Virus record (IMG/VR): IMGVR_UViG_3300021961_000063
Location: 11,207 to 75,206 of that record
Origin: a virus
Direction: 5' to 3' (one strand)
DNA: 64,000 nt
Shown here: positions 1 to 64,000 of the stretch, in pieces
Layout: the number at the start of each line of letters is the position of its first letter
Position numbering within the stretch: position 1 is the first letter of the stretch
Position numbers and translations under genes: made by a program
The notes under the pieces: generated by a model
Told to the model about the DNA's origin: nothing
The model's database searches: none
The model's input: only the letters and a program-made list of their open reading frames with translations

Positions 1-1
1 T

Positions 2-1396
2 TCTCTTGCCTTTTCTTTAGAACAATTAGATGTTCAAACTCAATTAACTAAAGAAGTAAAACTTCAAGCCGGAGAAGCTGCTCAATTAAGTAAGTTATTT
101 TCTATAAACGGTGAAAGTAGTCAAGAACAATTAGATACTGTTTATGATTCTGTTGCTGAATTTGCCAATCAAAACAAAATACTATTTAATAGTAAAAAAG
201 TTATGGAAGCTATGTCCAAAGTAAGTGGACAATTATTAGTGTCTTTTAAAGGCAATACTAAAGAATTAGCTAATGCAGTCCAGCAAGCTATGAAATTAGG
301 TATTAACTTGCAAACAGCTCAAGGAATATCTAAAAGCATGCTAAATTTTGAAGAATCCATATCTGCAGAATTAGAAGCTGAATTACTTACTGGTAGAGAT
401 ATAAATCTTGATAGAGCTCGAGCTTTATCTATGCAAGGAAAGTATGCTGAAGCAGCTGAAGAAGCTTTAAATGCAGTTGGAAGTCTGGAAAGGTTCCAAG
501 AAATGAATGTTTTTCAACAAGAGGCATTAGCTAAAGCTGCTGGCTTAACCGTTGACCAACTTTCAGATGCTTTAATATTACAAAAATATCAAGGTACCCA
601 AACAGGTAAACAAATCGAAAGATTTAAAGCAATGGGTATGGAAACTGAAGCCCTTGCTTTAGCCAATGGAGAATTAGTGGGTGAACAATTAAAACAAGCA
701 ACACAACAATTAAATGCTCAAGAAAAATTTAATATTGCCGTTGAAAGAGCCAAAGAAATATTTACAGATTTAGTAGATGGAGGAGCAATTCAAACATTAG
801 CAGATGCTATTCAAGGATTAGCAGATAGTTCTTTATTACAAGGATATGCAGAAGAAGGAAAAGCTAAACGACTTACAAAACAATTAGAAGAAGATAAAAA
901 AGGCACAGAAGAAGAAAAAGCTATAGTTAAATTAGCTGAAAATCAAGTAGGTATAGGAGATATGCTATCAAAAGCGGCAAAAGGAGCTTTGGTGGGTGCG
1001 GGAACAGGAGCCACTGTTGGAGCATTTGCCGGTGGTATAGGTGCCATTCCTGGTGCTGTCGGTGGAGCTATGTATGGTGCTGCCGCTGCTTTGGCTATGG
1101 GATTATATGAAAAGGCGCAAGCAAAAGGTGCAGCAAAAGAATCAGATAAAATTAGAGAAAAATATTACCCCGATGAAAATCAACAAATAAAAGCAAATGA
1201 TTTTACTATTAGAACCAACCCTGCAGATACTTTAGTAATGGCTGGAGGAACAAAATTTGGAGATGAAACTAATGCTTTATTAAAAGAATTAATATCATCT
1301 ATGAAATCAGGAGGCGATATTTACATAGACTCTACCAAAGTAGGCACCGCCTTAGGTTTAGCTACTTTTAATTCAAACGTGAACTTTAACTCTTAA
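2..1396 (+). CDS. Tape measure-like protein, C-terminal part (5' truncated by window)
   Basis: Frame is open from nt 2 to the stop; Ala/Gln/Leu-rich helical sequence, Gly/Ala hydrophobic stretch, C-terminal DFTIRTNPAD..GGDIYIDSTKVG; lies directly upstream of baseplate genes. Confidence 0.7.
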   Translation, partial: SLAFSLEQLDVQTQLTKEVKLQAGEAAQLSKLFSINGESSQEQLDTVYDSVAEFANQNKILFNSKKVMEAMSKVSGQLLVSFKGNTKELANAVQQAMKLGINLQTAQGISKSMLNFEESISAELEAELLTGRDINLDRARALSMQGKYAEAAEEALNAVGSLERFQEMNVFQQEALAKAAGLTVDQLSDALILQKYQGTQTGKQIERFKAMGMETEALALANGELVGEQLKQATQQLNAQEKFNIAVERAKEIFTDLVDGGAIQTLADAIQGLADSSLLQGYAEEGKAKRLTKQLEEDKKGTEEEKAIVKLAENQVGIGDMLSKAAKGALVGAGTGATVGAFAGGIGAIPGAVGGAMYGAAAALAMGLYEKAQAKGAAKESDKIREKYYPDENQQIKANDFTIRTNPADTLVMAGGTKFGDETNALLKELISSMKSGGDIYIDSTKVGTALGLATFNSNVNFNS

Positions 1397-1418
1397 ATAT
1401 TTATAACAAAATACAATT

Positions 1419-1691
1419 ATGGGACTCAAAGAAAAATTACAAACTAAAGGCTCTACCTTAAGTACTTATGATGGAGGTACTCCTCCAACAAACCCCGGAG
1501 CCACTAAATCTTCAAAATTACACGCTTTTGGAGACACCGCAGGATATTCCCTAAACGGAGCATATTCTCAAGAAGTAAATTCAGCGTATAATGCTTATTT
1601 GGATGGTGTTCCAAATCCCTTGCCACAACCTTCAACATTGGATTTAAATGGAAAAACCCCTTCTAAGTATTTAGACAATTTACCGGAATAA
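1419..1691 (+). CDS. Hypothetical virion protein
   Basis: 90 aa ORF after an ATATTTATA motif; TAATG overlap with next gene. Confidence 0.6.
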   Translation: MGLKEKLQTKGSTLSTYDGGTPPTNPGATKSSKLHAFGDTAGYSLNGAYSQEVNSAYNAYLDGVPNPLPQPSTLDLNGKTPSKYLDNLPE

Positions 1692-3628
1692 TGGGTTTAT
1701 TAACCTTACTAACAGAACCAAAAAACTTTAAATTTTACACTGGAAAAGGATATTCCGGTGATGGGAATACTATTGGTCTAAAAAGCCTTAGATATGGCAA
1801 TGACCGATTAGGAGGAGCAAATAGTGGCCAGCCTTATATTCAAGTAGGCATTCCCGATGATATTTCTTCATATATAGGAACTACCGATTATATTAATCGT
1901 GGAGGTATTAACGTTGTAAGAGATTCATTAGTAGATGTTGAACGTTTAGGTAAAATGTTCGCTGATACTAGATCTCCAAATGGTATATTTTTTATATCAA
2001 AACAAAATCTTCTTTCTAGAACAGCAGTTAAAACTCAAACTAGTGGTAGATTACTAAATGAAGGAATATATTCTCCTTTATCTACTTTAGCTCAAGCTGG
2101 AGTAGTAGCTTTTGGAGGTCATTTAAATAAACAAGGATTAAATCCTTTTGCTAGTACAGGAGCTTATTCTAATAACGATAACTTATACGGAGTTAAGATA
2201 AAAAATGATCAACCAACAGATGAAAATAGATTAGTAAATTTATTTAATTCTATTGTAAAAGATGATCCTATTTCAAAATTTGGAGGCACAAGAGGCACTA
2301 CTTTAAATCCTGGAGGAAATAATGGTGGTATCCTAATCACATATTCAGGAGGACCAGGTTCTACTTTAGGTGTAGGATCTACTGATATAAGAAAAGCAAA
2401 AACCTTTTATGATGTTTCTTTAGCTTCTCCAAAAAACAACTATTCATATAGTCAAAATACTTGGGTATTTAATTCTAATTTATTACTTACTCCTTACGTA
2501 TACGAAACACTCCCCCCAGTTGTTACAACTAATGCTTCGGATACAACCGAAGGTTCTTTAGCCTCTCCAAAAATCCAAGATTTTAGAGCTTTATTAAGAA
2601 CAAAACTTCAAGGTGAGGAATTAACAAAAGCAAAACAAAGTGGAGCTGTAGCTGAAGCTCCTAGCTATAACTCAAAAAATGTTGATTTAAGAACAAATCA
2701 AGGCCAACCAGGACAAAGAGCAAATAAAAGCTATTATGATTATAGTAAAGGCGTTATTAGTACAGCTACCAATACTTCTTACTATGGTACCGGTTCTATT
2801 GGGGATTTAGGTTCATATAAAAGAGGTTTAGATAAAATAAATTCTTTACCCATTTATAGAAGTGAAGTGGCATCTACAGATAGTGAATTAAATGATTTAG
2901 TTAATTTTAGAATTGCTGTTATAGATAATGATTCACCTAGTTTTAAAACATTCTTACATTTTAGAGCATTTCTAGGCAGTGTTCAGGATTCTTATAATGC
3001 TCAGTGGAATGGATTTAATTATTTAGGAAGAGGTGAACAATTTTATACTTATGGTGGGTTTACTAGACAAATGTCGTTATCTTGGACAATTGCCGCTCAA
3101 TCAAAAGAAGAACTTATGCCTATGTATAGAAAATTAAACTATTTAGCCTCAACTTTAACTCCTAATTACAGTGATAACTATGGGTTTATGAGAGGTAACT
3201 TAGTTCAATTAACTATAGGAGGTTATGTTTATGAACAACCTGGATTTATAACATCTTTAAGTTTTGACATTCAAGAAGATACTCCTTGGGAAATAGGAAT
3301 TAACACACAGGGAAATACAGACACTTCAGTTAAACAACTCCCCCATATTATAAGAGTAAGCGGATTTAGCTTTACACCAATCCAAAGATTCTTACCAGAA
3401 AAACAAAGATTAACCTTTGTAAATACTGGTGGTACTAGTAGTTTAGATACTAGTGATGATACCGGATTTGTTAATAATTATGGAGCACAAAGATATATTT
3501 CATTACAGGATAGTGATACCTCTGGATATAATACATCCTTTGAACAAGCAGCAGCCCAAGAAACAACCCCAGAAGAAATCCAACAAACAATATACCAAGT
3601 AAATAACTACCCGGGGGGACCAAATTAA
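1691..3628 (+). CDS. Putative baseplate/tail-tube initiator protein
   Basis: C-terminal FRAFL..DSYNAQW..YLGRGE.FYTYGGFTR..LTIG domain typical of contractile-tail tube initiators; lies between tape measure and LysM genes. Confidence 0.55.
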   Translation: MGLLTLLTEPKNFKFYTGKGYSGDGNTIGLKSLRYGNDRLGGANSGQPYIQVGIPDDISSYIGTTDYINRGGINVVRDSLVDVERLGKMFADTRSPNGIFFISKQNLLSRTAVKTQTSGRLLNEGIYSPLSTLAQAGVVAFGGHLNKQGLNPFASTGAYSNNDNLYGVKIKNDQPTDENRLVNLFNSIVKDDPISKFGGTRGTTLNPGGNNGGILITYSGGPGSTLGVGSTDIRKAKTFYDVSLASPKNNYSYSQNTWVFNSNLLLTPYVYETLPPVVTTNASDTTEGSLASPKIQDFRALLRTKLQGEELTKAKQSGAVAEAPSYNSKNVDLRTNQGQPGQRANKSYYDYSKGVISTATNTSYYGTGSIGDLGSYKRGLDKINSLPIYRSEVASTDSELNDLVNFRIAVIDNDSPSFKTFLHFRAFLGSVQDSYNAQWNGFNYLGRGEQFYTYGGFTRQMSLSWTIAAQSKEELMPMYRKLNYLASTLTPNYSDNYGFMRGNLVQLTIGGYVYEQPGFITSLSFDIQEDTPWEIGINTQGNTDTSVKQLPHIIRVSGFSFTPIQRFLPEKQRLTFVNTGGTSSLDTSDDTGFVNNYGAQRYISLQDSDTSGYNTSFEQAAAQETTPEEIQQTIYQVNNYPGGPN

Positions 3629-3649
3629 GGTTGAGAAAATTAATAAAAA

Positions 3650-3973
3650 ATGAATAGATATCAAAACATACCAAAAACTAGGATTGACAAAAATTTAGCG
3701 TATGTCACCTCTCGTTATCCTGAAGTACCTATTACTTCAAATGATATCTATGTTTATACAACTCAAGGAGATAGATTTGACGTATTAGCACAACAATATT
3801 ATGGGGATAGTTCATTATGGTGGGTTATTTCTGTAGCCAATACTGGAAATCCAAGTGCAAATACATCTCCTAGTTTACCACAAAATTCATTAGTTATACC
3901 TGAAGGCATTCAATTAAGAATTCCGGCTTATCCCAATGCCGTAGTTGATGCTTTTAATACAATAAATTCATAA
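3650..3973 (+). CDS. LysM-like baseplate wedge protein (gp53/gpX-like)
   Basis: GDRFDVLAQQYYGDSSLWWVI..AN..G.QLRIP. Confidence 0.8.
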   Translation: MNRYQNIPKTRIDKNLAYVTSRYPEVPITSNDIYVYTTQGDRFDVLAQQYYGDSSLWWVISVANTGNPSANTSPSLPQNSLVIPEGIQLRIPAYPNAVVDAFNTINS

Positions 3974-3974
3974 T

Positions 3975-6900
3975 ATGAGTAACCTAATAGGAGAAAATTT
4001 AGACAGTTATGTTGTTTCTCAAATTAAAACTAGGGAAACAATTTTAGGTTCTGCTAATAGAACTAATGAACAAATTATATGGGAAAATAATAAAAACGGA
4101 TGGGTAAAACTTGTATCCTCTGCTAATATACATTCACCCCTTTCTGCTAAATATGGTGGAGGAAGTGAATTAGCTAAAAAATACGTCCTATTTAATGGTG
4201 TCTCTAATGGATTTAATAATACTAGAGCTGGTTTAGATATTAGTGGACCTAAAACAAACCAAGGAGCTTACGGATTAGGAGGTCCTGAATTTGGTTTTGC
4301 CCCAATGCCCGGTATTATGTCTGCTGACATAAAAACAGAAACTAGAGGTACATTAAAAACAGGTACTGTTCAAATTAAAGCTAATAATAAAGAACAATTT
4401 GAAATAATAAGTACCCTTTATATAAGATTAGGTTATTTAATGCTTTTAGAGTGGGGACATAGTTGTTATTTTGAAGACACTAATACTTTCATCAGTGATA
4501 ATTCGGCTACATTAGCTAGTGGATTTTTAAAAGGAAAACTTTCATATCATACCATTTTATCTAAAATTGAAGCTAAACGAGCTGAAACTAAAGGTAACTA
4601 CGATGCTTTATGTGGTAAAGTAGTTAATTACAACTGGAAATTCAATAAAGATGGTTCCTATGATATAACCCTTATTTTAAGAAGCACAGGAGATATAATT
4701 GAATCTTTAAAATCCAACTTACTTAACCCAAAAACACAAGAATCAAATCAACGTGAAATCAATTTAACATCAGGAGAATCAACAAGTGGTTTTGATGCTA
4801 TAGATCCTGATAGAGGATATATTTCTCCTAATTCTATCATCAATGCTTTTGCTTATTCTAGCGTTATAGGTAATCAGTTTGCGCATGAAATGTATTTATT
4901 TGGACAAGAGGCTGCTAACCGAAAAAAGAACGGAATGCAATCACGAGAGGGAAATTGGGGAAATGGTATAAAACATATAGATTACGTTGCTCAAGAATGG
5001 TATGTATCTGGTAAAAGAGTTGATTATTATGTTAGATTTGGAGAATTTTTAGATTTTTTAAAAAATAATGTTATTCCTACAACTGATGGTGTACCGTTAA
5101 TGAATTTTGGTGATATTAATAGTACCTCTATTGTGTGTTATAAACCTCCTAGAATAGTTCCTGTTAACCCGGATATTTGTATATGGAGACAGGAAATTCA
5201 AGATTATATTTTCTTTCCGGAATGTGAACCATGCGTTTTTGATAATAAAATACGATTAATGTATGTTTATATTAATTTTGTTTATGTTCTAAGATGTATT
5301 GAAAACTTAAAAAACGATAAAGGTGAATTAAAAATTATTGATTTACTAAACTCTATATGTAAAGGTTTCAACCAATCAACAGGAAATTATAGTAAAGTAA
5401 CTGCTAGAGTAAATTTAGAAAATAACCAAGTAGTTTTTATTGACGAAAACAGAATCCCAGGAGGAGATAAAACAACAGGTATATTTAATGTATATGGTGT
5501 ACAACCTGGAGTCTATGGTAGTTTCATAAGAGATATAAATTTACAAACTGCTATTACTCCTGAATTAGCTACTATGATTACTATTGGTTCTACTGCTAGA
5601 GGATATACTACAGGAACCGATGCTACTTTTTTATCAAACCTAAACAAAGGAACCTCAGCACGAATTTCAACAGATATTTCTAGTCCTGACAAGGAGGCTG
5701 ACAAGGAATCAAAAACCGATACTCTTTATTCTGATGCTGTTTCTTTATATAATGATTATGTAGGATATACTTCTGTGTATTATCCTAGTGGAAGTACTAA
5801 TTTTGTAGAAGCCCCAGTTTATGATGCTACACTATATCAGAATATGCCAGGGGCAATGCGTCAATTAGTAGAATATGATGAACAATTAGCTACTAGACAA
5901 GCTGCTAAAAAAGATGGAAAATATGCTGGTTCTCCAAGTACTGGATTTTTACCTTTTAATTTATCTTTAACTATGGATGGATTATCTGGTCCTAAAATTT
6001 ATAGCAAGTACAGTATTAACCAATCCTTTTTACCAAGTAACTATCCTGAAACTATGGATTTTATTGTTACAGGAGTAACAAATAATATTTCTAATAATGT
6101 TTGGACTACTACTCTAAATTCAATGGCCGTTCCTGGTTATAGTGTAGTTTCCTCTCCCCCAGGCAAAATACCAGAACCTCCTACTAAACCTCCAATTCCA
6201 AACTTCCTTGGTCCCGTAAATAGAGAAGGCTGTAAACCTTTTGTTCGAAAAACCCTTGCGCTAATGCCCAATATTTGGCCCAATGGTCAACAAAATGATA
6301 GTGTATGGGATGTTCAATTTTTAAGAAAAAATATTGTTGAAATAGCTTCAAAATATGTTGGTCAGGTATGTCTTATTGATGAAAATGTTGGTCAGGGTCG
6401 TATAGGATTTTGTGATCCTGCTTTTGAACAAGAAATGGTAGATATTGGGTGGAGACAAGGTGATCATTGGTGTAATACTTTTGCCGCTTTAATTTATAAA
6501 AAAGCCTATCAATCAACTAGAGTAGAAAATGGCCTTAATGTTGTTATTGATAAAGCTTTTGGTCATACTTTTAATATAGCGGTAAACAAGTTTTTTAATA
6601 TAATGAATGCCGGTGTGATATCTACGGTTACTCGATACCAGGCTTTACAAAAAGAATTATCTAAAAATGGAACAACAGCTTCATTTGTGTGGGCACCTTA
6701 CAAATCAGACCTAAACAAATTAGTACCTGGAGATGTAGTATTTTGGAAAAGAGGAGATAACACTTATGGTCATATCAACATATGCGTTGCTGTAGATTAT
6801 GTTGCTAGAACCTTCCAAACTATTGGAGGTAACGAAGGCCCTGGTTCTCAAGTTTCTTTTACGTTATATAAGATGGATAATGCTTCAATAGCAGGTATAG

Positions 6901-7028
6901 CTAAACCTATTAAGACAAATGAACCAGTACAGGGTACTTTCACTATAGCTACTCTTGAAAGTTTAACTGGAAAAATCGAGGTTGGTAGTAGACAATACCA
7001 ATTCTATAACTCAGAACCAACTACTTAA
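3975..7028 (+). CDS. Baseplate hub protein with C-terminal CHAP-like peptidoglycan hydrolase
   Basis: Hub-like N-terminus (LLEWG, LSLTMDGLSG), Pro-rich linker, then HWCNTF...PGDVV...GHINI...TIGGNEG. Confidence 0.65.
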   Translation: MSNLIGENLDSYVVSQIKTRETILGSANRTNEQIIWENNKNGWVKLVSSANIHSPLSAKYGGGSELAKKYVLFNGVSNGFNNTRAGLDISGPKTNQGAYGLGGPEFGFAPMPGIMSADIKTETRGTLKTGTVQIKANNKEQFEIISTLYIRLGYLMLLEWGHSCYFEDTNTFISDNSATLASGFLKGKLSYHTILSKIEAKRAETKGNYDALCGKVVNYNWKFNKDGSYDITLILRSTGDIIESLKSNLLNPKTQESNQREINLTSGESTSGFDAIDPDRGYISPNSIINAFAYSSVIGNQFAHEMYLFGQEAANRKKNGMQSREGNWGNGIKHIDYVAQEWYVSGKRVDYYVRFGEFLDFLKNNVIPTTDGVPLMNFGDINSTSIVCYKPPRIVPVNPDICIWRQEIQDYIFFPECEPCVFDNKIRLMYVYINFVYVLRCIENLKNDKGELKIIDLLNSICKGFNQSTGNYSKVTARVNLENNQVVFIDENRIPGGDKTTGIFNVYGVQPGVYGSFIRDINLQTAITPELATMITIGSTARGYTTGTDATFLSNLNKGTSARISTDISSPDKEADKESKTDTLYSDAVSLYNDYVGYTSVYYPSGSTNFVEAPVYDATLYQNMPGAMRQLVEYDEQLATRQAAKKDGKYAGSPSTGFLPFNLSLTMDGLSGPKIYSKYSINQSFLPSNYPETMDFIVTGVTNNISNNVWTTTLNSMAVPGYSVVSSPPGKIPEPPTKPPIPNFLGPVNREGCKPFVRKTLALMPNIWPNGQQNDSVWDVQFLRKNIVEIASKYVGQVCLIDENVGQGRIGFCDPAFEQEMVDIGWRQGDHWCNTFAALIYKKAYQSTRVENGLNVVIDKAFGHTFNIAVNKFFNIMNAGVISTVTRYQALQKELSKNGTTASFVWAPYKSDLNKLVPGDVVFWKRGDNTYGHINICVAVDYVARTFQTIGGNEGPGSQVSFTLYKMDNASIAGIAKPIKTNEPVQGTFTIATLESLTGKIEVGSRQYQFYNSEPTT

Positions 7029-7039
7029 TGTATTAAAAG

Positions 7040-7675
7040 ATGGCCTATTATCCAAAATCCCAAATAAAAACAAACTTATACACTAATGGTACCCTCTTTG
7101 TTTTGTATTCTGGAGCACCTTACGTAGGATATTACTATAAAACCTCAAAAGGCCAATTCTTTTCAGGCAAAACCCCTCAAGATTTACCCCAATTTGAATT
7201 AACAGACAAAACGGATCAACCTATAGGAGGATTTCCCCAACAACAAAACCCACTATTTGACTCTCAATTTACCGAATATAATTATTCTTCATCTTTTCAA
7301 ACTTTTGGGGAATATAATGCTTCTGTTTACCCTCAGTATAATCTAGAGTTTTTGAAACCAACTCCCTCTAGCATAAGCCCAAAACCAACCCCAGAAGAAT
7401 ATAAAATTGGAGAATTTAGAAGGTATTTTCTTAAAAAAACAAACCAAATACAATATATTGAAGTAAATAAAACTACATTTAATAGCATTGTTAAAAAAGA
7501 ACCAACATATGATTGGACGCTATATTATCCTTTTTTTATAACGTGGCAATTAACAGGGAACAAAGAAAAAGTAGCTGAAGTAAATAGAAATATTACTTTA
7601 TTAGCTATGAAAAATCAAAAATTACCTCATTTAGATGAGTATCTCCAATATAATTGGACAAAATATTACCAATAA
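7040..7675 (+). CDS. Hypothetical structural-region protein
   Basis: 211 aa ORF, MAYYPKS..LYTNG..YVGYY. Confidence 0.6.
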   Translation: MAYYPKSQIKTNLYTNGTLFVLYSGAPYVGYYYKTSKGQFFSGKTPQDLPQFELTDKTDQPIGGFPQQQNPLFDSQFTEYNYSSSFQTFGEYNASVYPQYNLEFLKPTPSSISPKPTPEEYKIGEFRRYFLKKTNQIQYIEVNKTTFNSIVKKEPTYDWTLYYPFFITWQLTGNKEKVAEVNRNITLLAMKNQKLPHLDEYLQYNWTKYYQ

Positions 7676-7721
7676 TTTGGTATTATAAAATCCCAATATT
7701 ATATTGATATCAATCAAGGTT

Positions 7722-9011
7722 ATGTTTTGGTTGATAGAGACAGAAGAGCAATTGGATTATTTAAAACAAAAGCCAATACAAGAGGCATTTGTTGAAATTA
7801 TTCCGTATCATGACAACGTTCATCCCGCTATTAATGGGTTGTCTCTAGTGTATATTAGACCGTTTAATGACACGAAAGGTTATATGTTATGTGTTGACCA
7901 TAGTGAGGGTTTCTCGCTTAATAAAACGGTTATAGACGGTATACTACAAGATATAGAGCGTATATGGGTACGCGATAAAAAATCGGCATTATATTATTTT
8001 CCAATTAAAAGCTTGCTCGACCTATCCATAATCTCTCCTACGTATATACAAGATCCCCCACAAGCACATACCTATTTTTACTCCAAATATCCGGATTATC
8101 CGAATACTAATAAACTTGTGCCAATCACTAAGCACTATGAAAGGTGTCAACATATGTATGAGCACGTTCGTAGTGTAATCCCCCAAGAATTACCACCCTA
8201 TTTTGATTTTTACAACAACAAGGTAGTATTGGCATTCTTTGGAATTGAAAAGAACGGAATTAATATAGATAAAAATACATTTGACAAACACTATGAACCA
8301 AACCGCGAATTTTATTCAGTCAAAGACAATCGAGTATTTACCAGTTACAATCTATCTACAACAACTCGTAGACCAAGTAACTCTTTCAATGGCATTAATT
8401 TTGCCGCTTTAAATAAAGAAAATGGCTCAAGGAGAAGCTACATATCGAAGTATGGATTCGTGGAGTTCGATATTAGTGCATACCATCCCCATCTTGCTGC
8501 TCGTTTGGTTGCCATGGATTTTCATGGACAAGACGTACACCAAACATTCGCGAACCTCTATGGTGTCACATACAAAGAAGCAAAAGAGCTCACGTTTAAG
8601 CAGCTCTATGGTGGAGTATTTAAAGAGTACGCGCATCTGGAATTTTTTCAAAAAGTAAGTAAATTTATTGACGAAAACTGGAAGGAGTTTAACAGTTCGG
8701 GGAAAGTTATTGTGCCGATTTCGGGATATGTTTTTGAAAAGGACAAGCTGGATAATATGAATCCGCAGAAACTTTTTAATTATATGTTACAGAATGTGGA
8801 GTCGGCAGTCAACACTTACATTTTGATGGACATTCATAGATTGTTGAAAGGTAAACAGACAAAAATAGTATTATATACGTACGATTCGTTTTTATTTGAA
8901 TTAGGAAAAGACGAAAAAGATATTGAAATTGAGATACAAAAAATATTTGAAAAATATAAATTAATGACAAAAAGCAGTTATGGAAACAATTATGACTTTG
9001 GAGCAAACTAG
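7722..9011 (+). CDS. Family A DNA polymerase-like protein (short, divergent)
   Basis: TTRRPSN, motif A FDISAYHP, motif B AKELTFKQLYG, motif C YTYDS; start placed at AAGGTTATG after a promoter. Confidence 0.75.
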   Translation: MFWLIETEEQLDYLKQKPIQEAFVEIIPYHDNVHPAINGLSLVYIRPFNDTKGYMLCVDHSEGFSLNKTVIDGILQDIERIWVRDKKSALYYFPIKSLLDLSIISPTYIQDPPQAHTYFYSKYPDYPNTNKLVPITKHYERCQHMYEHVRSVIPQELPPYFDFYNNKVVLAFFGIEKNGINIDKNTFDKHYEPNREFYSVKDNRVFTSYNLSTTTRRPSNSFNGINFAALNKENGSRRSYISKYGFVEFDISAYHPHLAARLVAMDFHGQDVHQTFANLYGVTYKEAKELTFKQLYGGVFKEYAHLEFFQKVSKFIDENWKEFNSSGKVIVPISGYVFEKDKLDNMNPQKLFNYMLQNVESAVNTYILMDIHRLLKGKQTKIVLYTYDSFLFELGKDEKDIEIEIQKIFEKYKLMTKSSYGNNYDFGAN

Positions 9012-9444
9012 ACATATGTATAAGGGATACGATTTTGATCTAACCAATACAACAGACGTGAATAATAAGTTATTTTGTACTTTTACTAGTTTAGCAGATT
9101 TAGATACACTAGTAGATGGAATTACAAGCTCCTACTCTATAATGTATAACAAGATGTTTGTTTTGTACGTAAAAAGTACAGACGAATATGTTATTACTTA
9201 TAATGTAGAACAAGGCAACGTAAGTGATATTCCTGAAAATACTATTTTAGTACATAGAAAGAAAGATTCTAATACACTCTATACTATCAATGCTCTAAAT
9301 GAGTTGATTAAAAAATTAAATGGTGGTGTTGTTGACCCATCTTATAGAGTAAATTGGCAACATTATAGAAACTGTATTTTGTTAACCAACCATAACGAGT
9401 TGAAACAATTGAATACAAAAATCTATAAGATTGTTGAACTTTAA
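8980..9444 (+). CDS. Hypothetical protein (true start possibly GTG 9058)
   Basis: NKLFCTF...HRKKDSNTLYTINALN; ATATGTATA motif at 9014 suggests a later start. Confidence 0.65.
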   Translation: METIMTLEQTRHMYKGYDFDLTNTTDVNNKLFCTFTSLADLDTLVDGITSSYSIMYNKMFVLYVKSTDEYVITYNVEQGNVSDIPENTILVHRKKDSNTLYTINALNELIKKLNGGVVDPSYRVNWQHYRNCILLTNHNELKQLNTKIYKIVEL

Positions 9445-9500
9445 CTTGGTTTTATAACCTCCCCTTCTTACATTCCCATCGAAACTTAATTACAAGATTT

Positions 9501-10346
9501 ATGGATATTAATGCTATTAAACAACGACTAAATGCTTTACAGTCGACCGGAAACTCAGGCAAGAAAGAAAAAATCGATTACACAAAAGTTTATTGGAAAC
9601 CAAGGGAAGAAGGAAAGTACCAAATTCGTATTGTACCTTCAAAATTGGATCCCCAAAATCCTTTTAAAGAGTGTTTCGTACACTATGGATTCGCTAAGTA
9701 CCCTATCTTTGCTTTGACTAATTGGGGTGAAAAAGACCCTGTTGTAGAATTTGCTTCTCAACTTCGTAAAACTAATGACAAGGAAAACTGGTCTTTGGCT
9801 AAAAAAATCGAGCCAAAAATGCGAGTTTATGCTCCTGTTGTAGTACGTGGTGAAGAAGAAAAAGGCGTACGCCTTTGGGAATTTGGTAAAGAAATTTACA
9901 TGCAATTGTTAGGAATTGCTGATGATGAGGATTATGGTGATTTCACTGATGTTAACGAAGGTCGCGACTTTACAGTTGAGGCCGTTAAAGGTGATATTGC
10001 TGGACGTATTGGTTTGAAAACTTCAATCCGTATCAAACCTAAAACAACTCCTTTGAGTGCTGATGCTTCACAAATTGAAACTTTCCTTTCAGAACAACCA
10101 AACATTTTGGAACTCCAGCGTCAACGTACCTATGAGGAATTAAAAGAAATTCTCCAAAATTGGTTGTCACCTGAAGAGCCAGAAGAAGGTTCAATTATCG
10201 ATGATGAAAATGAGCCTGAAGTAGAAGAAGCAGTAACAGCAAATGCTAAAGCTTATACTTTAAAACAGCCTTTGGCTCCTAAAGCAACAAAAGCAGATCA
10301 ATTTGATTCTTTGTTTGAAGACGAAGATGATGGTTTGCCTTTCTAA
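9501..10346 (+). CDS. Single-stranded DNA-binding protein (T4 gp32-like)
   Basis: WKP..G...IRIVP, GVRLWEFG, DFTD..EGRDF, acidic tail DDGLPF. Confidence 0.85.
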   Translation: MDINAIKQRLNALQSTGNSGKKEKIDYTKVYWKPREEGKYQIRIVPSKLDPQNPFKECFVHYGFAKYPIFALTNWGEKDPVVEFASQLRKTNDKENWSLAKKIEPKMRVYAPVVVRGEEEKGVRLWEFGKEIYMQLLGIADDEDYGDFTDVNEGRDFTVEAVKGDIAGRIGLKTSIRIKPKTTPLSADASQIETFLSEQPNILELQRQRTYEELKEILQNWLSPEEPEEGSIIDDENEPEVEEAVTANAKAYTLKQPLAPKATKADQFDSLFEDEDDGLPF

Positions 10347-10359
10347 TTAAATTAAATTT

Positions 10360-11442
10360 ATGGCTAGAACTAAGAAAAGCGAATCGCTAACGGCTGCCGT
10401 CTCCGCTGAGATTAAAGCCAATTTCAACCTTGATAAATTCAAGGAGAAAAAAATGCTTAACAGCAATGTTAAGTTTAAAGAACAAAAGTGGATTCCCCTT
10501 AGTCCTGCATTTCAAGAAGTAACAAGTGTGCCTGGCATTCCTGCTGGGCACATTGTTCTACTTCGTGGACATAGTGATACAGGCAAAACTACTGCTTTAA
10601 TTGAAGCAGCAGTTAGTGCTCAAAAAGCAGGTGTATTACCTGTATTCATTGTTACTGAAATGAAATGGAACTGGGAACACGCTGTACAGATGGGATTGCA
10701 AGTTGAAACTGAAGTAGACGAAGAAACAGGTGAGGTAACTAACTTTAAAGGTTTCTTTTTGTATGCTGACAGAGAAAGTTTGCACACTATTGAAGATGTA
10801 TCAGCATTTATTTTAGATTTGTTAGATGAACAGAAAAAAGGTAATTTGCCTTACGATTTGTGTTTCTTCTGGGACTCAATTGGTTCAATTCCTTGTGAAA
10901 TGTCTGTTAAATCAAACAAAAATAACAACGAATGGAATGCTGGGGCAATGTCAACTCAATTTGGAAATAACGTAAACCAAAAAATCACACTTTCCAGGAA
11001 GGAATCTTCACCTTACACAAATACTCTGGTTTGCGTTAACAAAGTATGGACAGCAAAAGCAGAAGTACCTATGGGTCAACCTAAGTTGATGAACAAAGGT
11101 GGTTTTGCTATGTGGTTTGATGCTACGTTTGTAATTACTTTTGGTAATATTTCAAATGCTGGTACCTCTAAAATTAAAGCGATTAAAGATGGTAAGCAAG
11201 TTGAATTTGCTAAACGTACTAACATCCAAATTGATAAAAACCACATCAATGGTATTACTACTCGTGGTAAAATCATTATGACTCCTCATGGCTTTATTAA
11301 TGATACCGATAAGGAAATCAAAGGCTATAAGGATGATCATGCTAGTGAATGGAGTAAAATTCTTGGTGGAATGGATTTTGATATCTTTGAAGAAGATGAA
11401 CAATTCGAAACCATGAATATTTTTGAACAAGAGCCAGATTAA
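10360..11442 (+). CDS. uvsX: RecA/UvsX-like recombinase
   Basis: Walker A GHSDTGKT, FFWDSIGS, KGG..MWF, KNHI. Confidence 0.85.
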   Translation: MARTKKSESLTAAVSAEIKANFNLDKFKEKKMLNSNVKFKEQKWIPLSPAFQEVTSVPGIPAGHIVLLRGHSDTGKTTALIEAAVSAQKAGVLPVFIVTEMKWNWEHAVQMGLQVETEVDEETGEVTNFKGFFLYADRESLHTIEDVSAFILDLLDEQKKGNLPYDLCFFWDSIGSIPCEMSVKSNKNNNEWNAGAMSTQFGNNVNQKITLSRKESSPYTNTLVCVNKVWTAKAEVPMGQPKLMNKGGFAMWFDATFVITFGNISNAGTSKIKAIKDGKQVEFAKRTNIQIDKNHINGITTRGKIIMTPHGFINDTDKEIKGYKDDHASEWSKILGGMDFDIFEEDEQFETMNIFEQEPD

Positions 11443-11479
11443 TTAGGCTATTGTCAAAAAATTTATTACATTTACGACC

Positions 11480-12517
11480 ATGAAAAAGAGTGAATTACTA
11501 AACCTCCTAGACCAAATGGATAAGCAGGAAGATGCCCCTGCTAACCCCCATGAAAGAGTATTACTAATCGATGGGTTAAATTTGTTCTTTAGGAACTTTG
11601 CGATGATGAACTTTGTGAACGAAACTGGTGTTCACATTGGTGGTCTAGGAGGTTTTATTCGCTCACTAAATTCCCTTATTAATCAAATTCAACCAACCTC
11701 CGTTTATGTTGTGTTTGATGGAGTAGGATCTTCAACAAACCGTAAAAATATGCTTCCAGAATACAAATCAGGTCGTAACTTGGTTCGTATTACTAACTGG
11801 GACGTGTTTGAAAGTTTAGAAGATGAACATGATGCTAAAGTAGATCAAATTGTTCGTTTGATTCATTATTTAAAGTGTTTACCTGTTAAAACTCTAAGCT
11901 TAGATAAGGTAGAGGCCGATGATATTATCGCATATTTAAGTGATATATTACCTAATAAACACAATTCCCAAGTATTCATCGTCTCCAATGACAAAGACTT
12001 TGTCCAATTAGTAAACGATAAAGTTATACTCTATCGTCCCGCTGAAAAAGAATTTTACACACCTCAAACTGTAAAAAATAATTTTGGAATATTAGCTGAA
12101 AACTTTATCATTTATAAAACACTTTTAGGAGACCAATCAGATAAAGTAGCTGGAGTAAAAGGTTTAGGTGAAAAAGGTGTTTTGAAAAAATTTCCTGAAT
12201 TAGCAGAACGACACATTAGTTTTCAAGAATTAATAGAAATTTGTGCTTCTAAACATAAAGAACACGTTGTGTATTCAAGAGTAGTATTTGATATGGAGCG
12301 ACTTGAAAACAATTTCCGAATTATGGATTTAGAAAATCCTTTGATTGATGATAATGATAGAGAGTATATGAATTCTTCTGTAGAAGAACCCACTCCAGCT
12401 TTGAATGTTGAAGCCTTTTTACGACTTTACAATGAGGATGGATTAGGTAAACTAATCAAAAATCCAGAATTTATATTGAACGACACTTACAAAATATTAA
12501 ACAGTTTTAGAAAATAA
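11480..12517 (+). CDS. 5'-3' exonuclease / T4 RNase H-like flap nuclease
   Basis: LIDGLN, VVFDG, EYKSGR, EADDIIA, SNDKDF, GDQSDKVAGVKGLG. Confidence 0.92.
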   Translation: MKKSELLNLLDQMDKQEDAPANPHERVLLIDGLNLFFRNFAMMNFVNETGVHIGGLGGFIRSLNSLINQIQPTSVYVVFDGVGSSTNRKNMLPEYKSGRNLVRITNWDVFESLEDEHDAKVDQIVRLIHYLKCLPVKTLSLDKVEADDIIAYLSDILPNKHNSQVFIVSNDKDFVQLVNDKVILYRPAEKEFYTPQTVKNNFGILAENFIIYKTLLGDQSDKVAGVKGLGEKGVLKKFPELAERHISFQELIEICASKHKEHVVYSRVVFDMERLENNFRIMDLENPLIDDNDREYMNSSVEEPTPALNVEAFLRLYNEDGLGKLIKNPEFILNDTYKILNSFRK

Positions 12518-12522
12518 GTTAT

Positions 12523-13884
12523 ATGACATTAAATAATCTAAGTGCTTATGGAACCGGATTCCAAATCAAAGTACTATCATCCTTGCTAACACACAAGGAA
12601 TTTCTCTTGAATATTCAAGATGTGTTAAGTGAGGAATATTTTGATAACAGTGCACACCGCTGGATCATTAAACAAATCCTAGAATATTTCCAAAAATACC
12701 ATACCTGTCCTTCAATGGATGTTTTAAAGGTAGAATTGAAAAAAATTGATAACGAAGTACTTCAAGTATCAATCAAAGAACAACTTCGTGAAGCTTATAA
12801 AGCATCAGATGAAGATCTTAAGTATGTAGAGGAAGAATTTTCTAATTTTTGTAAAAACCAACAGCTTAAAAAGGCGTTGTTAACAAGCGTAGATTTCCTA
12901 AATGCGGGAGACTATGATTCAATCAGAACAATGATTGATAACGCATTAAAAGCGGGTCAAGACAAAAACATGGGCCACGAGTACAATAAAGATGTTGAAT
13001 CTCGTTATCGTGAAGACCAAAGAAAAACAATCCCAACTCCTTGGGATCCCTTTAATGAACTACTGATGGGTGGTTTAGGTGGAGGAGACTTTGGTTTGAT
13101 TTTTGGTAATCCTGGTGGTGGTAAATCTTGGAGTTTAGTAGCACTAGGTGGTTATGCTGTAAAATTAGGTTATAATGTTCTCCATTATACTCTAGAATTA
13201 GGAGCTGATTATGTAGGTCGTCGTTATGATGCTTTTTTTACCAACATTTCTGTACAAACAATAAACAATTATAGAGACAAAATCGAATCAGCTGTATCAC
13301 AACTTCAGGGACAACTGATTATTAAAGAATACGCAACTGGCAAAGCTTCCATTGGAACTATCGAGACTCATATTAAAAAATGTATTGATTTAGATTTCAA
13401 ACCAGACCTAGTAATTATCGACTATGTTGATCTTCTTCGTTCAAAAAAGAAGTCTATTGACCGTAAGGGAGAAATTGATGATATTTATATTAGTACGAAG
13501 GGGCTTGCTAGAGAATTAAACCTTCCTATTTGGAGCGTTTCTCAAGTAAACCGAGCTGGTGCGAAAGATGATATTATTGAAGGTGATAAAGCTGCTGGTA
13601 GCTATGATAAAATGATGGTTACCGATGTTGCTATATCCCTTTCTCGTAAACGTCAAGACAAAGTAAATGGGACAGGAAGATTTCACATTATGAAAAATCG
13701 CTACGGTATGGACGGCCTAACGTTCTCAGTGAAAGCAGATACTTCCACAGGACATTTTGAAGTATCAACCCATATTGAAGACGAAGATGATGATATCATG
13801 ACCCCAGCACCAAAAATGAATGGTATCGATTCAATAGACAAAGCCCTTATCAAACAAAGATTTTTCGAATTACACACAGACTAA
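12523..13884 (+). CDS. Replicative DNA helicase (DnaB/gp41-like)
   Basis: GNPGGGKS, YTLEL, IIDYVDL, SQVNR, KNRYG. Confidence 0.92.
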   Translation: MTLNNLSAYGTGFQIKVLSSLLTHKEFLLNIQDVLSEEYFDNSAHRWIIKQILEYFQKYHTCPSMDVLKVELKKIDNEVLQVSIKEQLREAYKASDEDLKYVEEEFSNFCKNQQLKKALLTSVDFLNAGDYDSIRTMIDNALKAGQDKNMGHEYNKDVESRYREDQRKTIPTPWDPFNELLMGGLGGGDFGLIFGNPGGGKSWSLVALGGYAVKLGYNVLHYTLELGADYVGRRYDAFFTNISVQTINNYRDKIESAVSQLQGQLIIKEYATGKASIGTIETHIKKCIDLDFKPDLVIIDYVDLLRSKKKSIDRKGEIDDIYISTKGLARELNLPIWSVSQVNRAGAKDDIIEGDKAAGSYDKMMVTDVAISLSRKRQDKVNGTGRFHIMKNRYGMDGLTFSVKADTSTGHFEVSTHIEDEDDDIMTPAPKMNGIDSIDKALIKQRFFELHTD

Positions 13885-13899
13885 ATTATTAAAAAAACA

Positions 13900-15756
13900 A
13901 TGTTAACAACAGAATCACAAATTTTGTCGGAAATTACTACCCATCTTAAGTATGCCAAGTACGTACCTGAAAAAAACAGACGTGAAACTTGGGATGAGTT
14001 GGTTACCCGAAACAAAGAAATGCACCTAGAAAAATTTCCTCAATTGGCAGAGGAAATCGAAGCAGCCTACAAGTATGTTTATGACAAAAAGGTATTACCC
14101 TCAATGCGTTCAATGCAATTTGCTGGTAAACCCATTGGAATAAACAATGCTCGTATTTTTAACTGCTCTTATTTACCAATCGATGATTACAGAGCTTTTT
14201 CTGAAATCATGTTCTTATTACTTTCAGGATGTGGAGTAGGGTATTCCGTTCAAACCCACCACGTAGAAAAATTACCTGAAGTAAGAAAACCACTTAAGTG
14301 GAAACGTTATTTAGTAGGTGATTCTATTGAAGGTTGGGCTGATGCTGTTCGTATGTTGACTAAAGCTTATTTTGGTTATACGTCTACTGGTCCGTTGTTT
14401 GATTTTAGAGATATTCGTCCTAAAGGTGCTTCTTTGATTACTGTTGGTGGTAAAGCACCTGGTCCTGAACCTTTGAAAATTGCTTTAGTACACGTACAAG
14501 CTATTTTAGATCGTAAAAAAGATGGTGAAAGATTAACAACTTTAGAAGCCCACGACATTATTTGTCATTTGGCTGATGCTGTATTATCTGGTGGTATTCG
14601 TAGAGCAGCCCTTATTGCTTTGTTTAATTTAGACGACCAAGATATGTTGACTTGTAAATTTGGCAACTGGTGGGAAAATAACCCACAACGTGGCCGCTCA
14701 AACAACTCAGCTGTATTGTTACGTAGTAAAATTGACAAAGATACATTTTTGGACTTGTGGAAGAAAATTGAAGCATCTAATAGTGGAGAACCTGGTTTCT
14801 TATTTACAAATGATAAAGATGCAGGTACTAACCCTTGTGCTGAAATCAATTTGAAGCCAAACCAATTCTGTAACTTGTGTGAAATCAATGCTTCGGATTT
14901 GACTACACAAGAAGAATACAATGCACGAGCTAAAGCAGCTGCCTTTATTGGTACATTACAAGCCTCTTATACTGATTTCCATTACTTGAGAGATATTTGG
15001 AGAAAAACAACTGAAAAAGAAGCATTGTTAGGTATTGGTATGACAGGTATTGCTTCAGGAGCTGTATTTAATTTGAATATGAAAGAAGCAGCTAAAGTGG
15101 CTGTTGAAGAAAATGCTAGAATGGCTGAAGTTTTAGGTATTAATAAAGCAGCACGTGTTACTACAGTTAAACCTTCAGGTACTACATCTTTAGTATTAGG
15201 CACAAGTTCAGGTATTCACGCTTGGCATGATGATTATTATATGCGTCGAATCCGTTTAGGTAAAAATGAGGCATTGTATCAATATCTTGCTATTTATCAT
15301 CCTGAAATGTTGGAAGATGATTTCTTTAAACCTGAAATCCAAGCAGTAGTATCTGTACCACAACGTGCTCCCGAAAATGCTATCACACGTAGTGAGTCAG
15401 CTATGGATTTGTTAGAGCGTATTAAAACAATTAACAAAAATTGGATTAAACCCGGTCACAGAAAAGGGGCCAACATGCATAACGTATCCGCTACAGTTAC
15501 TATTAAACAAGATGAATGGGATACTGTAGGTGAGTGGTTGTATGAAAACAAAGAATATTTTACAGCTTTGTCTTTCTTACCTGAGGATTTGGGTACATAC
15601 AAACAAGCTCCTTTTGAAACCATTACTAAAGAAGAATTTGATTCTGCTGTTGAATCATTACACGCTGTAGATTTATCAAAAGTCATTGAGATGGCTGATA
15701 ATACTGCGTTAATGGACCAAGCCGCCTGTGCTGGTGGAGCTTGTGAAGTTGTCTAA
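13900..15756 (+). CDS. nrdJ: Class II (B12-dependent) ribonucleotide reductase
   Basis: FNCS, GCGVG, GGIRRAA, TNPCAEI, VKPSGT, C-terminal CAGGACE; no beta subunit nearby. Confidence 0.9.
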   Translation: MLTTESQILSEITTHLKYAKYVPEKNRRETWDELVTRNKEMHLEKFPQLAEEIEAAYKYVYDKKVLPSMRSMQFAGKPIGINNARIFNCSYLPIDDYRAFSEIMFLLLSGCGVGYSVQTHHVEKLPEVRKPLKWKRYLVGDSIEGWADAVRMLTKAYFGYTSTGPLFDFRDIRPKGASLITVGGKAPGPEPLKIALVHVQAILDRKKDGERLTTLEAHDIICHLADAVLSGGIRRAALIALFNLDDQDMLTCKFGNWWENNPQRGRSNNSAVLLRSKIDKDTFLDLWKKIEASNSGEPGFLFTNDKDAGTNPCAEINLKPNQFCNLCEINASDLTTQEEYNARAKAAAFIGTLQASYTDFHYLRDIWRKTTEKEALLGIGMTGIASGAVFNLNMKEAAKVAVEENARMAEVLGINKAARVTTVKPSGTTSLVLGTSSGIHAWHDDYYMRRIRLGKNEALYQYLAIYHPEMLEDDFFKPEIQAVVSVPQRAPENAITRSESAMDLLERIKTINKNWIKPGHRKGANMHNVSATVTIKQDEWDTVGEWLYENKEYFTALSFLPEDLGTYKQAPFETITKEEFDSAVESLHAVDLSKVIEMADNTALMDQAACAGGACEVV

Positions 15757-15768
15757 TATTTATCAGAT

Positions 15769-17163
15769 ATGTGGAACAGTATAAAAGAAAGGTTATTTCC
15801 TTTATTAATTGCACTTTCCGCACTATCTGTAAGCGCATCTGCTGCTTTTTATAGTGTAACTGGTCTTAGCAAATTATTTGCTGGGGCCAGTTTAGCTGTA
15901 ATTATTATGGCTGCTTCTTTAGAAATAGCTAAATTAGTAATGGCCTCTTTACTTTATCAGTATAGAAAAGCTTTACCAAAACTCCTTAAAACTTATTTAA
16001 CCATTGCTGTAGGTATTCTTATTTTGATAACTTCTGCTGGTATTTATGGTTTTCTATCGGATGCTTACCAAACTACAGCTAGTAAAGAAAGTATAGTAGA
16101 AAATCAAATTAATCTATTAGAAACTAAAAAGACATCCTTTGAAAAAATCAAAGGTCAATACGAGATAGAAAAAACATCATTAACACAAAACATAACAACA
16201 CTACGAAATGCCCTGGGAAACAATATTCAGTCTTATGTGGATAATAATGGCAATGTCATTAGTTATTCTTCCGGATCAAACCGAAAAGCTTTTGAAAAAC
16301 AGCTGGAGGTGGCTATCCAAAAAGACGAACAACTTACTACAAAAATACAAACGTACAACGACTCGATAATCAGTTTAGAAACTCGAATTGTTGAAACACA
16401 ATCAAATTCAGCTTCAACTTCTGAATTAGGACCTTTAAAGTATTTATCTAATCTAACCGGAGTTGGAATGGATAAAATTATTAATGTATTGTTATTAATA
16501 ATTATTTTTGTATTTGACCCATTAGCTATTGCTTTAGTAATTGCTGCAAACTTTGCTTTTGAAAAACTAAAGAAAAAAGATGATGTCTTATATCCAGACC
16601 CTCAGGTTGAACCTGAGAGTTCAGATATAGAATATAATTTACCTGAAGAAGTAATAGAGGAAATTTTAAATGGGGAAGAATTTATAGTAGAGGATTTTGA
16701 AAATGATGAGGAATTAGAAGAAGCTAGCTTAGTAGATTTACAATATCTTGAAAAAGAATTACCTTGGGAAGAATTACCTGTTGAAGAACCTACTAGTATT
16801 TTAGAAACTAAGATAGATTCCCTACAAGAAAAATTAGATTCCCTATACCATTCAGTATCTCAAGTAATACAATTACCTCAAGAATCAGAACCCGAACCCG
16901 AACTAGAAGTTGAAGATCTACAATTAAAAATTGATTTTGACGAAGTTCAAACTCCAAACATATATGGAGAAGTAATTCCTGATGATAATTCTTTAGAAGA
17001 AAAAATAAAACAAATTAATAATTCTATTGAAAATATAAGAAATATACAAAGTAGTCCTTTAGATGTTTATCGTAAAACACGTCAAGTAATGGATGAAGTA
17101 AATAAAATCGAAAATATTTCTTTACAATCACCTAAAAATAACGATACTATAACTATATTCTAA
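15769..17163 (+). CDS. Membrane protein with coiled coil and acidic C-terminal region
   Basis: About 3 N-terminal TM helices, coiled coil, ELGPLKY, IFVFDPLAIAL TM segment, Glu-rich tail. Confidence 0.7.
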   Translation: MWNSIKERLFPLLIALSALSVSASAAFYSVTGLSKLFAGASLAVIIMAASLEIAKLVMASLLYQYRKALPKLLKTYLTIAVGILILITSAGIYGFLSDAYQTTASKESIVENQINLLETKKTSFEKIKGQYEIEKTSLTQNITTLRNALGNNIQSYVDNNGNVISYSSGSNRKAFEKQLEVAIQKDEQLTTKIQTYNDSIISLETRIVETQSNSASTSELGPLKYLSNLTGVGMDKIINVLLLIIIFVFDPLAIALVIAANFAFEKLKKKDDVLYPDPQVEPESSDIEYNLPEEVIEEILNGEEFIVEDFENDEELEEASLVDLQYLEKELPWEELPVEEPTSILETKIDSLQEKLDSLYHSVSQVIQLPQESEPEPELEVEDLQLKIDFDEVQTPNIYGEVIPDDNSLEEKIKQINNSIENIRNIQSSPLDVYRKTRQVMDEVNKIENISLQSPKNNDTITIF

Positions 17164-17167
17164 TCTT

Positions 17168-17186
17168 ATTTAGAATCATTCTAAAT
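17168..17186. promoter_or_regulatory. Perfect 9-1-9 palindrome ATTTAGAATcATTCTAAAT (Fur-box-like operator)
   Basis: Perfect inverted repeat 10 nt upstream of a promoter TTTGG element; second copy at 52314. Confidence 0.55.
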
Positions 17187-17196
17187 GAAAAAAGAA

Positions 17197-17247
17197 TTTG
17201 GCTCCCCGGATTCTCGTTCGTATATTTATATCATAATAAAGGTTATG
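17197..17247 (+). promoter_or_regulatory. Early-type promoter TTTGG-N19-TATATT plus leader TAATAAAGGTTATG
   Basis: One of about 15 copies with identical 19-nt spacing. Confidence 0.8.
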
Positions 17248-18054
17248 AATAATATTAAAGTTGTAAAAAGAGGTCGTCCAAGCAAGTCAGTTAAAAATGT
17301 AACTTACACTCCATCACTTATTGATTTTTCAAAAGTAACTAAGTTGGACAATTTGGACATCGATCCTAAAATGATGGCCACTATGAAAACCGGATTGGCT
17401 ATTGATACTTTGGTTTCTCACGAAGGTGGAATTCCAGCCGCTACTAATATTATGATGATTGGTGATCCTGGTGTAGGTAAAACTACAGTATTGTTGGATA
17501 TGCTTTCAGCTGCCCAAAACAAAGGTCATAAGTGCTTGTTCATTTCTGGTGAGATGGGTAAAAAGCAAATGTTTAAATACACTCAACGTTTTCCTCAGTT
17601 TGGTAATATTGAAACTTTGTTTATGCAAGATTTCCTCGAGTTCAATACTAAAGATGTAATTGAGCAAGTTTTGGACCGTGGTTATGATTTGGTTTTGATT
17701 GATTCGGCTGCTGAAATCATTGATGGTGTACGTGATGATAATAACTGGGATCGTAAAATGGCTGAAAGCTGGTTGGTTGATATTTGTGTAAAAAACAATA
17801 AAGGTGAAAACAAATCAAATGCATTTACTTCATTCTTGTTGATTCAGCAAGTTACTAAAGCTGGCGTGTTTGCCGGTTCTAATAAATTGAAGCACTTGGT
17901 TGATGCTATGGGTGAGATGCGCCGCGAACCAGAATCACAAGGTGGTAGCACGTTCATTAATTTTACTAAAAACCGTAATGGTTTGGTTGATAACAGAATG
18001 TACTTTCAATTGTCAAATAGCGTAATTCGTTATGGAGCAGTTGTAACAGCCTAA
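17245..18054 (+). CDS. RadA/Sms-like RecA-superfamily ATPase with N-terminal AT-hook
   Basis: KRGRP; GDPGVGKT; FISGEM; LIDS; QVTKAG.FAGSNKLKHLVD; KNRNG. Confidence 0.75.
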   Translation: MNNIKVVKRGRPSKSVKNVTYTPSLIDFSKVTKLDNLDIDPKMMATMKTGLAIDTLVSHEGGIPAATNIMMIGDPGVGKTTVLLDMLSAAQNKGHKCLFISGEMGKKQMFKYTQRFPQFGNIETLFMQDFLEFNTKDVIEQVLDRGYDLVLIDSAAEIIDGVRDDNNWDRKMAESWLVDICVKNNKGENKSNAFTSFLLIQQVTKAGVFAGSNKLKHLVDAMGEMRREPESQGGSTFINFTKNRNGLVDNRMYFQLSNSVIRYGAVVTA

Positions 18055-18098
18055 GGTTGTCCAACCTTAAAATGGACTGGAGCTACGAAGGCAAAATT

Positions 18099-18125
18099 AG
18101 AGCGAAGAAATTCGCTCTTTTTTTT
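18099..18125 (+). terminator. Intrinsic terminator between convergent genes
   Basis: AGAGCGAA-gaaa-TTCGCTCT followed by T-run. Confidence 0.85.
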
Positions 18126-19197
18126 AATATCCGAATCTTACTTTTGTATTATCAAATAGTGATTGTACGTCTGCTGATGTGAAATCACCTTCATTGATAT
18201 AAAAGTCTCCAATCATACCATCAAACCCTTGAGCATTTTGAATGCCCGAATCATAGTTACCTAATAGTAAGTTACGGTTGTCTCCTGGAGTAAATGAACC
18301 ACCACCATTTGTACTACCAACCTCAGTTGTATTAAGATATAATTTAAATGTATCTGGGTCTGATGATACTTTTACTACTAATGTGGCCATATACCAAGTA
18401 CCAATACTTACAGTAGCTCCAATCCCCGCAATATTTCTATTTATAGCACTATTATCTGATGTTACTCGAGCAATAAGTTGATTTGAGGAATTAATACCAA
18501 CAAAAAATCCATCACTAGTAGTACTACCACCTAATCCTATTTGCTTACACATAAGTGTTTTTGAGAAATTAATAAACCCAACGGCATCAGCTTTAAACCA
18601 TACAGAATAGGCTTTAGTTGTTGTAGTACTTAATTGAGTATCCGAGTTATCCGCAAAACTAATTCTTGTTCCACTCCCCCCATTTAAATCAAACTCACCC
18701 CCAACAGTAGTACTAAATGTAATAGCACCTGAACCATCTTCTAACATACCATCATTAGCATATGCTGTTGTATCAAACCAACTATTACCTGTACCTGGAT
18801 AAGAGGCTAAACTTGAAGCATTTAAAGCTGCTAATAATGTCGGACCTGAATTAACCCATGATGTCCAATATCCATTAGTATTTAACCAAGTTTTAGCATC
18901 ATTCCCTGAAGCAAAAGATTGATTTCCTATAATATCCGATAGACTAATAAAAGAAGGTTCAGTTAAATCTATAGATCTAAAAAATCCTAAGTAAGCAGTA
19001 TTACCATTAGCACCTGGTTGACCACCTGGTGTTTCATGAGCAATTACATACCCTAAATCCTCATCAGGTCCCATCCACCAATCTAATCCTGTAGAATCAA
19101 ATCCTGATGTAGGATCACCTACTGCTAAATTACCTACTTGTTCAGTTCCTGGTATTGAGGCACCTGTGTTGTATGCGAAAGGTCTTGTAGTAGCCAT
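18124..19197 (-). CDS. LamG/ConA-like lectin-domain virion protein
   Basis: SYPGTGNSWFD..., YSVWFK, WYMATL, KLYLN, FDGMIG..Y, LFDNTKVRFGY; own ATATTTATA motif on the minus strand. Confidence 0.75.
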   Translation of the reverse strand: MATTRPFAYNTGASIPGTEQVGNLAVGDPTSGFDSTGLDWWMGPDEDLGYVIAHETPGGQPGANGNTAYLGFFRSIDLTEPSFISLSDIIGNQSFASGNDAKTWLNTNGYWTSWVNSGPTLLAALNASSLASYPGTGNSWFDTTAYANDGMLEDGSGAITFSTTVGGEFDLNGGSGTRISFADNSDTQLSTTTTKAYSVWFKADAVGFINFSKTLMCKQIGLGGSTTSDGFFVGINSSNQLIARVTSDNSAINRNIAGIGATVSIGTWYMATLVVKVSSDPDTFKLYLNTTEVGSTNGGGSFTPGDNRNLLLGNYDSGIQNAQGFDGMIGDFYINEGDFTSADVQSLFDNTKVRFGY

Positions 19198-19229
19198 ATC
19201 TTATAAATATTAAAAAAAAGAAAAAAAGA

Positions 19230-19287
19230 TTTGGCTTCCCGAGATCTTGTTCGTATATTCATGTCATAATAAAAAATAAAGGTTATG
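19230..19287 (+). promoter_or_regulatory. Early-type promoter cassette
   Basis: TTTGGCTTCCCGAG...CGTATATTCATGTCATAAT...AAGGTTATG. Confidence 0.8.
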
Positions 19288-19497
19288 AAGTTAATTAAAA
19301 AACAGAAATCACAAGACGACAATTTCAAAATAGGCCAAATTGTATTAGCTGGTAGAATAGTACCTGAACAAAACATTGGAATGGGAATTGAATATGTGCC
19401 TGCTAAAATTGTAAAGATAAATCGTGTTAGTTTGAATGTTGAAACTAGCAATGGAAACATCTATCAGGTTAATAAGAAAATGGTTAAATTAGGTTAA
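19285..19497 (+). CDS. Small hypothetical early protein
   Basis: First ORF after promoter, GGTTATG start. Confidence 0.65.
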   Translation: MKLIKKQKSQDDNFKIGQIVLAGRIVPEQNIGMGIEYVPAKIVKINRVSLNVETSNGNIYQVNKKMVKLG

Positions 19498-19507
19498 TAA
19501 AAAGGTT

Positions 19508-19750
19508 ATGTATAAAGCATTTGTAGGATACCAAATTGACGACAACGATAACGCAGTTTTCGATATGTCTGCCGAGTTCGAATCTAGAAGTGAGGCTGAA
19601 GATTGGGTTGAGTTCATGTTGAATATGGACGCAGAATATGATTTTGCCACTATTGAAGAAATAGAAGATAATTTTGAGGCTCAAGTAAATGAATTTGAAG
19701 CTCAAGAAGAAGCTCGACTTGAATTAGGTATTCCAAAAGGAATTTTTTAA
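19508..19750 (+). CDS. Small acidic hypothetical protein
   Basis: 80 aa, very D/E-rich, GGTTATG start. Confidence 0.65.
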   Translation: MYKAFVGYQIDDNDNAVFDMSAEFESRSEAEDWVEFMLNMDAEYDFATIEEIEDNFEAQVNEFEAQEEARLELGIPKGIF

Positions 19751-19758
19751 ATTCAAGT

Positions 19759-20271
19759 ATGTCAATTGTTGAAGAATATCGTGAGTGGGTTTCTACTTAT
19801 GATCCCACTCCCCCAAAACCAAACAAAACATACAACAAGTTTTTTTGGTGGCGCCGTTATCAAGAACACAAGTTTTTGCCCAAAATGGCCAATATATTTG
19901 ACAAGGCCAAAAATGGTGATTATGATGTTTCCCCGTATTGGAAGCAAATTCAATACGAGCATTATTTCGAAGAGCAGGAACTTACCAAATTTCATGCCAA
20001 TTATACTGGTTCATATGAAAATCGTGGTTGGGCTGAACGTGATGTGTCAAAATTGTTCTGGCAACGTAGAAAACGTTTGCTGACTGATGCCGAACGTGAT
20101 GAGCACGCTCGTTGGCAGTTGCTTGTAAAGGATCTCAAAACGTGTTTTGGTGGTAATGAAGACGATATTCGTGATATGTTCGAGTCGTTTGAAGGTACAA
20201 TGTCTGAATTTATTACCGCGTATCGTGATTCAAGAGATCTTCCAAAAATCCAACCTGTTCCTAAATTTTAA
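19759..20271 (+). CDS. Hypothetical protein
   Basis: 170 aa co-directional ORF, YNKFFWWRRY motif. Confidence 0.7.
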   Translation: MSIVEEYREWVSTYDPTPPKPNKTYNKFFWWRRYQEHKFLPKMANIFDKAKNGDYDVSPYWKQIQYEHYFEEQELTKFHANYTGSYENRGWAERDVSKLFWQRRKRLLTDAERDEHARWQLLVKDLKTCFGGNEDDIRDMFESFEGTMSEFITAYRDSRDLPKIQPVPKF

Positions 20272-20307
20272 TTTGGTAAATTTAATATTTTTTATTATAT
20301 TTGAGTT

Positions 20308-21090
20308 ATGAAAATTAGTCATGAAGTACCTCTATGTTTATTAGAGGATAGTCAAAAATTTAATGATTATGATTATTGTTTACCTCATTTGCTAGATGAG
20401 GAACCAGGTTACGAAGCGTATTTTCGTCAAGCTAAAGCAGAAGGACGATATATTATTATGGATAATTCACTCCATGAACTTGGAGAAGCCTATGATACAG
20501 AGCGTCTGATGTATTGGATTAATCAACTCAAACCAAATGAATTTATTATTCCAGATGTATGGGAAGATTGTACAGCATCTATAGTTAATGCTCGTGCTTG
20601 GACACTTGCTAATTTACCTGATGAAGTAACTAAAGTAGCAGTTGTACAAGCAAAAACAATTAGAGAAGCAATTACCTGTTACCAAACATACAAAGATTTA
20701 GGATACCAGAAAATTGCTTTCTCATATGGTGGTAGTTATTATTTAGAATATTCATCACATCCTAATAAAAATTTAGCTAAAGCATTAGGTCGAATTGAAA
20801 TAGTAACTCGTTTATATAATTCTAAAATTATTAGTCATGTAGACCGAGTACATTTGTTAGGTTGCCAAGTACCACAAGAATTCAGTTGGTATAAGGATAT
20901 GCCTTTTATTGAAACCATTGATACATCAAATCCAATAATGGCAACTATTGATGGTTTGGCTTATACAACAAATGGTCTAACTGAAAAACCAAAAGCAAAT
21001 ATGAATAATTATTTTTATATGGCTGCCGAGGATTTGGATTGGGAATTACTAGACTGGAATATTAATCACTTTAGAAAATTATTAAAATAA
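20308..21090 (+). CDS. Divergent TGT-fold protein, candidate DNA 7-deazaguanine transglycosylase (DpdA-like)
   Basis: IMDNS, IPDV, AVVQ, KIAFSYG, VHLLG, IDTSNP occur in TGT motif order; first gene of que cluster. Confidence 0.65.
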   Translation: MKISHEVPLCLLEDSQKFNDYDYCLPHLLDEEPGYEAYFRQAKAEGRYIIMDNSLHELGEAYDTERLMYWINQLKPNEFIIPDVWEDCTASIVNARAWTLANLPDEVTKVAVVQAKTIREAITCYQTYKDLGYQKIAFSYGGSYYLEYSSHPNKNLAKALGRIEIVTRLYNSKIISHVDRVHLLGCQVPQEFSWYKDMPFIETIDTSNPIMATIDGLAYTTNGLTEKPKANMNNYFYMAAEDLDWELLDWNINHFRKLLK

Positions 21091-21093
21091 GTT

Positions 21094-21318
21094 ATGGAAG
21101 AAAAAGATACAACAATGCTTTCCCTGTATGATTATTTAGGTAAAGCAGCTGGAAGAGAGTTAGGAAAAATGGTATTTCGAATTTCTCAAACTAAAAATAT
21201 TAAACTTGAAGTTAAAGAAGTATCAAATCCTGCTTATACAGGTAAAATTTTAATGTATCCAAAATGGTTTTTGGATGAATATTTTAGTGTTCCACAAATA
21301 GATGACCTACCCTTTTAA
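21094..21318 (+). CDS. Hypothetical protein
   Basis: SLYDYLGKAAG..LG...YTG..MYPK.FL. Confidence 0.6.
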   Translation: MEEKDTTMLSLYDYLGKAAGRELGKMVFRISQTKNIKLEVKEVSNPAYTGKILMYPKWFLDEYFSVPQIDDLPF

Positions 21319-21319
21319 T

Positions 21320-21460
21320 ATGAATAACATAGATACAAATCCAGTTTGGGAAAAAATGTTTAAAGAAGTTTTAGACGAAATCCTTAAAAATTGTGCCTTC
21401 CTTAGTTTGGAAGATTATCGAGAATTAATTAAATTAGCAAATAAAAAAAACAATGAATAA
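21320..21460 (+). CDS. Small hypothetical protein (46 aa, not in ORF track)
   Basis: MNNIDTNPVWEK...KKNNE fills the gap between genes. Confidence 0.45.
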   Translation: MNNIDTNPVWEKMFKEVLDEILKNCAFLSLEDYRELIKLANKKNNE

Positions 21461-22289
21461 ACAAGCAGTATTGTCACTAAGTGGAGGTATGGACAGCTCC
21501 ACATTGTTGCTTCATCTACTTGCCGAGGGCTATGAAGTGACAGCACTGTCTTTTGATTACGGTCAAAAACACTCAATTGAATTAGCAAGAGCTCAATCTC
21601 TGGTTTGGTACTTAAATGAATCGGGTCACAACATAAATTATCAAGTAATTAAACTTGATGGTTTGAGCCAATTACTTAATTCAGCACTTGTAACTGGAGG
21701 TGAAGATGTACCTGAAGGTCACTACGCTGAGGAAAATATGAAAGCTACTGTTGTTCCTAACCGAAACAAAATATTTAGTAGTATCATTCAGGCTGTTGCC
21801 TTGTCAATTGCTAATGCTAAAAACACTGAAGTTCATATTGCTATGGGCATCCACGCTGGTGATCACGCTATTTACCCTGATTGTCGTCAGGAGTTTCGTG
21901 ACATTGATTACGAAGCTTTTGTCGCTGGTAATTGGGATGCTCATCTTGTCTCTTACTACACTCCTTATCTTCATACTGATAAGTTTGGTATTTTAGAAGA
22001 TGGTCAAGTTTGTTGTGTAGAGTTAGGTGTTGATTTTGATGAAGTATATAAACGTACTAACACATCTTATAAACCATTAGTACATATTGTTTATGATAAT
22101 TATGATAATCCATCTCCCGAATGGTTTAGTGACTACAAATCAGCATCTTCCGTTGAGCGAGTAGAAGCATTTATTAAGCTTGGTCGTAGAGATCCTGTTC
22201 ACTATGCTGATGAATTTGGACCCGTAACTTGGGAATACGTAAAAGAGTATGTATCTTCCGTTCTAGATGACTACGCGAAGACAGTATAG
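21453..22289 (+). CDS. queC: 7-cyano-7-deazaguanine synthase
   Basis: LSGGMDS, FDYGQKH, VPNRN, YPDCR. Confidence 0.93.
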   Translation: MNKQAVLSLSGGMDSSTLLLHLLAEGYEVTALSFDYGQKHSIELARAQSLVWYLNESGHNINYQVIKLDGLSQLLNSALVTGGEDVPEGHYAEENMKATVVPNRNKIFSSIIQAVALSIANAKNTEVHIAMGIHAGDHAIYPDCRQEFRDIDYEAFVAGNWDAHLVSYYTPYLHTDKFGILEDGQVCCVELGVDFDEVYKRTNTSYKPLVHIVYDNYDNPSPEWFSDYKSASSVERVEAFIKLGRRDPVHYADEFGPVTWEYVKEYVSSVLDDYAKTV

Positions 22290-22479
22290 AAAATCACTCC
22301 CACCACAACAACGTTATGTTGTAATTAACCAAGAAGGTGAAATATACACCGGATTAATAGGTGGTTGTTCTCAATGGTCCTATAGTTGGGATGAGGCAAA
22401 ACCACTACACAAAGAAAATACATCTTGGCTCCTGCGAAATAATCCAGGAGCCGAGATAATTAAAGAAGAAGAAATATGA
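22267..22479 (+). CDS. Hypothetical protein
   Basis: 70 aa overlapping ORF in operon. Confidence 0.5.
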   Translation: MTTRRQYRKSLPPQQRYVVINQEGEIYTGLIGGCSQWSYSWDEAKPLHKENTSWLLRNNPGAEIIKEEEI

Positions 22480-22631
22480 AACACCCCGATCCCAAAAAAC
22501 ATCAGATTATTAGCTTTGTTAAATCAGGAGTTCGCCTTTTAGGTTATGGACTTATTCCATTTAACTTGGTTACTGCAACTGTTGTACTTATATTTAGTGA
22601 ATTAATTGGAATTATAGAAGAATTAGTATGA
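22476..22631 (+). CDS. Small membrane protein (51 aa, not in ORF track)
   Basis: MKHPDPKKHQIISFVKSGVRLLGY...GIIEELV; ATGA overlaps on both sides. Confidence 0.6.
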   Translation: MKHPDPKKHQIISFVKSGVRLLGYGLIPFNLVTATVVLIFSELIGIIEELV

Positions 22632-22876
22632 AAAAAATATTTTATTTTACAGCCCCTTGGTGTGGTCCTTGCCGTATGTTAGGTCCTACTATGGACCAGG
22701 TAGCACAGACAGTACCTGTAGAAAAAATTAACATTGATTATGAAATCGATAGAGCTAAAGCAGCAAATGTAATGAGTGTCCCTACCGTAGTATTAACAGA
22801 AAACGGACAAGAAATTCGTCGCTTTGTAGGTGCTCGTAGTTATCAAGATGTAATGAATTTTATCAATAATGGGTAA
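22628..22876 (+). CDS. Thioredoxin
   Basis: WCGPC, SVPT. Confidence 0.9.
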   Translation: MKKIFYFTAPWCGPCRMLGPTMDQVAQTVPVEKINIDYEIDRAKAANVMSVPTVVLTENGQEIRRFVGARSYQDVMNFINNG

Positions 22877-23357
22877 ATATCAATCAACAAAACTATTTGA
22901 CAACTATTCAGTTGCCATTCGCCAGTGGAAAGCACAACATTCACATTGTCAGTTGCTTCATGGTTATGCTTTAGAATTTAAAGTATGGTTTGAATCAGTT
23001 GAACCACTTGAGGAAAACCAATTAGATGAAATGAATTGGATTCAAGATTATGGTGGATTCAAATCAACAGATGCTGAACCAACACCAGGTAACGGTTTGA
23101 AAGATTGGATGAACTATATGTGGGACCATACTTTGCTAATTGAAAAGGATGATCCATATTTGGATTTGTTTCAATCAATGAACCCAACAGTTTGTCATTT
23201 GCGTGTTATGGATAAAATTGGAGCCGAATCAGCTGCTAAATTGGTTTACGATAAATTCAATGATGTTTTGTCTAAAACAGGTGGTGGACGAGTTAAAGTA
23301 ACAAAAGTAGAATGTTGGGAAGCTAAAAACAACAGTTCAATTTACATAGGAGAATAA
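22869..23357 (+). CDS. queD: 6-carboxy-tetrahydropterin synthase
   Basis: HC.LLHGY, DYGGFK, DH.LL, E...NSS. Confidence 0.88.
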   Translation: MGKYQSTKLFDNYSVAIRQWKAQHSHCQLLHGYALEFKVWFESVEPLEENQLDEMNWIQDYGGFKSTDAEPTPGNGLKDWMNYMWDHTLLIEKDDPYLDLFQSMNPTVCHLRVMDKIGAESAAKLVYDKFNDVLSKTGGGRVKVTKVECWEAKNNSSIYIGE

Positions 23358-23359
23358 TT

Positions 23360-24175
23360 ATGGATCATAGTAAAGTAACAGAAAAACAATGGTTAATCGA
23401 GGAACCAGGTCGTATTGAAGATTACGATAAAAAGATTCCTGTACTAGAAATTTACCCTTGCGTTCAATCAGAAGGATCTCGTCAAGGTCGCCCCACAATT
23501 GCTGTACGAGTTACAGGATGTACTCACCGCTGTTGGTTTGGTGAAGGCGGTTGGTGCGATTCTTGGTACACTAGTATTCATCCTGAAAAAGGTATTTATA
23601 CATTTAACGACATTGTTAAAATGTATGATGAAAATCCTCATATTAATGAAATGATGTTAACTGGAGGTTCACCTACTATGCAGCCTGCTTTGGTTAATGA
23701 ATTAACTCATTTTGCTAACGAAAGAGGAATATTTATTACCATTGAAACCGAAGGATCTCACTTTATTAAAACCGATTACCCAATTGGGCTTATATCTCTT
23801 AGCCCTAAGTTTAGTAATTCTATCCCTAAAATTGACGTTAATACGCCAATGGGGAAATTGGTTGACCAGAAAATGATTGACCAACATAATAAATTTCGTT
23901 TAAATAAAGCAGCAATGGCTTTGACGATGGAGTATCATGATAATTATCATTTCAAGCCAGTATGGGATGGAACAGAAGAAAACTTAGCTGAAATTGAAGC
24001 CTTCCGAGTTGAAATGGATATTCCAAAATGTAAAACTTGGATTATGCCTGCTGGTGATACTCGTGAAACACTAATTGAGATGTATCCTATTTCAATTGAA
24101 ATGTGTATGAAACATGGTTATAACTGGACTGGTCGAGACCACATTATTGCTTATGATACCAAAAGAGCCGTGTAA
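23360..24175 (+). CDS. queE: 7-carboxy-7-deazaguanine synthase (radical SAM)
   Basis: QSEG, R.TGCTHRC....CDS, LTGGSP, IETEG, SLSPK. Confidence 0.9.
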   Translation: MDHSKVTEKQWLIEEPGRIEDYDKKIPVLEIYPCVQSEGSRQGRPTIAVRVTGCTHRCWFGEGGWCDSWYTSIHPEKGIYTFNDIVKMYDENPHINEMMLTGGSPTMQPALVNELTHFANERGIFITIETEGSHFIKTDYPIGLISLSPKFSNSIPKIDVNTPMGKLVDQKMIDQHNKFRLNKAAMALTMEYHDNYHFKPVWDGTEENLAEIEAFRVEMDIPKCKTWIMPAGDTRETLIEMYPISIEMCMKHGYNWTGRDHIIAYDTKRAV

Positions 24176-24186
24176 TATTTATAATA

Positions 24187-24432
24187 ATGAAACAAAAATT
24201 AACTTATTTTTATAGTCCTGATTGTTCTAAATGTAGTGAAATTAAACCTTTAGTAAAGGAACTAGAATCTGTTTTTGATATTACTTATATTAATTCCTAC
24301 GAAAATGAAATATTAGTAGAGTCAAACAACATTAACTGGGTCCCAGCTTTCGTTTTAGAAGATCAAACAGGTAAATATAAATTTGAGGGCAAAAAAGAAA
24401 TTACTCAGTTTTTGAAAAAGGTTATTTTATGA
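24187..24432 (+). CDS. Thioredoxin-like protein
   Basis: CSKC motif, WVPAF. Confidence 0.7.
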   Translation: MKQKLTYFYSPDCSKCSEIKPLVKELESVFDITYINSYENEILVESNNINWVPAFVLEDQTGKYKFEGKKEITQFLKKVIL

Positions 24433-24917
24433 TTTTGTTTACAGAACAAGAAATTCAAAATAAAGTAGGTGAATTAGCCTACAAAATTAGAAAAAAACAT
24501 CACGAGGAACCTCCCGTGTTTATATGCGTTTTAAACGGCGCTTTTATGTTCTTTACGGATTTAATGAAACATATGGGTGATTGTCATATAGATTTTATAC
24601 GCGCGAAATCTTACACAGATACCACGCAGGGTGAGATATACATTACAAAACCTTTAGAAATAGATATTACTGGAAAAGATGTTTATATTGTTGATGATAT
24701 CTATGATTCAGGTAATACTATGAAACACCTAATTAAACATTTAGAGTATGGCAACCCAAAATCATTAACCCCAGTAACATTATTTAAACGATATTCCTCT
24801 GAGGATCCTGATTTGATTTATGGTTTTAATTTAGAAAACGAACACTTTTTAGTTGGTTATGGTTTAGATGGAGAAAATGGATTAAAGCGTAATCAAAAAT
24901 ATATTTCCTCTATTTAA
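24429..24917 (+). CDS. hpt: Hypoxanthine/guanine phosphoribosyltransferase-like protein
   Basis: VLNGAFMFFTDL, KSY, IVDDIYDSGNT, FLVGYGLD. Confidence 0.88.
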   Translation: MILFTEQEIQNKVGELAYKIRKKHHEEPPVFICVLNGAFMFFTDLMKHMGDCHIDFIRAKSYTDTTQGEIYITKPLEIDITGKDVYIVDDIYDSGNTMKHLIKHLEYGNPKSLTPVTLFKRYSSEDPDLIYGFNLENEHFLVGYGLDGENGLKRNQKYISSI

Positions 24918-24958
24918 TTTTTAGGGTAAAGGTGTTATATTTATAACATATCTACTTT

Positions 24959-25387
24959 ATGGTAAATACAACACAAGTTAATATACCCATTGATACTTTT
25001 GTAGTAACTGCCATAACACAAGCAAATTGGGATAGAGCAGAAGTAAAATGGGACAAATACTACTCAGATTTTTATTATGCCCGCTATTTAGAAAAAGAGT
25101 TCAACACAAAAATTCCAGGCCCTCCTTATAAAGTACTTTGGAACCACGCTATTATTTTATCTATTGCTTTTCCTTCAGATTATGACTATCAAGATCAACA
25201 AAAAGAACGACAAAAAAGTAAGAAAAAGGTTAAAGTAATATTTATGGCCGAAGACTTAACTAAGGTTATAGATAAAGAAAAAAACAATATGATTAAAGCT
25301 GAATTTAAAGATAAAGTTGAAAATATATTAACTGAAAAAATGGGTCAAAAAGTAATATTAGAAGATGTTCACATTATATACCGATAA
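24959..25387 (+). CDS. Hypothetical late protein
   Basis: Follows ATATTTATA motif. Confidence 0.55.
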   Translation: MVNTTQVNIPIDTFVVTAITQANWDRAEVKWDKYYSDFYYARYLEKEFNTKIPGPPYKVLWNHAIILSIAFPSDYDYQDQQKERQKSKKKVKVIFMAEDLTKVIDKEKNNMIKAEFKDKVENILTEKMGQKVILEDVHIIYR

Positions 25388-25937
25388 AAATAATACCTTT
25401 CAATGTAAAATAACTTTAGAGGGGGCATCTGAATCTACAGCCTTGGCTCGTTTAATCATTGAAGGTGAACATCATAATTTAATGTTTGATGGTAAAATCA
25501 AAAATGGTTTATGTGAAGTTAATATTGGCCAATTTAAAAACTTTGATAATTTTAAAAGTAAAGGTAAAATTAAGTTAGAAGTTATAGCAGATGATGTTTG
25601 TTTTACTCCTTGGAAATCTGAATATAATATAAAACAAAATAAAAAAGTTGTTGCTGAAGTAAATGAAAAAACTTCTTCAAAACAACGTGTAAAATCAACA
25701 AAAGATTCATACATTAGATATACTCCTAAAACAGAAGTTGAGAATCATGGAGAAAAAATACTTGAAATGTTAGTTAAAGAAAGAGTTGATATTAAACAAT
25801 ATAAATCTTTAGATGTTATGTTAAATAAAAATATTAAATCCAAACTTATATTTAAAGCATATTTCCACAAAAACCAACTTTCAGAACAAGTATTAAATTC
25901 AACTTTAGGATATCTTGTAGATAAATTTTTAAACTAA
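25365..25937 (+). CDS. Hypothetical late protein
   Basis: LYTDK..F.C.I.LEG...KLEVIADD..FTPW. Confidence 0.6.
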   Translation: MFTLYTDKNNTFQCKITLEGASESTALARLIIEGEHHNLMFDGKIKNGLCEVNIGQFKNFDNFKSKGKIKLEVIADDVCFTPWKSEYNIKQNKKVVAEVNEKTSSKQRVKSTKDSYIRYTPKTEVENHGEKILEMLVKERVDIKQYKSLDVMLNKNIKSKLIFKAYFHKNQLSEQVLNSTLGYLVDKFLN

Positions 25938-25944
25938 CTTTTAA

Positions 25945-26565
25945 ATGGCTATAACTACGTTTTCAGGATCCTCAATTAGTGATACATACCAACGACTTGT
26001 ACAAACAGACGGAACGTTATTAGCTGATGGTACTGGAAGTATTTTAAATAATTTAAATTTACCCAAGTTAAGTATAAGTGGTAATTTATATGTTTCAGGC
26101 ACATTATATGCTGAAAAATCAATCATAATAACTCAGTCCTATTATTCTGGTTCCCAAATTTTTGGAAATGAGTTAACAGATACCCACCAGTTTACAGGTT
26201 CTATTTTAGCTACAGGCTCAGAACAAATAATAGGATATTTTAGTGTTACTGGTTCCTCTACATTATCTGGTTCTAATACTTTATTAGGAGTAACAGATGT
26301 AAAAAATATTTTTATAGTTACGGGTAGCATATACGCTTCAGCTTCTGTTAACATTATAGGTGATACAACAATGACCGGTTCTTTATTTGTAACTAGTACA
26401 AATGATGATGTTTTTGTTGTTAAAAATCAGAGTAATGTTTCTCTTTTATCCGTAACTCAAAGTGGAGTTATAACTTTATCAACTCAATCAATAGAATTAA
26501 CAGACCCTGCACCAAAAGGTGGAATTTATTTTACTTCTACTAATTTTTATGTAGGACTTAATTAA
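25945..26565 (+). CDS. Fibre-like virion protein with SGS/TGS repeats
   Basis: Repeated ISG/VTGS/FTGS beta motifs, SGSQIFG..THQFTGS. Confidence 0.6.
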   Translation: MAITTFSGSSISDTYQRLVQTDGTLLADGTGSILNNLNLPKLSISGNLYVSGTLYAEKSIIITQSYYSGSQIFGNELTDTHQFTGSILATGSEQIIGYFSVTGSSTLSGSNTLLGVTDVKNIFIVTGSIYASASVNIIGDTTMTGSLFVTSTNDDVFVVKNQSNVSLLSVTQSGVITLSTQSIELTDPAPKGGIYFTSTNFYVGLN

Positions 26566-26613
26566 AAAATAAAAAAAAATTATATATTTATCAATAAAAA
26601 TTAAACAAAAATT

Positions 26614-27330
26614 ATGGCAACTTGGAAAAAAGTAATTGTATCTGGATCGCAAGCTGAATTAGCAGCTTTAACTTCTAGTATAGCGGTATTAGTAGGTACA
26701 AATCAACAAATTACAACAAATCAAGCAACAACCTTTTTAACAGGTTCGTTTACTGGATCCTTTACAGGTGTAGCGGATCTTCCTGATTTAATCAATGGCT
26801 CTGGAATTACATCCTTTACTTATGATGGTTCAGCTACAGCTACCGTTTCAGTATCTGGTGCTGCTGCTTTATCTTCAAACAATGTTCCTAAATGGTCAGG
26901 CGATGCTTTTGTTAACTCAGGTATTTCTGATAATGGTACTACTATAACTATTTCAGAAGATGCTGTATTCCAAAGTGATATTACTGTATTAGGCACAGCA
27001 TCTTTCCAAAATACTACTAATTTAGAAGTAGCAGATAGATTTATATTGTTAGCTTCAGGATCTAATACAACTGGTGATGGTGGTTTAGTAATTCAACAAG
27101 CTAGCCAAGACGTAGGTGAGTTATTTGGTTATGAAAATTCAATTAATCGTTGGGGATTCACTTCATCCTTTAGCGCTGATTCTTCTACATTTAACGCCGC
27201 TGCTTATATAACAACAACCGAAGTAGGAACATCATCACCTTCATCTGCACCAATTTATGGAGGAGCCGGTAATGGATATGGTAATATGTACATTAAAACA
27301 GATACAGGAGACATTTTTATCTATTCATAA
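26614..27330 (+). CDS. Fibre-like virion protein
   Basis: MATWKKVIVSGS, LTGSFTGSFTG, TTNLEVADRFILLASGS. Confidence 0.6.
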   Translation: MATWKKVIVSGSQAELAALTSSIAVLVGTNQQITTNQATTFLTGSFTGSFTGVADLPDLINGSGITSFTYDGSATATVSVSGAAALSSNNVPKWSGDAFVNSGISDNGTTITISEDAVFQSDITVLGTASFQNTTNLEVADRFILLASGSNTTGDGGLVIQQASQDVGELFGYENSINRWGFTSSFSADSSTFNAAAYITTTEVGTSSPSSAPIYGGAGNGYGNMYIKTDTGDIFIYS

Positions 27331-27352
27331 AAAAATAATTAAAAAAATAGTT

Positions 27353-27553
27353 ATGGGATTTTCAGCAAAACACGTTGAAGGATCTAATCCTTTGATGAAA
27401 CCAACATCTACTTCTAATAGTCAATTAACTACAAAAGAAATAGAAGTTCTTTTATCTATGATTAAAAAAACAACTTTTTTAGGAGAAGATATAGAACCTT
27501 TGTATAATTTGATTATTAAATTACAAACCCAACATTTGGAACAAACTAAATAA
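27353..27553 (+). CDS. Small hypothetical protein (possible fibre chaperone)
   Basis: Start reassigned to AGTTATG at 27353. Confidence 0.55.
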   Translation: MGFSAKHVEGSNPLMKPTSTSNSQLTTKEIEVLLSMIKKTTFLGEDIEPLYNLIIKLQTQHLEQTK

Positions 27554-27560
27554 TTAAGTT

Positions 27561-27797
27561 ATGAATTTATTTTCTGTAGATTTTACCCACAGTGAATTAA
27601 ATTTTATTCGTCAATCTTTAGAAACTGTTCCTATTCAAGGTCGTGATGCTAAATTTTGTGCTTCTATTCAGATTAAAATAGAACATGAATTAGAAGAAAT
27701 CACTCGTATGATTAAAGCTGAAGAACAAAATAAACTATTAGGTCTTCAAGAAATTATTAATCAAGAAGAAAACAAAACTTCTAAAAAGAAAAAATAA
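27561..27797 (+). CDS. Small hypothetical protein
   Basis: 78 aa, AAGTTATG start. Confidence 0.6.
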   Translation: MNLFSVDFTHSELNFIRQSLETVPIQGRDAKFCASIQIKIEHELEEITRMIKAEEQNKLLGLQEIINQEENKTSKKKK

Positions 27798-27811
27798 TAT
27801 ATTTATAACAG

Positions 27812-27867
27812 TATTATAGGCTCGAAAGAGAAGTGGACATAGCACATCTATGTAACCAACCATAATA
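27812..27867 (+). ncRNA. Putative structured 5' leader RNA (three-way junction)
   Basis: TATTAT(A)GG/CCATAATA closing stem, CTC-GAAA-GAG hairpin, ACATAG-cacat-CTATGT hairpin; lies between ATATTTATA and ATG 27876. Confidence 0.45.
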
Positions 27868-27875
27868 AAAATAAA

Positions 27876-28127
27876 ATGCCCAATTGGAAAAAAGTAATAA
27901 CATCTGGATCTGATGCCACTCTAAACTCCGTTTCAGGATCTTCTTTTATATATTCAGGAGGAGACATAACAGCTCAAGATCACCTACAATCTTTAAGTGG
28001 AGTTTTAACCTTAACTCCCCAAGATCCCCTTCCCTCAGGATTACCTACTGGAAGTTTTGCTGTTAGTTCCTCAGTACCCCCAAAACCTTATTTTTGGGAT
28101 GGTACTTCATGGAATGTTCTTTATTAA
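27876..28127 (+). CDS. Short fibre-like protein, paralogous N-terminus to 26614
   Basis: MPNWKKVITSGS.A.L; C-terminal YFWDGTSW. Confidence 0.65.
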   Translation: MPNWKKVITSGSDATLNSVSGSSFIYSGGDITAQDHLQSLSGVLTLTPQDPLPSGLPTGSFAVSSSVPPKPYFWDGTSWNVLY

Positions 28128-28190
28128 TTAAACTTAAAAATTTATTGTTTAATTTGGTTTTTTTAAAATAAGTTATTATATTAACGTTAT

Positions 28191-28892
28191 ATGAGTATTG
28201 AAAACAAACGTCGTAAAAAACATGATGGTATTGAATGTGTTCCTGTAGGTTATGCTAATGGAGTAGCAGCAGGTTTTCCGTTTACAGACAAAGAAAAGGA
28301 ATCAATGATTAATGAAGCTGAAGAAGCGTTTGGTAAGTTTCTTGATGCTTTAAAATGTGATTGGCGTAATGATCCCAACTCAATGGAAACACCACGTCGC
28401 GTAGCTAAAGCCTACGTAAACGATTTGTGGAAAGGTCGTTACAACAACTTTACAGAAATTACTTCATTCCCCTCAGATGGATATGATGGAATTATTATTG
28501 AGCGTAACATTCAACTTACCTCAATGTGTTCACATCACCACCAAACAATTCGTGGTGTAGTCCATATTGGTTATGTAGCTGGAACTGATGGTCAAGTAAT
28601 TGGTTTGTCTAAATTAAACCGTATTGTTGAACATTTTGGCCGTAGAGGAGCTATCCAAGAACAATTAACCTCCGCTATTCACCAAGCAGTAGATAAAGTA
28701 TGTGAAGGTAATCGTGGTGTTATTGTTACTGTAGTTGCTACTCACAATTGTGTAAGCTGTAGAGGTATTAATCACCAAGGAGCTGCTATGGTTACAACTA
28801 AAGCATCAGGTGTGTTTATGGATAACAATAATCAAGCACGTAAAGAATTCTTTGACAGCTTAAAAATTAACAACGGTCATATTTCAATCTAA
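28191..28892 (+). CDS. folE: GTP cyclohydrolase I
   Basis: ETPRRVAK, SMCSHH, GLSKLNRIV, IQEQLT, HNCVSCRG. Confidence 0.95.
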   Translation: MSIENKRRKKHDGIECVPVGYANGVAAGFPFTDKEKESMINEAEEAFGKFLDALKCDWRNDPNSMETPRRVAKAYVNDLWKGRYNNFTEITSFPSDGYDGIIIERNIQLTSMCSHHHQTIRGVVHIGYVAGTDGQVIGLSKLNRIVEHFGRRGAIQEQLTSAIHQAVDKVCEGNRGVIVTVVATHNCVSCRGINHQGAAMVTTKASGVFMDNNNQARKEFFDSLKINNGHISI

Positions 28893-29062
28893 TGAAGTTA
28901 GGTGGTTTTGTTGAAAAGGTAATTAAAATTATTACCTTAGGGCAAGGTCATCGAATTGCTCTATTCATAGCTAAAAAAATGGGTTATGATGATTGTGGCT
29001 GTAAAGCAAGAAAAGACAAGTTAGACTTGTTTTGGGACAAAATCTTAAATAAATTAAAATAA
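28892..29062 (+). CDS. Small hypothetical protein with DCGC motif (56 aa, not in ORF track)
   Basis: MKLGGFVEK...DDCGCKARKDKL; TAATG overlap. Confidence 0.55.
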   Translation: MKLGGFVEKVIKIITLGQGHRIALFIAKKMGYDDCGCKARKDKLDLFWDKILNKLK

Positions 29063-29063
29063 T

Positions 29064-29561
29064 ATGTTATTAAATTCAAATCAAATATCAAATCACATTA
29101 TTGAGTCCGAATTTTCAAAACGTGCTCAAATTGGTATCGACCTTTCAGTTCAAAAAATTGAATGGGTTTCTGCTGGAACTACTGTTTATACTGATAAAAC
29201 TATCGTAGATCCTTTCTTTTATCATGAACAGCCTTTGATCATGATTGATGGTAAAGAATGCTGGCGCTTGTCCAAAGGTGTTTATTCAGTTACATTTAAT
29301 GAAGGAATTAATGTTCCTGTTGATTGTGCTGCTAAAATTACTCACCGCTCATCTTTGTATCGTGGAGGTACAATTATTGAATCTCCTTGGTGGGATCCTG
29401 GTTTCCATTGTGAAATTATGAACTCAACAATGATTGTAAATAGTTCAATTATTATTGAGAAAAATGCTCGAATCGCTCAAATCGCTTTCTGGCGTGTTGA
29501 AGAGGTAGGTGAGCAATACAATGGTCAATTCCAAGGTCTAAACACAGCATACAACAAGTAA
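29064..29561 (+). CDS. Trimeric dUTPase/dCTP deaminase family protein
   Basis: GIDLS, HRSSL.R.G, WDPGF, RIAQI, YNGQFQ. Confidence 0.8.
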   Translation: MLLNSNQISNHIIESEFSKRAQIGIDLSVQKIEWVSAGTTVYTDKTIVDPFFYHEQPLIMIDGKECWRLSKGVYSVTFNEGINVPVDCAAKITHRSSLYRGGTIIESPWWDPGFHCEIMNSTMIVNSSIIIEKNARIAQIAFWRVEEVGEQYNGQFQGLNTAYNK

Positions 29562-32155
29562 TGTATCAAGCTCTATACTTTGATAGAGAGGAAAAACAGT
29601 ATTATCTGAGAGATGATAGGTGGGACGGTTTTAAATCTTTTAAATACTGGCCCTCCTATTATGCTCCAGATTCTGATGGTGAGTTTGAAACACTAGAGGG
29701 AACTAGAGTATCCCCTGTTAAAAAAATGTCCGATTACAAAAACCCTTGGTATTTTGAAAAGGATGTAGATAAACTTACTCGTTTACTTGTTGATTATTAT
29801 TACGAATCAGACGAACCACCTAAATTTCATAACATTGTTTATTTAGACATTGAGTGTGAGATTATGGGAGCGTTAACCGAGGATAACATTAAGGATCCTA
29901 AAGGTAAAATCACAGCTGTTGCTTTATATAATCAAAACGATAAAAAATATTACTGTTTAATTTTAGATGAAGCTAAAAAAATGTCTGCTGCTAGGTCTGA
30001 GGGTAAAGAAATTATCCCTTATGCTAGTGAAAAAGAATTATTACACGGATTTTTAGAAAAATGGTATGAATTAGATCCTACTATTATTACAGGATGGAAT
30101 AGTGGTTTTTTTGATATTCCTTATTTATATTATAGAATTAAAAAAGTATTAGGCGAATCAATTGCCCAAACACTTTCTCCTATTAATAAAATTCATTTTA
30201 CACCTCAATTCCCCGAACAACCTGTTAATTTTGCTGGTATTAATCACCTTGATTATATGCTTTTGTTTAAAAAATATATTGTAAAACAAGAGCCATCTTA
30301 TCGTTTAGGTGATATTGGTAAAAAATATGCTGACCTAGAAAAAATTGAATATCAAGGTTCATTAGATAGATTGTTTGCTGAGGATGTAGATAAATTTATT
30401 GAATATAACCTTCGAGACGTAGAAATTATTGTTGAGTTAGAAAACAGACTTAAATTTATTGACCTAACAACTACAATTGTTCACTTGTGCCATACAGAAT
30501 ATGAAGCTATTTATTTTTCTACTCTGTTAAATGAAGGAGCTATTTTAACTTACCTAAAACGTAGAGGTATTGTTTCACCTAACAAACCTACAACCTACAA
30601 TCCAGCATTAAGAACATTAGAGGAAGAATATGCTGGAGGTTATTTGAAAGATCCTACACCTGGTTTGTATGAGTGGGTTATTGACTTAGATTTTACCTCA
30701 TTGTATCCTTCTATTATTCGCTCACTTAATATGGGAATTGAAACATTAGTAGGTAGAATTGTAAACCGAGGTAAATTCGACAACCAATGGTCACTTAAGG
30801 AACTTAGGTCAATGGATCCTAATACTACTATTGAGATTGAAAAAGTAAAAAAAGATAGAACAACAGTTAGATCTAAAACCACAGTTGGGGATATAATTGG
30901 AGTTATTGAGGAAAATGACCTATTAATTTCCGCTCCAGGAGTAATGTTCCGTAAGGATAAATCAAGTGTTGTTTGTGAAATTCTAGCTGACTGGTTTGCT
31001 AAACGTCAAGAGTATAAAAAACTCATGAAAAAAGCATACAAGGAAGATAATGACCCAGTTATGGGAGAGTTTTACAATAAACGTCAACACGCTTATAAAA
31101 TTAAGTTGAATGACGTTTATGGTGTATTTGCTATCAATGGTTGGAGATACACAGATGGTAATAAATTCATTAGTAAAGCAATTACTTTAACAGGTCAACG
31201 ATTAACTCAAGAAAGTATTAAGTTTGTTAATAATTGGTTAAATGAACAATTAGAAACTAACAATAAAGATTATATTGTCACCTCAGATACCGATTCATTG
31301 TTTATTCAAGTAAAAGATTTAATTTTACAACGTAAACCTGAGTTAGTAAATGCTGATAAGGAAACAATTGTAAAAGAAGTACTACAAGTTGCTACTGAAA
31401 TTCAAAAATTAGCAAACGATAATCTACATACAATGGTTAAGGAATTATTTAATGTTGATTATCCAAATGAACCTCATTATTTCGAATTAAAACAAGAGGT
31501 TGTACTTGATAGAGGTTATTTTGCTGGCAAGCGTAGATACGCCCAACATATTGTTAACAAAGAAGGTGTTACTGTAGATGAATTAGATGTTAAAGGTTTG
31601 GATTTGATGAAATCAAATTTCCCACCATTGTTTAGAAGATTCGGTGAACATATTATTAATGAAATTATGTTTGGTAAACCTAAAGATGATGTTGATAAAC
31701 AAATATTAGACTTTAGAACCGAATTAAGAACAATTGATTGGAGACAAATTTTAAAACCTACTGGATTAAAGAAAATGGAAGAATATTTAGCTGCTCCCCC
31801 TAGAGGTGGTGAAATATTTTCTAAATTAGGATTAAAATGCCCTATTAATACTAAAGCAGCTATTTACTATAATGATATTTTAAGATTTAAGGGACTAGAC
31901 AAAAAATACCCAACATTCCAAATTGGTGATAAAATGTTTATTGCTTATTTAAAAGATAATCCCTATCGAATTGATGTTGTTGGTTTTAATGGATACAATG
32001 ATCCCCCAGAAATGATGGAATTTATAGAAAAGTATATTGATAGAGACGGTTTGTTTGATTCAGTTATGAAAAACAAACTAGAGTCATTATATTCAGATCT
32101 AGGTTGGGGTGCTGTAGTGCTTAACCAAAACATAAATAAATTTTTTAAATTTTAA
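29561..32155 (+). CDS. Family B DNA polymerase
   Basis: DIECE, GWNS..FDIPY, YNLRD, DFTSLYPS, K..LNDVYG, SDTDS, KRRY, KGLD. Confidence 0.96.
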   Translation: MYQALYFDREEKQYYLRDDRWDGFKSFKYWPSYYAPDSDGEFETLEGTRVSPVKKMSDYKNPWYFEKDVDKLTRLLVDYYYESDEPPKFHNIVYLDIECEIMGALTEDNIKDPKGKITAVALYNQNDKKYYCLILDEAKKMSAARSEGKEIIPYASEKELLHGFLEKWYELDPTIITGWNSGFFDIPYLYYRIKKVLGESIAQTLSPINKIHFTPQFPEQPVNFAGINHLDYMLLFKKYIVKQEPSYRLGDIGKKYADLEKIEYQGSLDRLFAEDVDKFIEYNLRDVEIIVELENRLKFIDLTTTIVHLCHTEYEAIYFSTLLNEGAILTYLKRRGIVSPNKPTTYNPALRTLEEEYAGGYLKDPTPGLYEWVIDLDFTSLYPSIIRSLNMGIETLVGRIVNRGKFDNQWSLKELRSMDPNTTIEIEKVKKDRTTVRSKTTVGDIIGVIEENDLLISAPGVMFRKDKSSVVCEILADWFAKRQEYKKLMKKAYKEDNDPVMGEFYNKRQHAYKIKLNDVYGVFAINGWRYTDGNKFISKAITLTGQRLTQESIKFVNNWLNEQLETNNKDYIVTSDTDSLFIQVKDLILQRKPELVNADKETIVKEVLQVATEIQKLANDNLHTMVKELFNVDYPNEPHYFELKQEVVLDRGYFAGKRRYAQHIVNKEGVTVDELDVKGLDLMKSNFPPLFRRFGEHIINEIMFGKPKDDVDKQILDFRTELRTIDWRQILKPTGLKKMEEYLAAPPRGGEIFSKLGLKCPINTKAAIYYNDILRFKGLDKKYPTFQIGDKMFIAYLKDNPYRIDVVGFNGYNDPPEMMEFIEKYIDRDGLFDSVMKNKLESLYSDLGWGAVVLNQNINKFFKF

Positions 32156-32157
32156 AA

Positions 32158-32898
32158 ATGATTAATAAACTAGATTTACAAAGTATTATTTCAAAGTATT
32201 ACTTGAACGGAATGAATGAGGCCGTCAAGTGGGATATTAAAGATAATAAGTTAACTATTAAGTTTACTGCTCCTGATAAAACTATGATTGGGATAGTAAC
32301 TTGTGATGACTTTGAATTAGAGGATTCATCTATCGGAATTAGTAATACTACTCAACTAAATAAACTAATTGCTATTACAAATGGTTATCTAACTTTAGAA
32401 TTTGTTAAGCAACACAAATTAATTACTAAACTTATCATAGCAGACAACCAGTTTACTTTAAACTATGCTTTAGCTGATACTATGATTATTCCTAAAGCCG
32501 GCGAGTATGTTGGAGATGGTGTCTATAACATTGAAGCTTCATTAGATAACGAAAGTATAAACGCTATAGTTAAAGCAAAATCCGCTCTTGCTGACACCGA
32601 TACAGTTGTATTTAAACCGTTTACTAACGATGATGGTGATTTATTATTAGAAATGTTGTTTGGAGGTAATATCGAATACTCAAACAAAGTATCCTTTTAC
32701 CTACCAGAAATTACAACAACTAATTTACCTAATGAATTTAAAGCACACTATAACTCTAATTTGATTAAAGAAATTATGTACTGTAACAAAGATGTATCTA
32801 ATTGTACCATGGGAATTAATTTAGATGGAGTTATGAGACTTGCTTTCGATAACGGAAGTGTTAAGAGCGAATATTATTTAGTAGCAAAAGAACTTTAA
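32158..32898 (+). CDS. DNA sliding clamp (gp45/PCNA-like)
   Basis: 246 aa directly after PolB, clamp-like size, C-terminal YYLVA. Confidence 0.65.
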   Translation: MINKLDLQSIISKYYLNGMNEAVKWDIKDNKLTIKFTAPDKTMIGIVTCDDFELEDSSIGISNTTQLNKLIAITNGYLTLEFVKQHKLITKLIIADNQFTLNYALADTMIIPKAGEYVGDGVYNIEASLDNESINAIVKAKSALADTDTVVFKPFTNDDGDLLLEMLFGGNIEYSNKVSFYLPEITTTNLPNEFKAHYNSNLIKEIMYCNKDVSNCTMGINLDGVMRLAFDNGSVKSEYYLVAKEL

Positions 32899-32900
32899 AG

Positions 32901-33293
32901 ATGAACACTAAGACTAAAAGCCCGGTATTTGAAAATACCAAGAAAAATTACTTAATTGACATTGACGGAACAATTACCGATGATGTACCTAATGAAGAAC
33001 CTGAAAGAATGGTTACGTGTGAACCCTTTGAAGGTAGTATCGACTTAATAAATAAATGGTATGATGAAGGGCATATAATCACCTTTTTTACCTCTAGAAC
33101 AGAAGCACATAGAAAAATAACTGAAGAATGGTTATATAAATATGGTTACAAATATCATAACCTATTATTAAACAAACCAAGAGGGGGTAATTATCATTGG
33201 ATTGATAACCATGTTGTTAGAGCTACAAGATATAATGGCAAATGGTCTCCCTTAACAACAATAAGTGCCAACATTCAAGTATTTGAAGAATGA
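32901..33293 (+). CDS. HAD-superfamily phosphatase
   Basis: DIDGT, FTSR, KPRGG..WIDN. Confidence 0.8.
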   Translation: MNTKTKSPVFENTKKNYLIDIDGTITDDVPNEEPERMVTCEPFEGSIDLINKWYDEGHIITFFTSRTEAHRKITEEWLYKYGYKYHNLLLNKPRGGNYHWIDNHVVRATRYNGKWSPLTTISANIQVFEE

Positions 33294-33586
33294 GTTTTAC
33301 ACGTTACATAGTTGAACAAGACCATGAAAAAACCATTTGGATGGATTGGAATTGGAATAAACACAGAGAAGGTGATTTACCAGCGATCGAATATAATGAT
33401 GGTACTAAAGTTTGGTATAAAAATGGTTTAAAACATAGAGATGGTGGACTACCCGCTGTAGTATTTACTGATGGTCATCAAGAATGGTGGGTGAATGGTA
33501 AATTACATAGAGAAGACGGACCTGCAATTGTAAGAGCTGAAGGTCACGTTTTTTATTTTAAAAATGGAAAAGAAGAAACTAAATAA
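33290..33586 (+). CDS. Beta-hairpin repeat protein
   Basis: Three HR(E/D)xx(x)PA...G...(W/F)..NG repeats. Confidence 0.7.
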   Translation: MSFTRYIVEQDHEKTIWMDWNWNKHREGDLPAIEYNDGTKVWYKNGLKHRDGGLPAVVFTDGHQEWWVNGKLHREDGPAIVRAEGHVFYFKNGKEETK

Positions 33587-33622
33587 CTATTAAAAATAAA
33601 AACATATAATATGTATAACAAA

Positions 33623-33639
33623 GTGAAACCTTAGGGAAC
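33623..33639 (+). repeat. Left arm of inverted repeat enclosing hsp20
   Basis: GTGAAACCTTAGGGAAC; reverse complement of 34108-34125 with one gap. Confidence 0.85.
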
Positions 33640-33667
33640 ACTTAAATCATCTTAGGAGATAAAAATT

Positions 33668-34102
33668 ATGACAAATTTAAGCATTTTTGAGAGACAACTC
33701 TCACCATTTGACATCCTATTTAAGGATCTTTTCAAATCAGAACTAAACTTTCAACCAGCCATTGAGGCTAAATTTCCCCACCCAGTAGACATTTACGAAA
33801 ACAAAGACGGACTCCATTTTGAAGTGGCATGTACTGGTCTTACTAAAGAAGATGTTGACCTAAATATCGAGGGTGATGTATTAAAAATCAGTTATGATAA
33901 AAATGACGACAATAGTTGTTGCGATGTAAATGATTGTAACTATATTAAACGAGGAATCGCTCGTCGTTCATTTAATCTAGGTTATAAAATTGCTAACAAG
34001 TTTAATTTAACTAAAGCTGAGGCTGAAATGAAAAACGGCTTGTTAAAAATTTCAATTCCATTCGCTGAAGAAGCAAAACCAAAAACATTAACAATTAAGT
34101 AA
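33668..34102 (+). CDS. Small heat-shock protein (Hsp20/IbpA family)
   Basis: PVDIYE, EVA..G, RGIARRSF, A..KNGLL.I.IP. Confidence 0.93.
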   Translation: MTNLSIFERQLSPFDILFKDLFKSELNFQPAIEAKFPHPVDIYENKDGLHFEVACTGLTKEDVDLNIEGDVLKISYDKNDDNSCCDVNDCNYIKRGIARRSFNLGYKIANKFNLTKAEAEMKNGLLKISIPFAEEAKPKTLTIK

Positions 34103-34107
34103 AACCC

Positions 34108-34125
34108 GTTCTCCTAAGGTTTCAC
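34108..34125 (-). repeat. Right arm of inverted repeat enclosing hsp20
   Basis: GTTCTCCTAAGGTTTCAC immediately after the stop codon. Confidence 0.85.
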
Positions 34126-34130
34126 AGGTT

Positions 34131-34331
34131 ATGAAATTACATCTAATTAAAACTAAGGATGATACTTTGTATGAAGTAATACATCAGGAAGTAGAAACAA
34201 AACAAATTGATTCTGAAAAAATGAGAATCAAATATCACTGTACTGATGTTTTTAGAAACAATGGTCAATATTGGTTTGTTAGAAAAATAGAAGAAGCACA
34301 AATTATTGAAGAAAATTTGGAAAAACAATAA
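34131..34331 (+). CDS. Hypothetical protein
   Basis: 66 aa, GGTTATG start. Confidence 0.6.
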   Translation: MKLHLIKTKDDTLYEVIHQEVETKQIDSEKMRIKYHCTDVFRNNGQYWFVRKIEEAQIIEENLEKQ

Positions 34332-34351
34332 AAAGTTATTATATTCACGTT

Positions 34352-34645
34352 ATGACTAAAGAAAAAGAATACACACGTACTATTATTGATCCTGCAATGG
34401 AACCCTATTTCATCTCAATGGATGATAGTTGTATAACTGTTAACATTAAAGTTACCCCTGATTCTCGTTATAGTGATTCAGGTAAAGATTATGTTAAAGT
34501 AATAGGACATTATAGCAATGTAAGTAGTGCCTTAAAATCAATTATTAAAGACAAAACGAACAGTCAATCCTATGATTCTTTAAAAGAGTATATGGATGAG
34601 TACAGTAATCTTACTGAACGTTTAAATCAAGTATTAAATTTTTAA
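34352..34645 (+). CDS. Hypothetical protein
   Basis: 97 aa after TTTGG-N19-TATATT promoter. Confidence 0.65.
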   Translation: MTKEKEYTRTIIDPAMEPYFISMDDSCITVNIKVTPDSRYSDSGKDYVKVIGHYSNVSSALKSIIKDKTNSQSYDSLKEYMDEYSNLTERLNQVLNF

Positions 34646-34648
34646 AAT

Positions 34649-34993
34649 ATGTTAGAAGCAATTTATAATGCCGTTATCGTAAAACCTATTGAGGTAGAGG
34701 AAACCTCATATGGTAATATTATCGTTCCTGATTTAGGAAATGAAAAAAACAAATTAGGAGAAGTTGTAGCAGTTGGTCCTGGTAACTATTCAGCTACAGG
34801 AGTTCTTATAAAAACTATGCTTAAAGTAGGAGATATTGTTGTGTTGCCTACAATGGGGTTTTCTAAAATGGAATATCAAGGTGAAGAATATTGGTTGGGA
34901 CCTGAAAATCAAGTTTTAGCTCGTATAGCAGATGAAAAAACTTCAATTCAAGAAATTATTGAACAAACAGAACCTTTTAAAGAAGAAAAATAA
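34649..34993 (+). CDS. groES: Co-chaperonin GroES
   Basis: GNIIVPD, GEVVAVGPG, KVGD.V. Confidence 0.9.
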   Translation: MLEAIYNAVIVKPIEVEETSYGNIIVPDLGNEKNKLGEVVAVGPGNYSATGVLIKTMLKVGDIVVLPTMGFSKMEYQGEEYWLGPENQVLARIADEKTSIQEIIEQTEPFKEEK

Positions 34994-34995
34994 TT

Positions 34996-36606
34996 ATGAG
35001 TAAAATTATAGAATTTGGCCCTGAGGCTCGTAAAAAAATGATTGATGGTATCGACAAACTTGCCGATGCCGTAACAGCAACTCTTGGTCCTAATGGACGT
35101 AATGTAGTTATTGCAAACGGAGGTGTTCCTCAAAGCACTAAGGATGGTGTAACTGTAGCTAAATCTATTACCCTAGAAGATCCAATTGAAGAATTAGGAG
35201 TACAGTTAGTAAAACAAGCAGCTATTAAAACAGCAGACAACGCGGGTGATGGTACTACAACATCAACATTGTTGGCTCGTGAAATGGCTAAGCAAGGTCT
35301 TAAGTATCTTAATCACGGTGAAAATGCTGTTGAAATTAAACGTAGCATTGATAAATCAGTAAAAGATATCATTAATTATCTTCGCCAAGAAATTAAAGAA
35401 GATATTTCTAGTGAAGAACAACTTAAACAAATTGCCACTATTTCAGCTAACAATGATGAAGAAGTAGGTGAATTGATTGCTACCGCTATGCAAAAAGTAG
35501 GTCGTGAAGGTGTTGTTTTTGTAGAAGAATCTAAAAACGGTGAAACATATCTTGAAACAGTTGAAGGTATGCAATTTGATCGTGGTTACAAATCACCTTA
35601 TTTTGTAACTGATAACAATAATATGACAACTACTTTACACGATGCTTTGATTTTAATTGCTGATAAGCGTTTTACAACAGTAAAAGAATTGTTGCCTATT
35701 TTAGAAGCAGTATCTAACCAGAATAAACCTTTGGTTTTGATTGCTGAAGACATTGATGGTGAAGCACTTGCTACTTTGATTGTAAACAAAGCTCGTGGTA
35801 TCTTGAAAGTTGTAGCTGTTAAAGCTCCTGACTTTGGAGATCGTCGTAAGTTGTTGCTTGAGGATATGGCTATTTTGACTGGTGGTGAAGTATTCAGTAC
35901 TGAAAAAGGAATGAAACTTGACAAATTCAGTTGGGATTGGTTTGGTCAAGCTCGAGTAGTTACTGTAGGTAAAGAAGAAACCACTATTGTTGATGGTAAA
36001 GGTGATGCTGATAAGATTGCTGCTCGTATTGAAGAACTCCAATCTCAGGTTGAAAACTCTACTTCACCATATGAAAAAGAAAAATTACAAGAACGTTTGG
36101 CTAAATTTATTGGTGGTGTAGCAGTTGTTCACGTAGGTGGATTTACAGAAGCTGAAATGAAAGAAAAGAAAGATCGAGTAGATGATGCTTTACAAGCTAC
36201 AAAAGCCGCTCTAGAAGAAGGTATTGTACCTGGTGGTGGAATGGCTTTATTGCATGCTCGTAATGGTATTCAAGATTTTAATACTATTGGTGGTCGCATT
36301 GTTTATAACGCTTGTGCTGAACCCTTTAAGAAAATTTTGTCAAATGCTGGTTACGAACAAGAAGACATTTACAATGCTCTTTCAGGTGCTACCGGAGGTG
36401 ATTATTGGTATGGTTTTAATCTTAGCGATGATGATTTTTGGGATATGAGAGAAATTGGAGTAATCGATCCTGCTAAAGTAACTCGTACAGCCCTTGAAAA
36501 TGCAGCATCCGTTGCCGGAACTATTTTATTGACAGAAGCTGTTGTAGTTGATAAGCCCGAAGAAAAAGATGATGATGGGCTTGGAGGTATGATGGGAATG
36601 ATGTAA
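34996..36606 (+). CDS. groEL: Chaperonin GroEL
   Basis: [35 protein letters not shown] tail. Confidence 0.97.
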
Positions 36607-36615
36607 ATTTAAAGT

Positions 36616-36819
36616 ATGCAAGACGCAATAGGTCTCATAGGAAGAACCCTTGTTATAGAAGAAGTTATTTACAAGGTTAAAGATTTCTACTTTGTTCCCG
36701 GTACAAATTTATTGTACGTCGGTCTTCAAACCCCTGATAAAGCAGTTGTAAATTGGAGATATGAGAACCTATTGCCTTACTTTATTGAACAAGTCCACTT
36801 TGGTCACAGCCAGTTATGA
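36616..36819 (+). CDS. Hypothetical protein
   Basis: 67 aa in operon. Confidence 0.5.
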   Translation: MQDAIGLIGRTLVIEEVIYKVKDFYFVPGTNLLYVGLQTPDKAVVNWRYENLLPYFIEQVHFGHSQL

Positions 36820-37082
36820 AAACAGAAATACAAGAAAAATTAATCGAAATCGCTAAACGAGTACCTCCTGGAGATCGTTGGGAAGTAAATGGGGTTAAAG
36901 ACGTTCAAAACGGCTTAACAGATGCTTTAGAAGCATACTACCAGTCATCAACTAATAAACCTATTGCCTTTCGTTTAGATTTGGTTAATAGTAAACTTTA
37001 CGGTATATTCAACAATGAAGTAGAAGTTAAAGAACCTGAACCTAAACAATATTCAATCTATGGGGATTACACTTTAGACTAA
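36816..37082 (+). CDS. Hypothetical protein
   Basis: RVPPGDRW motif, 88 aa. Confidence 0.6.
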   Translation: MKTEIQEKLIEIAKRVPPGDRWEVNGVKDVQNGLTDALEAYYQSSTNKPIAFRLDLVNSKLYGIFNNEVEVKEPEPKQYSIYGDYTLD

Positions 37083-37101
37083 TCCCCGTATATTTATAAT
37101 C

Positions 37102-37602
37102 ATGAAAACATGTAATGATTGTAAAATAAACGAAGCTAAGTATAACAATGGAAAATGTAAAGATTGTAATACAGCTTATATGACTGAGTATAGAAAAACT
37201 CAAAACTACAAAGAATACCAGACTAAAGATTATACAAAAACAAAAGAAAAACGTTTAGCTTATAAAAAAGATTATTACCAATCTCATAAAGCAGAACGAG
37301 CTAAATATATGAGAGATTATAGAAAAGCAAATCCTAAATATAGAGCTCAAGATGCTATAATAACTTATATAAATAAAAAAATTAAAGAAAGAGCTGATTT
37401 TATTGATTATTTAGGTTGTGGTTGGAATGAATTTTTTGTATATTTAGAAAAACAATTTACAGAAAATATGAATTGGGATAACTATGGAACATATTGGGAA
37501 ATTGATCATATCCATCCGCTAAGTAAAGGAGGTAGTTTTCATTATACTAATACCCAACCATTAACAATTACCGAAAACAGAAGAAAATATAATAAGTTAT
37601 GA
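37102..37602 (+). CDS. Free-standing HNH (homing) endonuclease
   Basis: CxxC..CxxC, basic linker, YLGC, M.WDNYG..WEIDHIHPL, HYTN.QPL...EN..K. Confidence 0.8.
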   Translation: MKTCNDCKINEAKYNNGKCKDCNTAYMTEYRKTQNYKEYQTKDYTKTKEKRLAYKKDYYQSHKAERAKYMRDYRKANPKYRAQDAIITYINKKIKERADFIDYLGCGWNEFFVYLEKQFTENMNWDNYGTYWEIDHIHPLSKGGSFHYTNTQPLTITENRRKYNKL

Positions 37603-38531
37603 GTTCTAAACAACATACATTGTGGAATGAAAAATATCGTTCTCAAGATCTTTCTACATATGTAGGAAATGAACAAATAAAAGGTACTATTTCTAAGTAC
37701 CTAGAACAAAATGATATTCAAAACTTTATTTTTTATGGTCCAGCAGGAACTGGTAAAACTACTCTTGCTAAACTCATTGTTAATAATCTTAATTGCGATT
37801 TTCTCTATATTAATGCTTCCGATGAACGTGGTATTGATACTATTAGGGATAAGGTACAGGGTTTCTCGTCTGTTGCTTCTTTTAAGCCGCTCAAAGTTGT
37901 CATCTTGGACGAGGCTGATTTCCTTACTATTCAGGCTCAGGCGTCGCTAAGAAACATTATTGAGACATTCTCACGTACAACAAGATTTATCTTGACTTGT
38001 AACTATATTGAAAGGATTATTGACCCTCTTCAATCACGTTGCCAGGTACTTAAAATTGTTCCTCCCTCTAAACAAGAGGTAGCAGTTCACATTAACAATA
38101 TCTTACAACAAGAAAATGTTAGTATTGATTTAGATAACTTAAAACTAGTTGTCAATCAATTTTATCCTGACCTACGTAAAATGCTTAACACACTACAAAT
38201 GAGTGTAGTAGGCGACGAAATTGTTGTAGATAAAAGTGTATTAGTGTCTAGTAATTATAAAAATCAAATACTTACGGAATTATGTAAACCAAGTTCTAAA
38301 TCATTTAATAACATTAGACAAATCATAGCTGATTCTGGTGTGAGTGATTTTGAAGACCTATTCAGATTTTTATTTGACCACGTAGACAAATATGCTCCTA
38401 CAGAAGCAGGTCAGGTAATTATTTACCTTGAGGAATACCAGTACCATTCTAATTTTAGAATTGATAAAGAGATCAATGCTATGGCTCTTATCTCTAGAAT
38501 ATTATCTGTAGCTGGTAAAAAAGTATTATGA
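37599..38531 (+). CDS. Clamp loader ATPase subunit (gp44/RFC-like)
   Basis: EKYR, GPAGTGKT, NASDERG, LDEAD, SRC. Confidence 0.93.
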   Translation: MSSKQHTLWNEKYRSQDLSTYVGNEQIKGTISKYLEQNDIQNFIFYGPAGTGKTTLAKLIVNNLNCDFLYINASDERGIDTIRDKVQGFSSVASFKPLKVVILDEADFLTIQAQASLRNIIETFSRTTRFILTCNYIERIIDPLQSRCQVLKIVPPSKQEVAVHINNILQQENVSIDLDNLKLVVNQFYPDLRKMLNTLQMSVVGDEIVVDKSVLVSSNYKNQILTELCKPSSKSFNNIRQIIADSGVSDFEDLFRFLFDHVDKYAPTEAGQVIIYLEEYQYHSNFRIDKEINAMALISRILSVAGKKVL

Positions 38532-38716
38532 AACAATTCCTAAAGTTTACTGTAATTTGGATTAGCCAAAATCTTTCCGTACCTTTCTGGATGGTAGGTC
38601 ACGTTCACTTAATGACAACTGTGTATCAAGACATACATGAAATTATTATGAGCATGGGTATGAATATTATAGTAGCAATAGGATTTTATTTAGATTATAA
38701 ACAAAACAAAAAATGA
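38528..38716 (+). CDS. Small membrane protein
   Basis: Two hydrophobic segments. Confidence 0.55.
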   Translation: MKQFLKFTVIWISQNLSVPFWMVGHVHLMTTVYQDIHEIIMSMGMNIIVAIGFYLDYKQNKK

Positions 38717-38952
38717 AAGATCAATTAAACATTAATTTAGATTTATCTAAAACAACAGAAGTTTTAACTCAAACAGGTACCCCGGTATGGGAACAAGGAG
38801 TAGTACTTCGTAAAGTATCTCGCTTTGTAACAGGCACAGCTGAAGATGCTATCATCCCCATTCCTGTATTTTATGATCCCAAAACAGGAGAAATTTGTCA
38901 AGAAACTCTCCCTAAGGAATTAAGAGAATACTACAAAGATGACGTTATTTGA
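38713..38952 (+). CDS. Hypothetical protein
   Basis: LRKVSRF..G...DAIIPIPVFY. Confidence 0.6.
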   Translation: MKDQLNINLDLSKTTEVLTQTGTPVWEQGVVLRKVSRFVTGTAEDAIIPIPVFYDPKTGEICQETLPKELREYYKDDVI

Positions 38953-39358
38953 TTGGTTAAAACATATAACAACAGATAAAAAACCTTGGTCTTCTTTTAC
39001 AGAAGATCAACAAGAATCGTTCAATTCTTACATGGTTCATCGGTTTGTAAGTATGTATGAGGGATATACTGAGGTCGCAAATTACGGCCAAAGAATCCCG
39101 TATCCTGAAAAGGAAAAAACCTACAAGTATTATTGCACCATGTTACCAAAAAAGAATATATTCCTCAAGTATGTTAAGTCTTCTAAAAAAAGACCAGCCA
39201 CCGATTTATTAAAACACATAGCTGATTATTATGTTATCTCTCTAGGAGAAGCTGAGGATTATATTCATCTCCTTAAACGAGAAGGAATAGAACATATTCT
39301 TGAAAAAGCAGGAGTTGACAATAAAGAAATTAAAAAGTTATTAAAAGAAATTAAATGA
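38939..39358 (+). CDS. Clamp loader small subunit (gp62-like)
   Basis: LFDWL..I...K, FNSYMVHRF.S, LKYVK, EA.DY. Confidence 0.7.
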   Translation: MTLFDWLKHITTDKKPWSSFTEDQQESFNSYMVHRFVSMYEGYTEVANYGQRIPYPEKEKTYKYYCTMLPKKNIFLKYVKSSKKRPATDLLKHIADYYVISLGEAEDYIHLLKREGIEHILEKAGVDNKEIKKLLKEIK

Positions 39359-39600
39359 CAAAAAATAGCGATGTGTGGGGAGTTTATCCTGCCAAAACCT
39401 CAGAACCATTCAAACCGGATTCAATAGTACAATCAGTTGTTAATAAATTTAACTCACGTGCTAAACAAGGTTTTGAAAAATATAATAACACTCTAGATAG
39501 AAACGATTTTACTGTATTAGAATGGATTGAGAATGCTCAAGAAGAACTAATGGATGGAATCCTTTATTTAGAGAAGTTGAAAAAAACATTAGGTGGCTAA
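39355..39600 (+). CDS. Small MazG-like (all-alpha NTP pyrophosphohydrolase-type) protein
   Basis: R...G..KY..TLDR.D..W...AQEELMDG..Y. Confidence 0.5.
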   Translation: MTKNSDVWGVYPAKTSEPFKPDSIVQSVVNKFNSRAKQGFEKYNNTLDRNDFTVLEWIENAQEELMDGILYLEKLKKTLGG

Positions 39601-40546
39601 AAAGAAAAAAATACCAGCTATTGTAAAACAAATTAAGCAACACAACTTACGAGAAGTTAACTACGCTTACGAGAAGTCAATTTCTTATAGTCAGTTGTCT
39701 ATGTTTACCGCTTGTCCCCACAAGTGGAGTTTACAATATAAAGACGGTTATTACACGTCTGAATCGTCTATTCATATGACGTTCGGAACAGCACTGCACG
39801 AGGCATTACAACACTATATAACAACTATATACGAAGTAAGTGCTGCAGCTGCTGACCGAATTGATTTAGAGGCTTATTTTGAGGAACGTTTTAGAGAAAC
39901 ATACCTTAAAGATTATAAATCAAATAAAAATGTTCACTTTTCTAACTCTGTTGAAATGAGAGAGTTTTTTGAAGATGGACTAGCTATTATAAACTTTGTT
40001 AAAAAGAATAGAGGCGGTTATTTTGGTAAACGAGGCTGGCATTTAATAGGCTGTGAAGTACCTATTTTACTCAACCCACACCCAGGATTTAAAAACGTAT
40101 TGTATAAAGGTTATCTGGATGTAGTTTTGTATAATGAATCAACCAACAAATTTAAAATTATGGATATTAAAACATCTACTAAAGGTTGGGATGATTACGC
40201 TAAAAAAGATGAAATTAAACAGATGCAATTAATTTTATATAAGAAATTTTTTGCTCAACAATTTGGTGTTTCCGAAGACAATATTGATATAGAATATTTT
40301 ATTGTTAAAAGAAAAGTATGGGAAGAATCCCCTTATCCAATCTCTAGGATTCAAGAATTCAAACCAGCAAGTGGTAAAGTAAAACTTAATAAAGCAACAA
40401 ACACAATTACTTCATTTATTGAAAGTGTGTTTAATCAAGATGGTTCCTACAAAGATAAAAAATACGAACCAAAACCTGATAAATTTACTTGCAGATTTTG
40501 CCCTTTTAAAGATAATAAAGAACTTTGTCAGTTTAGTGTATCTTAA
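39593..40546 (+). CDS. PD-(D/E)XK Cas4/RecB-like exonuclease
   Basis: ISYSQ..CP, FGT.LH, GYLD, DIKTS, Q..LY, CRFCP...C. Confidence 0.85.
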   Translation: MAKKKKIPAIVKQIKQHNLREVNYAYEKSISYSQLSMFTACPHKWSLQYKDGYYTSESSIHMTFGTALHEALQHYITTIYEVSAAAADRIDLEAYFEERFRETYLKDYKSNKNVHFSNSVEMREFFEDGLAIINFVKKNRGGYFGKRGWHLIGCEVPILLNPHPGFKNVLYKGYLDVVLYNESTNKFKIMDIKTSTKGWDDYAKKDEIKQMQLILYKKFFAQQFGVSEDNIDIEYFIVKRKVWEESPYPISRIQEFKPASGKVKLNKATNTITSFIESVFNQDGSYKDKKYEPKPDKFTCRFCPFKDNKELCQFSVS

Positions 40547-40587
40547 AGAATCCACATATATTTATATACGACAAATAAATAAAGATT

Positions 40588-40782
40588 ATGACAAATAAAA
40601 AGGATATGACATTAACCTCTGTAAAAGTACAGAGTGAGTTGTTCGAGAATTTCAAGATTGCTTGTGTTAAGTACAAATTTTCTTTACAAAAACTTGCTGA
40701 CCGCACTATTCATTTGTATCTTACTGATGAAGATTTTCGTAAAAAAGTACACTCACACAACAACTTAGAAATTAAAGACTAA
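40588..40782 (+). CDS. Small putative DNA-binding (RHH-like) protein
   Basis: LTSVKV..ELF..FK strand-helix-helix pattern. Confidence 0.5.
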   Translation: MTNKKDMTLTSVKVQSELFENFKIACVKYKFSLQKLADRTIHLYLTDEDFRKKVHSHNNLEIKD

Positions 40783-40790
40783 AAAGAATT

Positions 40791-42227
40791 ATGAATTCAA
40801 GTTTTGCCTATCTTCCTCCTGATAAGAGGAAAAAGATATTGCTTATTACAGATGACATTAGAGTACATTCAGGTGTAGCTAATGTAGGTAAAGAAATTGT
40901 ATTACACACATCACAACATTTTAATTGGGTTTGTGTTGGTGGTTCAATCCAACACCCTGATAAAGGAAAACGTTTTGATTTGTCTTCATCAACAAATGAA
41001 GTAACAGGATTAACAGATACTTCTACTATTTTATACCCTGTTGATGGGTATGGAACACCCGAATTGATTCGTTTTTTAATGATAACTGAAAAACCAGATG
41101 CTATCTTGTTAATTACTGATCCAAGATACTTTACATGGTTATTTCAAATGGAAAATGAGATTCGTAAAGAAATCCCAATTGCCTATTTGAATATTTGGGA
41201 TGATTATCCCGCTCCAATGTATAATAAAGCCTATTATGAGGCTTGTGATTTGTTAATGGGTATTTCAAAACAAACAGTAAATATTAATAAACTTGTTTTA
41301 GGTGATAAAACAGAAGGTAGAATTTTTAAATATGTTCCTCACGGATTAAATCATGAAATATTTAAACCTTTAGATAAATCAGATCCTCAATTGTTAGAAT
41401 TTAAAAAACAATTATTTAAAGGTAAAGAATATGATTTTGCTTTATTATTTAATTCTAGAAATATTAGACGTAAACAAATTCCTGATACTATTTTAGCATA
41501 TAAATATTTTATTGACCAGTTACCTATTGAAGAAGCTAAAAAATGTATTTTTGTATTACACACAGACCGAGTATTTGATCATGGAACTGATTTAAATGCT
41601 GTAATAGAATTGTTGTGTAATGATGAAAAATATAATATTATATTCACAGATCAAAAGTTTTCACATGATCAAATGAATTTGCTTTATAACAGCACTGATT
41701 GCCAGATTTTATTAACATCAAATGAAGGTTGGGGATTGAGTTTAACTGAAGCTATTTTAGCAGGTAATCCTATTATTGCTAATACAACTGGTGGTATGCA
41801 AGATCAAATGAGATTTGAAGATGAAAATGGTAATTGGTTTACTCCTAGTGCTCAAGTTCCCTCTAACCATAGAGGAACCTATAAAAAACATGGTGGTTGG
41901 GCATTCCCCGTATTTCCGTCTGTAAGAACTCTTGTTGGTTCACCTCCAACACCTTATATTTGGGATGATATCTGTAGTGCTGAAGATGCTTCTAAACGTA
42001 TTATGGAAGTTTATAACTTAGACCCTACAGAACGTAAAGCTAGAGGCTTAATGGGTAGAGAATGGGCAATTGGTGAAGAAGCCGGATTTACAGGAGAAAT
42101 ACAAGGTAAACGAGTTATTGAAGCCTTTGATGAATTGTTCTCGACTTGGGAACCTAGAGAATATTTTGAATTCATTAACACTAATGAAGTCCCCGATAGA
42201 GTTTTAACCCACGAATTGATATATTAA
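40791..42227 (+). CDS. Glycosyltransferase (GT-B, GT4-like)
   Basis: SGVA, PHG, RNIRRK, NEGWGLSLTEA..G.PII. Confidence 0.85.
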   Translation: MNSSFAYLPPDKRKKILLITDDIRVHSGVANVGKEIVLHTSQHFNWVCVGGSIQHPDKGKRFDLSSSTNEVTGLTDTSTILYPVDGYGTPELIRFLMITEKPDAILLITDPRYFTWLFQMENEIRKEIPIAYLNIWDDYPAPMYNKAYYEACDLLMGISKQTVNINKLVLGDKTEGRIFKYVPHGLNHEIFKPLDKSDPQLLEFKKQLFKGKEYDFALLFNSRNIRRKQIPDTILAYKYFIDQLPIEEAKKCIFVLHTDRVFDHGTDLNAVIELLCNDEKYNIIFTDQKFSHDQMNLLYNSTDCQILLTSNEGWGLSLTEAILAGNPIIANTTGGMQDQMRFEDENGNWFTPSAQVPSNHRGTYKKHGGWAFPVFPSVRTLVGSPPTPYIWDDICSAEDASKRIMEVYNLDPTERKARGLMGREWAIGEEAGFTGEIQGKRVIEAFDELFSTWEPREYFEFINTNEVPDRVLTHELIY

Positions 42228-43519
42228 TGAAAAATACAGTTGTAATTAGCTCACCCTTTGATACCTATTCAGGATACGGAGCTCGAGCTCGAGACGTAAT
42301 TAAAGCTATTTTAGCTACAGACAAATATGATGTTAAACTTTTAGCTCAACGTTGGGGCAATACACCTTTTGGATTTTGTAATGATAACCCAGAATGGGCA
42401 CACTTATTAAAATTAGTAGTTCCTAACTTACAACAAAAACCAGACATTTGGATTCAAATTACTATTCCAAGTGAATTCCAACCAGTAGGAAAATACAATA
42501 TTGGAATTACAGCTGGAATAGAAACTACAGTATCCCCGGGCGATTGGATTGAAGGAATTAATAGAATTGATTTAACTTTAGTTTCATCTAATCATTCTAA
42601 ACAAATTTTCCAAAACACTCAGTTTGATAAAAAAGATAAAAATACAAATCAAACAGTAGGTATTACTAAAGTAGAAAAACCAATTGAAGTATTATTTGAA
42701 GGAGCTAATTTAGATATTTATAAAGCTTTAGATAAAATTCCACCAAGTGATTTAAATGATGCTTTAAAAGAAATTCCTGAATCCTTTGCTTATTTGTTTG
42801 TAGGACATTGGATTAATGGAGATTTGGGTGAAGATAGAAAAAATGTAGGTTTATTAATTAAATCGTTTTTCGAAACCTTTAAGAATAAAACCAACAAACC
42901 AGCATTGATTTTGAAAACATCTCAAGTAGGTTCTTCCTATATGGACCGAGAGGAAATTTTAAAGAAAATTAAACAAATTCGTAAAACAGTAAACTCAACT
43001 AATTTACCTAATGTTTATTTACTTCACGGTGAATTTACAGATGAGGAAATGAATGACATTTATAATCACTCCAAAGTAAAAGCTATGATTAGTTTAACTA
43101 GAGGTGAAGGTTTTGGTCGTCCCTTACTTGAATTCAGCCTAACCAAAAAACCAATTATTGCTTCCGGATGGTCAGGTCATATTGATTTCCTTAAACCAGA
43201 ATTTTCTAGTTTATTAAATGGTAAATTAACCCAAGTTCATCCTAGCGCTGCTAACCAATGGTTATTAGCTGAATCACACTGGTTTGCTCCTGATTTATTC
43301 CAAATAGGTCATTATTTAAAAGATGTATTTGAAAATTATAAAAACTATATTGATGGAGCAAAACGCCAAGCTTACTATAGTAAAACTAACTTTAGTTGGG
43401 ATGGTATGAAAGATTTGTTAGAAAAAATTATGAATGAAAATATTCCTGAATTTCCTAAACAAGAGAAGCTAAATATTCCTTTATCTTTACCTAAATTAGA
43501 AACAGTAAATGAAAATTAG
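42227..43519 (+). CDS. Glycosyltransferase (GT-B, GT4-like)
   Basis: SGYG, DRKN, GEGFGRPLLEF, SGH.DF. Confidence 0.85.
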   Translation: MKNTVVISSPFDTYSGYGARARDVIKAILATDKYDVKLLAQRWGNTPFGFCNDNPEWAHLLKLVVPNLQQKPDIWIQITIPSEFQPVGKYNIGITAGIETTVSPGDWIEGINRIDLTLVSSNHSKQIFQNTQFDKKDKNTNQTVGITKVEKPIEVLFEGANLDIYKALDKIPPSDLNDALKEIPESFAYLFVGHWINGDLGEDRKNVGLLIKSFFETFKNKTNKPALILKTSQVGSSYMDREEILKKIKQIRKTVNSTNLPNVYLLHGEFTDEEMNDIYNHSKVKAMISLTRGEGFGRPLLEFSLTKKPIIASGWSGHIDFLKPEFSSLLNGKLTQVHPSAANQWLLAESHWFAPDLFQIGHYLKDVFENYKNYIDGAKRQAYYSKTNFSWDGMKDLLEKIMNENIPEFPKQEKLNIPLSLPKLETVNEN

Positions 43520-44150
43520 TTATGCGATATTAACCCACAATGAAGGGGAATACATTAACAAATTACTCAATCTATTAGTTAATACTAAACGACCAGAGGA
43601 TGAAATTGTAATTGTTGACGATCACTCAACCGATGAACTTACTAAACAATATTTAAACGAATATAAACCACATATTAAACTATACTACAGAGAATTTGAT
43701 GGTGACCATACCCAGAAAAATTATTTAAATAGTTTATGTACGGGTGATTATATTCTTCAATTGGATGCTGATGAATTAGTTTATCCTGAATTCATTAATA
43801 TTTTACCCTCTTTATTAGAAAATAACTCTCAGGTAGATTTATTTATTATGCCTCGTATTAATACAGTAGAAGGATTAACTCCTGAATACATCCAAAAATG
43901 GAGATGGAATGTAAATGAAAAAGGATGGGTTAATTTCCCTGATTGGCAAATGCGTCTTTATAGAAATTGTGATTGGGTAAAATGGGAAGGTTTACTTCAT
44001 AGTAAAATCGAAGGACATAAAACTTATGTTTTTTTACCTACTGAAGAAATATATTGTCTTCTCCACCCTAAAGAAATAGAAAGACAAGTCGCTCAAAACG
44101 ATTTATATAATAAAATTGAATTAAACGGAAAAACTAAATACAAAGTATAA
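43509..44150 (+). CDS. Glycosyltransferase family 2
   Basis: THNE, VDD.S.D, LDADE, PDWQ.R. Confidence 0.88.
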   Translation: MKISYAILTHNEGEYINKLLNLLVNTKRPEDEIVIVDDHSTDELTKQYLNEYKPHIKLYYREFDGDHTQKNYLNSLCTGDYILQLDADELVYPEFINILPSLLENNSQVDLFIMPRINTVEGLTPEYIQKWRWNVNEKGWVNFPDWQMRLYRNCDWVKWEGLLHSKIEGHKTYVFLPTEEIYCLLHPKEIERQVAQNDLYNKIELNGKTKYKV

Positions 44151-44731
44151 TGGAAAACAATCAAATACCTAAATTTATTTACATTCATATACCTAAAACC
44201 GGAGGTAGTTCGGTAAAAGAAATATTTAATCAAACGGATTATATCAAAACTATAGGTCATGTTCATGGACTCCAACAAAAACTTCCAATTCCCACATTTA
44301 CATTAGTTAGAAACCCATATTACCGAACATTATCTGCTTATAATTATCTTTGTACGGGCGGTGATGGGAATGAAGCTGATTTAAGAGATCAAAAAAGATT
44401 TTTTGAAGGATTTGAACCTACTATAGAACACTTTCATGTTTTTGTAAAAGAAAAACTAAAAGATATTATATGGCAACAAGTCCATTTTTTACCCTTAACT
44501 TATTTCTGTGTGTTTGAAAGTAACTTACTAATCGATTTTGCTATGAAGTTAGAAGAATTAGATTCTAGCTGGAAGGGATTATGTGATTACTTAGGGATTG
44601 ATACTCCTTTAATTAAAACAAATGAAGGTCCTAAAATAACAAACAAAGAAGAATGGTTAACACCTGAAATTAAAGAAATTATATATGAAATTTACCAACC
44701 GGATTTCATTAATTTCCAATATGAAAAATAA
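44150..44731 (+). CDS. Sulfotransferase (family 2)
   Basis: 5'PSB HIPKTGGSS, 3'PB VRNPY.R.LSAY, HF.P, Y..DF..F.Y. Confidence 0.85.
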   Translation: MENNQIPKFIYIHIPKTGGSSVKEIFNQTDYIKTIGHVHGLQQKLPIPTFTLVRNPYYRTLSAYNYLCTGGDGNEADLRDQKRFFEGFEPTIEHFHVFVKEKLKDIIWQQVHFLPLTYFCVFESNLLIDFAMKLEELDSSWKGLCDYLGIDTPLIKTNEGPKITNKEEWLTPEIKEIIYEIYQPDFINFQYEK

Positions 44732-44777
44732 ATTTAAACTTGGATACTAAAAAACAAAATATTATATTTAATAAATT

Positions 44778-45233
44778 ATGGATAATTTAACAATATGTGA
44801 TCGCTGTGGCTCCGATGCTTGCTATGTAGACGAAGTCAATATGGATATTAAAACCTATTTCTGTTATGGATGTGGTTTTCAATCTAATTCTTTAATGAAG
44901 GAAGGTGAAGAGTTTTATGATCAACAATCATCTGTTTTACCTGAACTGTATAAGGATTTATTTCACAAAGATGAATCAGGTAAAACTTGGATGCCTTCAG
45001 CAGTAAATATTCCTGAAAAAGGAATGGTATTTGCTAATGGTTCTGGAATAAATGATTGGCATTGGTCAGCAATAAAATCTACTCCTATTAAAGAGGAAGA
45101 CCAACACAAATACAAAAACGCTAAAAACCCTAAACAAACCTATAAATTCAAAATGGATATGGAAACTATGAAAAATTTTCCTGAAAGAGAATTTATGGAC
45201 GCCTTAAGTTACATTGGAGCATTACCCGAATAA
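44778..45233 (+). CDS. Zn-ribbon hypothetical protein
   Basis: CDRCGSDAC...CYGCGF. Confidence 0.65.
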   Translation: MDNLTICDRCGSDACYVDEVNMDIKTYFCYGCGFQSNSLMKEGEEFYDQQSSVLPELYKDLFHKDESGKTWMPSAVNIPEKGMVFANGSGINDWHWSAIKSTPIKEEDQHKYKNAKNPKQTYKFKMDMETMKNFPEREFMDALSYIGALPE

Positions 45234-45235
45234 TT

Positions 45236-45685
45236 ATGATATATTGGTTTACAGGCCAGCCAGGTCACGGAAAAACAGTTTTGTGTAATCACTTAAAAGA
45301 TTACTTAGAATCTAACTACACAAAACAAATTATCCACATTGATGGAGATGACATTAGAGAAGTATTTCAAAACAAAGATTACTCAAAAGAAGGTAGAATT
45401 AAAAATATTACCTTTGCTCAAAATTTAGCTCACTTTTGTAACCATAAAGGTTTTGATGTTGTAGTTAGTGTTGTAGCTCCTTATAAAGAAGTTAGAGATT
45501 CATTTAAGGAAAGAATGGGTAGTGAAATGGTAGAAGTTTATGTTCACACTACTGAAATTAGAGGTAGAGAACAATTTCACGTAGCTGAATACGAAGCACC
45601 TACCGAAAACTTTATAGATATCGATACAACAGAAGAATCACCTGAGGGTAGTTTGGTAGAATTAGTTAACCAAATAGGAATATGA
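45236..45685 (+). CDS. cysC: Adenylylsulfate (APS) kinase
   Basis: WFTGQPGHGKT, IDGDDIR, YS..GR..N, YEAP. Confidence 0.85.
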   Translation: MIYWFTGQPGHGKTVLCNHLKDYLESNYTKQIIHIDGDDIREVFQNKDYSKEGRIKNITFAQNLAHFCNHKGFDVVVSVVAPYKEVRDSFKERMGSEMVEVYVHTTEIRGREQFHVAEYEAPTENFIDIDTTEESPEGSLVELVNQIGI

Positions 45686-46035
45686 AAAAGAATACCTATT
45701 TTTTTGACATTGATGGAACTATTTTCAAATATAGACAATTTGATTTAATCCCTAAAACCAAACCAGAGGTAATTAAAAGTACTAGAAAACAACTAAAAGA
45801 GTGGTACAACGAAGGACACCACATTATTATATGTACTGCTCGTCCCTATGATTTAAAAATACATACCCTAGTTGAGTTGCAAGACAATGATATACCCTAT
45901 CACCAGATAATTATGGGTTTAGAACGAGGACCAAGATATATTGTTAATGATATGGACCCCACTAAGGAAGGTAAACGAGCAATTGGAATTAATTTAATTA
46001 GAGATAAAGGATTTACAGATTATGAATTGGACTAA
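45682..46035 (+). CDS. HAD-superfamily phosphatase
   Basis: DIDGT, CTAR, R..VND. Confidence 0.75.
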   Translation: MKKNTYFFDIDGTIFKYRQFDLIPKTKPEVIKSTRKQLKEWYNEGHHIIICTARPYDLKIHTLVELQDNDIPYHQIIMGLERGPRYIVNDMDPTKEGKRAIGINLIRDKGFTDYELD

Positions 46036-46414
46036 AAAAATACACGTACCTTCTTCACTACAACGTAAAGAAGGACAACACGCAATGTTTATTGGACGTT
46101 GGCAACCACTACATGATGGACACAAAGGATTGTTTCAACAAGCAATGGATGAGGGCAAACATGTTTTGATTTGCATTAGAGATATCGCTCCTGATGAGAA
46201 AAACCCATTTACAGCACAACAAGTACTAGAAAACATTACCTCAGTCTATGAAAATGAACCCCGAGTTAAAGTAATAGTTATTCCCGATATTTGTTCTGTT
46301 GAATTTGGTAGAGGTGTCGGTTATGATATTATTGAACACATCCCACCAACAGAAATTGGAGAAATATCAGCAACAAAAATACGTGAGCAAATGAGGGCCG
46401 ATGGTAAGTTATAA
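46022..46414 (+). CDS. HIGH-superfamily nucleotidyltransferase
   Basis: FIGRWQPLHDGH, NPF, GR.VGY, ISATKIR. Confidence 0.8.
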   Translation: MNWTKKIHVPSSLQRKEGQHAMFIGRWQPLHDGHKGLFQQAMDEGKHVLICIRDIAPDEKNPFTAQQVLENITSVYENEPRVKVIVIPDICSVEFGRGVGYDIIEHIPPTEIGEISATKIREQMRADGKL

Positions 46415-46610
46415 GCGACATATAGCAAAAACTATTACTTGGAGAATACTAGGAACTATTGATACTATTCTTTTAGGTTGGTTTATTACTGGTAGTTGGG
46501 CTATCGGTTTATCTATTGGGGGAGTTGAAATGATTACTAAAATGGTTTTATATTTCCTACATGAACGTGTTTGGTATAAATGGATTAAATTTGGTTTAAA
46601 TAAAGATTAA
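46401..46610 (+). CDS. DUF2061-like small membrane protein
   Basis: R..AKTITWR..GT.DT...E..TK..LYF.HER.W. Confidence 0.8.
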   Translation: MVSYKRHIAKTITWRILGTIDTILLGWFITGSWAIGLSIGGVEMITKMVLYFLHERVWYKWIKFGLNKD

Positions 46611-46611
46611 T

Positions 46612-46770
46612 ATGGTATTCGGATTTTATAGTAGAAATGATAAGATGGAAGAACTAGTTGGTAGAACAGTTACTACTTCCCGACTTAAAGCAGCTAAATA
46701 TTTTGCTGAACGTAAACAATTACCCCTAAAAGAATTTTTGAAAATTTTTGGTGTAAAAACAATTATATAA
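46612..46770 (+). CDS. Small hypothetical protein (52 aa, not in ORF track)
   Basis: MVFGFYSRND...AAKYFAERKQL; TAATG overlap. Confidence 0.5.
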   Translation: MVFGFYSRNDKMEELVGRTVTTSRLKAAKYFAERKQLPLKEFLKIFGVKTII

Positions 46771-47177
46771 TGAATATGACAGGTCTTTTTAAAGGTTTCG
46801 GAAAAAATTTAAATCTAAAACTAAGAGGTGAGGATAAATCTTTTGGAAATAATAAAAAAACATTTATTAAACTTATAGACACCTTTGACCAATTAGTTCA
46901 ACGTACTTATTCTATTGAAGAAGATACCGGTCTTATAATGGAACGTTATGAAGAACCTTTCTATATTTTAATTGAAAGTCTATTTTATTTAAACTATGAG
47001 GATTGGAAAGCGGAACTTATTATGTGGTATGTTTATGAGCGTTGGGATGAAGATGGAGAAATATTACCCCTTAGTATCACAGATTTAGATACTGAAGTAG
47101 AAGAAGAAATCCTAATCAAAGATCCAGGTGAACTATATGACCTATTTAAACGTATAGAAAAAAAATCAAAAAAATAA
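46770..47177 (+). CDS. Hypothetical protein
   Basis: 135 aa in operon. Confidence 0.6.
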   Translation: MNMTGLFKGFGKNLNLKLRGEDKSFGNNKKTFIKLIDTFDQLVQRTYSIEEDTGLIMERYEEPFYILIESLFYLNYEDWKAELIMWYVYERWDEDGEILPLSITDLDTEVEEEILIKDPGELYDLFKRIEKKSKK

Positions 47178-47181
47178 AGTT

Positions 47182-47484
47182 ATGAATTGTACAAAATGTG
47201 GTGAAGTAATTCCTGAGGGTAGACTTAAAGCACTTCCAGGAGCTAAAACATGCGTTGCTTGCTCAAATGCTAAAATGAAAGGTGTAGTAACAATCATGAA
47301 GGGTGAGGGAGACCACACTTGGATTGAAACTATCCATTTAGAGCATGATGAATATAAAGCATATGTTGAAGCGGAAAATAAATTACGTAAAGCAGGTAAT
47401 AAATTATTTGACTCTACGGACGAATCACCAGAAATTCCTTATGGTTTTAGTGAAACTAAAATAGATAAAACACCTAATGCCTAA
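47182..47484 (+). CDS. DksA/TraR-type C4 zinc-finger protein
   Basis: CTKCGEVIPEGRLKALPGAKTCVAC. Confidence 0.75.
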   Translation: MNCTKCGEVIPEGRLKALPGAKTCVACSNAKMKGVVTIMKGEGDHTWIETIHLEHDEYKAYVEAENKLRKAGNKLFDSTDESPEIPYGFSETKIDKTPNA

Positions 47485-48118
47485 AGCACGTCCACTTTCA
47501 AAGGAAGAGATTGTAGCAGCAATGTCAAAAACCAAATCAGTACGTAGTGCTGCTAGGTATTTGAATTGCTCATATCAACACCTTAAAAAGTGGATGAAAT
47601 TGTATGATGGCGCTAATGGTCAGAGTTTATTTGAGGAACATAAAAACCAATCAGGTAAAGGTATTCCTAAATTTTTAAGCAATGCTCCGTTTGGTAGAAA
47701 AGAACCAGCAATTTTAGATATTATAAATGGCGTAACGGATCCCTCTAATTTTAATCCTCAAAAAATTAAATATAGATTAATCGAAGGTGGTTATTTAAAA
47801 GAAGAATGTAATAATTGTGGTTTTCATGAACGTAGAGTATTAGATTATAAAATGCCCTTAATACTCCATTTTAAAAACGGAAATAAACAAAGTTACAGAT
47901 TAGATAATTTAGAAATGCTCTGCTACAACTGCTATTTCCTTTCAGTTGGAGATTTATTTACTGGCAAACAAGTTGAACAAATGGAAGACCATACCCCAAG
48001 TAAAGAAAAAGAACCAGATTGGGAAGTAGATGATTACACACAACAACGACTAAAAGAATTGGGATTATATGATTCTAAACCAGATGATGATCCTTATGAT
48101 TTGGTATCTAGACTCTAA
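47477..48118 (+). CDS. HTH plus HNH-like protein
   Basis: S.RSAARYL HTH; C..CG...L.LHF.NG.....LDNL..LC.NC. Confidence 0.7.
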   Translation: MPKARPLSKEEIVAAMSKTKSVRSAARYLNCSYQHLKKWMKLYDGANGQSLFEEHKNQSGKGIPKFLSNAPFGRKEPAILDIINGVTDPSNFNPQKIKYRLIEGGYLKEECNNCGFHERRVLDYKMPLILHFKNGNKQSYRLDNLEMLCYNCYFLSVGDLFTGKQVEQMEDHTPSKEKEPDWEVDDYTQQRLKELGLYDSKPDDDPYDLVSRL

Positions 48119-48130
48119 ATATTTATAATT

Positions 48131-48286
48131 GTGAAAAAGAAAAAGCACGATAAGTTGGTTAAAGATTACGATAAACAAAAAGAAAAACATCTTGAAAAAC
48201 TAGCAACTAAAAAACTAAAAGATCAAGATAAAACCGACCACTTACGTACAAAATATATTGACACGGACTTTTTAAACTTATTTTAA
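48131..48286 (+). CDS. Small basic protein (51 aa, not in ORF track)
   Basis: GTG start after ATATTTATA; MKKKKHDK... Confidence 0.5.
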   Translation: MKKKKHDKLVKDYDKQKEKHLEKLATKKLKDQDKTDHLRTKYIDTDFLNLF

Positions 48287-48287
48287 C

Positions 48288-48596
48288 ATGGCAGGCGAAA
48301 TTACAGTCAACAACACCGAGGAATTTCAGGAAATGGTTGACAGAAAAGATTTTAGAATAGCAAAAGCAATTGTTGAGTCTATTCTAGACAATATAGAAAC
48401 TAAAAAACGTAATATTCACATATTATCTGTGGCCTGCGTAGAAGATAATGCTATCTATGATTTAACTTTAGATAGAAAATTCTTCGCTGATACCTTAGAG
48501 GAAAATTTGAGATATTTTATTGAGCAAGAAAAATACGAAGAATGTCAACGTATTGTAGAAGCTATCGATAAACTAAAAAAGAAAAAATCTTCTTAA
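48288..48596 (+). CDS. Hypothetical protein with C-terminal UVR-like helix
   Basis: F...EKYEEC..I. Confidence 0.6.
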   Translation: MAGEITVNNTEEFQEMVDRKDFRIAKAIVESILDNIETKKRNIHILSVACVEDNAIYDLTLDRKFFADTLEENLRYFIEQEKYEECQRIVEAIDKLKKKKSS

Positions 48597-48648
48597 TTTA
48601 ACTTGATTCTTTAAAAGTCAAATATTATATTGACAACAAAAATAAGTT

Positions 48649-49215
48649 ATGTTTTACAAGTATGACAACGAGTGGCTGACCTGGAAAAAGGATTGGAAAA
48701 AACTCAAAATCTCCTTAGGAGTAGTTGGTTTACTTATCGTAGGTTCATTTGTAGGTGGACGTTACGCTAAATTTGAAGCATTAGATGATTTGGAAAAAGA
48801 AATCCTAATCCTAGATCTACAAAACGAGAGAAACCGATTCACTGAGGAAAAATTCATTGATGAGCTTAAACGATTGAATGTTAAGTATCCACACATTGTA
48901 ATGGCTCAATCAATTTTAGAAACCGGACATTGGAAAAGTCAAGTATTTAAAGCAAATCACAATTTGTTTGGAATGAAACAAGCAAACATTCGAATTAATA
49001 CTGCTAAAGGAACTAATTTGAATCATGCTTACTATGATAATTGGCAGGAAAGTCTTTATGACTATGCTTTCTATCAGTGTCGTTATATGAGTAGTGTTCA
49101 TAGTGAAGAAGATTATTTCTTAGCATTAGATGCTTCATACGCTGCTGCTGGAGGGGATTATTCAAAAGCACTTAAACAAGTAATTGAAAGAGAAAACATT
49201 AAAGCAAAATTCTAA
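48649..49215 (+). CDS. GH73 glucosaminidase-like peptidoglycan hydrolase with N-terminal TM anchor
   Basis: AQSILETG, NLFGMK, Y..W.ES..DY, YA...Y. Confidence 0.82.
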   Translation: MFYKYDNEWLTWKKDWKKLKISLGVVGLLIVGSFVGGRYAKFEALDDLEKEILILDLQNERNRFTEEKFIDELKRLNVKYPHIVMAQSILETGHWKSQVFKANHNLFGMKQANIRINTAKGTNLNHAYYDNWQESLYDYAFYQCRYMSSVHSEEDYFLALDASYAAAGGDYSKALKQVIERENIKAKF

Positions 49216-49239
49216 TAATGAAGCCATGTATGTATAGGC

Positions 49240-49389
49240 ATGGCAGCAAAAAAATCATCATCAATAAGTGCATCTTCTTCCTATAAAGAGAAGCCTAAGA
49301 AAAACAACAAGGGAGTTCACGCTAAAACAAAAACTAGCAAATCTAAAAACTCCACTAATTACAAAAAGTTATCAGTAGGCCAAGGTTAA
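49240..49389 (+). CDS. Small Lys/Ser-rich basic protein (49 aa, not in ORF track)
   Basis: MAAKK...GVHAKTK.SK.K.S.NYKK.SVGQG. Confidence 0.6.
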   Translation: MAAKKSSSISASSSYKEKPKKNNKGVHAKTKTSKSKNSTNYKKLSVGQG

Positions 49390-49790
49390 TATGGGAGAGA
49401 CATCACGATACACTAGAAGTAGAAGACAACAGAAAAAGTTTTCTAAGAGAATTAAACAAAATAACGAAGTTTTAAATAAAGCAAAAATTTATGAGCAAAA
49501 ACAGCAACATGCAACGACTAGCCCAACTGAAGATTTGGCTTGAGGACATGAAGAAAAACAACAGGTACCGCAGTCAGCAGAAGAAACAACCTAAATGGCT
49601 TGTTCAAGTACTCAAGGATCTAGACGATGAAGATTAATGGAGGGGCTTTAGAGTTTTTCCAAAGCTTACCCGACGACATACTAATAAAAATTGCTATGTA
49701 TGATTGGGAAGCACTAGAACGTTTATGTGTAGCTCTTACTTTGGATATTCAAATGCTAAGAGAAGAATATGAAAAAGAAGAAAAGAGAGA

Positions 49791-49841
49791 TTTGGCTTCC
49801 TGAATCTCTCTTCTTATATTCACGTCATAATAAAGGTTATG
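49791..49841 (+). promoter_or_regulatory. Early-type promoter cassette
   Basis: TTTGGCTTCCTGA..N..TATATTCACGTCATAATAAAGGTTATG. Confidence 0.8.
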
Positions 49842-50294
49842 GCATTACACGAAGTAATAGAAAAACACGAAGTAACTATTTTAGGTCAACAGATCAAGTA
49901 TACAAATAAGTATATTACTTATACTGAGGGTACAATCCGTAGTTATAAACCAACACCAAGTCTATATAGTTGTTCAGGTCGTTTGTTCAAGTATGATTAT
50001 GAACATCAATTTGCTCCAACATTAGTTGTATTGAGTGGTCAAAAATACATTGTACCCACTTATCAAAAGGTACATAGTAAAACCGAATTAAGTGATATTA
50101 ATTGGATTAAACCTCAAGTTAAAGCACCAGTTGTTGAAAAAAATGAGTGGTTGTTCGAATCAAGTAGTGATCCAGGACATTTTTATAGAGTTAGACAATC
50201 AGGAACAAAATATACCTGTAATTGTCCAGGAGTATGGCGCTCAAAAGATCGTCGTTGTAAGCACATCAAACAAGTAGAAAATGATAACAAGTAA
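49839..50294 (+). CDS. SWIM zinc-finger protein
   Basis: Y.V......YTCNCPG......CKHI. Confidence 0.75.
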   Translation: MALHEVIEKHEVTILGQQIKYTNKYITYTEGTIRSYKPTPSLYSCSGRLFKYDYEHQFAPTLVVLSGQKYIVPTYQKVHSKTELSDINWIKPQVKAPVVEKNEWLFESSSDPGHFYRVRQSGTKYTCNCPGVWRSKDRRCKHIKQVENDNK

Positions 50295-50496
50295 AAAACC
50301 ATCAAACAAAATCGAAATCGATTTAGAAGGCCCTCAAGGTAATGCCTTTGTATTATTGGGTATTGCTAGAGATTTGTGCCGTAAATTAGATTTAGATTGG
50401 GATTCTATTCATTCAGAAATGACAAGTAGTGATTATGAGAATTTAGTTCAAGTAATGGACCACTATTTTGGAGATTTTGTTATAATGTACCGATAA
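50281..50496 (+). CDS. Hypothetical protein
   Basis: IDL.GPQGNAFVLLG...M.S.DY. Confidence 0.65.
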   Translation: MITSKKPSNKIEIDLEGPQGNAFVLLGIARDLCRKLDLDWDSIHSEMTSSDYENLVQVMDHYFGDFVIMYR

Positions 50497-50912
50497 TGGC
50501 AGAACGAGGTAGACCCAAAGAAACAGCACCAGTTCAACTTGATAAGTGGACTAGAGAAATATATCAAATACCTGCTAAACCCGAGTTGGGTTGGAAAATG
50601 GTATGGCATTATGATAATAACAAAAGTGTAAATGGTCCTTTTAAAACAGAAATAACTTATCCTAAAGATCAAAAACATAATAAAGTTAAAGCCGATAAAG
50701 GTAAAGCATACAATGGACAACCTGTAGTAATGGTATTCAAAACATCAGAACGTTCAAATGCTAAAACTAAAATGAAAGTATGGAATAATGAAAACATTGA
50801 TTATATTATTTCAGCGAAAACATTACCTGGTGTTCCTGATAATGCTATTATTATGGAATGTGGGGTAGGTGAAAGTTTTATTAATACTTGGAAACTAAAA
50901 TACTCTTTATAA
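50496..50912 (+). CDS. Hypothetical protein with N-terminal RGRP (AT-hook-like)
   Basis: ERGRPK. Confidence 0.6.
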   Translation: MAERGRPKETAPVQLDKWTREIYQIPAKPELGWKMVWHYDNNKSVNGPFKTEITYPKDQKHNKVKADKGKAYNGQPVVMVFKTSERSNAKTKMKVWNNENIDYIISAKTLPGVPDNAIIMECGVGESFINTWKLKYSL

Positions 50913-50931
50913 TATTTATAACAAAATAACT

Positions 50932-51615
50932 ATGGGAACTCGCGCATTAATCGGTTACTTAGATACCTCTGCTAAACCAATGACCTTAACCTCAACTTAC
51001 AACCATGCTGATGGTTATCCTTCAAACTTGGGCAAAGGTTTAAGAAATTTTTACAACGATGACGAAAGAGCAAAAGAAATTGCTAATGTAGGATATATTT
51101 CCTACTTAGATCCAGCAACGGGTGAATGGGAGGCTGCAAATAAAGAACAAGCTAGAGTTATTAGATTAGATAATGACTTTATAGAAGCCATGATTCAAAT
51201 TGCTTCTGAAATTGACTATAGGGGAGCTAATTATGGTTACATTTGGTGTCCTAGTGATGATAAATGGCATATGATTGAAAATAGAGAGGGAATAGCTGAA
51301 ATGATTCCACAATTGGAAGAAGAATTCGAACATTTAAATCAATCAGAAGTAGATGAAGCTTACCATATTGGTGATAATAAAGAATTAATTCAAAAAGAAA
51401 TGGAAAATAAAGAAAAAATTAAAGAAGGTGAGGACCAAGTTAGTTACTTAGCAACTGCCTTGTACGATGTTTGGAACAAAGGTTCACGCAAGGTACCCGT
51501 AAACTTCGAAGATTTAGCTCAATCACTTGTTAATGGTATGTTTAGTGATAAAGCTGAAAATTTAGATGAAGCATTCATCAACCGAATGAAATACAAAGCC
51601 GGTATTATTAAATAA
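50932..51615 (+). CDS. Hypothetical late protein
   Basis: MGTRA.IG..YNH.DGYP..LG..L; C-terminal RMKYKAGIIK. Confidence 0.65.
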   Translation: MGTRALIGYLDTSAKPMTLTSTYNHADGYPSNLGKGLRNFYNDDERAKEIANVGYISYLDPATGEWEAANKEQARVIRLDNDFIEAMIQIASEIDYRGANYGYIWCPSDDKWHMIENREGIAEMIPQLEEEFEHLNQSEVDEAYHIGDNKELIQKEMENKEKIKEGEDQVSYLATALYDVWNKGSRKVPVNFEDLAQSLVNGMFSDKAENLDEAFINRMKYKAGIIK

Positions 51616-51622
51616 AAACGTT

Positions 51623-52291
51623 TTGGGAAAATTTGACCTAAAAAAATACCTTGTCGAGAATAAACTTACTCGAATTTCTAGATTACTAGAAGAGGCTTTT
51701 GTATCCGCAAAAGGAGACATAGGTGGTTTAGATAATCCCCTTACAACAAACAACGCTGAGTTTGATGAGAGTTTAGATTCATTAATTGAACTTACTCAAA
51801 AACTTACTCAAACAAAAGATTTAGCATCTACATTAAATTACTTACTTAAGTTTGGTTGGTCAATACTAGTAGATATCCAAAATGATAAACTAGATGATGA
51901 TGCTTATACTAATCTTTATGTTGAAACTGCTCAACTACTTAATAGTGGTGATTTAAGAAAAAGTATAGAAAAATTTAGAGACCATTTAACTAAGCTCGAA
52001 ACACTTTATACCGGATCAGACATAGATCAGGAAATTGATCTCCCAACTCAAGATAAATGGGGATTAAGAGACTATGTTAAAGACATAAACACAGGTAATC
52101 CAAACTCAGGCAACAAACGTTTTGCTTTAAGAACAGCCCAACAAGTCCAAAGAGAATTAGATATTCTAAACGGCAAAATTGAAGGTCAAAGATACTATCC
52201 TGGATACAGCAAAGAAGAAATTGAAGAGTTTAACAGAGCAATCCAATTAATTAAAAACGAATACTTAGCTTTATCGGCTGCTGAAAATTAA
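51623..52291 (+). CDS. Hypothetical (possible internal head) protein
   Basis: N-terminal FDLKKYLVENKL; TTG start. Confidence 0.6.
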   Translation: MGKFDLKKYLVENKLTRISRLLEEAFVSAKGDIGGLDNPLTTNNAEFDESLDSLIELTQKLTQTKDLASTLNYLLKFGWSILVDIQNDKLDDDAYTNLYVETAQLLNSGDLRKSIEKFRDHLTKLETLYTGSDIDQEIDLPTQDKWGLRDYVKDINTGNPNSGNKRFALRTAQQVQRELDILNGKIEGQRYYPGYSKEEIEEFNRAIQLIKNEYLALSAAEN

Positions 52292-52313
52292 AAACCTACC
52301 TTGTCAAGATATC

Positions 52314-52332
52314 ATTTGGAATTATTCTAAAT
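52314..52332. promoter_or_regulatory. Second Fur-box-like palindrome ATTTGGAATtATTCTAAAT
   Basis: One arm mismatch to the 17168 palindrome; followed by GAAA as at 17187. Confidence 0.45.
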
Positions 52333-52341
52333 GAAAGAAAG

Positions 52342-52365
52342 GAGTGGCTTTGCCACTCTTTTTTT
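52342..52365 (+). terminator. Intrinsic terminator
   Basis: GAGTGGC-ttt-GCCACTC followed by T-run. Confidence 0.85.
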
Positions 52366-52381
52366 GTATATTTATGACATA

Positions 52382-52519
52382 ATGAAAGAGCAAGATAAAT
52401 TTAGTGGTTTAAGTAAAGGTCAAGTGAAACAAATCATTCGACGTAATATGATTACTAAAGTAAAACCTAGTAAAAAGGTTTACTCTCGCAAAAACTTAAA
52501 AAAAGATTTGGCTTCCTGA
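52382..52519 (+). CDS. Small basic protein
   Basis: ATG after ATATTTAT; RRNM.TK.KPSKK.YSRK. Confidence 0.55.
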   Translation: MKEQDKFSGLSKGQVKQIIRRNMITKVKPSKKVYSRKNLKKDLAS

Positions 52520-52557
52520 GGGATTGTTCGTATATTCACGGCATAATAAAGGTTATG
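52507..52557 (+). promoter_or_regulatory. Early-type promoter cassette
   Basis: TTTGGCTTCCTGAG..GTTCGTATATTCACGGCATAATAAAGGTTATG. Confidence 0.8.
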
Positions 52558-52872
52558 AAAGAAAATAAAGAAATATTCCAAGAATTGTTCAATGTGTTAG
52601 AATCAAATAACATCGATATTGAACGTGATTGTGATTTTACTGATGGTAAGTTTGTTACTATCGATTCTCCCAATGTTAGATCAGGTTGCTATAATGGTGT
52701 TGAAGGTTTTTATTTCAACAAATCCGATTATGGTTTCTTTGATGTTGAATTTGTCAAGTCATTGTTCCCTATGAACCTTCAAGGTAAAGAAATTGAATTG
52801 GTCGACGTTTCCGATATGGAAGTAGATGACGATCGTATGTGGAAATCAAGTATTAGTTTTATTATTAAATAA
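52555..52872 (+). CDS. Acidic hypothetical early protein
   Basis: 105 aa after promoter. Confidence 0.65.
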   Translation: MKENKEIFQELFNVLESNNIDIERDCDFTDGKFVTIDSPNVRSGCYNGVEGFYFNKSDYGFFDVEFVKSLFPMNLQGKEIELVDVSDMEVDDDRMWKSSISFIIK

Positions 52873-53123
52873 GTTATGTTAGCACTCGCATTAATTATTA
52901 TTATTTTATTTTTGTACCAAATCAACGAAAAACTCAAAAAATAAGTTATGAAAAACAATTTGCTCACTGAAGACGAAAAGAACATGATTTCAAACATGTT
53001 AGACAAACTAGATCTAGAAAACAACATTGATAAAACAGACGAACTCTATGATTATTTTGTTGAATATTTTGAAAACCTAGAATGTGTTATTAACAGATAT
53101 TCAGCAGAATAAAAATAAAAGTT

Positions 53124-53351
53124 ATGAAAAAAACAAATGTTATTACCCCAATGTGGCAAAACTGCCAATCAATTCTTAAATCTGGTGATTTAGAACTTGC
53201 CGATAATGAATTGATGAAATTGATTTATAAACTAGCCGATTACACAATCAATGGCTACAAAGATGCCGACAAAATTGAAGGTGTAAAGCTCGAAACGTGG
53301 AAAGAGCGAGTATGGTTTGCTATTGAAAATGCTGGTTTGTTGCCCGAATAA
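53124..53351 (+). CDS. Hypothetical early protein
   Basis: AAGTTATG start, 75 aa. Confidence 0.6.
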   Translation: MKKTNVITPMWQNCQSILKSGDLELADNELMKLIYKLADYTINGYKDADKIEGVKLETWKERVWFAIENAGLLPE

Positions 53352-53488
53352 GTTATGACTGCTGAAGAAAAACAAAAACTATACGAGGAATTGTCTTATA
53401 TTCTAGAGTTGTTGGATAGTGGTGATTTTAATCTAGCATCTATGACTATAGAGGATCTAATTAATCAAATTAAAGACGGAGAAATATA

Positions 53489-53782
53489 ATGGGAGAAAAA
53501 CGAGGTCAAACCGAAAAACTAAAGTATGATTTTAACACTGCTCGTGCTGTATATTTTAAAAGAGGTGAAAAATACTCGAGGGTAACAGAACGCGATTTTA
53601 GATCATTTAATGGTAAGCGTTTTATTTTAATTGATGGTGAATACAAACCATATGAAGGTCCTATTTACTATTGGAATACAAACAAACTATGTAAAGAACC
53701 TGTTGGTGTGGATCAAATTCAATATGCTCATGACATGCCTTGGAAGTCAATGGTACGTCCACATGAAAGTCACTTGCTTTAG
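53489..53782 (+). CDS. Hypothetical protein
   Basis: RVT.R.FRSFNG.R motif. Confidence 0.6.
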   Translation: MGEKRGQTEKLKYDFNTARAVYFKRGEKYSRVTERDFRSFNGKRFILIDGEYKPYEGPIYYWNTNKLCKEPVGVDQIQYAHDMPWKSMVRPHESHLL

Positions 53783-54040
53783 GGATATGTATTAACATGA
53801 GCAACGAAGAGTTATTAGAAGAAATTTATTACAAAGCAGCCCAAAAGGGGTTTTTCAACGAGTTACACGATTTAGTAGATAAAATGAAAGTGGAAACACC
53901 AAATAAAAACATTGTAGATATAGTTCAAATAGCCTACAAAAAATTGAAGCTTTCTCAACTATCCCGCACCCTTTAATCCGTATATACACCTTAACGTGTC
54001 CCCCCAAAAGAAAATACATATATTAAATCAAATTAAAGTT

Positions 54041-54400
54041 ATGAATACATTTACTTACAATCTAAGTGAAACAGAATTTTTAGTGTTCCACACCACCCAA
54101 TCCAACTTTGAGTTGTATAGTGGACACGATGGTTCAACTGACCGAACCAAAATTGCTACGTACCAAACTGGCAAGTGGAAATTCGATGATTTTCAGCAGA
54201 AAAAGTTGTTCTGGTTTTTATTCGGAATTTATAAGCAAGAGTTTGGAAAAGCTTTAAAAGCGTATATGCGTTCGTTGAGAGAAAAACCATCAATGTATGA
54301 GTTCAGTTGTGTGACTAGGAGAATCAATATTAAGGTTACTAGGATGAAACGAGGCTGGGAAAATTGGTTTTATGGCTTTTTTTGGCAAAACAGAAAATGA
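54041..54400 (+). CDS. Hypothetical protein
   Basis: Start reassigned to AAGTTATG at 54041. Confidence 0.55.
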   Translation: MNTFTYNLSETEFLVFHTTQSNFELYSGHDGSTDRTKIATYQTGKWKFDDFQQKKLFWFLFGIYKQEFGKALKAYMRSLREKPSMYEFSCVTRRINIKVTRMKRGWENWFYGFFWQNRK

Positions 54401-54645
54401 TAGATTGGTTTATATTCATTGGGGTTTTGTTTGGTGGGTTTGTTGGAGCTAGGCATATGTGGCTTTTGTTAAACAATCCAGATACAAAAATCAACGAGTC
54501 GAACATCAGATTGGCTTTTTGGGGAACTATACTCGGTTTAGTTTCGTTGTGGGTTCATGGTGTTTGGGGAGTGTTGGCTAGTTATTTAATGGGATTGTGC
54601 TTCGGATTAATCGGAGTAAATTATATGTTTGAAAAAAGAAAATGA
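54397..54645 (+). CDS. Small multi-pass membrane protein
   Basis: Three hydrophobic segments; ATGA overlaps. Confidence 0.6.
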   Translation: MIDWFIFIGVLFGGFVGARHMWLLLNNPDTKINESNIRLAFWGTILGLVSLWVHGVWGVLASYLMGLCFGLIGVNYMFEKRK

Positions 54646-55019
54646 AAAAATTGTTATTTGGATTGGTTTTTATGTTGGCAAGTAGTTTGTCAGCCCAATC
54701 GTATTTGAGAGCCGAAACCTTTACTATGGGGATTAGGTCAAATGAGTATTCTCCTATTCAATGGGGTGAAAGTAATGCATGTTCAATTTTGGTTGAGCTT
54801 TATGAGACTAAAGTTGTTATTAACAGTAAAGTAACACAAACGTATTATGTGGTTAATCAAGCATATAACGGAAATGGTATCGTATCTTGGATGTGTAAAG
54901 ATGCTAATGGTGTTATGTGTAAATTTGTTATGATGAATATGGTTGAATACCCTGGGTATTTGGTTTGCCAAGTAGAGTATAATGATGCTCTTTGGTTTTA
55001 CGTTTGTACAAAAGAATAA
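54642..55019 (+). CDS. Secreted protein (SPI signal, +1 Gln)
   Basis: MKKLLFGLVFMLASSLSA/Q. Confidence 0.7.
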   Translation: MKKLLFGLVFMLASSLSAQSYLRAETFTMGIRSNEYSPIQWGESNACSILVELYETKVVINSKVTQTYYVVNQAYNGNGIVSWMCKDANGVMCKFVMMNMVEYPGYLVCQVEYNDALWFYVCTKE

Positions 55020-55112
55020 TATGAACATTATACAGGTAATAATTTTTGGGTTATTTGTGGTAGCTACAGGGTATGCTATTTACACCTTTTTAAAAGAATT
55101 AAGAGACAATAA

Positions 55113-55976
55113 ATGAAAAAATTAATTTTAGGTTTAGTTGCGTTTATGGTTGCGATGTCTGCCAACGCACAATGTGATTGGAGTGGAGTAAAGGTAAAAC
55201 AACAAACCTTCCGCAACTATTACAAGTTTTATGCTGATGGATTAGATTCAGACAGCTGCACTGATTTCTTTTGGTTGTTTAGTTACAAAAACGCTAAAGG
55301 ACAAATTATTACTGACACTTTTGGGTACAGTCAAAATATTGTTGACTTTTATTTGAATTTGAAAGGTACTTCTAAATTGCGATTGCACGCTGTCAATCGT
55401 TGTGACAAATGCGACACTACTTGGAGCTGGTATTTAGAGCAAGCAATTTTCTTGAATGCTAACTGGGGTTACGGTGAACGTACTTGTAAAAATTATGTTT
55501 TTGAAGCTAACAAGCTAAGCAATCAAAAAGAAGAATGCGTTCAAATTTACTGGTACATGTACGACTACCAGGGTAATGAAGTCGGTTATGATTCAGGTTA
55601 CCGAATTGAGTTTACATTCCCTTGGGAAGGCCAGTTTGATGTTTACTGCCAGTGGTGGAATCATTGCCTGAATCAAGATACATTCTGGGGTCAAACAATT
55701 GATGTGTATTGTGATTCAACAACAAACAGATTAGTTCCAATTACACCTTCAGCACGTGCAATGGCTCGTCCTAATCCTACTAGCTGTGAATTCTATATTA
55801 CAAACACCAGAGCCGTTTATGAGTATATGATTGTAAATCCAGCAGGTACTATTATTGCCGTTGGTCATACAGACCCATTTGAGGAAGTACGAATTGAGAC
55901 TTGCCTTTGGCCTAATGGAGTTTACTACCTGTTAGTAGAAGGATTGGGTCGAGAACTAATAATGATTCAACACTAA
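55113..55976 (+). CDS. Secreted Cys-rich protein with T9SS type A C-terminal sorting domain
   Basis: Signal peptide ..ANA/QC; two PKD-like Ig repeats; RPNPT...I.NPAG..I......I....WPNGVYYL.V. Confidence 0.7.
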   Translation: MKKLILGLVAFMVAMSANAQCDWSGVKVKQQTFRNYYKFYADGLDSDSCTDFFWLFSYKNAKGQIITDTFGYSQNIVDFYLNLKGTSKLRLHAVNRCDKCDTTWSWYLEQAIFLNANWGYGERTCKNYVFEANKLSNQKEECVQIYWYMYDYQGNEVGYDSGYRIEFTFPWEGQFDVYCQWWNHCLNQDTFWGQTIDVYCDSTTNRLVPITPSARAMARPNPTSCEFYITNTRAVYEYMIVNPAGTIIAVGHTDPFEEVRIETCLWPNGVYYLLVEGLGRELIMIQH

Positions 55977-55978
55977 AA

Positions 55979-56005
55979 GTAATTTCTAAGTAATATTACC
56001 GTAAT
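55979..56005 (+). promoter_or_regulatory. Three GTAAT direct repeats at 11-bp period (PhoB/OmpR-type box)
   Basis: GTAAT at 55979, 55990 and 56001, upstream of TBDR gene. Confidence 0.5.
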
Positions 56006-56049
56006 CGGTTATATGTGTGAGGTCGCTATTTATTAGCGACCTTTCGCAT

Positions 56050-58239
56050 ATGTTATTATTCGTTGCAATTTTAAACCTGTTTCAAACCGATACAAGTAAG
56101 ATAGGAGAGGTTAGCATCTCAGTATCTGCAAAACAAGAGACTATCTCATCCACAATTAATTTTCAAAAGAAGAGCTTAGTAATTCTAGACATCGTTTCTT
56201 CAGAATCAATTAACAAAACACCTGACGCTAATATAAGTGGAGTATTAAAGCGAGTAGGTGGTGCTTCAATCCAAAACGATAAATTTATTGTTGTTAGAGG
56301 ATTAGCAGATAGATACAATTCAGTATCATTAAATGGGGCTTTAATAGGTTCAACTGAACCAGATAAAAAATCATTCTCATTTGATTTAGTTCCATCTAAT
56401 TTAGTTGACAATCTAACAGTCACTAAAACAGCCAGTCCAGAAATTACAGGTGAATTTTCAGGAGGCTTGGTTAACATAGTTACTAAAGTACCAAGCAGAC
56501 AAATAAAACAATTAAGTTTGGGATTAGGGTATGGCAGTTTATCTACATTCAATAACGGATGGAAATTAAACACTGCCTATCTACCAACTGATTTCTTATC
56601 AACAAAACAGTTTAGGAGCTTGCCAACGGACGCAAGACGTGCTGAATCAGATAAAATCAGTTCGGTGTTCAATCCTACTCAAACTTTTAATATACCAAAC
56701 CTATCTCTAAAATATACTTTAGGTGATAGAAAATATATAGCTAACCTAACTGTTAGAAAATCAACCAACATTACAACGAGCCAAAGACAGGATTACATGT
56801 CAGGTAGTGACTTAATGTATCAATACGTTGATATAAACTATAATAACGCATTAAACGTTGGAGGTATCATGAATTTTAAATTAAAATCGTTAGATTTTAA
56901 GAATACCTTTAATTACTTAGGTGAAAATTCAATTGTTGAGCGTAAAGGAATAAATTATGATAACCAGCAGTTAATTACTAGTACTAGTTCAAATCACACT
57001 AATAAATTTATTCTACTATCCCAGCTTAATAATAAAAAATGGGGTATTAACTACAGCCTACTTTATAGAACACAGCCTGACTATAGAATTAACCCGTTTG
57101 CTAAAAATATTGATTCAAAAGGTGACTCTAATTTTATATGGAGAGACTCATATAGATTCTGGAGTAGAATGAATGAAAATATTTTAGGTGGTTATTATAA
57201 TGATACTTTAGGAAAAATCAAGTATGGTTTTTATGAGATGTTTAAATATAGAGGTTTTGGTGCTAGAGTGTTTAGATACGACAATGGGTTCATTTTAAAT
57301 GAAATAACCAATAACACAGACAAATATAATGCTTATTCTAATTTAACATCAGGTTATGCCTCATATTACAACTCAAATGGTAAGTTTAGTTATTTAACAG
57401 GTGTTAGAGTTGAGAACCAATTATTCAGAGTTAATACTTACGACTTTGGAGGAACACCTCAAAACATAAACAGAATTTATTTAGACATTTTACCTTCATT
57501 AAATTTAACTTATGGTAAACTAAATAAAGTAAGAATGTCATTAAGCCAAACAGTTGCTCGTCCTGAATTTAGAGAAGTAAGTAACTTTGCATTTTATGAC
57601 TTTGCTAGGAATGCTCAAATAATAGGCAATCCAAACTTAGTAAGAACTAAAGTATTGAACAGTGATTTAAGGTATGAAATATACCCATCCAAAAATGAAA
57701 TAATTACAGTATCGGCTTTCTACAAATACTTTATTAATCCAATTGAACAAACAGTTGATAACGGTTCAGTACCAAGTAATTTGATATTAACATTATCTAA
57801 TTCACCTAAAGCAACTTTGTACGGAGGTGAAATTGAGGTTAGAAAAAATATAACTAAAGACTTACAATTATATTCTAACTTATCTTATTTCAAATCAACA
57901 GTAATAGCTAGTTCATGGTACAGACCATTACAAGGTCAGTCTCCTTACATTATTAATGCTGGTTTGTTTTATACTAAAGACAAATACTCAATAAATGTAC
58001 TTTACAATCGAATTGGTGAAAGAATAGCTGCAGTTGGGTTTCAAGGTTATCCAGACATTTATGAGAATGCAAGAGACGTTTTGGATATAACAGCTCAATA
58101 TGAAACTAAAAGAACAACAATTAAATTCACACTATCAGATCTATTATCTCAAAATTCTAGATTTTATCAGAAGGGCAGAGATTTGATTACTAATAACAAC
58201 GAGACAAATATAAATTTGACTATAAATTACAAACTATGA
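56050..58239 (+). CDS. TonB-dependent outer-membrane receptor
   Basis: Plug I...PD.N...LKRV.G, VRGL.DRY..LNG, FDLVP..L...V.KT, FSGG.VNI.T; barrel G.RVE, LPSLN, RPEFRE, GNPNL, D.RYE, GQSPY..N; start ATG 56050 (track gives GTG 56017). Confidence 0.9.
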   Translation: MLLFVAILNLFQTDTSKIGEVSISVSAKQETISSTINFQKKSLVILDIVSSESINKTPDANISGVLKRVGGASIQNDKFIVVRGLADRYNSVSLNGALIGSTEPDKKSFSFDLVPSNLVDNLTVTKTASPEITGEFSGGLVNIVTKVPSRQIKQLSLGLGYGSLSTFNNGWKLNTAYLPTDFLSTKQFRSLPTDARRAESDKISSVFNPTQTFNIPNLSLKYTLGDRKYIANLTVRKSTNITTSQRQDYMSGSDLMYQYVDINYNNALNVGGIMNFKLKSLDFKNTFNYLGENSIVERKGINYDNQQLITSTSSNHTNKFILLSQLNNKKWGINYSLLYRTQPDYRINPFAKNIDSKGDSNFIWRDSYRFWSRMNENILGGYYNDTLGKIKYGFYEMFKYRGFGARVFRYDNGFILNEITNNTDKYNAYSNLTSGYASYYNSNGKFSYLTGVRVENQLFRVNTYDFGGTPQNINRIYLDILPSLNLTYGKLNKVRMSLSQTVARPEFREVSNFAFYDFARNAQIIGNPNLVRTKVLNSDLRYEIYPSKNEIITVSAFYKYFINPIEQTVDNGSVPSNLILTLSNSPKATLYGGEIEVRKNITKDLQLYSNLSYFKSTVIASSWYRPLQGQSPYIINAGLFYTKDKYSINVLYNRIGERIAAVGFQGYPDIYENARDVLDITAQYETKRTTIKFTLSDLLSQNSRFYQKGRDLITNNNETNINLTINYKL

Positions 58240-59435
58240 AAAAACTATTGTTTTTAGCAGTTGGGGCATTGATGATGCTCAACTCATGCAAAAAAGATCC
58301 AATCGAACCAACAATTGATACGGTTTTAGTTGGAACGTTAACTCAAGACAAAACCTTGACATCAGACAAAGTATGGACATTAAAAGGCTACGTTTACGTT
58401 CCTGAAGGTGTTACTTTAACTATTGAAGCAGGAACCACTATCAAAAGTGACATTGCTGAAAAAGGTGCTTTGTGTATTGAAAGAGGAGCAAAAATTATGG
58501 CCGAAGGTACTGCTGATAAGCCTATTGTATTTACTTCTGGTCAAGCCAGTCCTGCACCTGGTGATTGGGGTGGAGTTATTTTGTTAGGTAAAGCAACTAC
58601 CAACAGAACAACTGAACCAACAATTGAGGGTGGTATTGGAAGACCTTATGGAGGTAATGATGACAATGACAATTCAGGTGTATTAAAGTATGTTAGAGTT
58701 GAGTATGCCGGTATTGCTGCCTTCCCTAATTCAGAAATTAATGCTTTTACATTTGGTGCTGTTGGTGCAGGTACTACAGTTGAATTCTGTGAATCTTATT
58801 ATGGTAATGATGATGCGTTTGAATTCTTTGGAGGTACAGTTAGTCCAAAGTACTTAGTTGCCGTTGGTACTGCTGATGATGATTATGATTTTGATTTTGG
58901 TTATAGGGGAACTATCCAATATGCTATTTCAAAACGTGATCCTCAATTTGTTGATGGTGCTGATGCCGGGAATGGAATTGAATGTGATAATGATGGAACT
59001 GGTTCTTCAGCTACTCCAACTACTCATCCAACATTATTGAACTTTACTTTGATTGGACCTGCTACTTCAAATGCTGCTGCTAATCATAATTTGGCTATGA
59101 GATGGAGACGTGCAAGTCAATTCACAGTTGTGAACTCTATCTTTTATGGATACTTAAAAGGTGGTTTAAGTTTAGAGAGTGATGAAACCGCTCAAGCATT
59201 TAAAGACGGTGTAAGCAAATTTGTAAATAACTATGTCTCGGCTGTTGATACTACTAAATTAACAATTAGTAAATCTTCAGTAATTGCTTCATCTGAAATG
59301 CCTGGTGTTGCTTCAACCTCAACATTCAGTACCTCACAAGTTGCTCCATTCAATAATATGTTTGAATCAAATACAAACATCGGGGCTATTCCTTTCGGTA
59401 CACCAAATTGGTTATTAGGTTGGACTAAGTTCTAA
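58236..59435 (+). CDS. Surface lipoprotein with beta-helix, partner of the TBDR
   Basis: Lipobox LNSC+KKD; LTIEAGT, PIVFTS, GDWGG.ILLG.A, DNSG.LKYVR.EYAG, DDAFEFFGG, W..GWT. Confidence 0.85.
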   Translation: MKKLLFLAVGALMMLNSCKKDPIEPTIDTVLVGTLTQDKTLTSDKVWTLKGYVYVPEGVTLTIEAGTTIKSDIAEKGALCIERGAKIMAEGTADKPIVFTSGQASPAPGDWGGVILLGKATTNRTTEPTIEGGIGRPYGGNDDNDNSGVLKYVRVEYAGIAAFPNSEINAFTFGAVGAGTTVEFCESYYGNDDAFEFFGGTVSPKYLVAVGTADDDYDFDFGYRGTIQYAISKRDPQFVDGADAGNGIECDNDGTGSSATPTTHPTLLNFTLIGPATSNAAANHNLAMRWRRASQFTVVNSIFYGYLKGGLSLESDETAQAFKDGVSKFVNNYVSAVDTTKLTISKSSVIASSEMPGVASTSTFSTSQVAPFNNMFESNTNIGAIPFGTPNWLLGWTKF

Positions 59436-59461
59436 TTAAAATAAAATTATAATTTAATTTG

Positions 59462-59482
59462 GAGGGGCGTAAGCCCCTCTTT
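59462..59482 (+). terminator. Hairpin terminator after lipoprotein gene
   Basis: GAGGGGC-gtaa-GCCCCTC-TTT. Confidence 0.65.
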
Positions 59483-59515
59483 ACATTCTGGTTATAAATA
59501 ACAATATTTATTGAC

Positions 59516-60568
59516 ATGATTAGATTTATCCCCTTACTAAAAGAAGTAGCAGAAGGAGAGAAAAAAATATTATTTCCACTTTCTACAGGTGGAGCCAAAA
59601 CATTAATTTTACTTCCGGGGTCAGGTGCTAATGGTGGACAAGGTAAAGGTGATTTTAATCAATTAGCTAAATCTTTAGGTAAAAATTTTTCAGTGTATAC
59701 TGCTAATTTTTCTAATGAATTAGATGTAAGAAAATATGCTGAGGAAATAGCCGACGAAATAAAAAATAATCCTAATATAAAAAACTTTGCTGTTGGTGGA
59801 TTTTCTATTGGTGGTGCTATGGCTTGGCATTTGGCTAGAGTATTGAAAGATTTAAAAGTTGATAAGTTTGCTAATAAATTGTTTTTTATAGATAGTGGAA
59901 TTGCTGATTCAACAGATAAATTCGTTGATGATATGGTAGCAGGTAATACCCCTAGAGTAGCTATTGCCCAACCCTTAAGTGTATTTAAGAAAAATAGAGC
60001 AGGTAGTAACCTAACACCTAATGAAGAACAACAAATCAAAAACTTTTATAAAGATGCTGATTTAAATACTTTTAAAAAAGAAAACGAAGGTAATTATCTA
60101 GAGTATGTTGGTAGTAAATTTCCACCTGCTGATTCTGAAATTGAAAAACAGGCTAAAGGTATTAATCAAAAAGATCCTTGGGTAATTGAGGATAAGTATG
60201 ATACTACAAATTTTGAAACACGATATAGTGTTAAACCTAAACAAATAAAAGGTAAAACTTTTAAGATAGGTGACCCTATGGATTATAAAGATTTTGCCGA
60301 AAGAGATACCAAAAAGAAAGTAGGTTTAGGTAGAGAATTATCAGGAGGTAAAAAATTAGGTCCTTTAAGTGGTGTTGAAATTATTTCTTTAATTGCTGGT
60401 GATAAAAAAGAAGGTAAAAAATCACCAGAGGAAATAGAGGCAGCAAAAAAAGAAGCAGCGAACGCAACCTCAGGAGCAGCATCAGATGTAGTAGTTATAG
60501 ATGGAGCTACACACAACACTATAACTAAATCACCTAAACTACCATCAGCCATTTCATCTAAATTTTAA
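59516..60568 (+). CDS. Alpha/beta-hydrolase (thioesterase-like)
   Basis: LPGSG, GFSIGG nucleophile elbow, FFIDS, C-terminal DGATH. Confidence 0.7.
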   Translation: MIRFIPLLKEVAEGEKKILFPLSTGGAKTLILLPGSGANGGQGKGDFNQLAKSLGKNFSVYTANFSNELDVRKYAEEIADEIKNNPNIKNFAVGGFSIGGAMAWHLARVLKDLKVDKFANKLFFIDSGIADSTDKFVDDMVAGNTPRVAIAQPLSVFKKNRAGSNLTPNEEQQIKNFYKDADLNTFKKENEGNYLEYVGSKFPPADSEIEKQAKGINQKDPWVIEDKYDTTNFETRYSVKPKQIKGKTFKIGDPMDYKDFAERDTKKKVGLGRELSGGKKLGPLSGVEIISLIAGDKKEGKKSPEEIEAAKKEAANATSGAASDVVVIDGATHNTITKSPKLPSAISSKF

Positions 60569-60604
60569 TTTGGAAGGTCAAAAGGCCTTTTTTATATTAT
60601 AGTT

Positions 60605-61606
60605 ATGAACAAACTAGACGCTCAATATCAACAACTACTTAAAGACATACTTGAGTATGGAGTAGAAAAACAAGATAGAACGGGAACTGGAACTAAAAGC
60701 TTGTTTGGTTATACAATTAGGCATAACATGCAAGATGGATTTCCATTATTGACTACCAAGAAAATGGCGTGGAAGACGATGGTAACTGAGTTACTTTGGT
60801 TCTTAAAAGGAGATACTAACATTAAGTACTTAGTTGATAATGGATGTAACATTTGGAACGGTGATGCTTATAAACGCTACCATAATCATTTTGCAGGCCA
60901 TGAAGATGTTCCAACTCAAGAATGGTTTATCAACGAAATTAAAACTAATGATGAGTTTGCTAATAAATGGGGTGAGTTAGGTCCTATCTACGGTAAACAA
61001 TGGAGAAGTTGGACTATTAACGATGAACACATTGATGGCACAACTTATTTCGACTATCCTAACGTAGACCAAATCGCTAACCTTATCAATGATCTTAAGA
61101 ATAATCCCGATTCAAGAAGAATGATGGTTAATGCTTGGAACGTAGGTGAACTACCTGAGATGGTTCTACCTCCTTGTCATTATGGATTCCAGGTCTATAC
61201 TAGAAAGCTAACTCCGGCAGAAAGAATGCTTGGATACAGACAAAAAGGTTACATTGAGAATTTAGATCCACTTGATTGGGCTCCTGAAAGAGCAATCTCA
61301 TTAATGTGGAATCAAAGATCGGTTGATGCCTTCCTAGGTTTGCCGTTTAATATTGCATCATATGGTTTATTATTAACGATGATTGCTGAGGAAGTGAATA
61401 TGGTGCCTGACCAATTAATCGGTAGTTTAGGTGATACTCATTTATATTTGAATCATATCGAACAAGCAAAAGAACAAATTGGAAGAAAACCATTTGAACT
61501 ACCAACAGTGGAAATAGATAAGGTAGATGTATTGAAAGGTGAAGTAGAATTAGAATTAAAAAACTATCTACACCATCCTGCAATCAAAGCACCATTAAGT
61601 AACTAA
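60605..61606 (+). CDS. thyA: Thymidylate synthase
   Basis: DRTGTGT, FPLLTTKK, ELLWF, GPIYG.QWR, SRR, LPPCH, QRS.D.FLGLPFN, H.Y.NH. Confidence 0.96.
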   Translation: MNKLDAQYQQLLKDILEYGVEKQDRTGTGTKSLFGYTIRHNMQDGFPLLTTKKMAWKTMVTELLWFLKGDTNIKYLVDNGCNIWNGDAYKRYHNHFAGHEDVPTQEWFINEIKTNDEFANKWGELGPIYGKQWRSWTINDEHIDGTTYFDYPNVDQIANLINDLKNNPDSRRMMVNAWNVGELPEMVLPPCHYGFQVYTRKLTPAERMLGYRQKGYIENLDPLDWAPERAISLMWNQRSVDAFLGLPFNIASYGLLLTMIAEEVNMVPDQLIGSLGDTHLYLNHIEQAKEQIGRKPFELPTVEIDKVDVLKGEVELELKNYLHHPAIKAPLSN

Positions 61607-61611
61607 TATTT

Positions 61612-62274
61612 ATGAATATGAATTATATAGATTCGGATCCTAGCCATGATTGGGGAATTATTAGAACCAATGAGGTAAATTACAATTTAACAGATAAACG
61701 TTTTTTTGTTGTAGATAATTTTTATGAGGATCCTTATCAAATTAGGGATTTTGCCTTACAACAAACATATTTTCCAGGTGAAGGTGCTGTTGGTCATAGA
61801 ACTCGTAAGCAATTTTTATTTGATGGGTTAAAACAACAATTTGAATCAATAATGGGTATTCAAATTCAGGATCATACAGATGATGGATATGGTTGGTATG
61901 ATATTGGGATTAATGGTCGTTTCCAATATTGTCCTGGTGGAACCCCTAGTGTATTTCATTGTGATTCACAAAAATGGGCAGCTGTTATTTATTTAACACC
62001 AGATGCTCCTCCACAAGGTGGAACTAGTTTTTTTAGACATAAAGAAACTAAAATTCACCATAATTCTCAAATTAATTGGGAAAATGGGGATGGAATGAAA
62101 GTGTTTAATCAAAAAACATTTTTAGATGGAACTCCATATGAAACAGTAGATACTGTAGGTAATGTATTTAATAGATTAGTTATTTTTGATGGTGGTTTAA
62201 TTCACTCTGGAATAAATTATTTTGGATGGGATATTGAATCAAGTAGGTTGTTTCAAATATTTTTCTTTTGCTAA
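61612..62274 (+). CDS. 2OG-Fe(II) oxygenase (DUF6445-like)
   Basis: VVDNFY.DP, H.D, AAVIYL.P, GGT.F, FNRLV.F, H, R..Q.FF. Confidence 0.8.
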   Translation: MNMNYIDSDPSHDWGIIRTNEVNYNLTDKRFFVVDNFYEDPYQIRDFALQQTYFPGEGAVGHRTRKQFLFDGLKQQFESIMGIQIQDHTDDGYGWYDIGINGRFQYCPGGTPSVFHCDSQKWAAVIYLTPDAPPQGGTSFFRHKETKIHHNSQINWENGDGMKVFNQKTFLDGTPYETVDTVGNVFNRLVIFDGGLIHSGINYFGWDIESSRLFQIFFFC

Positions 62275-63056
62275 TGAACCAAATTCCAGTTATAGGAACA
62301 GCAGTGGTAAATGGAGTCCACTGGGTTAAAAGGTTAATAGAAAGCGTAGATTTTCCTGTAGATAATTTTGTTATCTTTAACAATAATGGAAAAGGTGAAA
62401 TTACTGAGCAACTAGATGAATTGTCACGTGAATTTTATCGTTATATAAACAAAGTAACCGTTTGTCACATGCCTTCTAATATTGGTGTGGCGGGAGCGTG
62501 GAATTTAATAATTAAATCGTATATGAAAGCTCCTTATTGGATTATTACCAACCACGATGTTGCTTTTGTTCCTGGTTTGTTAAAAGAAATGTTTCAAGTA
62601 GCCTCTAATCCTGAAATAGGAATGGTTCATCCTAACGGAGGTGATTTCGGTGATGGTAGTTATGATTGTTTTTTAATTAAAGATTGGGTAATTCAGAGTC
62701 ATGGTTTGTTTGATGAAAATTTTTATCCTGCTTATTGTGAGGATGCTGATTACATAATGAGAGTTCATAATAAACCTTTTCAACGAGTAACTCAATTGTC
62801 TCAAGTTCATTTACATGGAGATGGTTTAGCTACTGAATATTATACTCATGGTGCTCAAACTAAAAAAGCTACTCCGGAACTAAATGCTCGTTTAGATAGT
62901 ATAAACGAAATAAATTTTTCGTATATGAATCAAAAATGGGGAACAGGATGGAGAATGACTAATCCTTGGAAACATCCTATGAACAGAGTAGGTATTCCTT
63001 TAGGATACACTACTTATGATTTAGATTTTGTAAGAGGAAAAAATCTAGGATTTTAA
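62268..63056 (+). CDS. Glycosyltransferase (GT-A/GT2-like)
   Basis: NIGVAGAWN, NHDV, GLFDENFYPAY.ED.DY. Confidence 0.8.
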   Translation: MLMNQIPVIGTAVVNGVHWVKRLIESVDFPVDNFVIFNNNGKGEITEQLDELSREFYRYINKVTVCHMPSNIGVAGAWNLIIKSYMKAPYWIITNHDVAFVPGLLKEMFQVASNPEIGMVHPNGGDFGDGSYDCFLIKDWVIQSHGLFDENFYPAYCEDADYIMRVHNKPFQRVTQLSQVHLHGDGLATEYYTHGAQTKKATPELNARLDSINEINFSYMNQKWGTGWRMTNPWKHPMNRVGIPLGYTTYDLDFVRGKNLGF

Positions 63057-63061
63057 CTAAA

Positions 63062-63114
63062 TTTGGCTTTTTAAATTCCTTTCATTATATTCACGTCGTA
63101 AAAATAAAGTTATG
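63062..63114 (+). promoter_or_regulatory. Early-type promoter
   Basis: TTTGG-N19-TATATTCACGTC...AAAGTTATG. Confidence 0.75.
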
Positions 63115-63354
63115 ACAAATAGAGTTATTGAACTTGACCTTCATGGTGTTAGACACGAGGACGTGATTGACATAGTAGAGGAATGGGCTTTACTTTGGGA
63201 TTATCGTGTTGAAGGTTTTAGTGGTAAAATTATCACTGGTAATAGTGCTAAAATGAAAACGTTGGCCGAAGGTGCTTTACGTAAACACAATTTCGATTAC
63301 AGACATATGTCTGATGGTTCAATTCTAGTAAATGGAAAGTTATGGATAAAATAA
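63112..63354 (+). CDS. Stand-alone Smr-domain-like protein
   Basis: LDLHG, IITG, G...V. Confidence 0.65.
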   Translation: MTNRVIELDLHGVRHEDVIDIVEEWALLWDYRVEGFSGKIITGNSAKMKTLAEGALRKHNFDYRHMSDGSILVNGKLWIK

Positions 63355-63830
63355 GTTATGAAAATCGTTACAATGATGTTTTCACATTCACTAAACTAGA
63401 AAATGGTGATGTGTTGTGGGAAGGTAATTTTAAGTGGTGTCGTTTTGGATGGCCTAATGTTTATGATAGAGCATATGAGGCGTATTGTGCTGATGTAGAC
63501 ACTGATGATAGAATGGCAATGGGTGAATTCAAAAATGCAGTTCATGAGTATGATAATGAAAAAAGTGAATATACTCCACTAGCTAAACAATACCAAAAAC
63601 TAATTTATTCAGATACTAAAAAAATAAGTATGGTTGACCCATCAGGTGGTCCTTATATTACTGAAGGTCAAATGTTATCTCATATTATTGGAGGTGATGA
63701 AATGAATGTGATTGTAGAGAGTTTTGAGCCAGTAGAAACAGGTTATTTGATTAAAACTAAACCACATGAATATGATCCGAATGATATGTCACATTTGGAG
63801 GATAGAGATATTATAGGAGGAATTATATGA
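63342..63830 (+). CDS. Hypothetical protein
   Basis: NRY...F, VDPSGGPYI..G. Confidence 0.65.
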   Translation: MDKISYENRYNDVFTFTKLENGDVLWEGNFKWCRFGWPNVYDRAYEAYCADVDTDDRMAMGEFKNAVHEYDNEKSEYTPLAKQYQKLIYSDTKKISMVDPSGGPYITEGQMLSHIIGGDEMNVIVESFEPVETGYLIKTKPHEYDPNDMSHLEDRDIIGGII

Positions 63831-64000
63831 GAATGAAAGTTGAAGTAAAAGATAATAAAACATTCAAACAACGTTTGGAGGATTTGAAATACACTATTTT
63901 ATTTTGGAAGGGTCGTAAGATGAAGTATATTACCACCCGTAATTTAGAATGGAGCGATATTCGTTATATTTTCTTTCTAACTGAAGAGGACAAGTATGGA
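63827..64000 (+). CDS. Hypothetical protein (3' truncated)
   Basis: ATGA overlap; frame open to window end. Confidence 0.5.
   Translation, partial: MRMKVEVKDNKTFKQRLEDLKYTILFWKGRKMKYITTRNLEWSDIRYIFFLTEEDKYG

Follow-up and report, generated by a model that had tools for sequence, protein, structure and literature searches.

Why is a small heat-shock gene in a phage genome enclosed by the two halves of a long-range inverted repeat, and do these halves act in the DNA or in the message? We addressed this question at the hsp20 locus of a 64,000-nucleotide stretch of viral DNA (the window), which is part of a 75-kb IMG/VR virus record. A first-pass annotation of the window had described the repeat, proposed that its 3' half could pair alternatively with a Shine-Dalgarno (SD)-like site ahead of the gene, and named the locus a candidate RNA switch; all coordinates and sequences that it gave for the locus were found to be correct. 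The genome has 33% G+C, and its genes are tightly packed and all lie on one strand. It is largely without SD sequences, since AGGAG was found at -20 to -4 in just 2 of the 96 window ORFs, and the same count bears out the annotation's remark that an SD-like site is unusual here. The PolB of this phage shows at most 34% identity to that of any cultured phage (the best being Microcystis phage Mel-JY01 and T4-like cyanophages), and blastn of the hsp20 locus against cultured phages returned no nucleotide match. The phages that carry the helix described below are a large clade of uncultured T4-like phages. The parts of the locus are as follows.

33609-33618, + strand: promoter-like motif ATATGTATAA (class ATAT[G/T]TATA), a putative promoter adjoining the 5' arm on its upstream side
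33614-33619, + strand: outer 6-bp helix extension, 5' side, pairing with 34128-34133
33623-33639, + strand: 5' arm (GTGAAACCTTAGGGAAC) of the long-range helix, no more than about 2 nt from the predicted transcript start
33649-33659, + strand: leader element AUCUUAGGAGA with the SD-like AGGAG (33654-33658)
33668-34102, + strand: hsp20 ORF, 144 aa, alpha-crystallin family (Pfam PF00011, E = 1.8e-10; PHROG 432)
34108-34125, + strand: 3' arm of the long-range helix, GTTCTCCTAAGGTTTCAC, with a bulged T34112
34128-34133, + strand: outer extension, 3' side, including the orf66 AUG (34131-34133)
34131-34331, + strand: orf66, 66 aa, between the 3' arm and the conserved orf97-GroES-GroEL block

The outer part of the repeat, GTGAAACCTTAGG (33623-33635), matches 34113-34125 exactly in reverse complement, and no further copy exists in the 64-kb window. 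One bulged T (34112) carries the pairing on to 33639/34108, giving the one-bulge inverted repeat of the first description, 17 bp with its arms 468 nt apart. Five nucleotides lie between the hsp20 stop codon and the 3' arm, and five more between this arm and the next ATG. This ATG belongs to orf66, which was found only in the window's own (closest) clade and had no family match. AGGAG of the leader element stands 9 nt ahead of the hsp20 ATG at 33668. Among 157 exact inverted repeats of at least 11 nt within 4 kb, the hsp20 pair alone had both arms in intergenic DNA with more than 40% G+C. Similarly, the helix score of the hsp20 flanks (37) ranked first among 191 gene or gene-pair flanks (median 17, 95th percentile 23). 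These two measures, the exact-repeat scan and the per-gene helix score, were used in place of RNAduplex over all intergenic-region pairs, which was dominated by long regions. Neither measure found a comparable enclosing helix around any other window gene, so that enclosure by a helix is not general in this genome. A weaker complementarity, rich in A/T (AAAGGTGTTATATTTA / TAAAAATAATACCTTT, window 24928-24943 and 25385-25400; score 26.5, fifth in the window), which may be due to chance, flanks an ORF of 142 aa without a family match (24959-25387). As to gene order, the usual arrangement in related loci is PolB-clamp-hsp20-orf97-GroES-GroEL; in the window, a HAD phosphatase gene and a gene for a 98-aa repeat protein (32901-33586) are inserted before hsp20.

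Conservation of the helix was examined in 78 related viral loci retrieved by their Hsp20 protein (47-98% amino-acid identity), which reduce to 55 distinct flank pairs and 29 arm clades. At nearly every locus, a segment directly after a TAT[G/T]TATA-like motif complements a segment just past the stop codon. Examples of such 5' / 3' arm pairs are GACCTACGGGCACCCC / GGGGTGCCCGT.TAGGT, GCAACTTAAGGGCGC / GCGCCCTTAAGTTGC, CACTGCGGGTTGGA / TCCAGCCCGCAGTG and GATACTTAGCAGGTCGGTC / GACCGACCTGCT.TATC. Complementary flanks were thus present at the homologous loci: 54 of the 55 distinct flank pairs form a duplex of -25 to -43 kcal/mol, compared with shuffle means of -12 to -21 kcal/mol (RNAduplex). The single exception, represented by loci L051 and L052, has its 3' arm deleted. 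The 5' arm (CTTCACTGCGGGTTG) and an intact hsp20 remain in both, which makes them a natural loss-of-helix variant. Because hsp20 is intact there while the 3' arm is lost, the helix must be dispensable at least in L051/L052. About 20 loci with other neighbour genes still keep the helix. The geometry is also retained: in most clades the 3' arm begins 5-9 nt past the stop codon, the 5' arm ends 28-60 nt ahead of the ATG, and in every clade the helix contains neither an SD-like site nor an AUG.

We asked whether the two arms of each locus match each other rather than any arm of this family. In an alignment-free test, each 5' arm was paired with all 29 3' flanks. The arm's own flank was the best partner for 19 arms and among the top five for all of them; the mean energy was -29.2 kcal/mol for own pairs and -15.1 kcal/mol for non-own pairs, and none of 20,000 permutations was as good (p <= 5e-5). 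Covariation was tested separately for a specified 9-bp core, the whole mRNAs having been aligned with MAFFT without the use of structure; the inner ends of the RNAduplex helices were unusable as anchors for aligning the arms, as extra inner pairs shift them. The core was paired in 82.9% of cases, compared with 73.0 ± 1.3% in shuffles, of which none of 500 reached as high a value. Changes on both sides were found in all nine core pairs, with 27 such cells against 8.7 ± 3.0 expected, and sliding the partner by a single column lowered core pairing to 50-61%. Several rows of the MAFFT alignment are visibly misaligned, and the estimate of core pairing is for this reason conservative. RNAalifold on the same whole-mRNA alignment did not recover the long-range helix, because indels and bulges offset the arms. 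Interior wobble-type mismatches comprised 23 G.U and 8 A.C (p = 0.011; the scoring treats G.T and A.C alike). This excess of G.U over A.C argues that the helix belongs to the sense RNA and not to duplex DNA or the antisense strand. Judged by these sequence comparisons, in which the annotated pairing shows compensatory change across the 29 arm clades, we conclude that the helix enclosing hsp20 is a real, selected structure in the sense RNA.

The position of the helix relative to the start of the message was examined through the motif that precedes it. ATAT[G/T]TATA occurs in 13 copies on the + strand of the window and in 3 on the - strand, and 10 of the 13 + strand copies lie in intergenic DNA, which makes up 6.2% of the window. 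Being intergenic and strand-specific, the motif behaves as a promoter-like signal. An 8-mer of the form TAT[ATG]TAT[ATC] stands ahead of the helix in 26 of the 29 arm clades; in these, the first paired nucleotide falls at +1 to +7 after the 8-mer, with a median of +4; for the first G/C pair the median is +6.5. Across clades, 16-34 pairs of helix follow downstream of the motif. At three window genes (24176-24189, 37091-37104 and 49229-49242), the ATG lies 4 nt past the end of TAT[G/T]TATA, with 3 intervening nucleotides. Because the ATG begins so soon after the motif end, transcripts of these genes should start at or before about +4, and their messages may be leaderless or have leaders of a few nucleotides. 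For hsp20 we infer a transcript start at about 33621-33623, 0-2 nt ahead of the first pair of the helix. Since the outer extension (33614-33619) sits inside the promoter motif, it should be present only in RNA that reads through from upstream. Partition-function calculations gave this 6-bp extension a pairing probability of 0.82-0.87 in read-through RNA, and the orf66 AUG was predicted to be unpaired at 0.86-0.90 in promoter-started RNA compared with 0.24-0.27 in read-through RNA.

A second promoter-like class, TTATATT(C/G)A(C)G, often with TTTGG about 20 nt upstream and ATAATAAAGGTTATG after it, stands before many genes of the window. The hsp20 3' arm is immediately followed by it in most related loci. 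Its pattern is like that of the Bacteroidota promoter type (-33 TTTG / -7 TAnnTTTG). This fit (TTTG...TAnnTTTG-like) hints at a Bacteroidota host. Start codons of the window have a preferred context of their own: the commonest is A(A/G)GTTATG (e.g. 34126-34133, 34346-34354), and the three most frequent hexamers before the ATG are AAAGTT, AAGGTT and TAAGTT. The ATAT[G/T]TATAAC motif ends in ATAAC, whose reverse complement is GTTAT, and promoter and start regions are for this reason partly complementary genome-wide.

Window 19254, 28170, 34340, 49815, 52531 and 63086 (and 7700, 20290, 44760, 48625 and 60590): second promoter-like class

The predicted fold of the message was in accord with the annotated pairing of its two ends. 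For the 510-nt mRNA (33621-34130), both the minimum-free-energy and the centroid folds contain the helix (z = -3.4). In partition-function calculations the probability of the helix was at least 0.98 from 10 to 55°C, with the SD unpaired at 0.3-0.5; the helix is thus predicted to stay closed over this whole range and to leave the ribosome site free. Taken with the compensatory change in 29 clades and the wobble asymmetry of sense RNA, its presence in the whole-mRNA fold upholds the end-to-end pairing that the first-pass annotation had put forward. The window's leader could also be drawn as a hairpin AUCU-UAGG-AGAU, which was not stable (-1.2 kcal/mol, z = 0). Most related loci (L012, L015-L047, L053, L058, L061-L064) have another leader type at about -45 to -20 before the hsp20 ATG, a hairpin GCUG-AUCUUCGGA-CAGC followed by ACAAAUUUAAAAUGAUAUG, without an SD. 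Its stem co-varies in L058 (GCCG...CGGC) and its loop varies; this loop is homologous to the window's AUCUUAGGAGA element.

What the helix does is a separate matter, and the reading with which the locus came to us was an RNA switch resembling icaR or hok, in which the 3' arm would toggle between the 5' arm (on) and the SD-like site at 33649-33659 (off). The complementarity behind it is as described, TCTCCTAAG (34110-34118) being exactly complementary to CTTAGGAGA (33651-33659). Extended to 33649-33659 with 34110-34120, it amounts to 11 bp including one G.U, and at -15.8 kcal/mol it beats 200 of 200 shuffles. The 3' arm fits the SD because of the bulged T34112, and this T is invariant in the clade while nearby spacers vary. 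When the 5' arm was deleted from the model, the SD:3'-arm pairing formed at 0.97-0.99 and the SD became fully paired. In full-length RNA, however, its probability was 0.000 at every temperature tried, and folding from 10 to 55°C, which had been suggested as a way to reveal the switch, returned the end-to-end helix at 0.98 or above throughout and the alternative at 0. The nascent RNA does not offer it a better chance: until the 3' arm has been made, the more accessible of its two partners is predicted to be the 5' arm (0.58-0.60 unpaired, compared with 0.32-0.44 for the SD block). The phylogenetic record points the same way. The SD:3'-arm pairing was significant in the window's own clade only (L001-L003 among the distinct flank pairs scored; L004-L007, L023 and L045 carry the same arm sequences), within which arms and SD are invariant. 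In L049 it was marginal (-10.6 kcal/mol, equalled or bettered by 7% of shuffles), and it was absent from about 10 other clades with an AGGAG leader, that is, all but the window's and L049. Moreover, the complementarity is largely explained by CTTAGG, a sequence that the 5' arm has in common with the conserved leader element. We therefore regard a translation switch by SD sequestering as improbable, and that part of the first-pass annotation was not supported. The SD:3'-arm pairing appears to be a secondary, clade-specific feature that could come into play only once the 5' arm is gone; it might, at the very most, stop decay intermediates truncated at their 5' end from being translated.

Three other readings were weighed against the same data. 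The helix with a U-rich tract might be a split intrinsic terminator or insulator that ends hsp20 transcription or blocks read-through into orf97-GroES-GroEL; the gene would then lie in the terminator loop, with the terminating ribosome over the inner 3' arm and orf97-GroES-GroEL differently promoted. T indeed makes up 49% of the 12 nt immediately downstream of the 3' arm's G+C-rich block, compared with 30% in controls, and a run of at least four T occurs in 31% of clades compared with 5.7% of controls. The 5' arms often open with an A-rich tract, as in bidirectional terminators, and many loci have a second promoter-like motif (TATATTCACG) past the 3' arm. Against this, the window's own clade lacks a U tract, the T-richness may simply mirror the A-rich transcript start, and a loop of about 470 nt makes a hairpin kinetically a poor intrinsic terminator. 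Also against it, one 252-kb phage record (L076:3440-3476) carries a separate, canonical terminator hairpin, GAGTCGGCC...GGCCGACTC with a T run, directly after the 3' arm, which suggests that the L076 transcript ends just past the helix. With its loop of about 470 nt, no U tract and no terminator call, the window's helix was not classed as an intrinsic terminator, and for the family as a whole we hold this reading to be unlikely. Small heat-shock genes are classic targets of RNA thermometers (ROSE, fourU, cyanobacterial hsp17), and the helix could in principle melt on heat shock and alter translation or stability. The SD and AUG lie outside it in all clades, however, and at 55°C it was still predicted to be closed at 0.98. 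No Rfam thermometer family matched, and a search of the locus against Rfam at a permissive threshold gave chance-level matches only; the ROSE/fourU assignment was rejected, and a thermometer of any kind is in our judgement very improbable. Even less can be said for a DNA-level element (cassette ends, recombinase or invertase sites, an operator pair or a cruciform), to which the first-pass annotation had allowed a role. It would suit the occurrence of hsp20 with its arms in several gene neighbourhoods, like a portable cassette. The arm sequences, however, are not conserved; they differ between clades and co-vary. The preponderance of G.U over A.C (23 to 8) would be meaningless for duplex DNA, no further copy of the repeat exists in the window, and hsp20 is oriented as clamp, GroES and GroEL in all of the approximately 55 loci with recognisable window-type neighbours, with no inversion among them. 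An invertible or mobile cassette was accordingly rejected, and any DNA-level role seems to us exceedingly improbable.

On balance, and with modest confidence, we favour the reading that the helix is a clamp joining the ends of the hsp20 message, for stability or for RNase III processing. It would link the first nucleotides of a transcript started at the promoter-like ATAT[G/T]TATA to sequence 5 nt past the stop codon, hold the whole ORF in a loop of about 470 nt, and form a conserved part of the hsp20 expression cassette. Definition or protection of the ends is its likeliest job, because the ribosome site is left free and the helix is too stable for a thermometer. Closing the message in this way would bury its 5' terminus against 5'-end-dependent decay. 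End protection is favoured by the start of the helix at the predicted 5' terminus, by the precedent of hbs, where a 14-bp 5'/3'-UTR pairing modulates nuclease access (PMC5737220), and by the hairpins of pelagiphage Mosig, which stand at the same two positions as the arms (see below). The double-stranded site could also allow a host RNase III-type enzyme to free hsp20 from longer transcripts, and the paired ends so produced would withstand exonucleases. In Bacillus subtilis, long-range RNase III substrates have been mapped with duplexes of 10-36 bp between segments up to 505 nt apart (PMC11780869); the 16-34 pairs and the loop of about 470 nt match these in length and span, which favours RNase III. 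A search for RNase III (PF14622 and PF00636) in the record of the window phage found neither family, nor was PF14622 found in four related records (75-93% complete), and such an enzyme would thus come from the host. In the window no terminator was called after the 3' arm and orf66 starts 5 nt on, so that protection of the 3' end would need an endonucleolytic cut. Two further observations count against the clamp, namely the L051/L052 lineage without a 3' arm and the U-rich tail in about a third of clades, which would fit a terminator instead.

A further possibility, to which we give little credence, starts from the closeness of the stop codon to the 3' arm, 5-9 nt in most clades. A closed loop would place the stop codon near the leader, and released ribosomal subunits might be passed back to the start of the same message. 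If true, translation would sustain itself at a very high level in a host with hardly any use of SD pairing, and the terminating ribosome would briefly open the inner helix, coupling protection to translation.

Pairing of mRNA ends in bacteria and phages is represented by a handful of single-gene cases (hbs, icaR, hok), none of them known to have broad covariation. Our full-text literature search found no paper linking phage hsp20 with such end pairing, and Rfam holds no family for the hsp20-enclosing helix. Here, compensatory changes have preserved a helix among phages with different neighbouring genes and with Hsp20 proteins as little as 47% identical. The helix singles out the hsp20 of uncultured T4-like phages as an expression cassette complete in itself. 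The dozens of sequence-diverse, structurally equivalent helices form a natural series, with which the part of 5'-3' pairing in mRNA decay, RNase III processing, termination and translation can be tested.

Comparison with systems that resemble the locus in one respect or another delimits what is new. The known thermometers of small heat-shock genes (ROSE, fourU, cyanobacterial hsp17) are local hairpins that mask the SD or AUG and melt at 30-42°C. The hsp20 helix has in common with them an RNA structure at a small heat-shock gene; it differs in being long-range, in leaving the SD free and in its predicted stability to 55°C. RNase III substrates include the stems of rRNA precursors and sites in T7 early mRNA. 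The likeness to RNase III stems lies in paired segments, up to about 500 nt from each other, on either side of a functional RNA, which is released with paired ends on cleavage; the difference is that the hsp20 helix is a putative substrate, known from sequence, and that no phage RNase III gene was found in the records searched. Among cultured phages, tblastn with Hsp20 found pelagiphage Mosig (MT647606.1) only, at 30% identity. In this phage, a local 5' hairpin starts 3 nt past a TATAAATA box, and the hsp20 gene is followed by a strong local 3' hairpin. The box is a late-type promoter box, and the two stems, one within 3 nt of it and one right past the stop codon, occupy the same positions as the arms; Mosig, however, has two separate local hairpins in place of one helix made from both ends.

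Closer to hsp20 is the class of 5'-3' UTR long-range interactions to which hbs, icaR and hok belong, and both the complementary segments and the compensatory changes expected of this class were found. In the Staphylococcus aureus icaR mRNA, a pyrimidine-rich 3'-UTR motif pairs with the message's own SD (Ruiz de los Mozos et al. 2013, PMC3868564), blocking initiation and creating an RNase III substrate. The pairing of 34110-34120 with 33649-33659 in the window has the icaR form. In icaR it is the main structure, whereas in hsp20 it is outcompeted by the 5'-arm helix and limited to one clade, and anti-SD control of the icaR type was rejected on these grounds (P = 0.000 in full-length RNA). The phage helix further differs from icaR in its length, its terminal position and its broad covariation in phages. 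In the hok mRNA, as summarised in PMC9841398, pairing of the 5' and 3' ends in the tac/fbi stem closes the full-length message, and removal of an end refolds it and changes SD accessibility; hok is not translated while closed and becomes active through trimming of its 3' end. The polarity in hsp20 would be the opposite, the closed form being predicted to leave the SD open and loss of the 5' arm to silence it, and the hsp20 helix has no counterpart to the antisense RNA partner. The nearest relative is the hbs mRNA of B. subtilis, in which a 5'/3'-UTR pairing of about 14 bp encloses the ORF of a small, highly expressed mRNA (PMC5737220). That pairing modulates endonuclease access by RNase Y, and thereby mRNA stability, and not the ribosome site (Braun, Durand and Condon 2017, PMC5737220). 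Both systems have long-range pairing of the 5' and 3' UTRs around one ORF. They differ in that hbs is a single cellular gene with RNase Y as its enzyme, with experimental proof and without a broad covariation record, whereas the phage hsp20 helix is longer (16-34 bp), stands at the predicted 5' terminus of phage mRNAs and is documented by comparative evidence only. We conclude that the hsp20 helix is a new, conserved variant of the rare 5'-3' pairings of mRNA ends.

Follow-up and report, generated by a model that had tools for sequence, protein, structure and literature searches.

A TonB-dependent transporter and beta-helix lipoprotein pair in T4-like phages of Bacteroidota, with an inferred link to the host phosphate-starvation regulon

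Described transporter-lid pairs and phage phosphate genes

The closest described counterpart of the locus analysed here lies in the low-phosphate-induced phoBR/PUSIV cluster of Flavobacterium johnsoniae (Fjoh_0541-0546), in which Fjoh_0545 encodes a TonB-dependent transporter and Fjoh_0546 the lipoprotein 'FII' (Lidbury et al., PMC8115612). The PUSIV transporter contains PF07715, PF13715 and PF14905 and its lipoprotein has a pectin-lyase fold; strong induction of the pair occurs on phosphate depletion alone, with no response to limiting nitrogen or iron, and the pair is abundant in the exoproteome (PMC8115612). The same arrangement, a transporter with Plug and OMP_b-brl_3 domains followed by a lipoprotein of pectin-lyase fold, is found in the window (the whole 64,000-nucleotide stretch of viral DNA that was analysed), and its cellular homologues share with the Fjoh_0545/0546 region a glycosyltransferase, an OprP-type porin, PhoR/PhoB, PitA and phosphatases. 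However, the window copy is located on a T4-like phage, lacks PF13715 and is ∼200 aa shorter than Fjoh_0545, and induction has been shown only for the F. johnsoniae pair. Homology to Fjoh_0545/0546 is inferred from matching architecture and context rather than from a direct alignment.

The concept of a lid was put forward for BT4055/BT4056 and ElpS (Price & Arkin, bioRxiv 10.1101/2023.03.17.533168), where a non-SusCD transporter is paired with a dedicated outward-facing beta-helix lipoprotein and the proximity of the two genes is conserved in hundreds of genera. ElpS (CCNA_00170) of Caulobacter crescentus is induced by phosphate starvation (Le Blastier et al., PMC2996285). This family has been described only in cellular genomes, its substrate being unknown there too, and we infer that the window pair belongs to it from architecture, fold, Pfam 38 family name and context, again without alignment. 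The Bacteroides complexes BtuB-BtuG and SusC-SusD (PDB 8blw and 8bmx, both among the fold matches) provide a working model, in which the TonB-dependent barrel is covered by a surface lipoprotein that passes the ligand on to it. Unlike the beta-propeller BtuG and the helical SusD, the window lid is a predicted parallel beta-helix, and its capping of the barrel is inferred.

Phosphate genes of phages are known mainly from cyanophages (pstS, phoA and phoH), with products acting in the periplasm or cytoplasm; pstS and phoA are under host PhoBR control through Pho boxes (PMC10976474). The window locus resembles cyanophage pstS in being host-derived Pho-regulon cargo on a T4-like phage behind a host-type phased operator, with the same presumed purpose of supplying phosphorus for phage DNA synthesis. 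Two criteria of this type, a bona fide phage genome and a host homologue in a Pho-type context, are met; a third, the Pho box, is met by three GTAAT units at 55979-56005, although their identity as a PhoB site is inferred. PstS is a periplasmic orthophosphate-binding protein, whereas the window cargo is a two-part outer-membrane machine in heterotrophic Bacteroidota, dependent on BAM, TonB and the export of lipoproteins to the surface.

A literature search for phage-encoded or viral TonB-dependent receptors found only a 2026 survey of huge phages, available to us in part, whose outer-membrane barrels include a 22-strand TonB-dependent receptor of Lak phages (bioRxiv 10.64898/2026.10.24.761521). 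As here, these are receptors in Bacteroidota phages, and they are transcribed in natural samples. The survey differs in covering genomes above 200 kb and in proposing superinfection exclusion, and in the available part of its text neither a phosphate link nor an upstream operator nor a partner lipoprotein is mentioned ('lipoprotein' occurs 0 times).

The two proteins and the phages that carry them

The window phage is a large T4-like phage of Bacteroidota that carries an intact importer pair (Table 1). That the pair sits on a phage, as the initial annotation had it, is borne out by the T4-type PolB, by the DnaB, RNR, GroEL and thyA also encoded in the window, and by the IMG/VR record, for which a completeness of 40% is estimated. 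Its lytic lifestyle is an inference resting on T4-like kinship and on the failure to find a tyrosine integrase in four near-complete relatives.

Table 1. Coordinates of features at the transporter-lipoprotein locus, numbered from the first letter of the window
Feature	Position	Strand	Evidence
Pho-box-like operator, three GTAAT units	55977..56009	+	cell-trained matrix; phased arrays in homologues
TATATGTG, putative promoter core	56010..56017	+	one mismatch from -7 element TAnnTTTG
Leader hairpin, stem AGGTCGCT/AGCGACCT, loop of 7	56020..56046	+	sequence; conserved with changes in L003
TonB-dependent transporter, 729 aa	56050..58239	+	Pfam, AF2/Foldseek, conserved columns, dN/dS
Surface lipoprotein, 399 aa, parallel beta-helix 'lid' type	58236..59435	+	translation, AF2, VIA-align, PF28492, dN/dS
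Terminator-like hairpin closing the two-gene unit	59460..59483	+	GC-rich hairpin then T's

The transporter reading frame, ending at 58239, has two in-frame starts, GTG at 56017 and ATG at 56050. The ATG is the conserved start and gives 729 aa; the GTG was rejected because of its position within the leader hairpin and because in L003, a 94%-identical relative, it is not open. Pfam assigns PF07715 (Plug) to residues 45-135 (E 1.4e-7), a domain present in 46/46 aligned homologues, and PF14905 (OMP_b-brl_3) to residues 408-727 (E 8.5e-19). The AlphaFold2 model (pLDDT 85.4, pTM 0.83) matches the solved TonB-dependent transporters PhuR, PfeA, Cir, FepA and BtuB over its full length in Foldseek (probability 1.00, E 2e-25 to 1e-20, alignments of 700-860 columns), and 73 invariant columns are common to the window transporter and its cellular homologues. 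The complete receptor of ∼730 aa with plug and barrel claimed in the initial annotation is thus supported, and the incomplete barrel that would have refuted it is not seen, the predicted barrel being complete. The sole NCBIfam match is to TIGR01782, the carbohydrate-linked TonB-Xanth-Caul subfamily, at 174 bits and under the cut-off of 310; PHROGs contains no family for either protein.

The transporter consists of a short putative signal peptide, a TonB-box-like EVSISVSA, the plug and a full barrel, without a CarboxypepD_reg-like N-terminal domain. Only 57 residues precede the plug, compared with ∼150 in every cellular homologue, and the PF13715/PF13620 domain, present in 22/22 cellular and 8/24 phage homologues, is absent, so that the window protein is a trimmed derivative and not the standard architecture. 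The missing domain had been noted from the translation alone and the receptor described as streamlined, which is right, though a third of the sampled phage copies retain the domain. The segment IGEVSISVSA aligns with L(S/D)E(V/I)TV(K/T)S of phage homologues and with L.EVVV(T/K) of cellular ones, but there are no data on interaction with TonB. The N-terminus, MLLFVAILNLFQ/TDT, is a short putative signal peptide with no basic n-region; this type is kept throughout the six-member clade of the window transporter, unlike the canonical signal peptides (MK..LLFFLL..FSQ/D) of the main phage clade. As the peptide is short and without a basic residue, efficient export is assumed, not shown.

The start codon of the lipoprotein gene overlaps the end of the transporter gene as ATGA, and a lipobox (LNS/C) is followed by KKD. 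Its AF2 model is a right-handed parallel beta-helix (pLDDT 89.8), which VIA-align compares at Z ∼23 with many beta-helix proteins (AlgE4, PL6, tailspikes); only the generic fold is recovered and no single match stands out. Foldseek against the PDB at E <= 0.001, a PDB sequence profile search, NCBIfam and a local Pfam copy lacking PF28492 returned no match, while precomputed Pfam 38 assignments place the protein in PF28492 (Beta_helix_4). The predicted fold resembles carbohydrate-active enzymes and tailspikes generically and points to no substrate. The lipoprotein and its cellular homologues have invariant acidic clusters and an RxRR motif in common. A SusC/SusD-type pair was rejected, since the partner is a beta-helix without a SusD Pfam domain and the transporter matches only TIGR01782, below cut-off, and not TIGR04056. 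Reading frame, lipobox and hairpin agree with the 399-aa C-KKD lipoprotein, ATGA overlap and terminator first annotated, and the AF2 fold and HMM searches with a beta-helix partner other than SusD.

The pair occurs on at least 143 IMG/VR contigs, in two deep phage clades; of the 80 loci fetched from these 143 matches, ∼70 contain both genes, always in this order. Among the carriers are four records of 162-326 kb and 95-100% completeness; each encodes a Gp23-type (T4-type) capsid protein and holds the pair internally, which answers the call in the initial annotation for its presence in related phages. All four encode phoH, and pstS was found in none of them (0/4). The window copy belongs to a small divergent clade of six members. 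Relative to its closest relative, L003, dN/dS is 0.11 for the transporter and 0.07 for the lipoprotein; purifying selection acts on the pair in both of the deep clades of T4-like phages. The block common to the window and L003, which ends at 59487, is 92.5% identical compared with 65-88% in the flanks. Since identity rises to 88% in parts of the flanks, the idea that these phages recently exchanged the cassette horizontally was rejected; the block is simply the best conserved. In nine phage loci the unit is extended by a GT2 glycosyltransferase and a Metallophos phosphoesterase.

Cellular neighbourhoods and the upstream array

The cellular homologues (up to 62% identity) are encoded on Bacteroidota chromosomes. 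Inspection of their neighbourhoods, which the initial annotation had proposed as a check, revealed a Pho-type context: within 8 kb lie PHO4 (22 loci), PhoU_div (16), Metallophos (16), a histidine kinase (16) with an OmpR-type regulator (14), Porin_O_P (9) and an alkaline-phosphatase-like gene (10). These neighbours are read as PitA/PhoU-like proteins, a porin for phosphate, phosphatases and a PhoR/PhoB-like pair. A glycosyltransferase gene is also among the neighbours.

The GTAAT units upstream of the window pair start directly behind the stop of the preceding gene and follow an exact 11-bp period, with G at 55979, 55990 and 56001. With a repeat matrix trained only on upstream regions of the cellular homologues, this array is the best plus-strand site of the window and ranks third of ∼128,000 positions. 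A further match at 59467-59499 overlaps the terminator hairpin and was set aside as probably due to chance. Spacings of TAAYA peak sharply at 11, 22, 33 and 44 bp in 51 cellular loci and at 11 and 22 bp in 48 phage loci. When ∼23 gene-upstream regions per phage locus were ranked with the cell-trained matrix, the region upstream of the receptor came top in 30/48 loci, with 2.3 expected (p ∼1e-27). The window array, with a score of 10.5 (GTAAT), is weaker than those of many relatives, and a strong array is missing from about a third of the phage loci. Arrays of this kind are found in cellular loci in front of Metallophos, regulator, PHO4 and porin genes too. That the 11-bp-phased repeat is the PhoB site of Bacteroidota is inferred from geometry and gene context only, without binding data, and our literature search found no paper defining a Bacteroidota Pho box.

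The -7 promoter element of Bacteroidota is TAnnTTTG. It is found in cellular homologues (e.g. TAGTTTTG and TACTTTTG) at the equivalent place past the last repeat, and TATATGTG in the window is a putative promoter core, with no mapped transcription start to confirm it. The leader hairpin ends 3 nt ahead of the start codon.

Phosphorus uptake and competing explanations

We favour, with a probability of roughly 0.6, the interpretation that the two genes derive from the host and form an auxiliary unit of the phosphate-starvation regulon of Bacteroidota, encoding PhoB-wired phosphorus uptake; binding, expression and transport are inferred and the substrate is unknown. An outer-membrane uptake unit installed by the phage, plausibly for phosphorus, had been suggested at the outset, and three independent lines now support it: the Pho-type cellular neighbourhoods, the match to the Fjoh_0545/0546 cluster and the shared 11-bp-phased array, function itself remaining inferred. 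Since the importer pair is host-derived and has kept a host-type control repeat, infected cells probably scavenge scarce phosphorus for the phage. Host PhoB would bind the upstream array, in which case the pair would be transcribed mainly in the phosphorus-starved infected cell. The proteins would depend on the host for Sec, surface export of the lipoprotein, BAM and TonB-ExbBD; phages carrying the pair yielded no TonB gene, which makes dependence on host TonB plausible. The lipoprotein may cap the barrel as a lid and capture, perhaps cleave, an anionic phosphorus-bearing substrate, which the barrel would import, leaving host phosphatases and PitA to finish the job. The phosphorus would feed nucleotide synthesis for a large DNA genome, and in Bacteroidota phages the pair would fill the role of pstS in cyanophages. 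The conserved TonB-box-like segment and plug, together with the lack of a detected phage TonB, count for transport rather than mere display, as far as sequence can indicate. The reading also assumes, without data, that a single lytic cycle leaves time for new outer-membrane proteins to be assembled and to benefit the phage.

Phages commonly use TonB-dependent transporters as receptors. It is possible, though in our view unlikely, that the phage variant replaces, masks or outcompetes the host transporter and lid, with transport secondary, so that other phages or the phage's own progeny adsorb less to the infected cell. A phosphate-starvation transporter and lid are abundant surface proteins and hence likely receptors, a link of expression to Pho would make sense if the receptor is Pho-induced too, and the phage copies are systematically altered relative to the cellular ones, with a shorter barrel and an N-terminal domain that is often lost. 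The part of the 2026 preprint available to us proposes such a role for transcribed phage TonB-dependent receptors and beta-barrels, citing lambda Lom blocking LamB (bioRxiv 10.64898/2026.10.24.761521). However, both proteins keep all their family-invariant residues across deep phage divergence, the acidic and arginine motifs of the lid included, and the TonB-box-like segment and plug are likewise conserved. This argues against a decoy, which would not need them, and the GT2 and phosphoesterase genes of several phages have no obvious role in exclusion. Receptor alteration is not excluded, and there are no adsorption data either way.

An importer for a substrate without phosphorus, such as an acidic glycan fragment, a metal chelate or a cofactor, with the Pho context reflecting co-regulation only, appears less probable still. 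The resemblance of the lid to pectate/alginate lyases, epimerases and NosD would suit it, as would the carbohydrate-linked NCBIfam match, despite its sub-threshold score, and the location of the pair among housekeeping genes in Pedobacter and Sphingobacterium; yet the loci of these two genera still carry the phased array upstream of the pair, genes for glycoside hydrolases, siderophores or cofactors do not recur near the cellular homologues, and the F. johnsoniae pair answers to phosphate depletion alone (PMC8115612). The wrong joining of bacterial genes to a phage contig is effectively refuted. Such a chimera could be suspected because the contig is fragmentary and ends 5.7 kb from the pair, close cellular homologues exist and two 5-7 kb 'Bacteriophage sp.' records with the pair are of unverified viral status. 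It is ruled out by synteny of both flanks with an independent 41-kb phage contig and by recurrence inside the four near-complete T4-like genomes; GC content is also uniform across the region, phage copies form their own well-supported clades, and the flanking gene families of phage and cellular loci do not overlap save for two (Metallophos phosphoesterase and epimerase).

Phosphorus uptake under host control may be part of a broader 'viral Pho regulon' at the envelope, a tentative proposal that could well fail as a whole. In it, the PhoB-wired transporter and lid would be joined in some phages by the glycosyltransferase and a PlcP-like phosphoesterase stripping phosphorus from membrane lipids, and the trimmed version would also have passed between phages and Aquirufa-like lake bacteria. 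If so, the phage would sense host phosphorus stress via the host's regulator and rebuild the outer membrane during infection.

The locus differs from the phosphate genes of cyanophages in that its cargo is a two-protein outer-membrane machine that must pass Sec, surface lipoprotein export, BAM and TonB within an infection, is widespread, and seems to be under the control of the phosphate regulator of the host. The phage pair is a compact, naturally trimmed form of a very common but uncharacterised transporter-lid family (ElpS/FII), suited to finding the substrate, and the repeat arrays are a testable candidate for the Bacteroidota Pho box. If the favoured interpretation is true, phages of abundant lake heterotrophs would take part in the uptake of organic or condensed phosphorus, which would extend the known scope of viral metabolic reprogramming.

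The transporter-lipoprotein pair and its phage setting

The source record is a linear IMG/VR virus record of 75 kb with an estimated completeness of 40%; the window covers its bases 11207-75206. The + strand carries nearly all ORFs of the window, GC content is even throughout the region, and the genes present include DnaB, ribonucleotide reductase, GroEL, thymidylate synthase and a family-B polymerase whose closest relatives are T4-like cyanophage and Microcystis phage polymerases (≤34% identity). Comparison with an independent 41-kb contig reveals synteny on both flanks of the pair, the block 55729-59487 being the best-conserved stretch (92.5% nucleotide identity), with dN/dS values between the two phages of 0.11 (transporter) and 0.07 (lipoprotein).

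Features of the pair and of related phage loci (window positions unless a locus is named)
Feature	Position	Strand	Remarks
TonB-dependent transporter	56017/56050-58239	+	Plug and OMP_b-brl_3 domains
Lipoprotein (lid)	58236-59435	+	ATGA overlap with transporter gene; lipobox LNS followed by C-KKD
Leader hairpin	56020-56046	+	Stable; ends 3 nt before transporter start codon; presumed leader
Hairpin terminator	59460-59483	+	3' of lipoprotein gene
Huge-phage pair, L163 (LR745206.1:73613-83724)	lipoprotein ORF 2431-3726, then transporter 3623-6271		Opposite order
GT2 + phosphoesterase cassette	e.g. L070:11413-12845		GT2 ∼239 aa; calcineurin-like phosphoesterase ∼240 aa

The transporter model (pLDDT 85.4) agrees along its whole length with solved structures of TonB-dependent transporters, and the lipoprotein is confidently modelled (pLDDT 89.8) as a right-handed parallel beta-helix. 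The window transporter is the shortest copy seen, has a short, uncharged signal peptide and starts at the conserved ATG 56050, giving 729 aa. GTG 56017 was rejected as a start, being inside the hairpin and not open in L003, the 94%-identical closest relative. The initial annotation had described a TonB-dependent receptor (TBDR) without an N-terminal domain, overlapping a terminator-closed lipoprotein gene; judged by the ORFs, domains, full-length model, lipobox and terminator hairpin, that description is accurate. Acidic clusters (DWGG, NDDAxEFFGG and DDDxDFD) and an RxRR motif are invariant in the lids of phage and cellular copies; the residues concerned are D110-W-G-G, N191-DDA-EFFGG, D214-DD-DFD and R289-x-RR. 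As sequence motifs, they would fit a lid that binds or cleaves an anionic polymer, as yet unidentified, with the help of metal.

The leader hairpin is kept, with base changes, in L003 (∼45 nt upstream of 7815), and may act in attenuation, in mRNA stability or as the end of the upstream transcript. The 287-aa gene 5' of the transporter (55113-55976) had no Pfam, NCBIfam or PHROG match at the thresholds used and matched no T9SS C-terminal domain model; its L003 counterpart is just 39% identical. Between the lipoprotein gene and thyA lies a 350-aa alpha/beta-hydrolase/thioesterase-like gene (59516-60568) without a match in PHROG or NCBIfam, which is missing in the closest relative, where thyA directly follows the lipoprotein gene.

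Distribution and origin

Searching IMG/VR with the back-translated lipoprotein returned 143 relatives, 80 of which were fetched. The transporter lies immediately 5' of the lipoprotein in ∼70 of these 80 loci, contig ends cutting the others, and identity is 42-60% for the transporter and 55-68% for the lipoprotein. In each of four carrier records, which measure 162-326 kb and are rated 95-100% complete, the pair lies internally and genes for PhoH and a T4-type Gp23 capsid protein are present; PstS, a TonB C-terminal domain and a tyrosine integrase are missing from all four. The initial annotation had proposed presence in related phages as a check, and these loci satisfy it. Gene families flanking the pair do not overlap between phage and bacterial loci, except for a Metallophos phosphoesterase and an epimerase. 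For practical purposes a chimera can be ruled out, and an assembly artefact is rejected as an explanation. The 635-kb huge phage LR745206.1 carries a distant pair (29% and 40% identity) in reversed gene order, which points to separate acquisition of a related Pho-type unit. Homologous pairs (25-30% and 40-48% identity; matches H12, H13, H19 and H20) also occur in MT838075.1 and MT837092.1, 'Bacteriophage sp.' records of 5-8 kb from human faecal samples that are too short for their viral status to be judged.

A cellular search gave 295 matches among species representatives, 80 of which were fetched, and located the homologous pair in Bacteroidota chromosomes, including those of Aquirufa (62% identity), Chitinophaga, Pedobacter, Sphingobacterium and others. 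In a maximum-likelihood lipoprotein tree rooted on Chitinophagaceae and Sphingobacteriaceae, the window belongs to a strongly supported six-member phage clade, beside which stand, again with strong support, an Aquirufa/Spirosomataceae clade and its sister, the main phage clade; a 142-row FastTree agrees. From this topology, the pair may have been captured twice from Cytophagales-like hosts, or captured once long ago and later returned to Aquirufa-like bacteria, and the tree cannot tell these apart. The window itself contributes a small divergent clade with the shortest transporter and GTAAT-type repeats.

A CarboxypepD_reg-like N-terminal domain precedes the TonB box in 22/22 sampled cellular versus 8/24 sampled phage transporters, and barrels in phages and Aquirufa are ∼100 residues shorter than in other bacteria. 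Genomes of the lake bacteria Aquirufa and Spirosomataceae (L083-L090, L092, L096) encode a short phage-like barrel of ∼846 aa, followed by an alkaline-phosphatase-like gene, PHO4 and a phosphate porin. The short barrel and the placement of their lipoproteins as sister group of the main phage clade suggest that genes have moved between phages and Aquirufa/Spirosomataceae hosts, in an unresolved direction.

In nine phage loci (L027, L031, L045, L054, L058, L063, L065, L067 and L070), a GT2 glycosyltransferase and a Metallophos phosphoesterase lie directly 3' of the lid; no Metallophos gene is present in the window's own record. The cassette phosphoesterase clusters with the one adjoining cellular Pho-context pairs. 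PlcP-type lipid remodelling occurs under phosphorus stress, and the GT2-phosphoesterase pairing recalls that system; the two genes may be a phage lipid-remodelling (PlcP-like) pair, though on resemblance only.

Phosphate context and control region

Genes recurring within 8 kb of cellular pairs include a PHO4-type phosphate transporter with its PhoU_div partner, a phosphate-selective porin, a histidine kinase with an OmpR-type regulator, an alkaline-phosphatase-superfamily protein, a calcineurin-like phosphoesterase and a glycosyltransferase; the initial annotation had suggested inspecting such neighbourhoods (phoB/phoR/pst). The Flavobacterium johnsoniae phoBR region has the same gene set.

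The cellular operons are preceded by conspicuous tandem repeats, such as GGTAATATTCC-CTTAACATTGG-CATAACATAGC-GGTAACATTGC, which stop just 5' of a Bacteroidota-type TAnnTTTG element. In 51 non-redundant cellular loci, TAAYA spacings peak at 11, 22, 33 and 44 bp (71, 42, 26 and 24 pairs; neighbouring spacings, 0-3 pairs); the 48 non-redundant phage loci show peaks at 11 and 22 bp (27 and 11 pairs). Operators of the PhoB/OmpR family are known for direct repeats with an 11-bp period, and we infer, without binding data, that the phased repeat is the PhoB site of Bacteroidota. The same arrays precede phosphoesterase, regulator, PHO4 and porin genes in cellular loci.

Three consecutive units were scored with an 11-mer matrix built from cellular loci only. 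The best + strand site in the window, a triple GTAAT repeat at 55977-56009, ranks third of ∼128,000 positions; it is weaker than the repeats of many relatives, and a strong array is absent from a third of phage loci. The highest-scoring site of the entire ∼20-kb locus is at the transporter start, usually 80-90 nt upstream, in 22 of 48 phage loci, and the transporter's upstream region is the best among gene-upstream regions in 30/48 (2.3 expected, p ∼1e-27, a value that overstates independence, given the kinship among the phage loci). Sites scoring at least 10 number 40 in the 1.8 Mb scanned, and 17 of them precede the transporter. Five of the six best + strand hits of the window fall within 54.8-59.5 kb. 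The next-best matches (54818-54861, TATTAACAGTA-AAGTAACACAA-...), inside ORF 54642-55019 and ∼250 nt 5' of the 287-aa gene that starts at 55113, may mark a second regulated promoter or have arisen by chance. In cellular loci L091-L161, the tally gave 21 strong-array sites to the lipoprotein gene instead of the transporter, which may reflect a second internal operator or crude gene assignment.

Proposed function and alternatives

Our results establish that the transporter and lid are intact and under selection in phages, that they are homologous to pairs in Pho contexts and that a shared phased-repeat element precedes them. No publication was found that describes the pair in phages, or its operator or link to phosphate there; a catalogue of phage TBDRs as such, drawn from huge phages, appeared in October 2026 (bioRxiv 10.64898/2026.10.24.761521). 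Among cellular systems, the F. johnsoniae phoBR region contains Fjoh_0545, a transporter with PF07715, PF13715 and PF14905, and Fjoh_0546, the pectin-lyase-fold lipoprotein 'FII'. Phosphate depletion alone induces both several-hundred-fold, and both are abundant exoproteome components (PMC8115612). According to Price and Arkin, Fjoh_0546, BT4056 and Caulobacter ElpS belong to a single family of lids that face outward on non-SusC transporters and whose adjacency to the transporter is conserved in 621 genera (bioRxiv 10.1101/2023.03.17.533168); neither source gives a substrate. Assignment of the phage lid to this family rests on architecture, fold, the Pfam 38 name Beta_helix_4 and context, with no alignment to the named proteins. 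Cyanophage pstS behind Pho boxes (PMC10976474) is a close analogy. No pstS is present in the four complete relatives checked.

A role in receptor remodelling or superinfection exclusion is not excluded; the same 2026 preprint proposes it for phage beta-barrels and also lists a transcribed Lak-phage TBDR (bioRxiv 10.64898/2026.10.24.761521). This reading is disfavoured by conservation of the TonB box, plug and lid motifs. Import of a non-phosphorus substrate is possible because the lid fold is generic for glycan-active proteins.

Under the preferred reading, a host-derived phosphate-starvation uptake pair, we infer, with nothing measured, that host PhoB would switch the pair on in a starved infected cell. 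Host Sec, surface lipoprotein export, BAM and TonB-ExbBD would install and energise it, and the lid would bind an anionic phosphorus-bearing ligand, the import of which may support nucleotide synthesis for the large phage genome.
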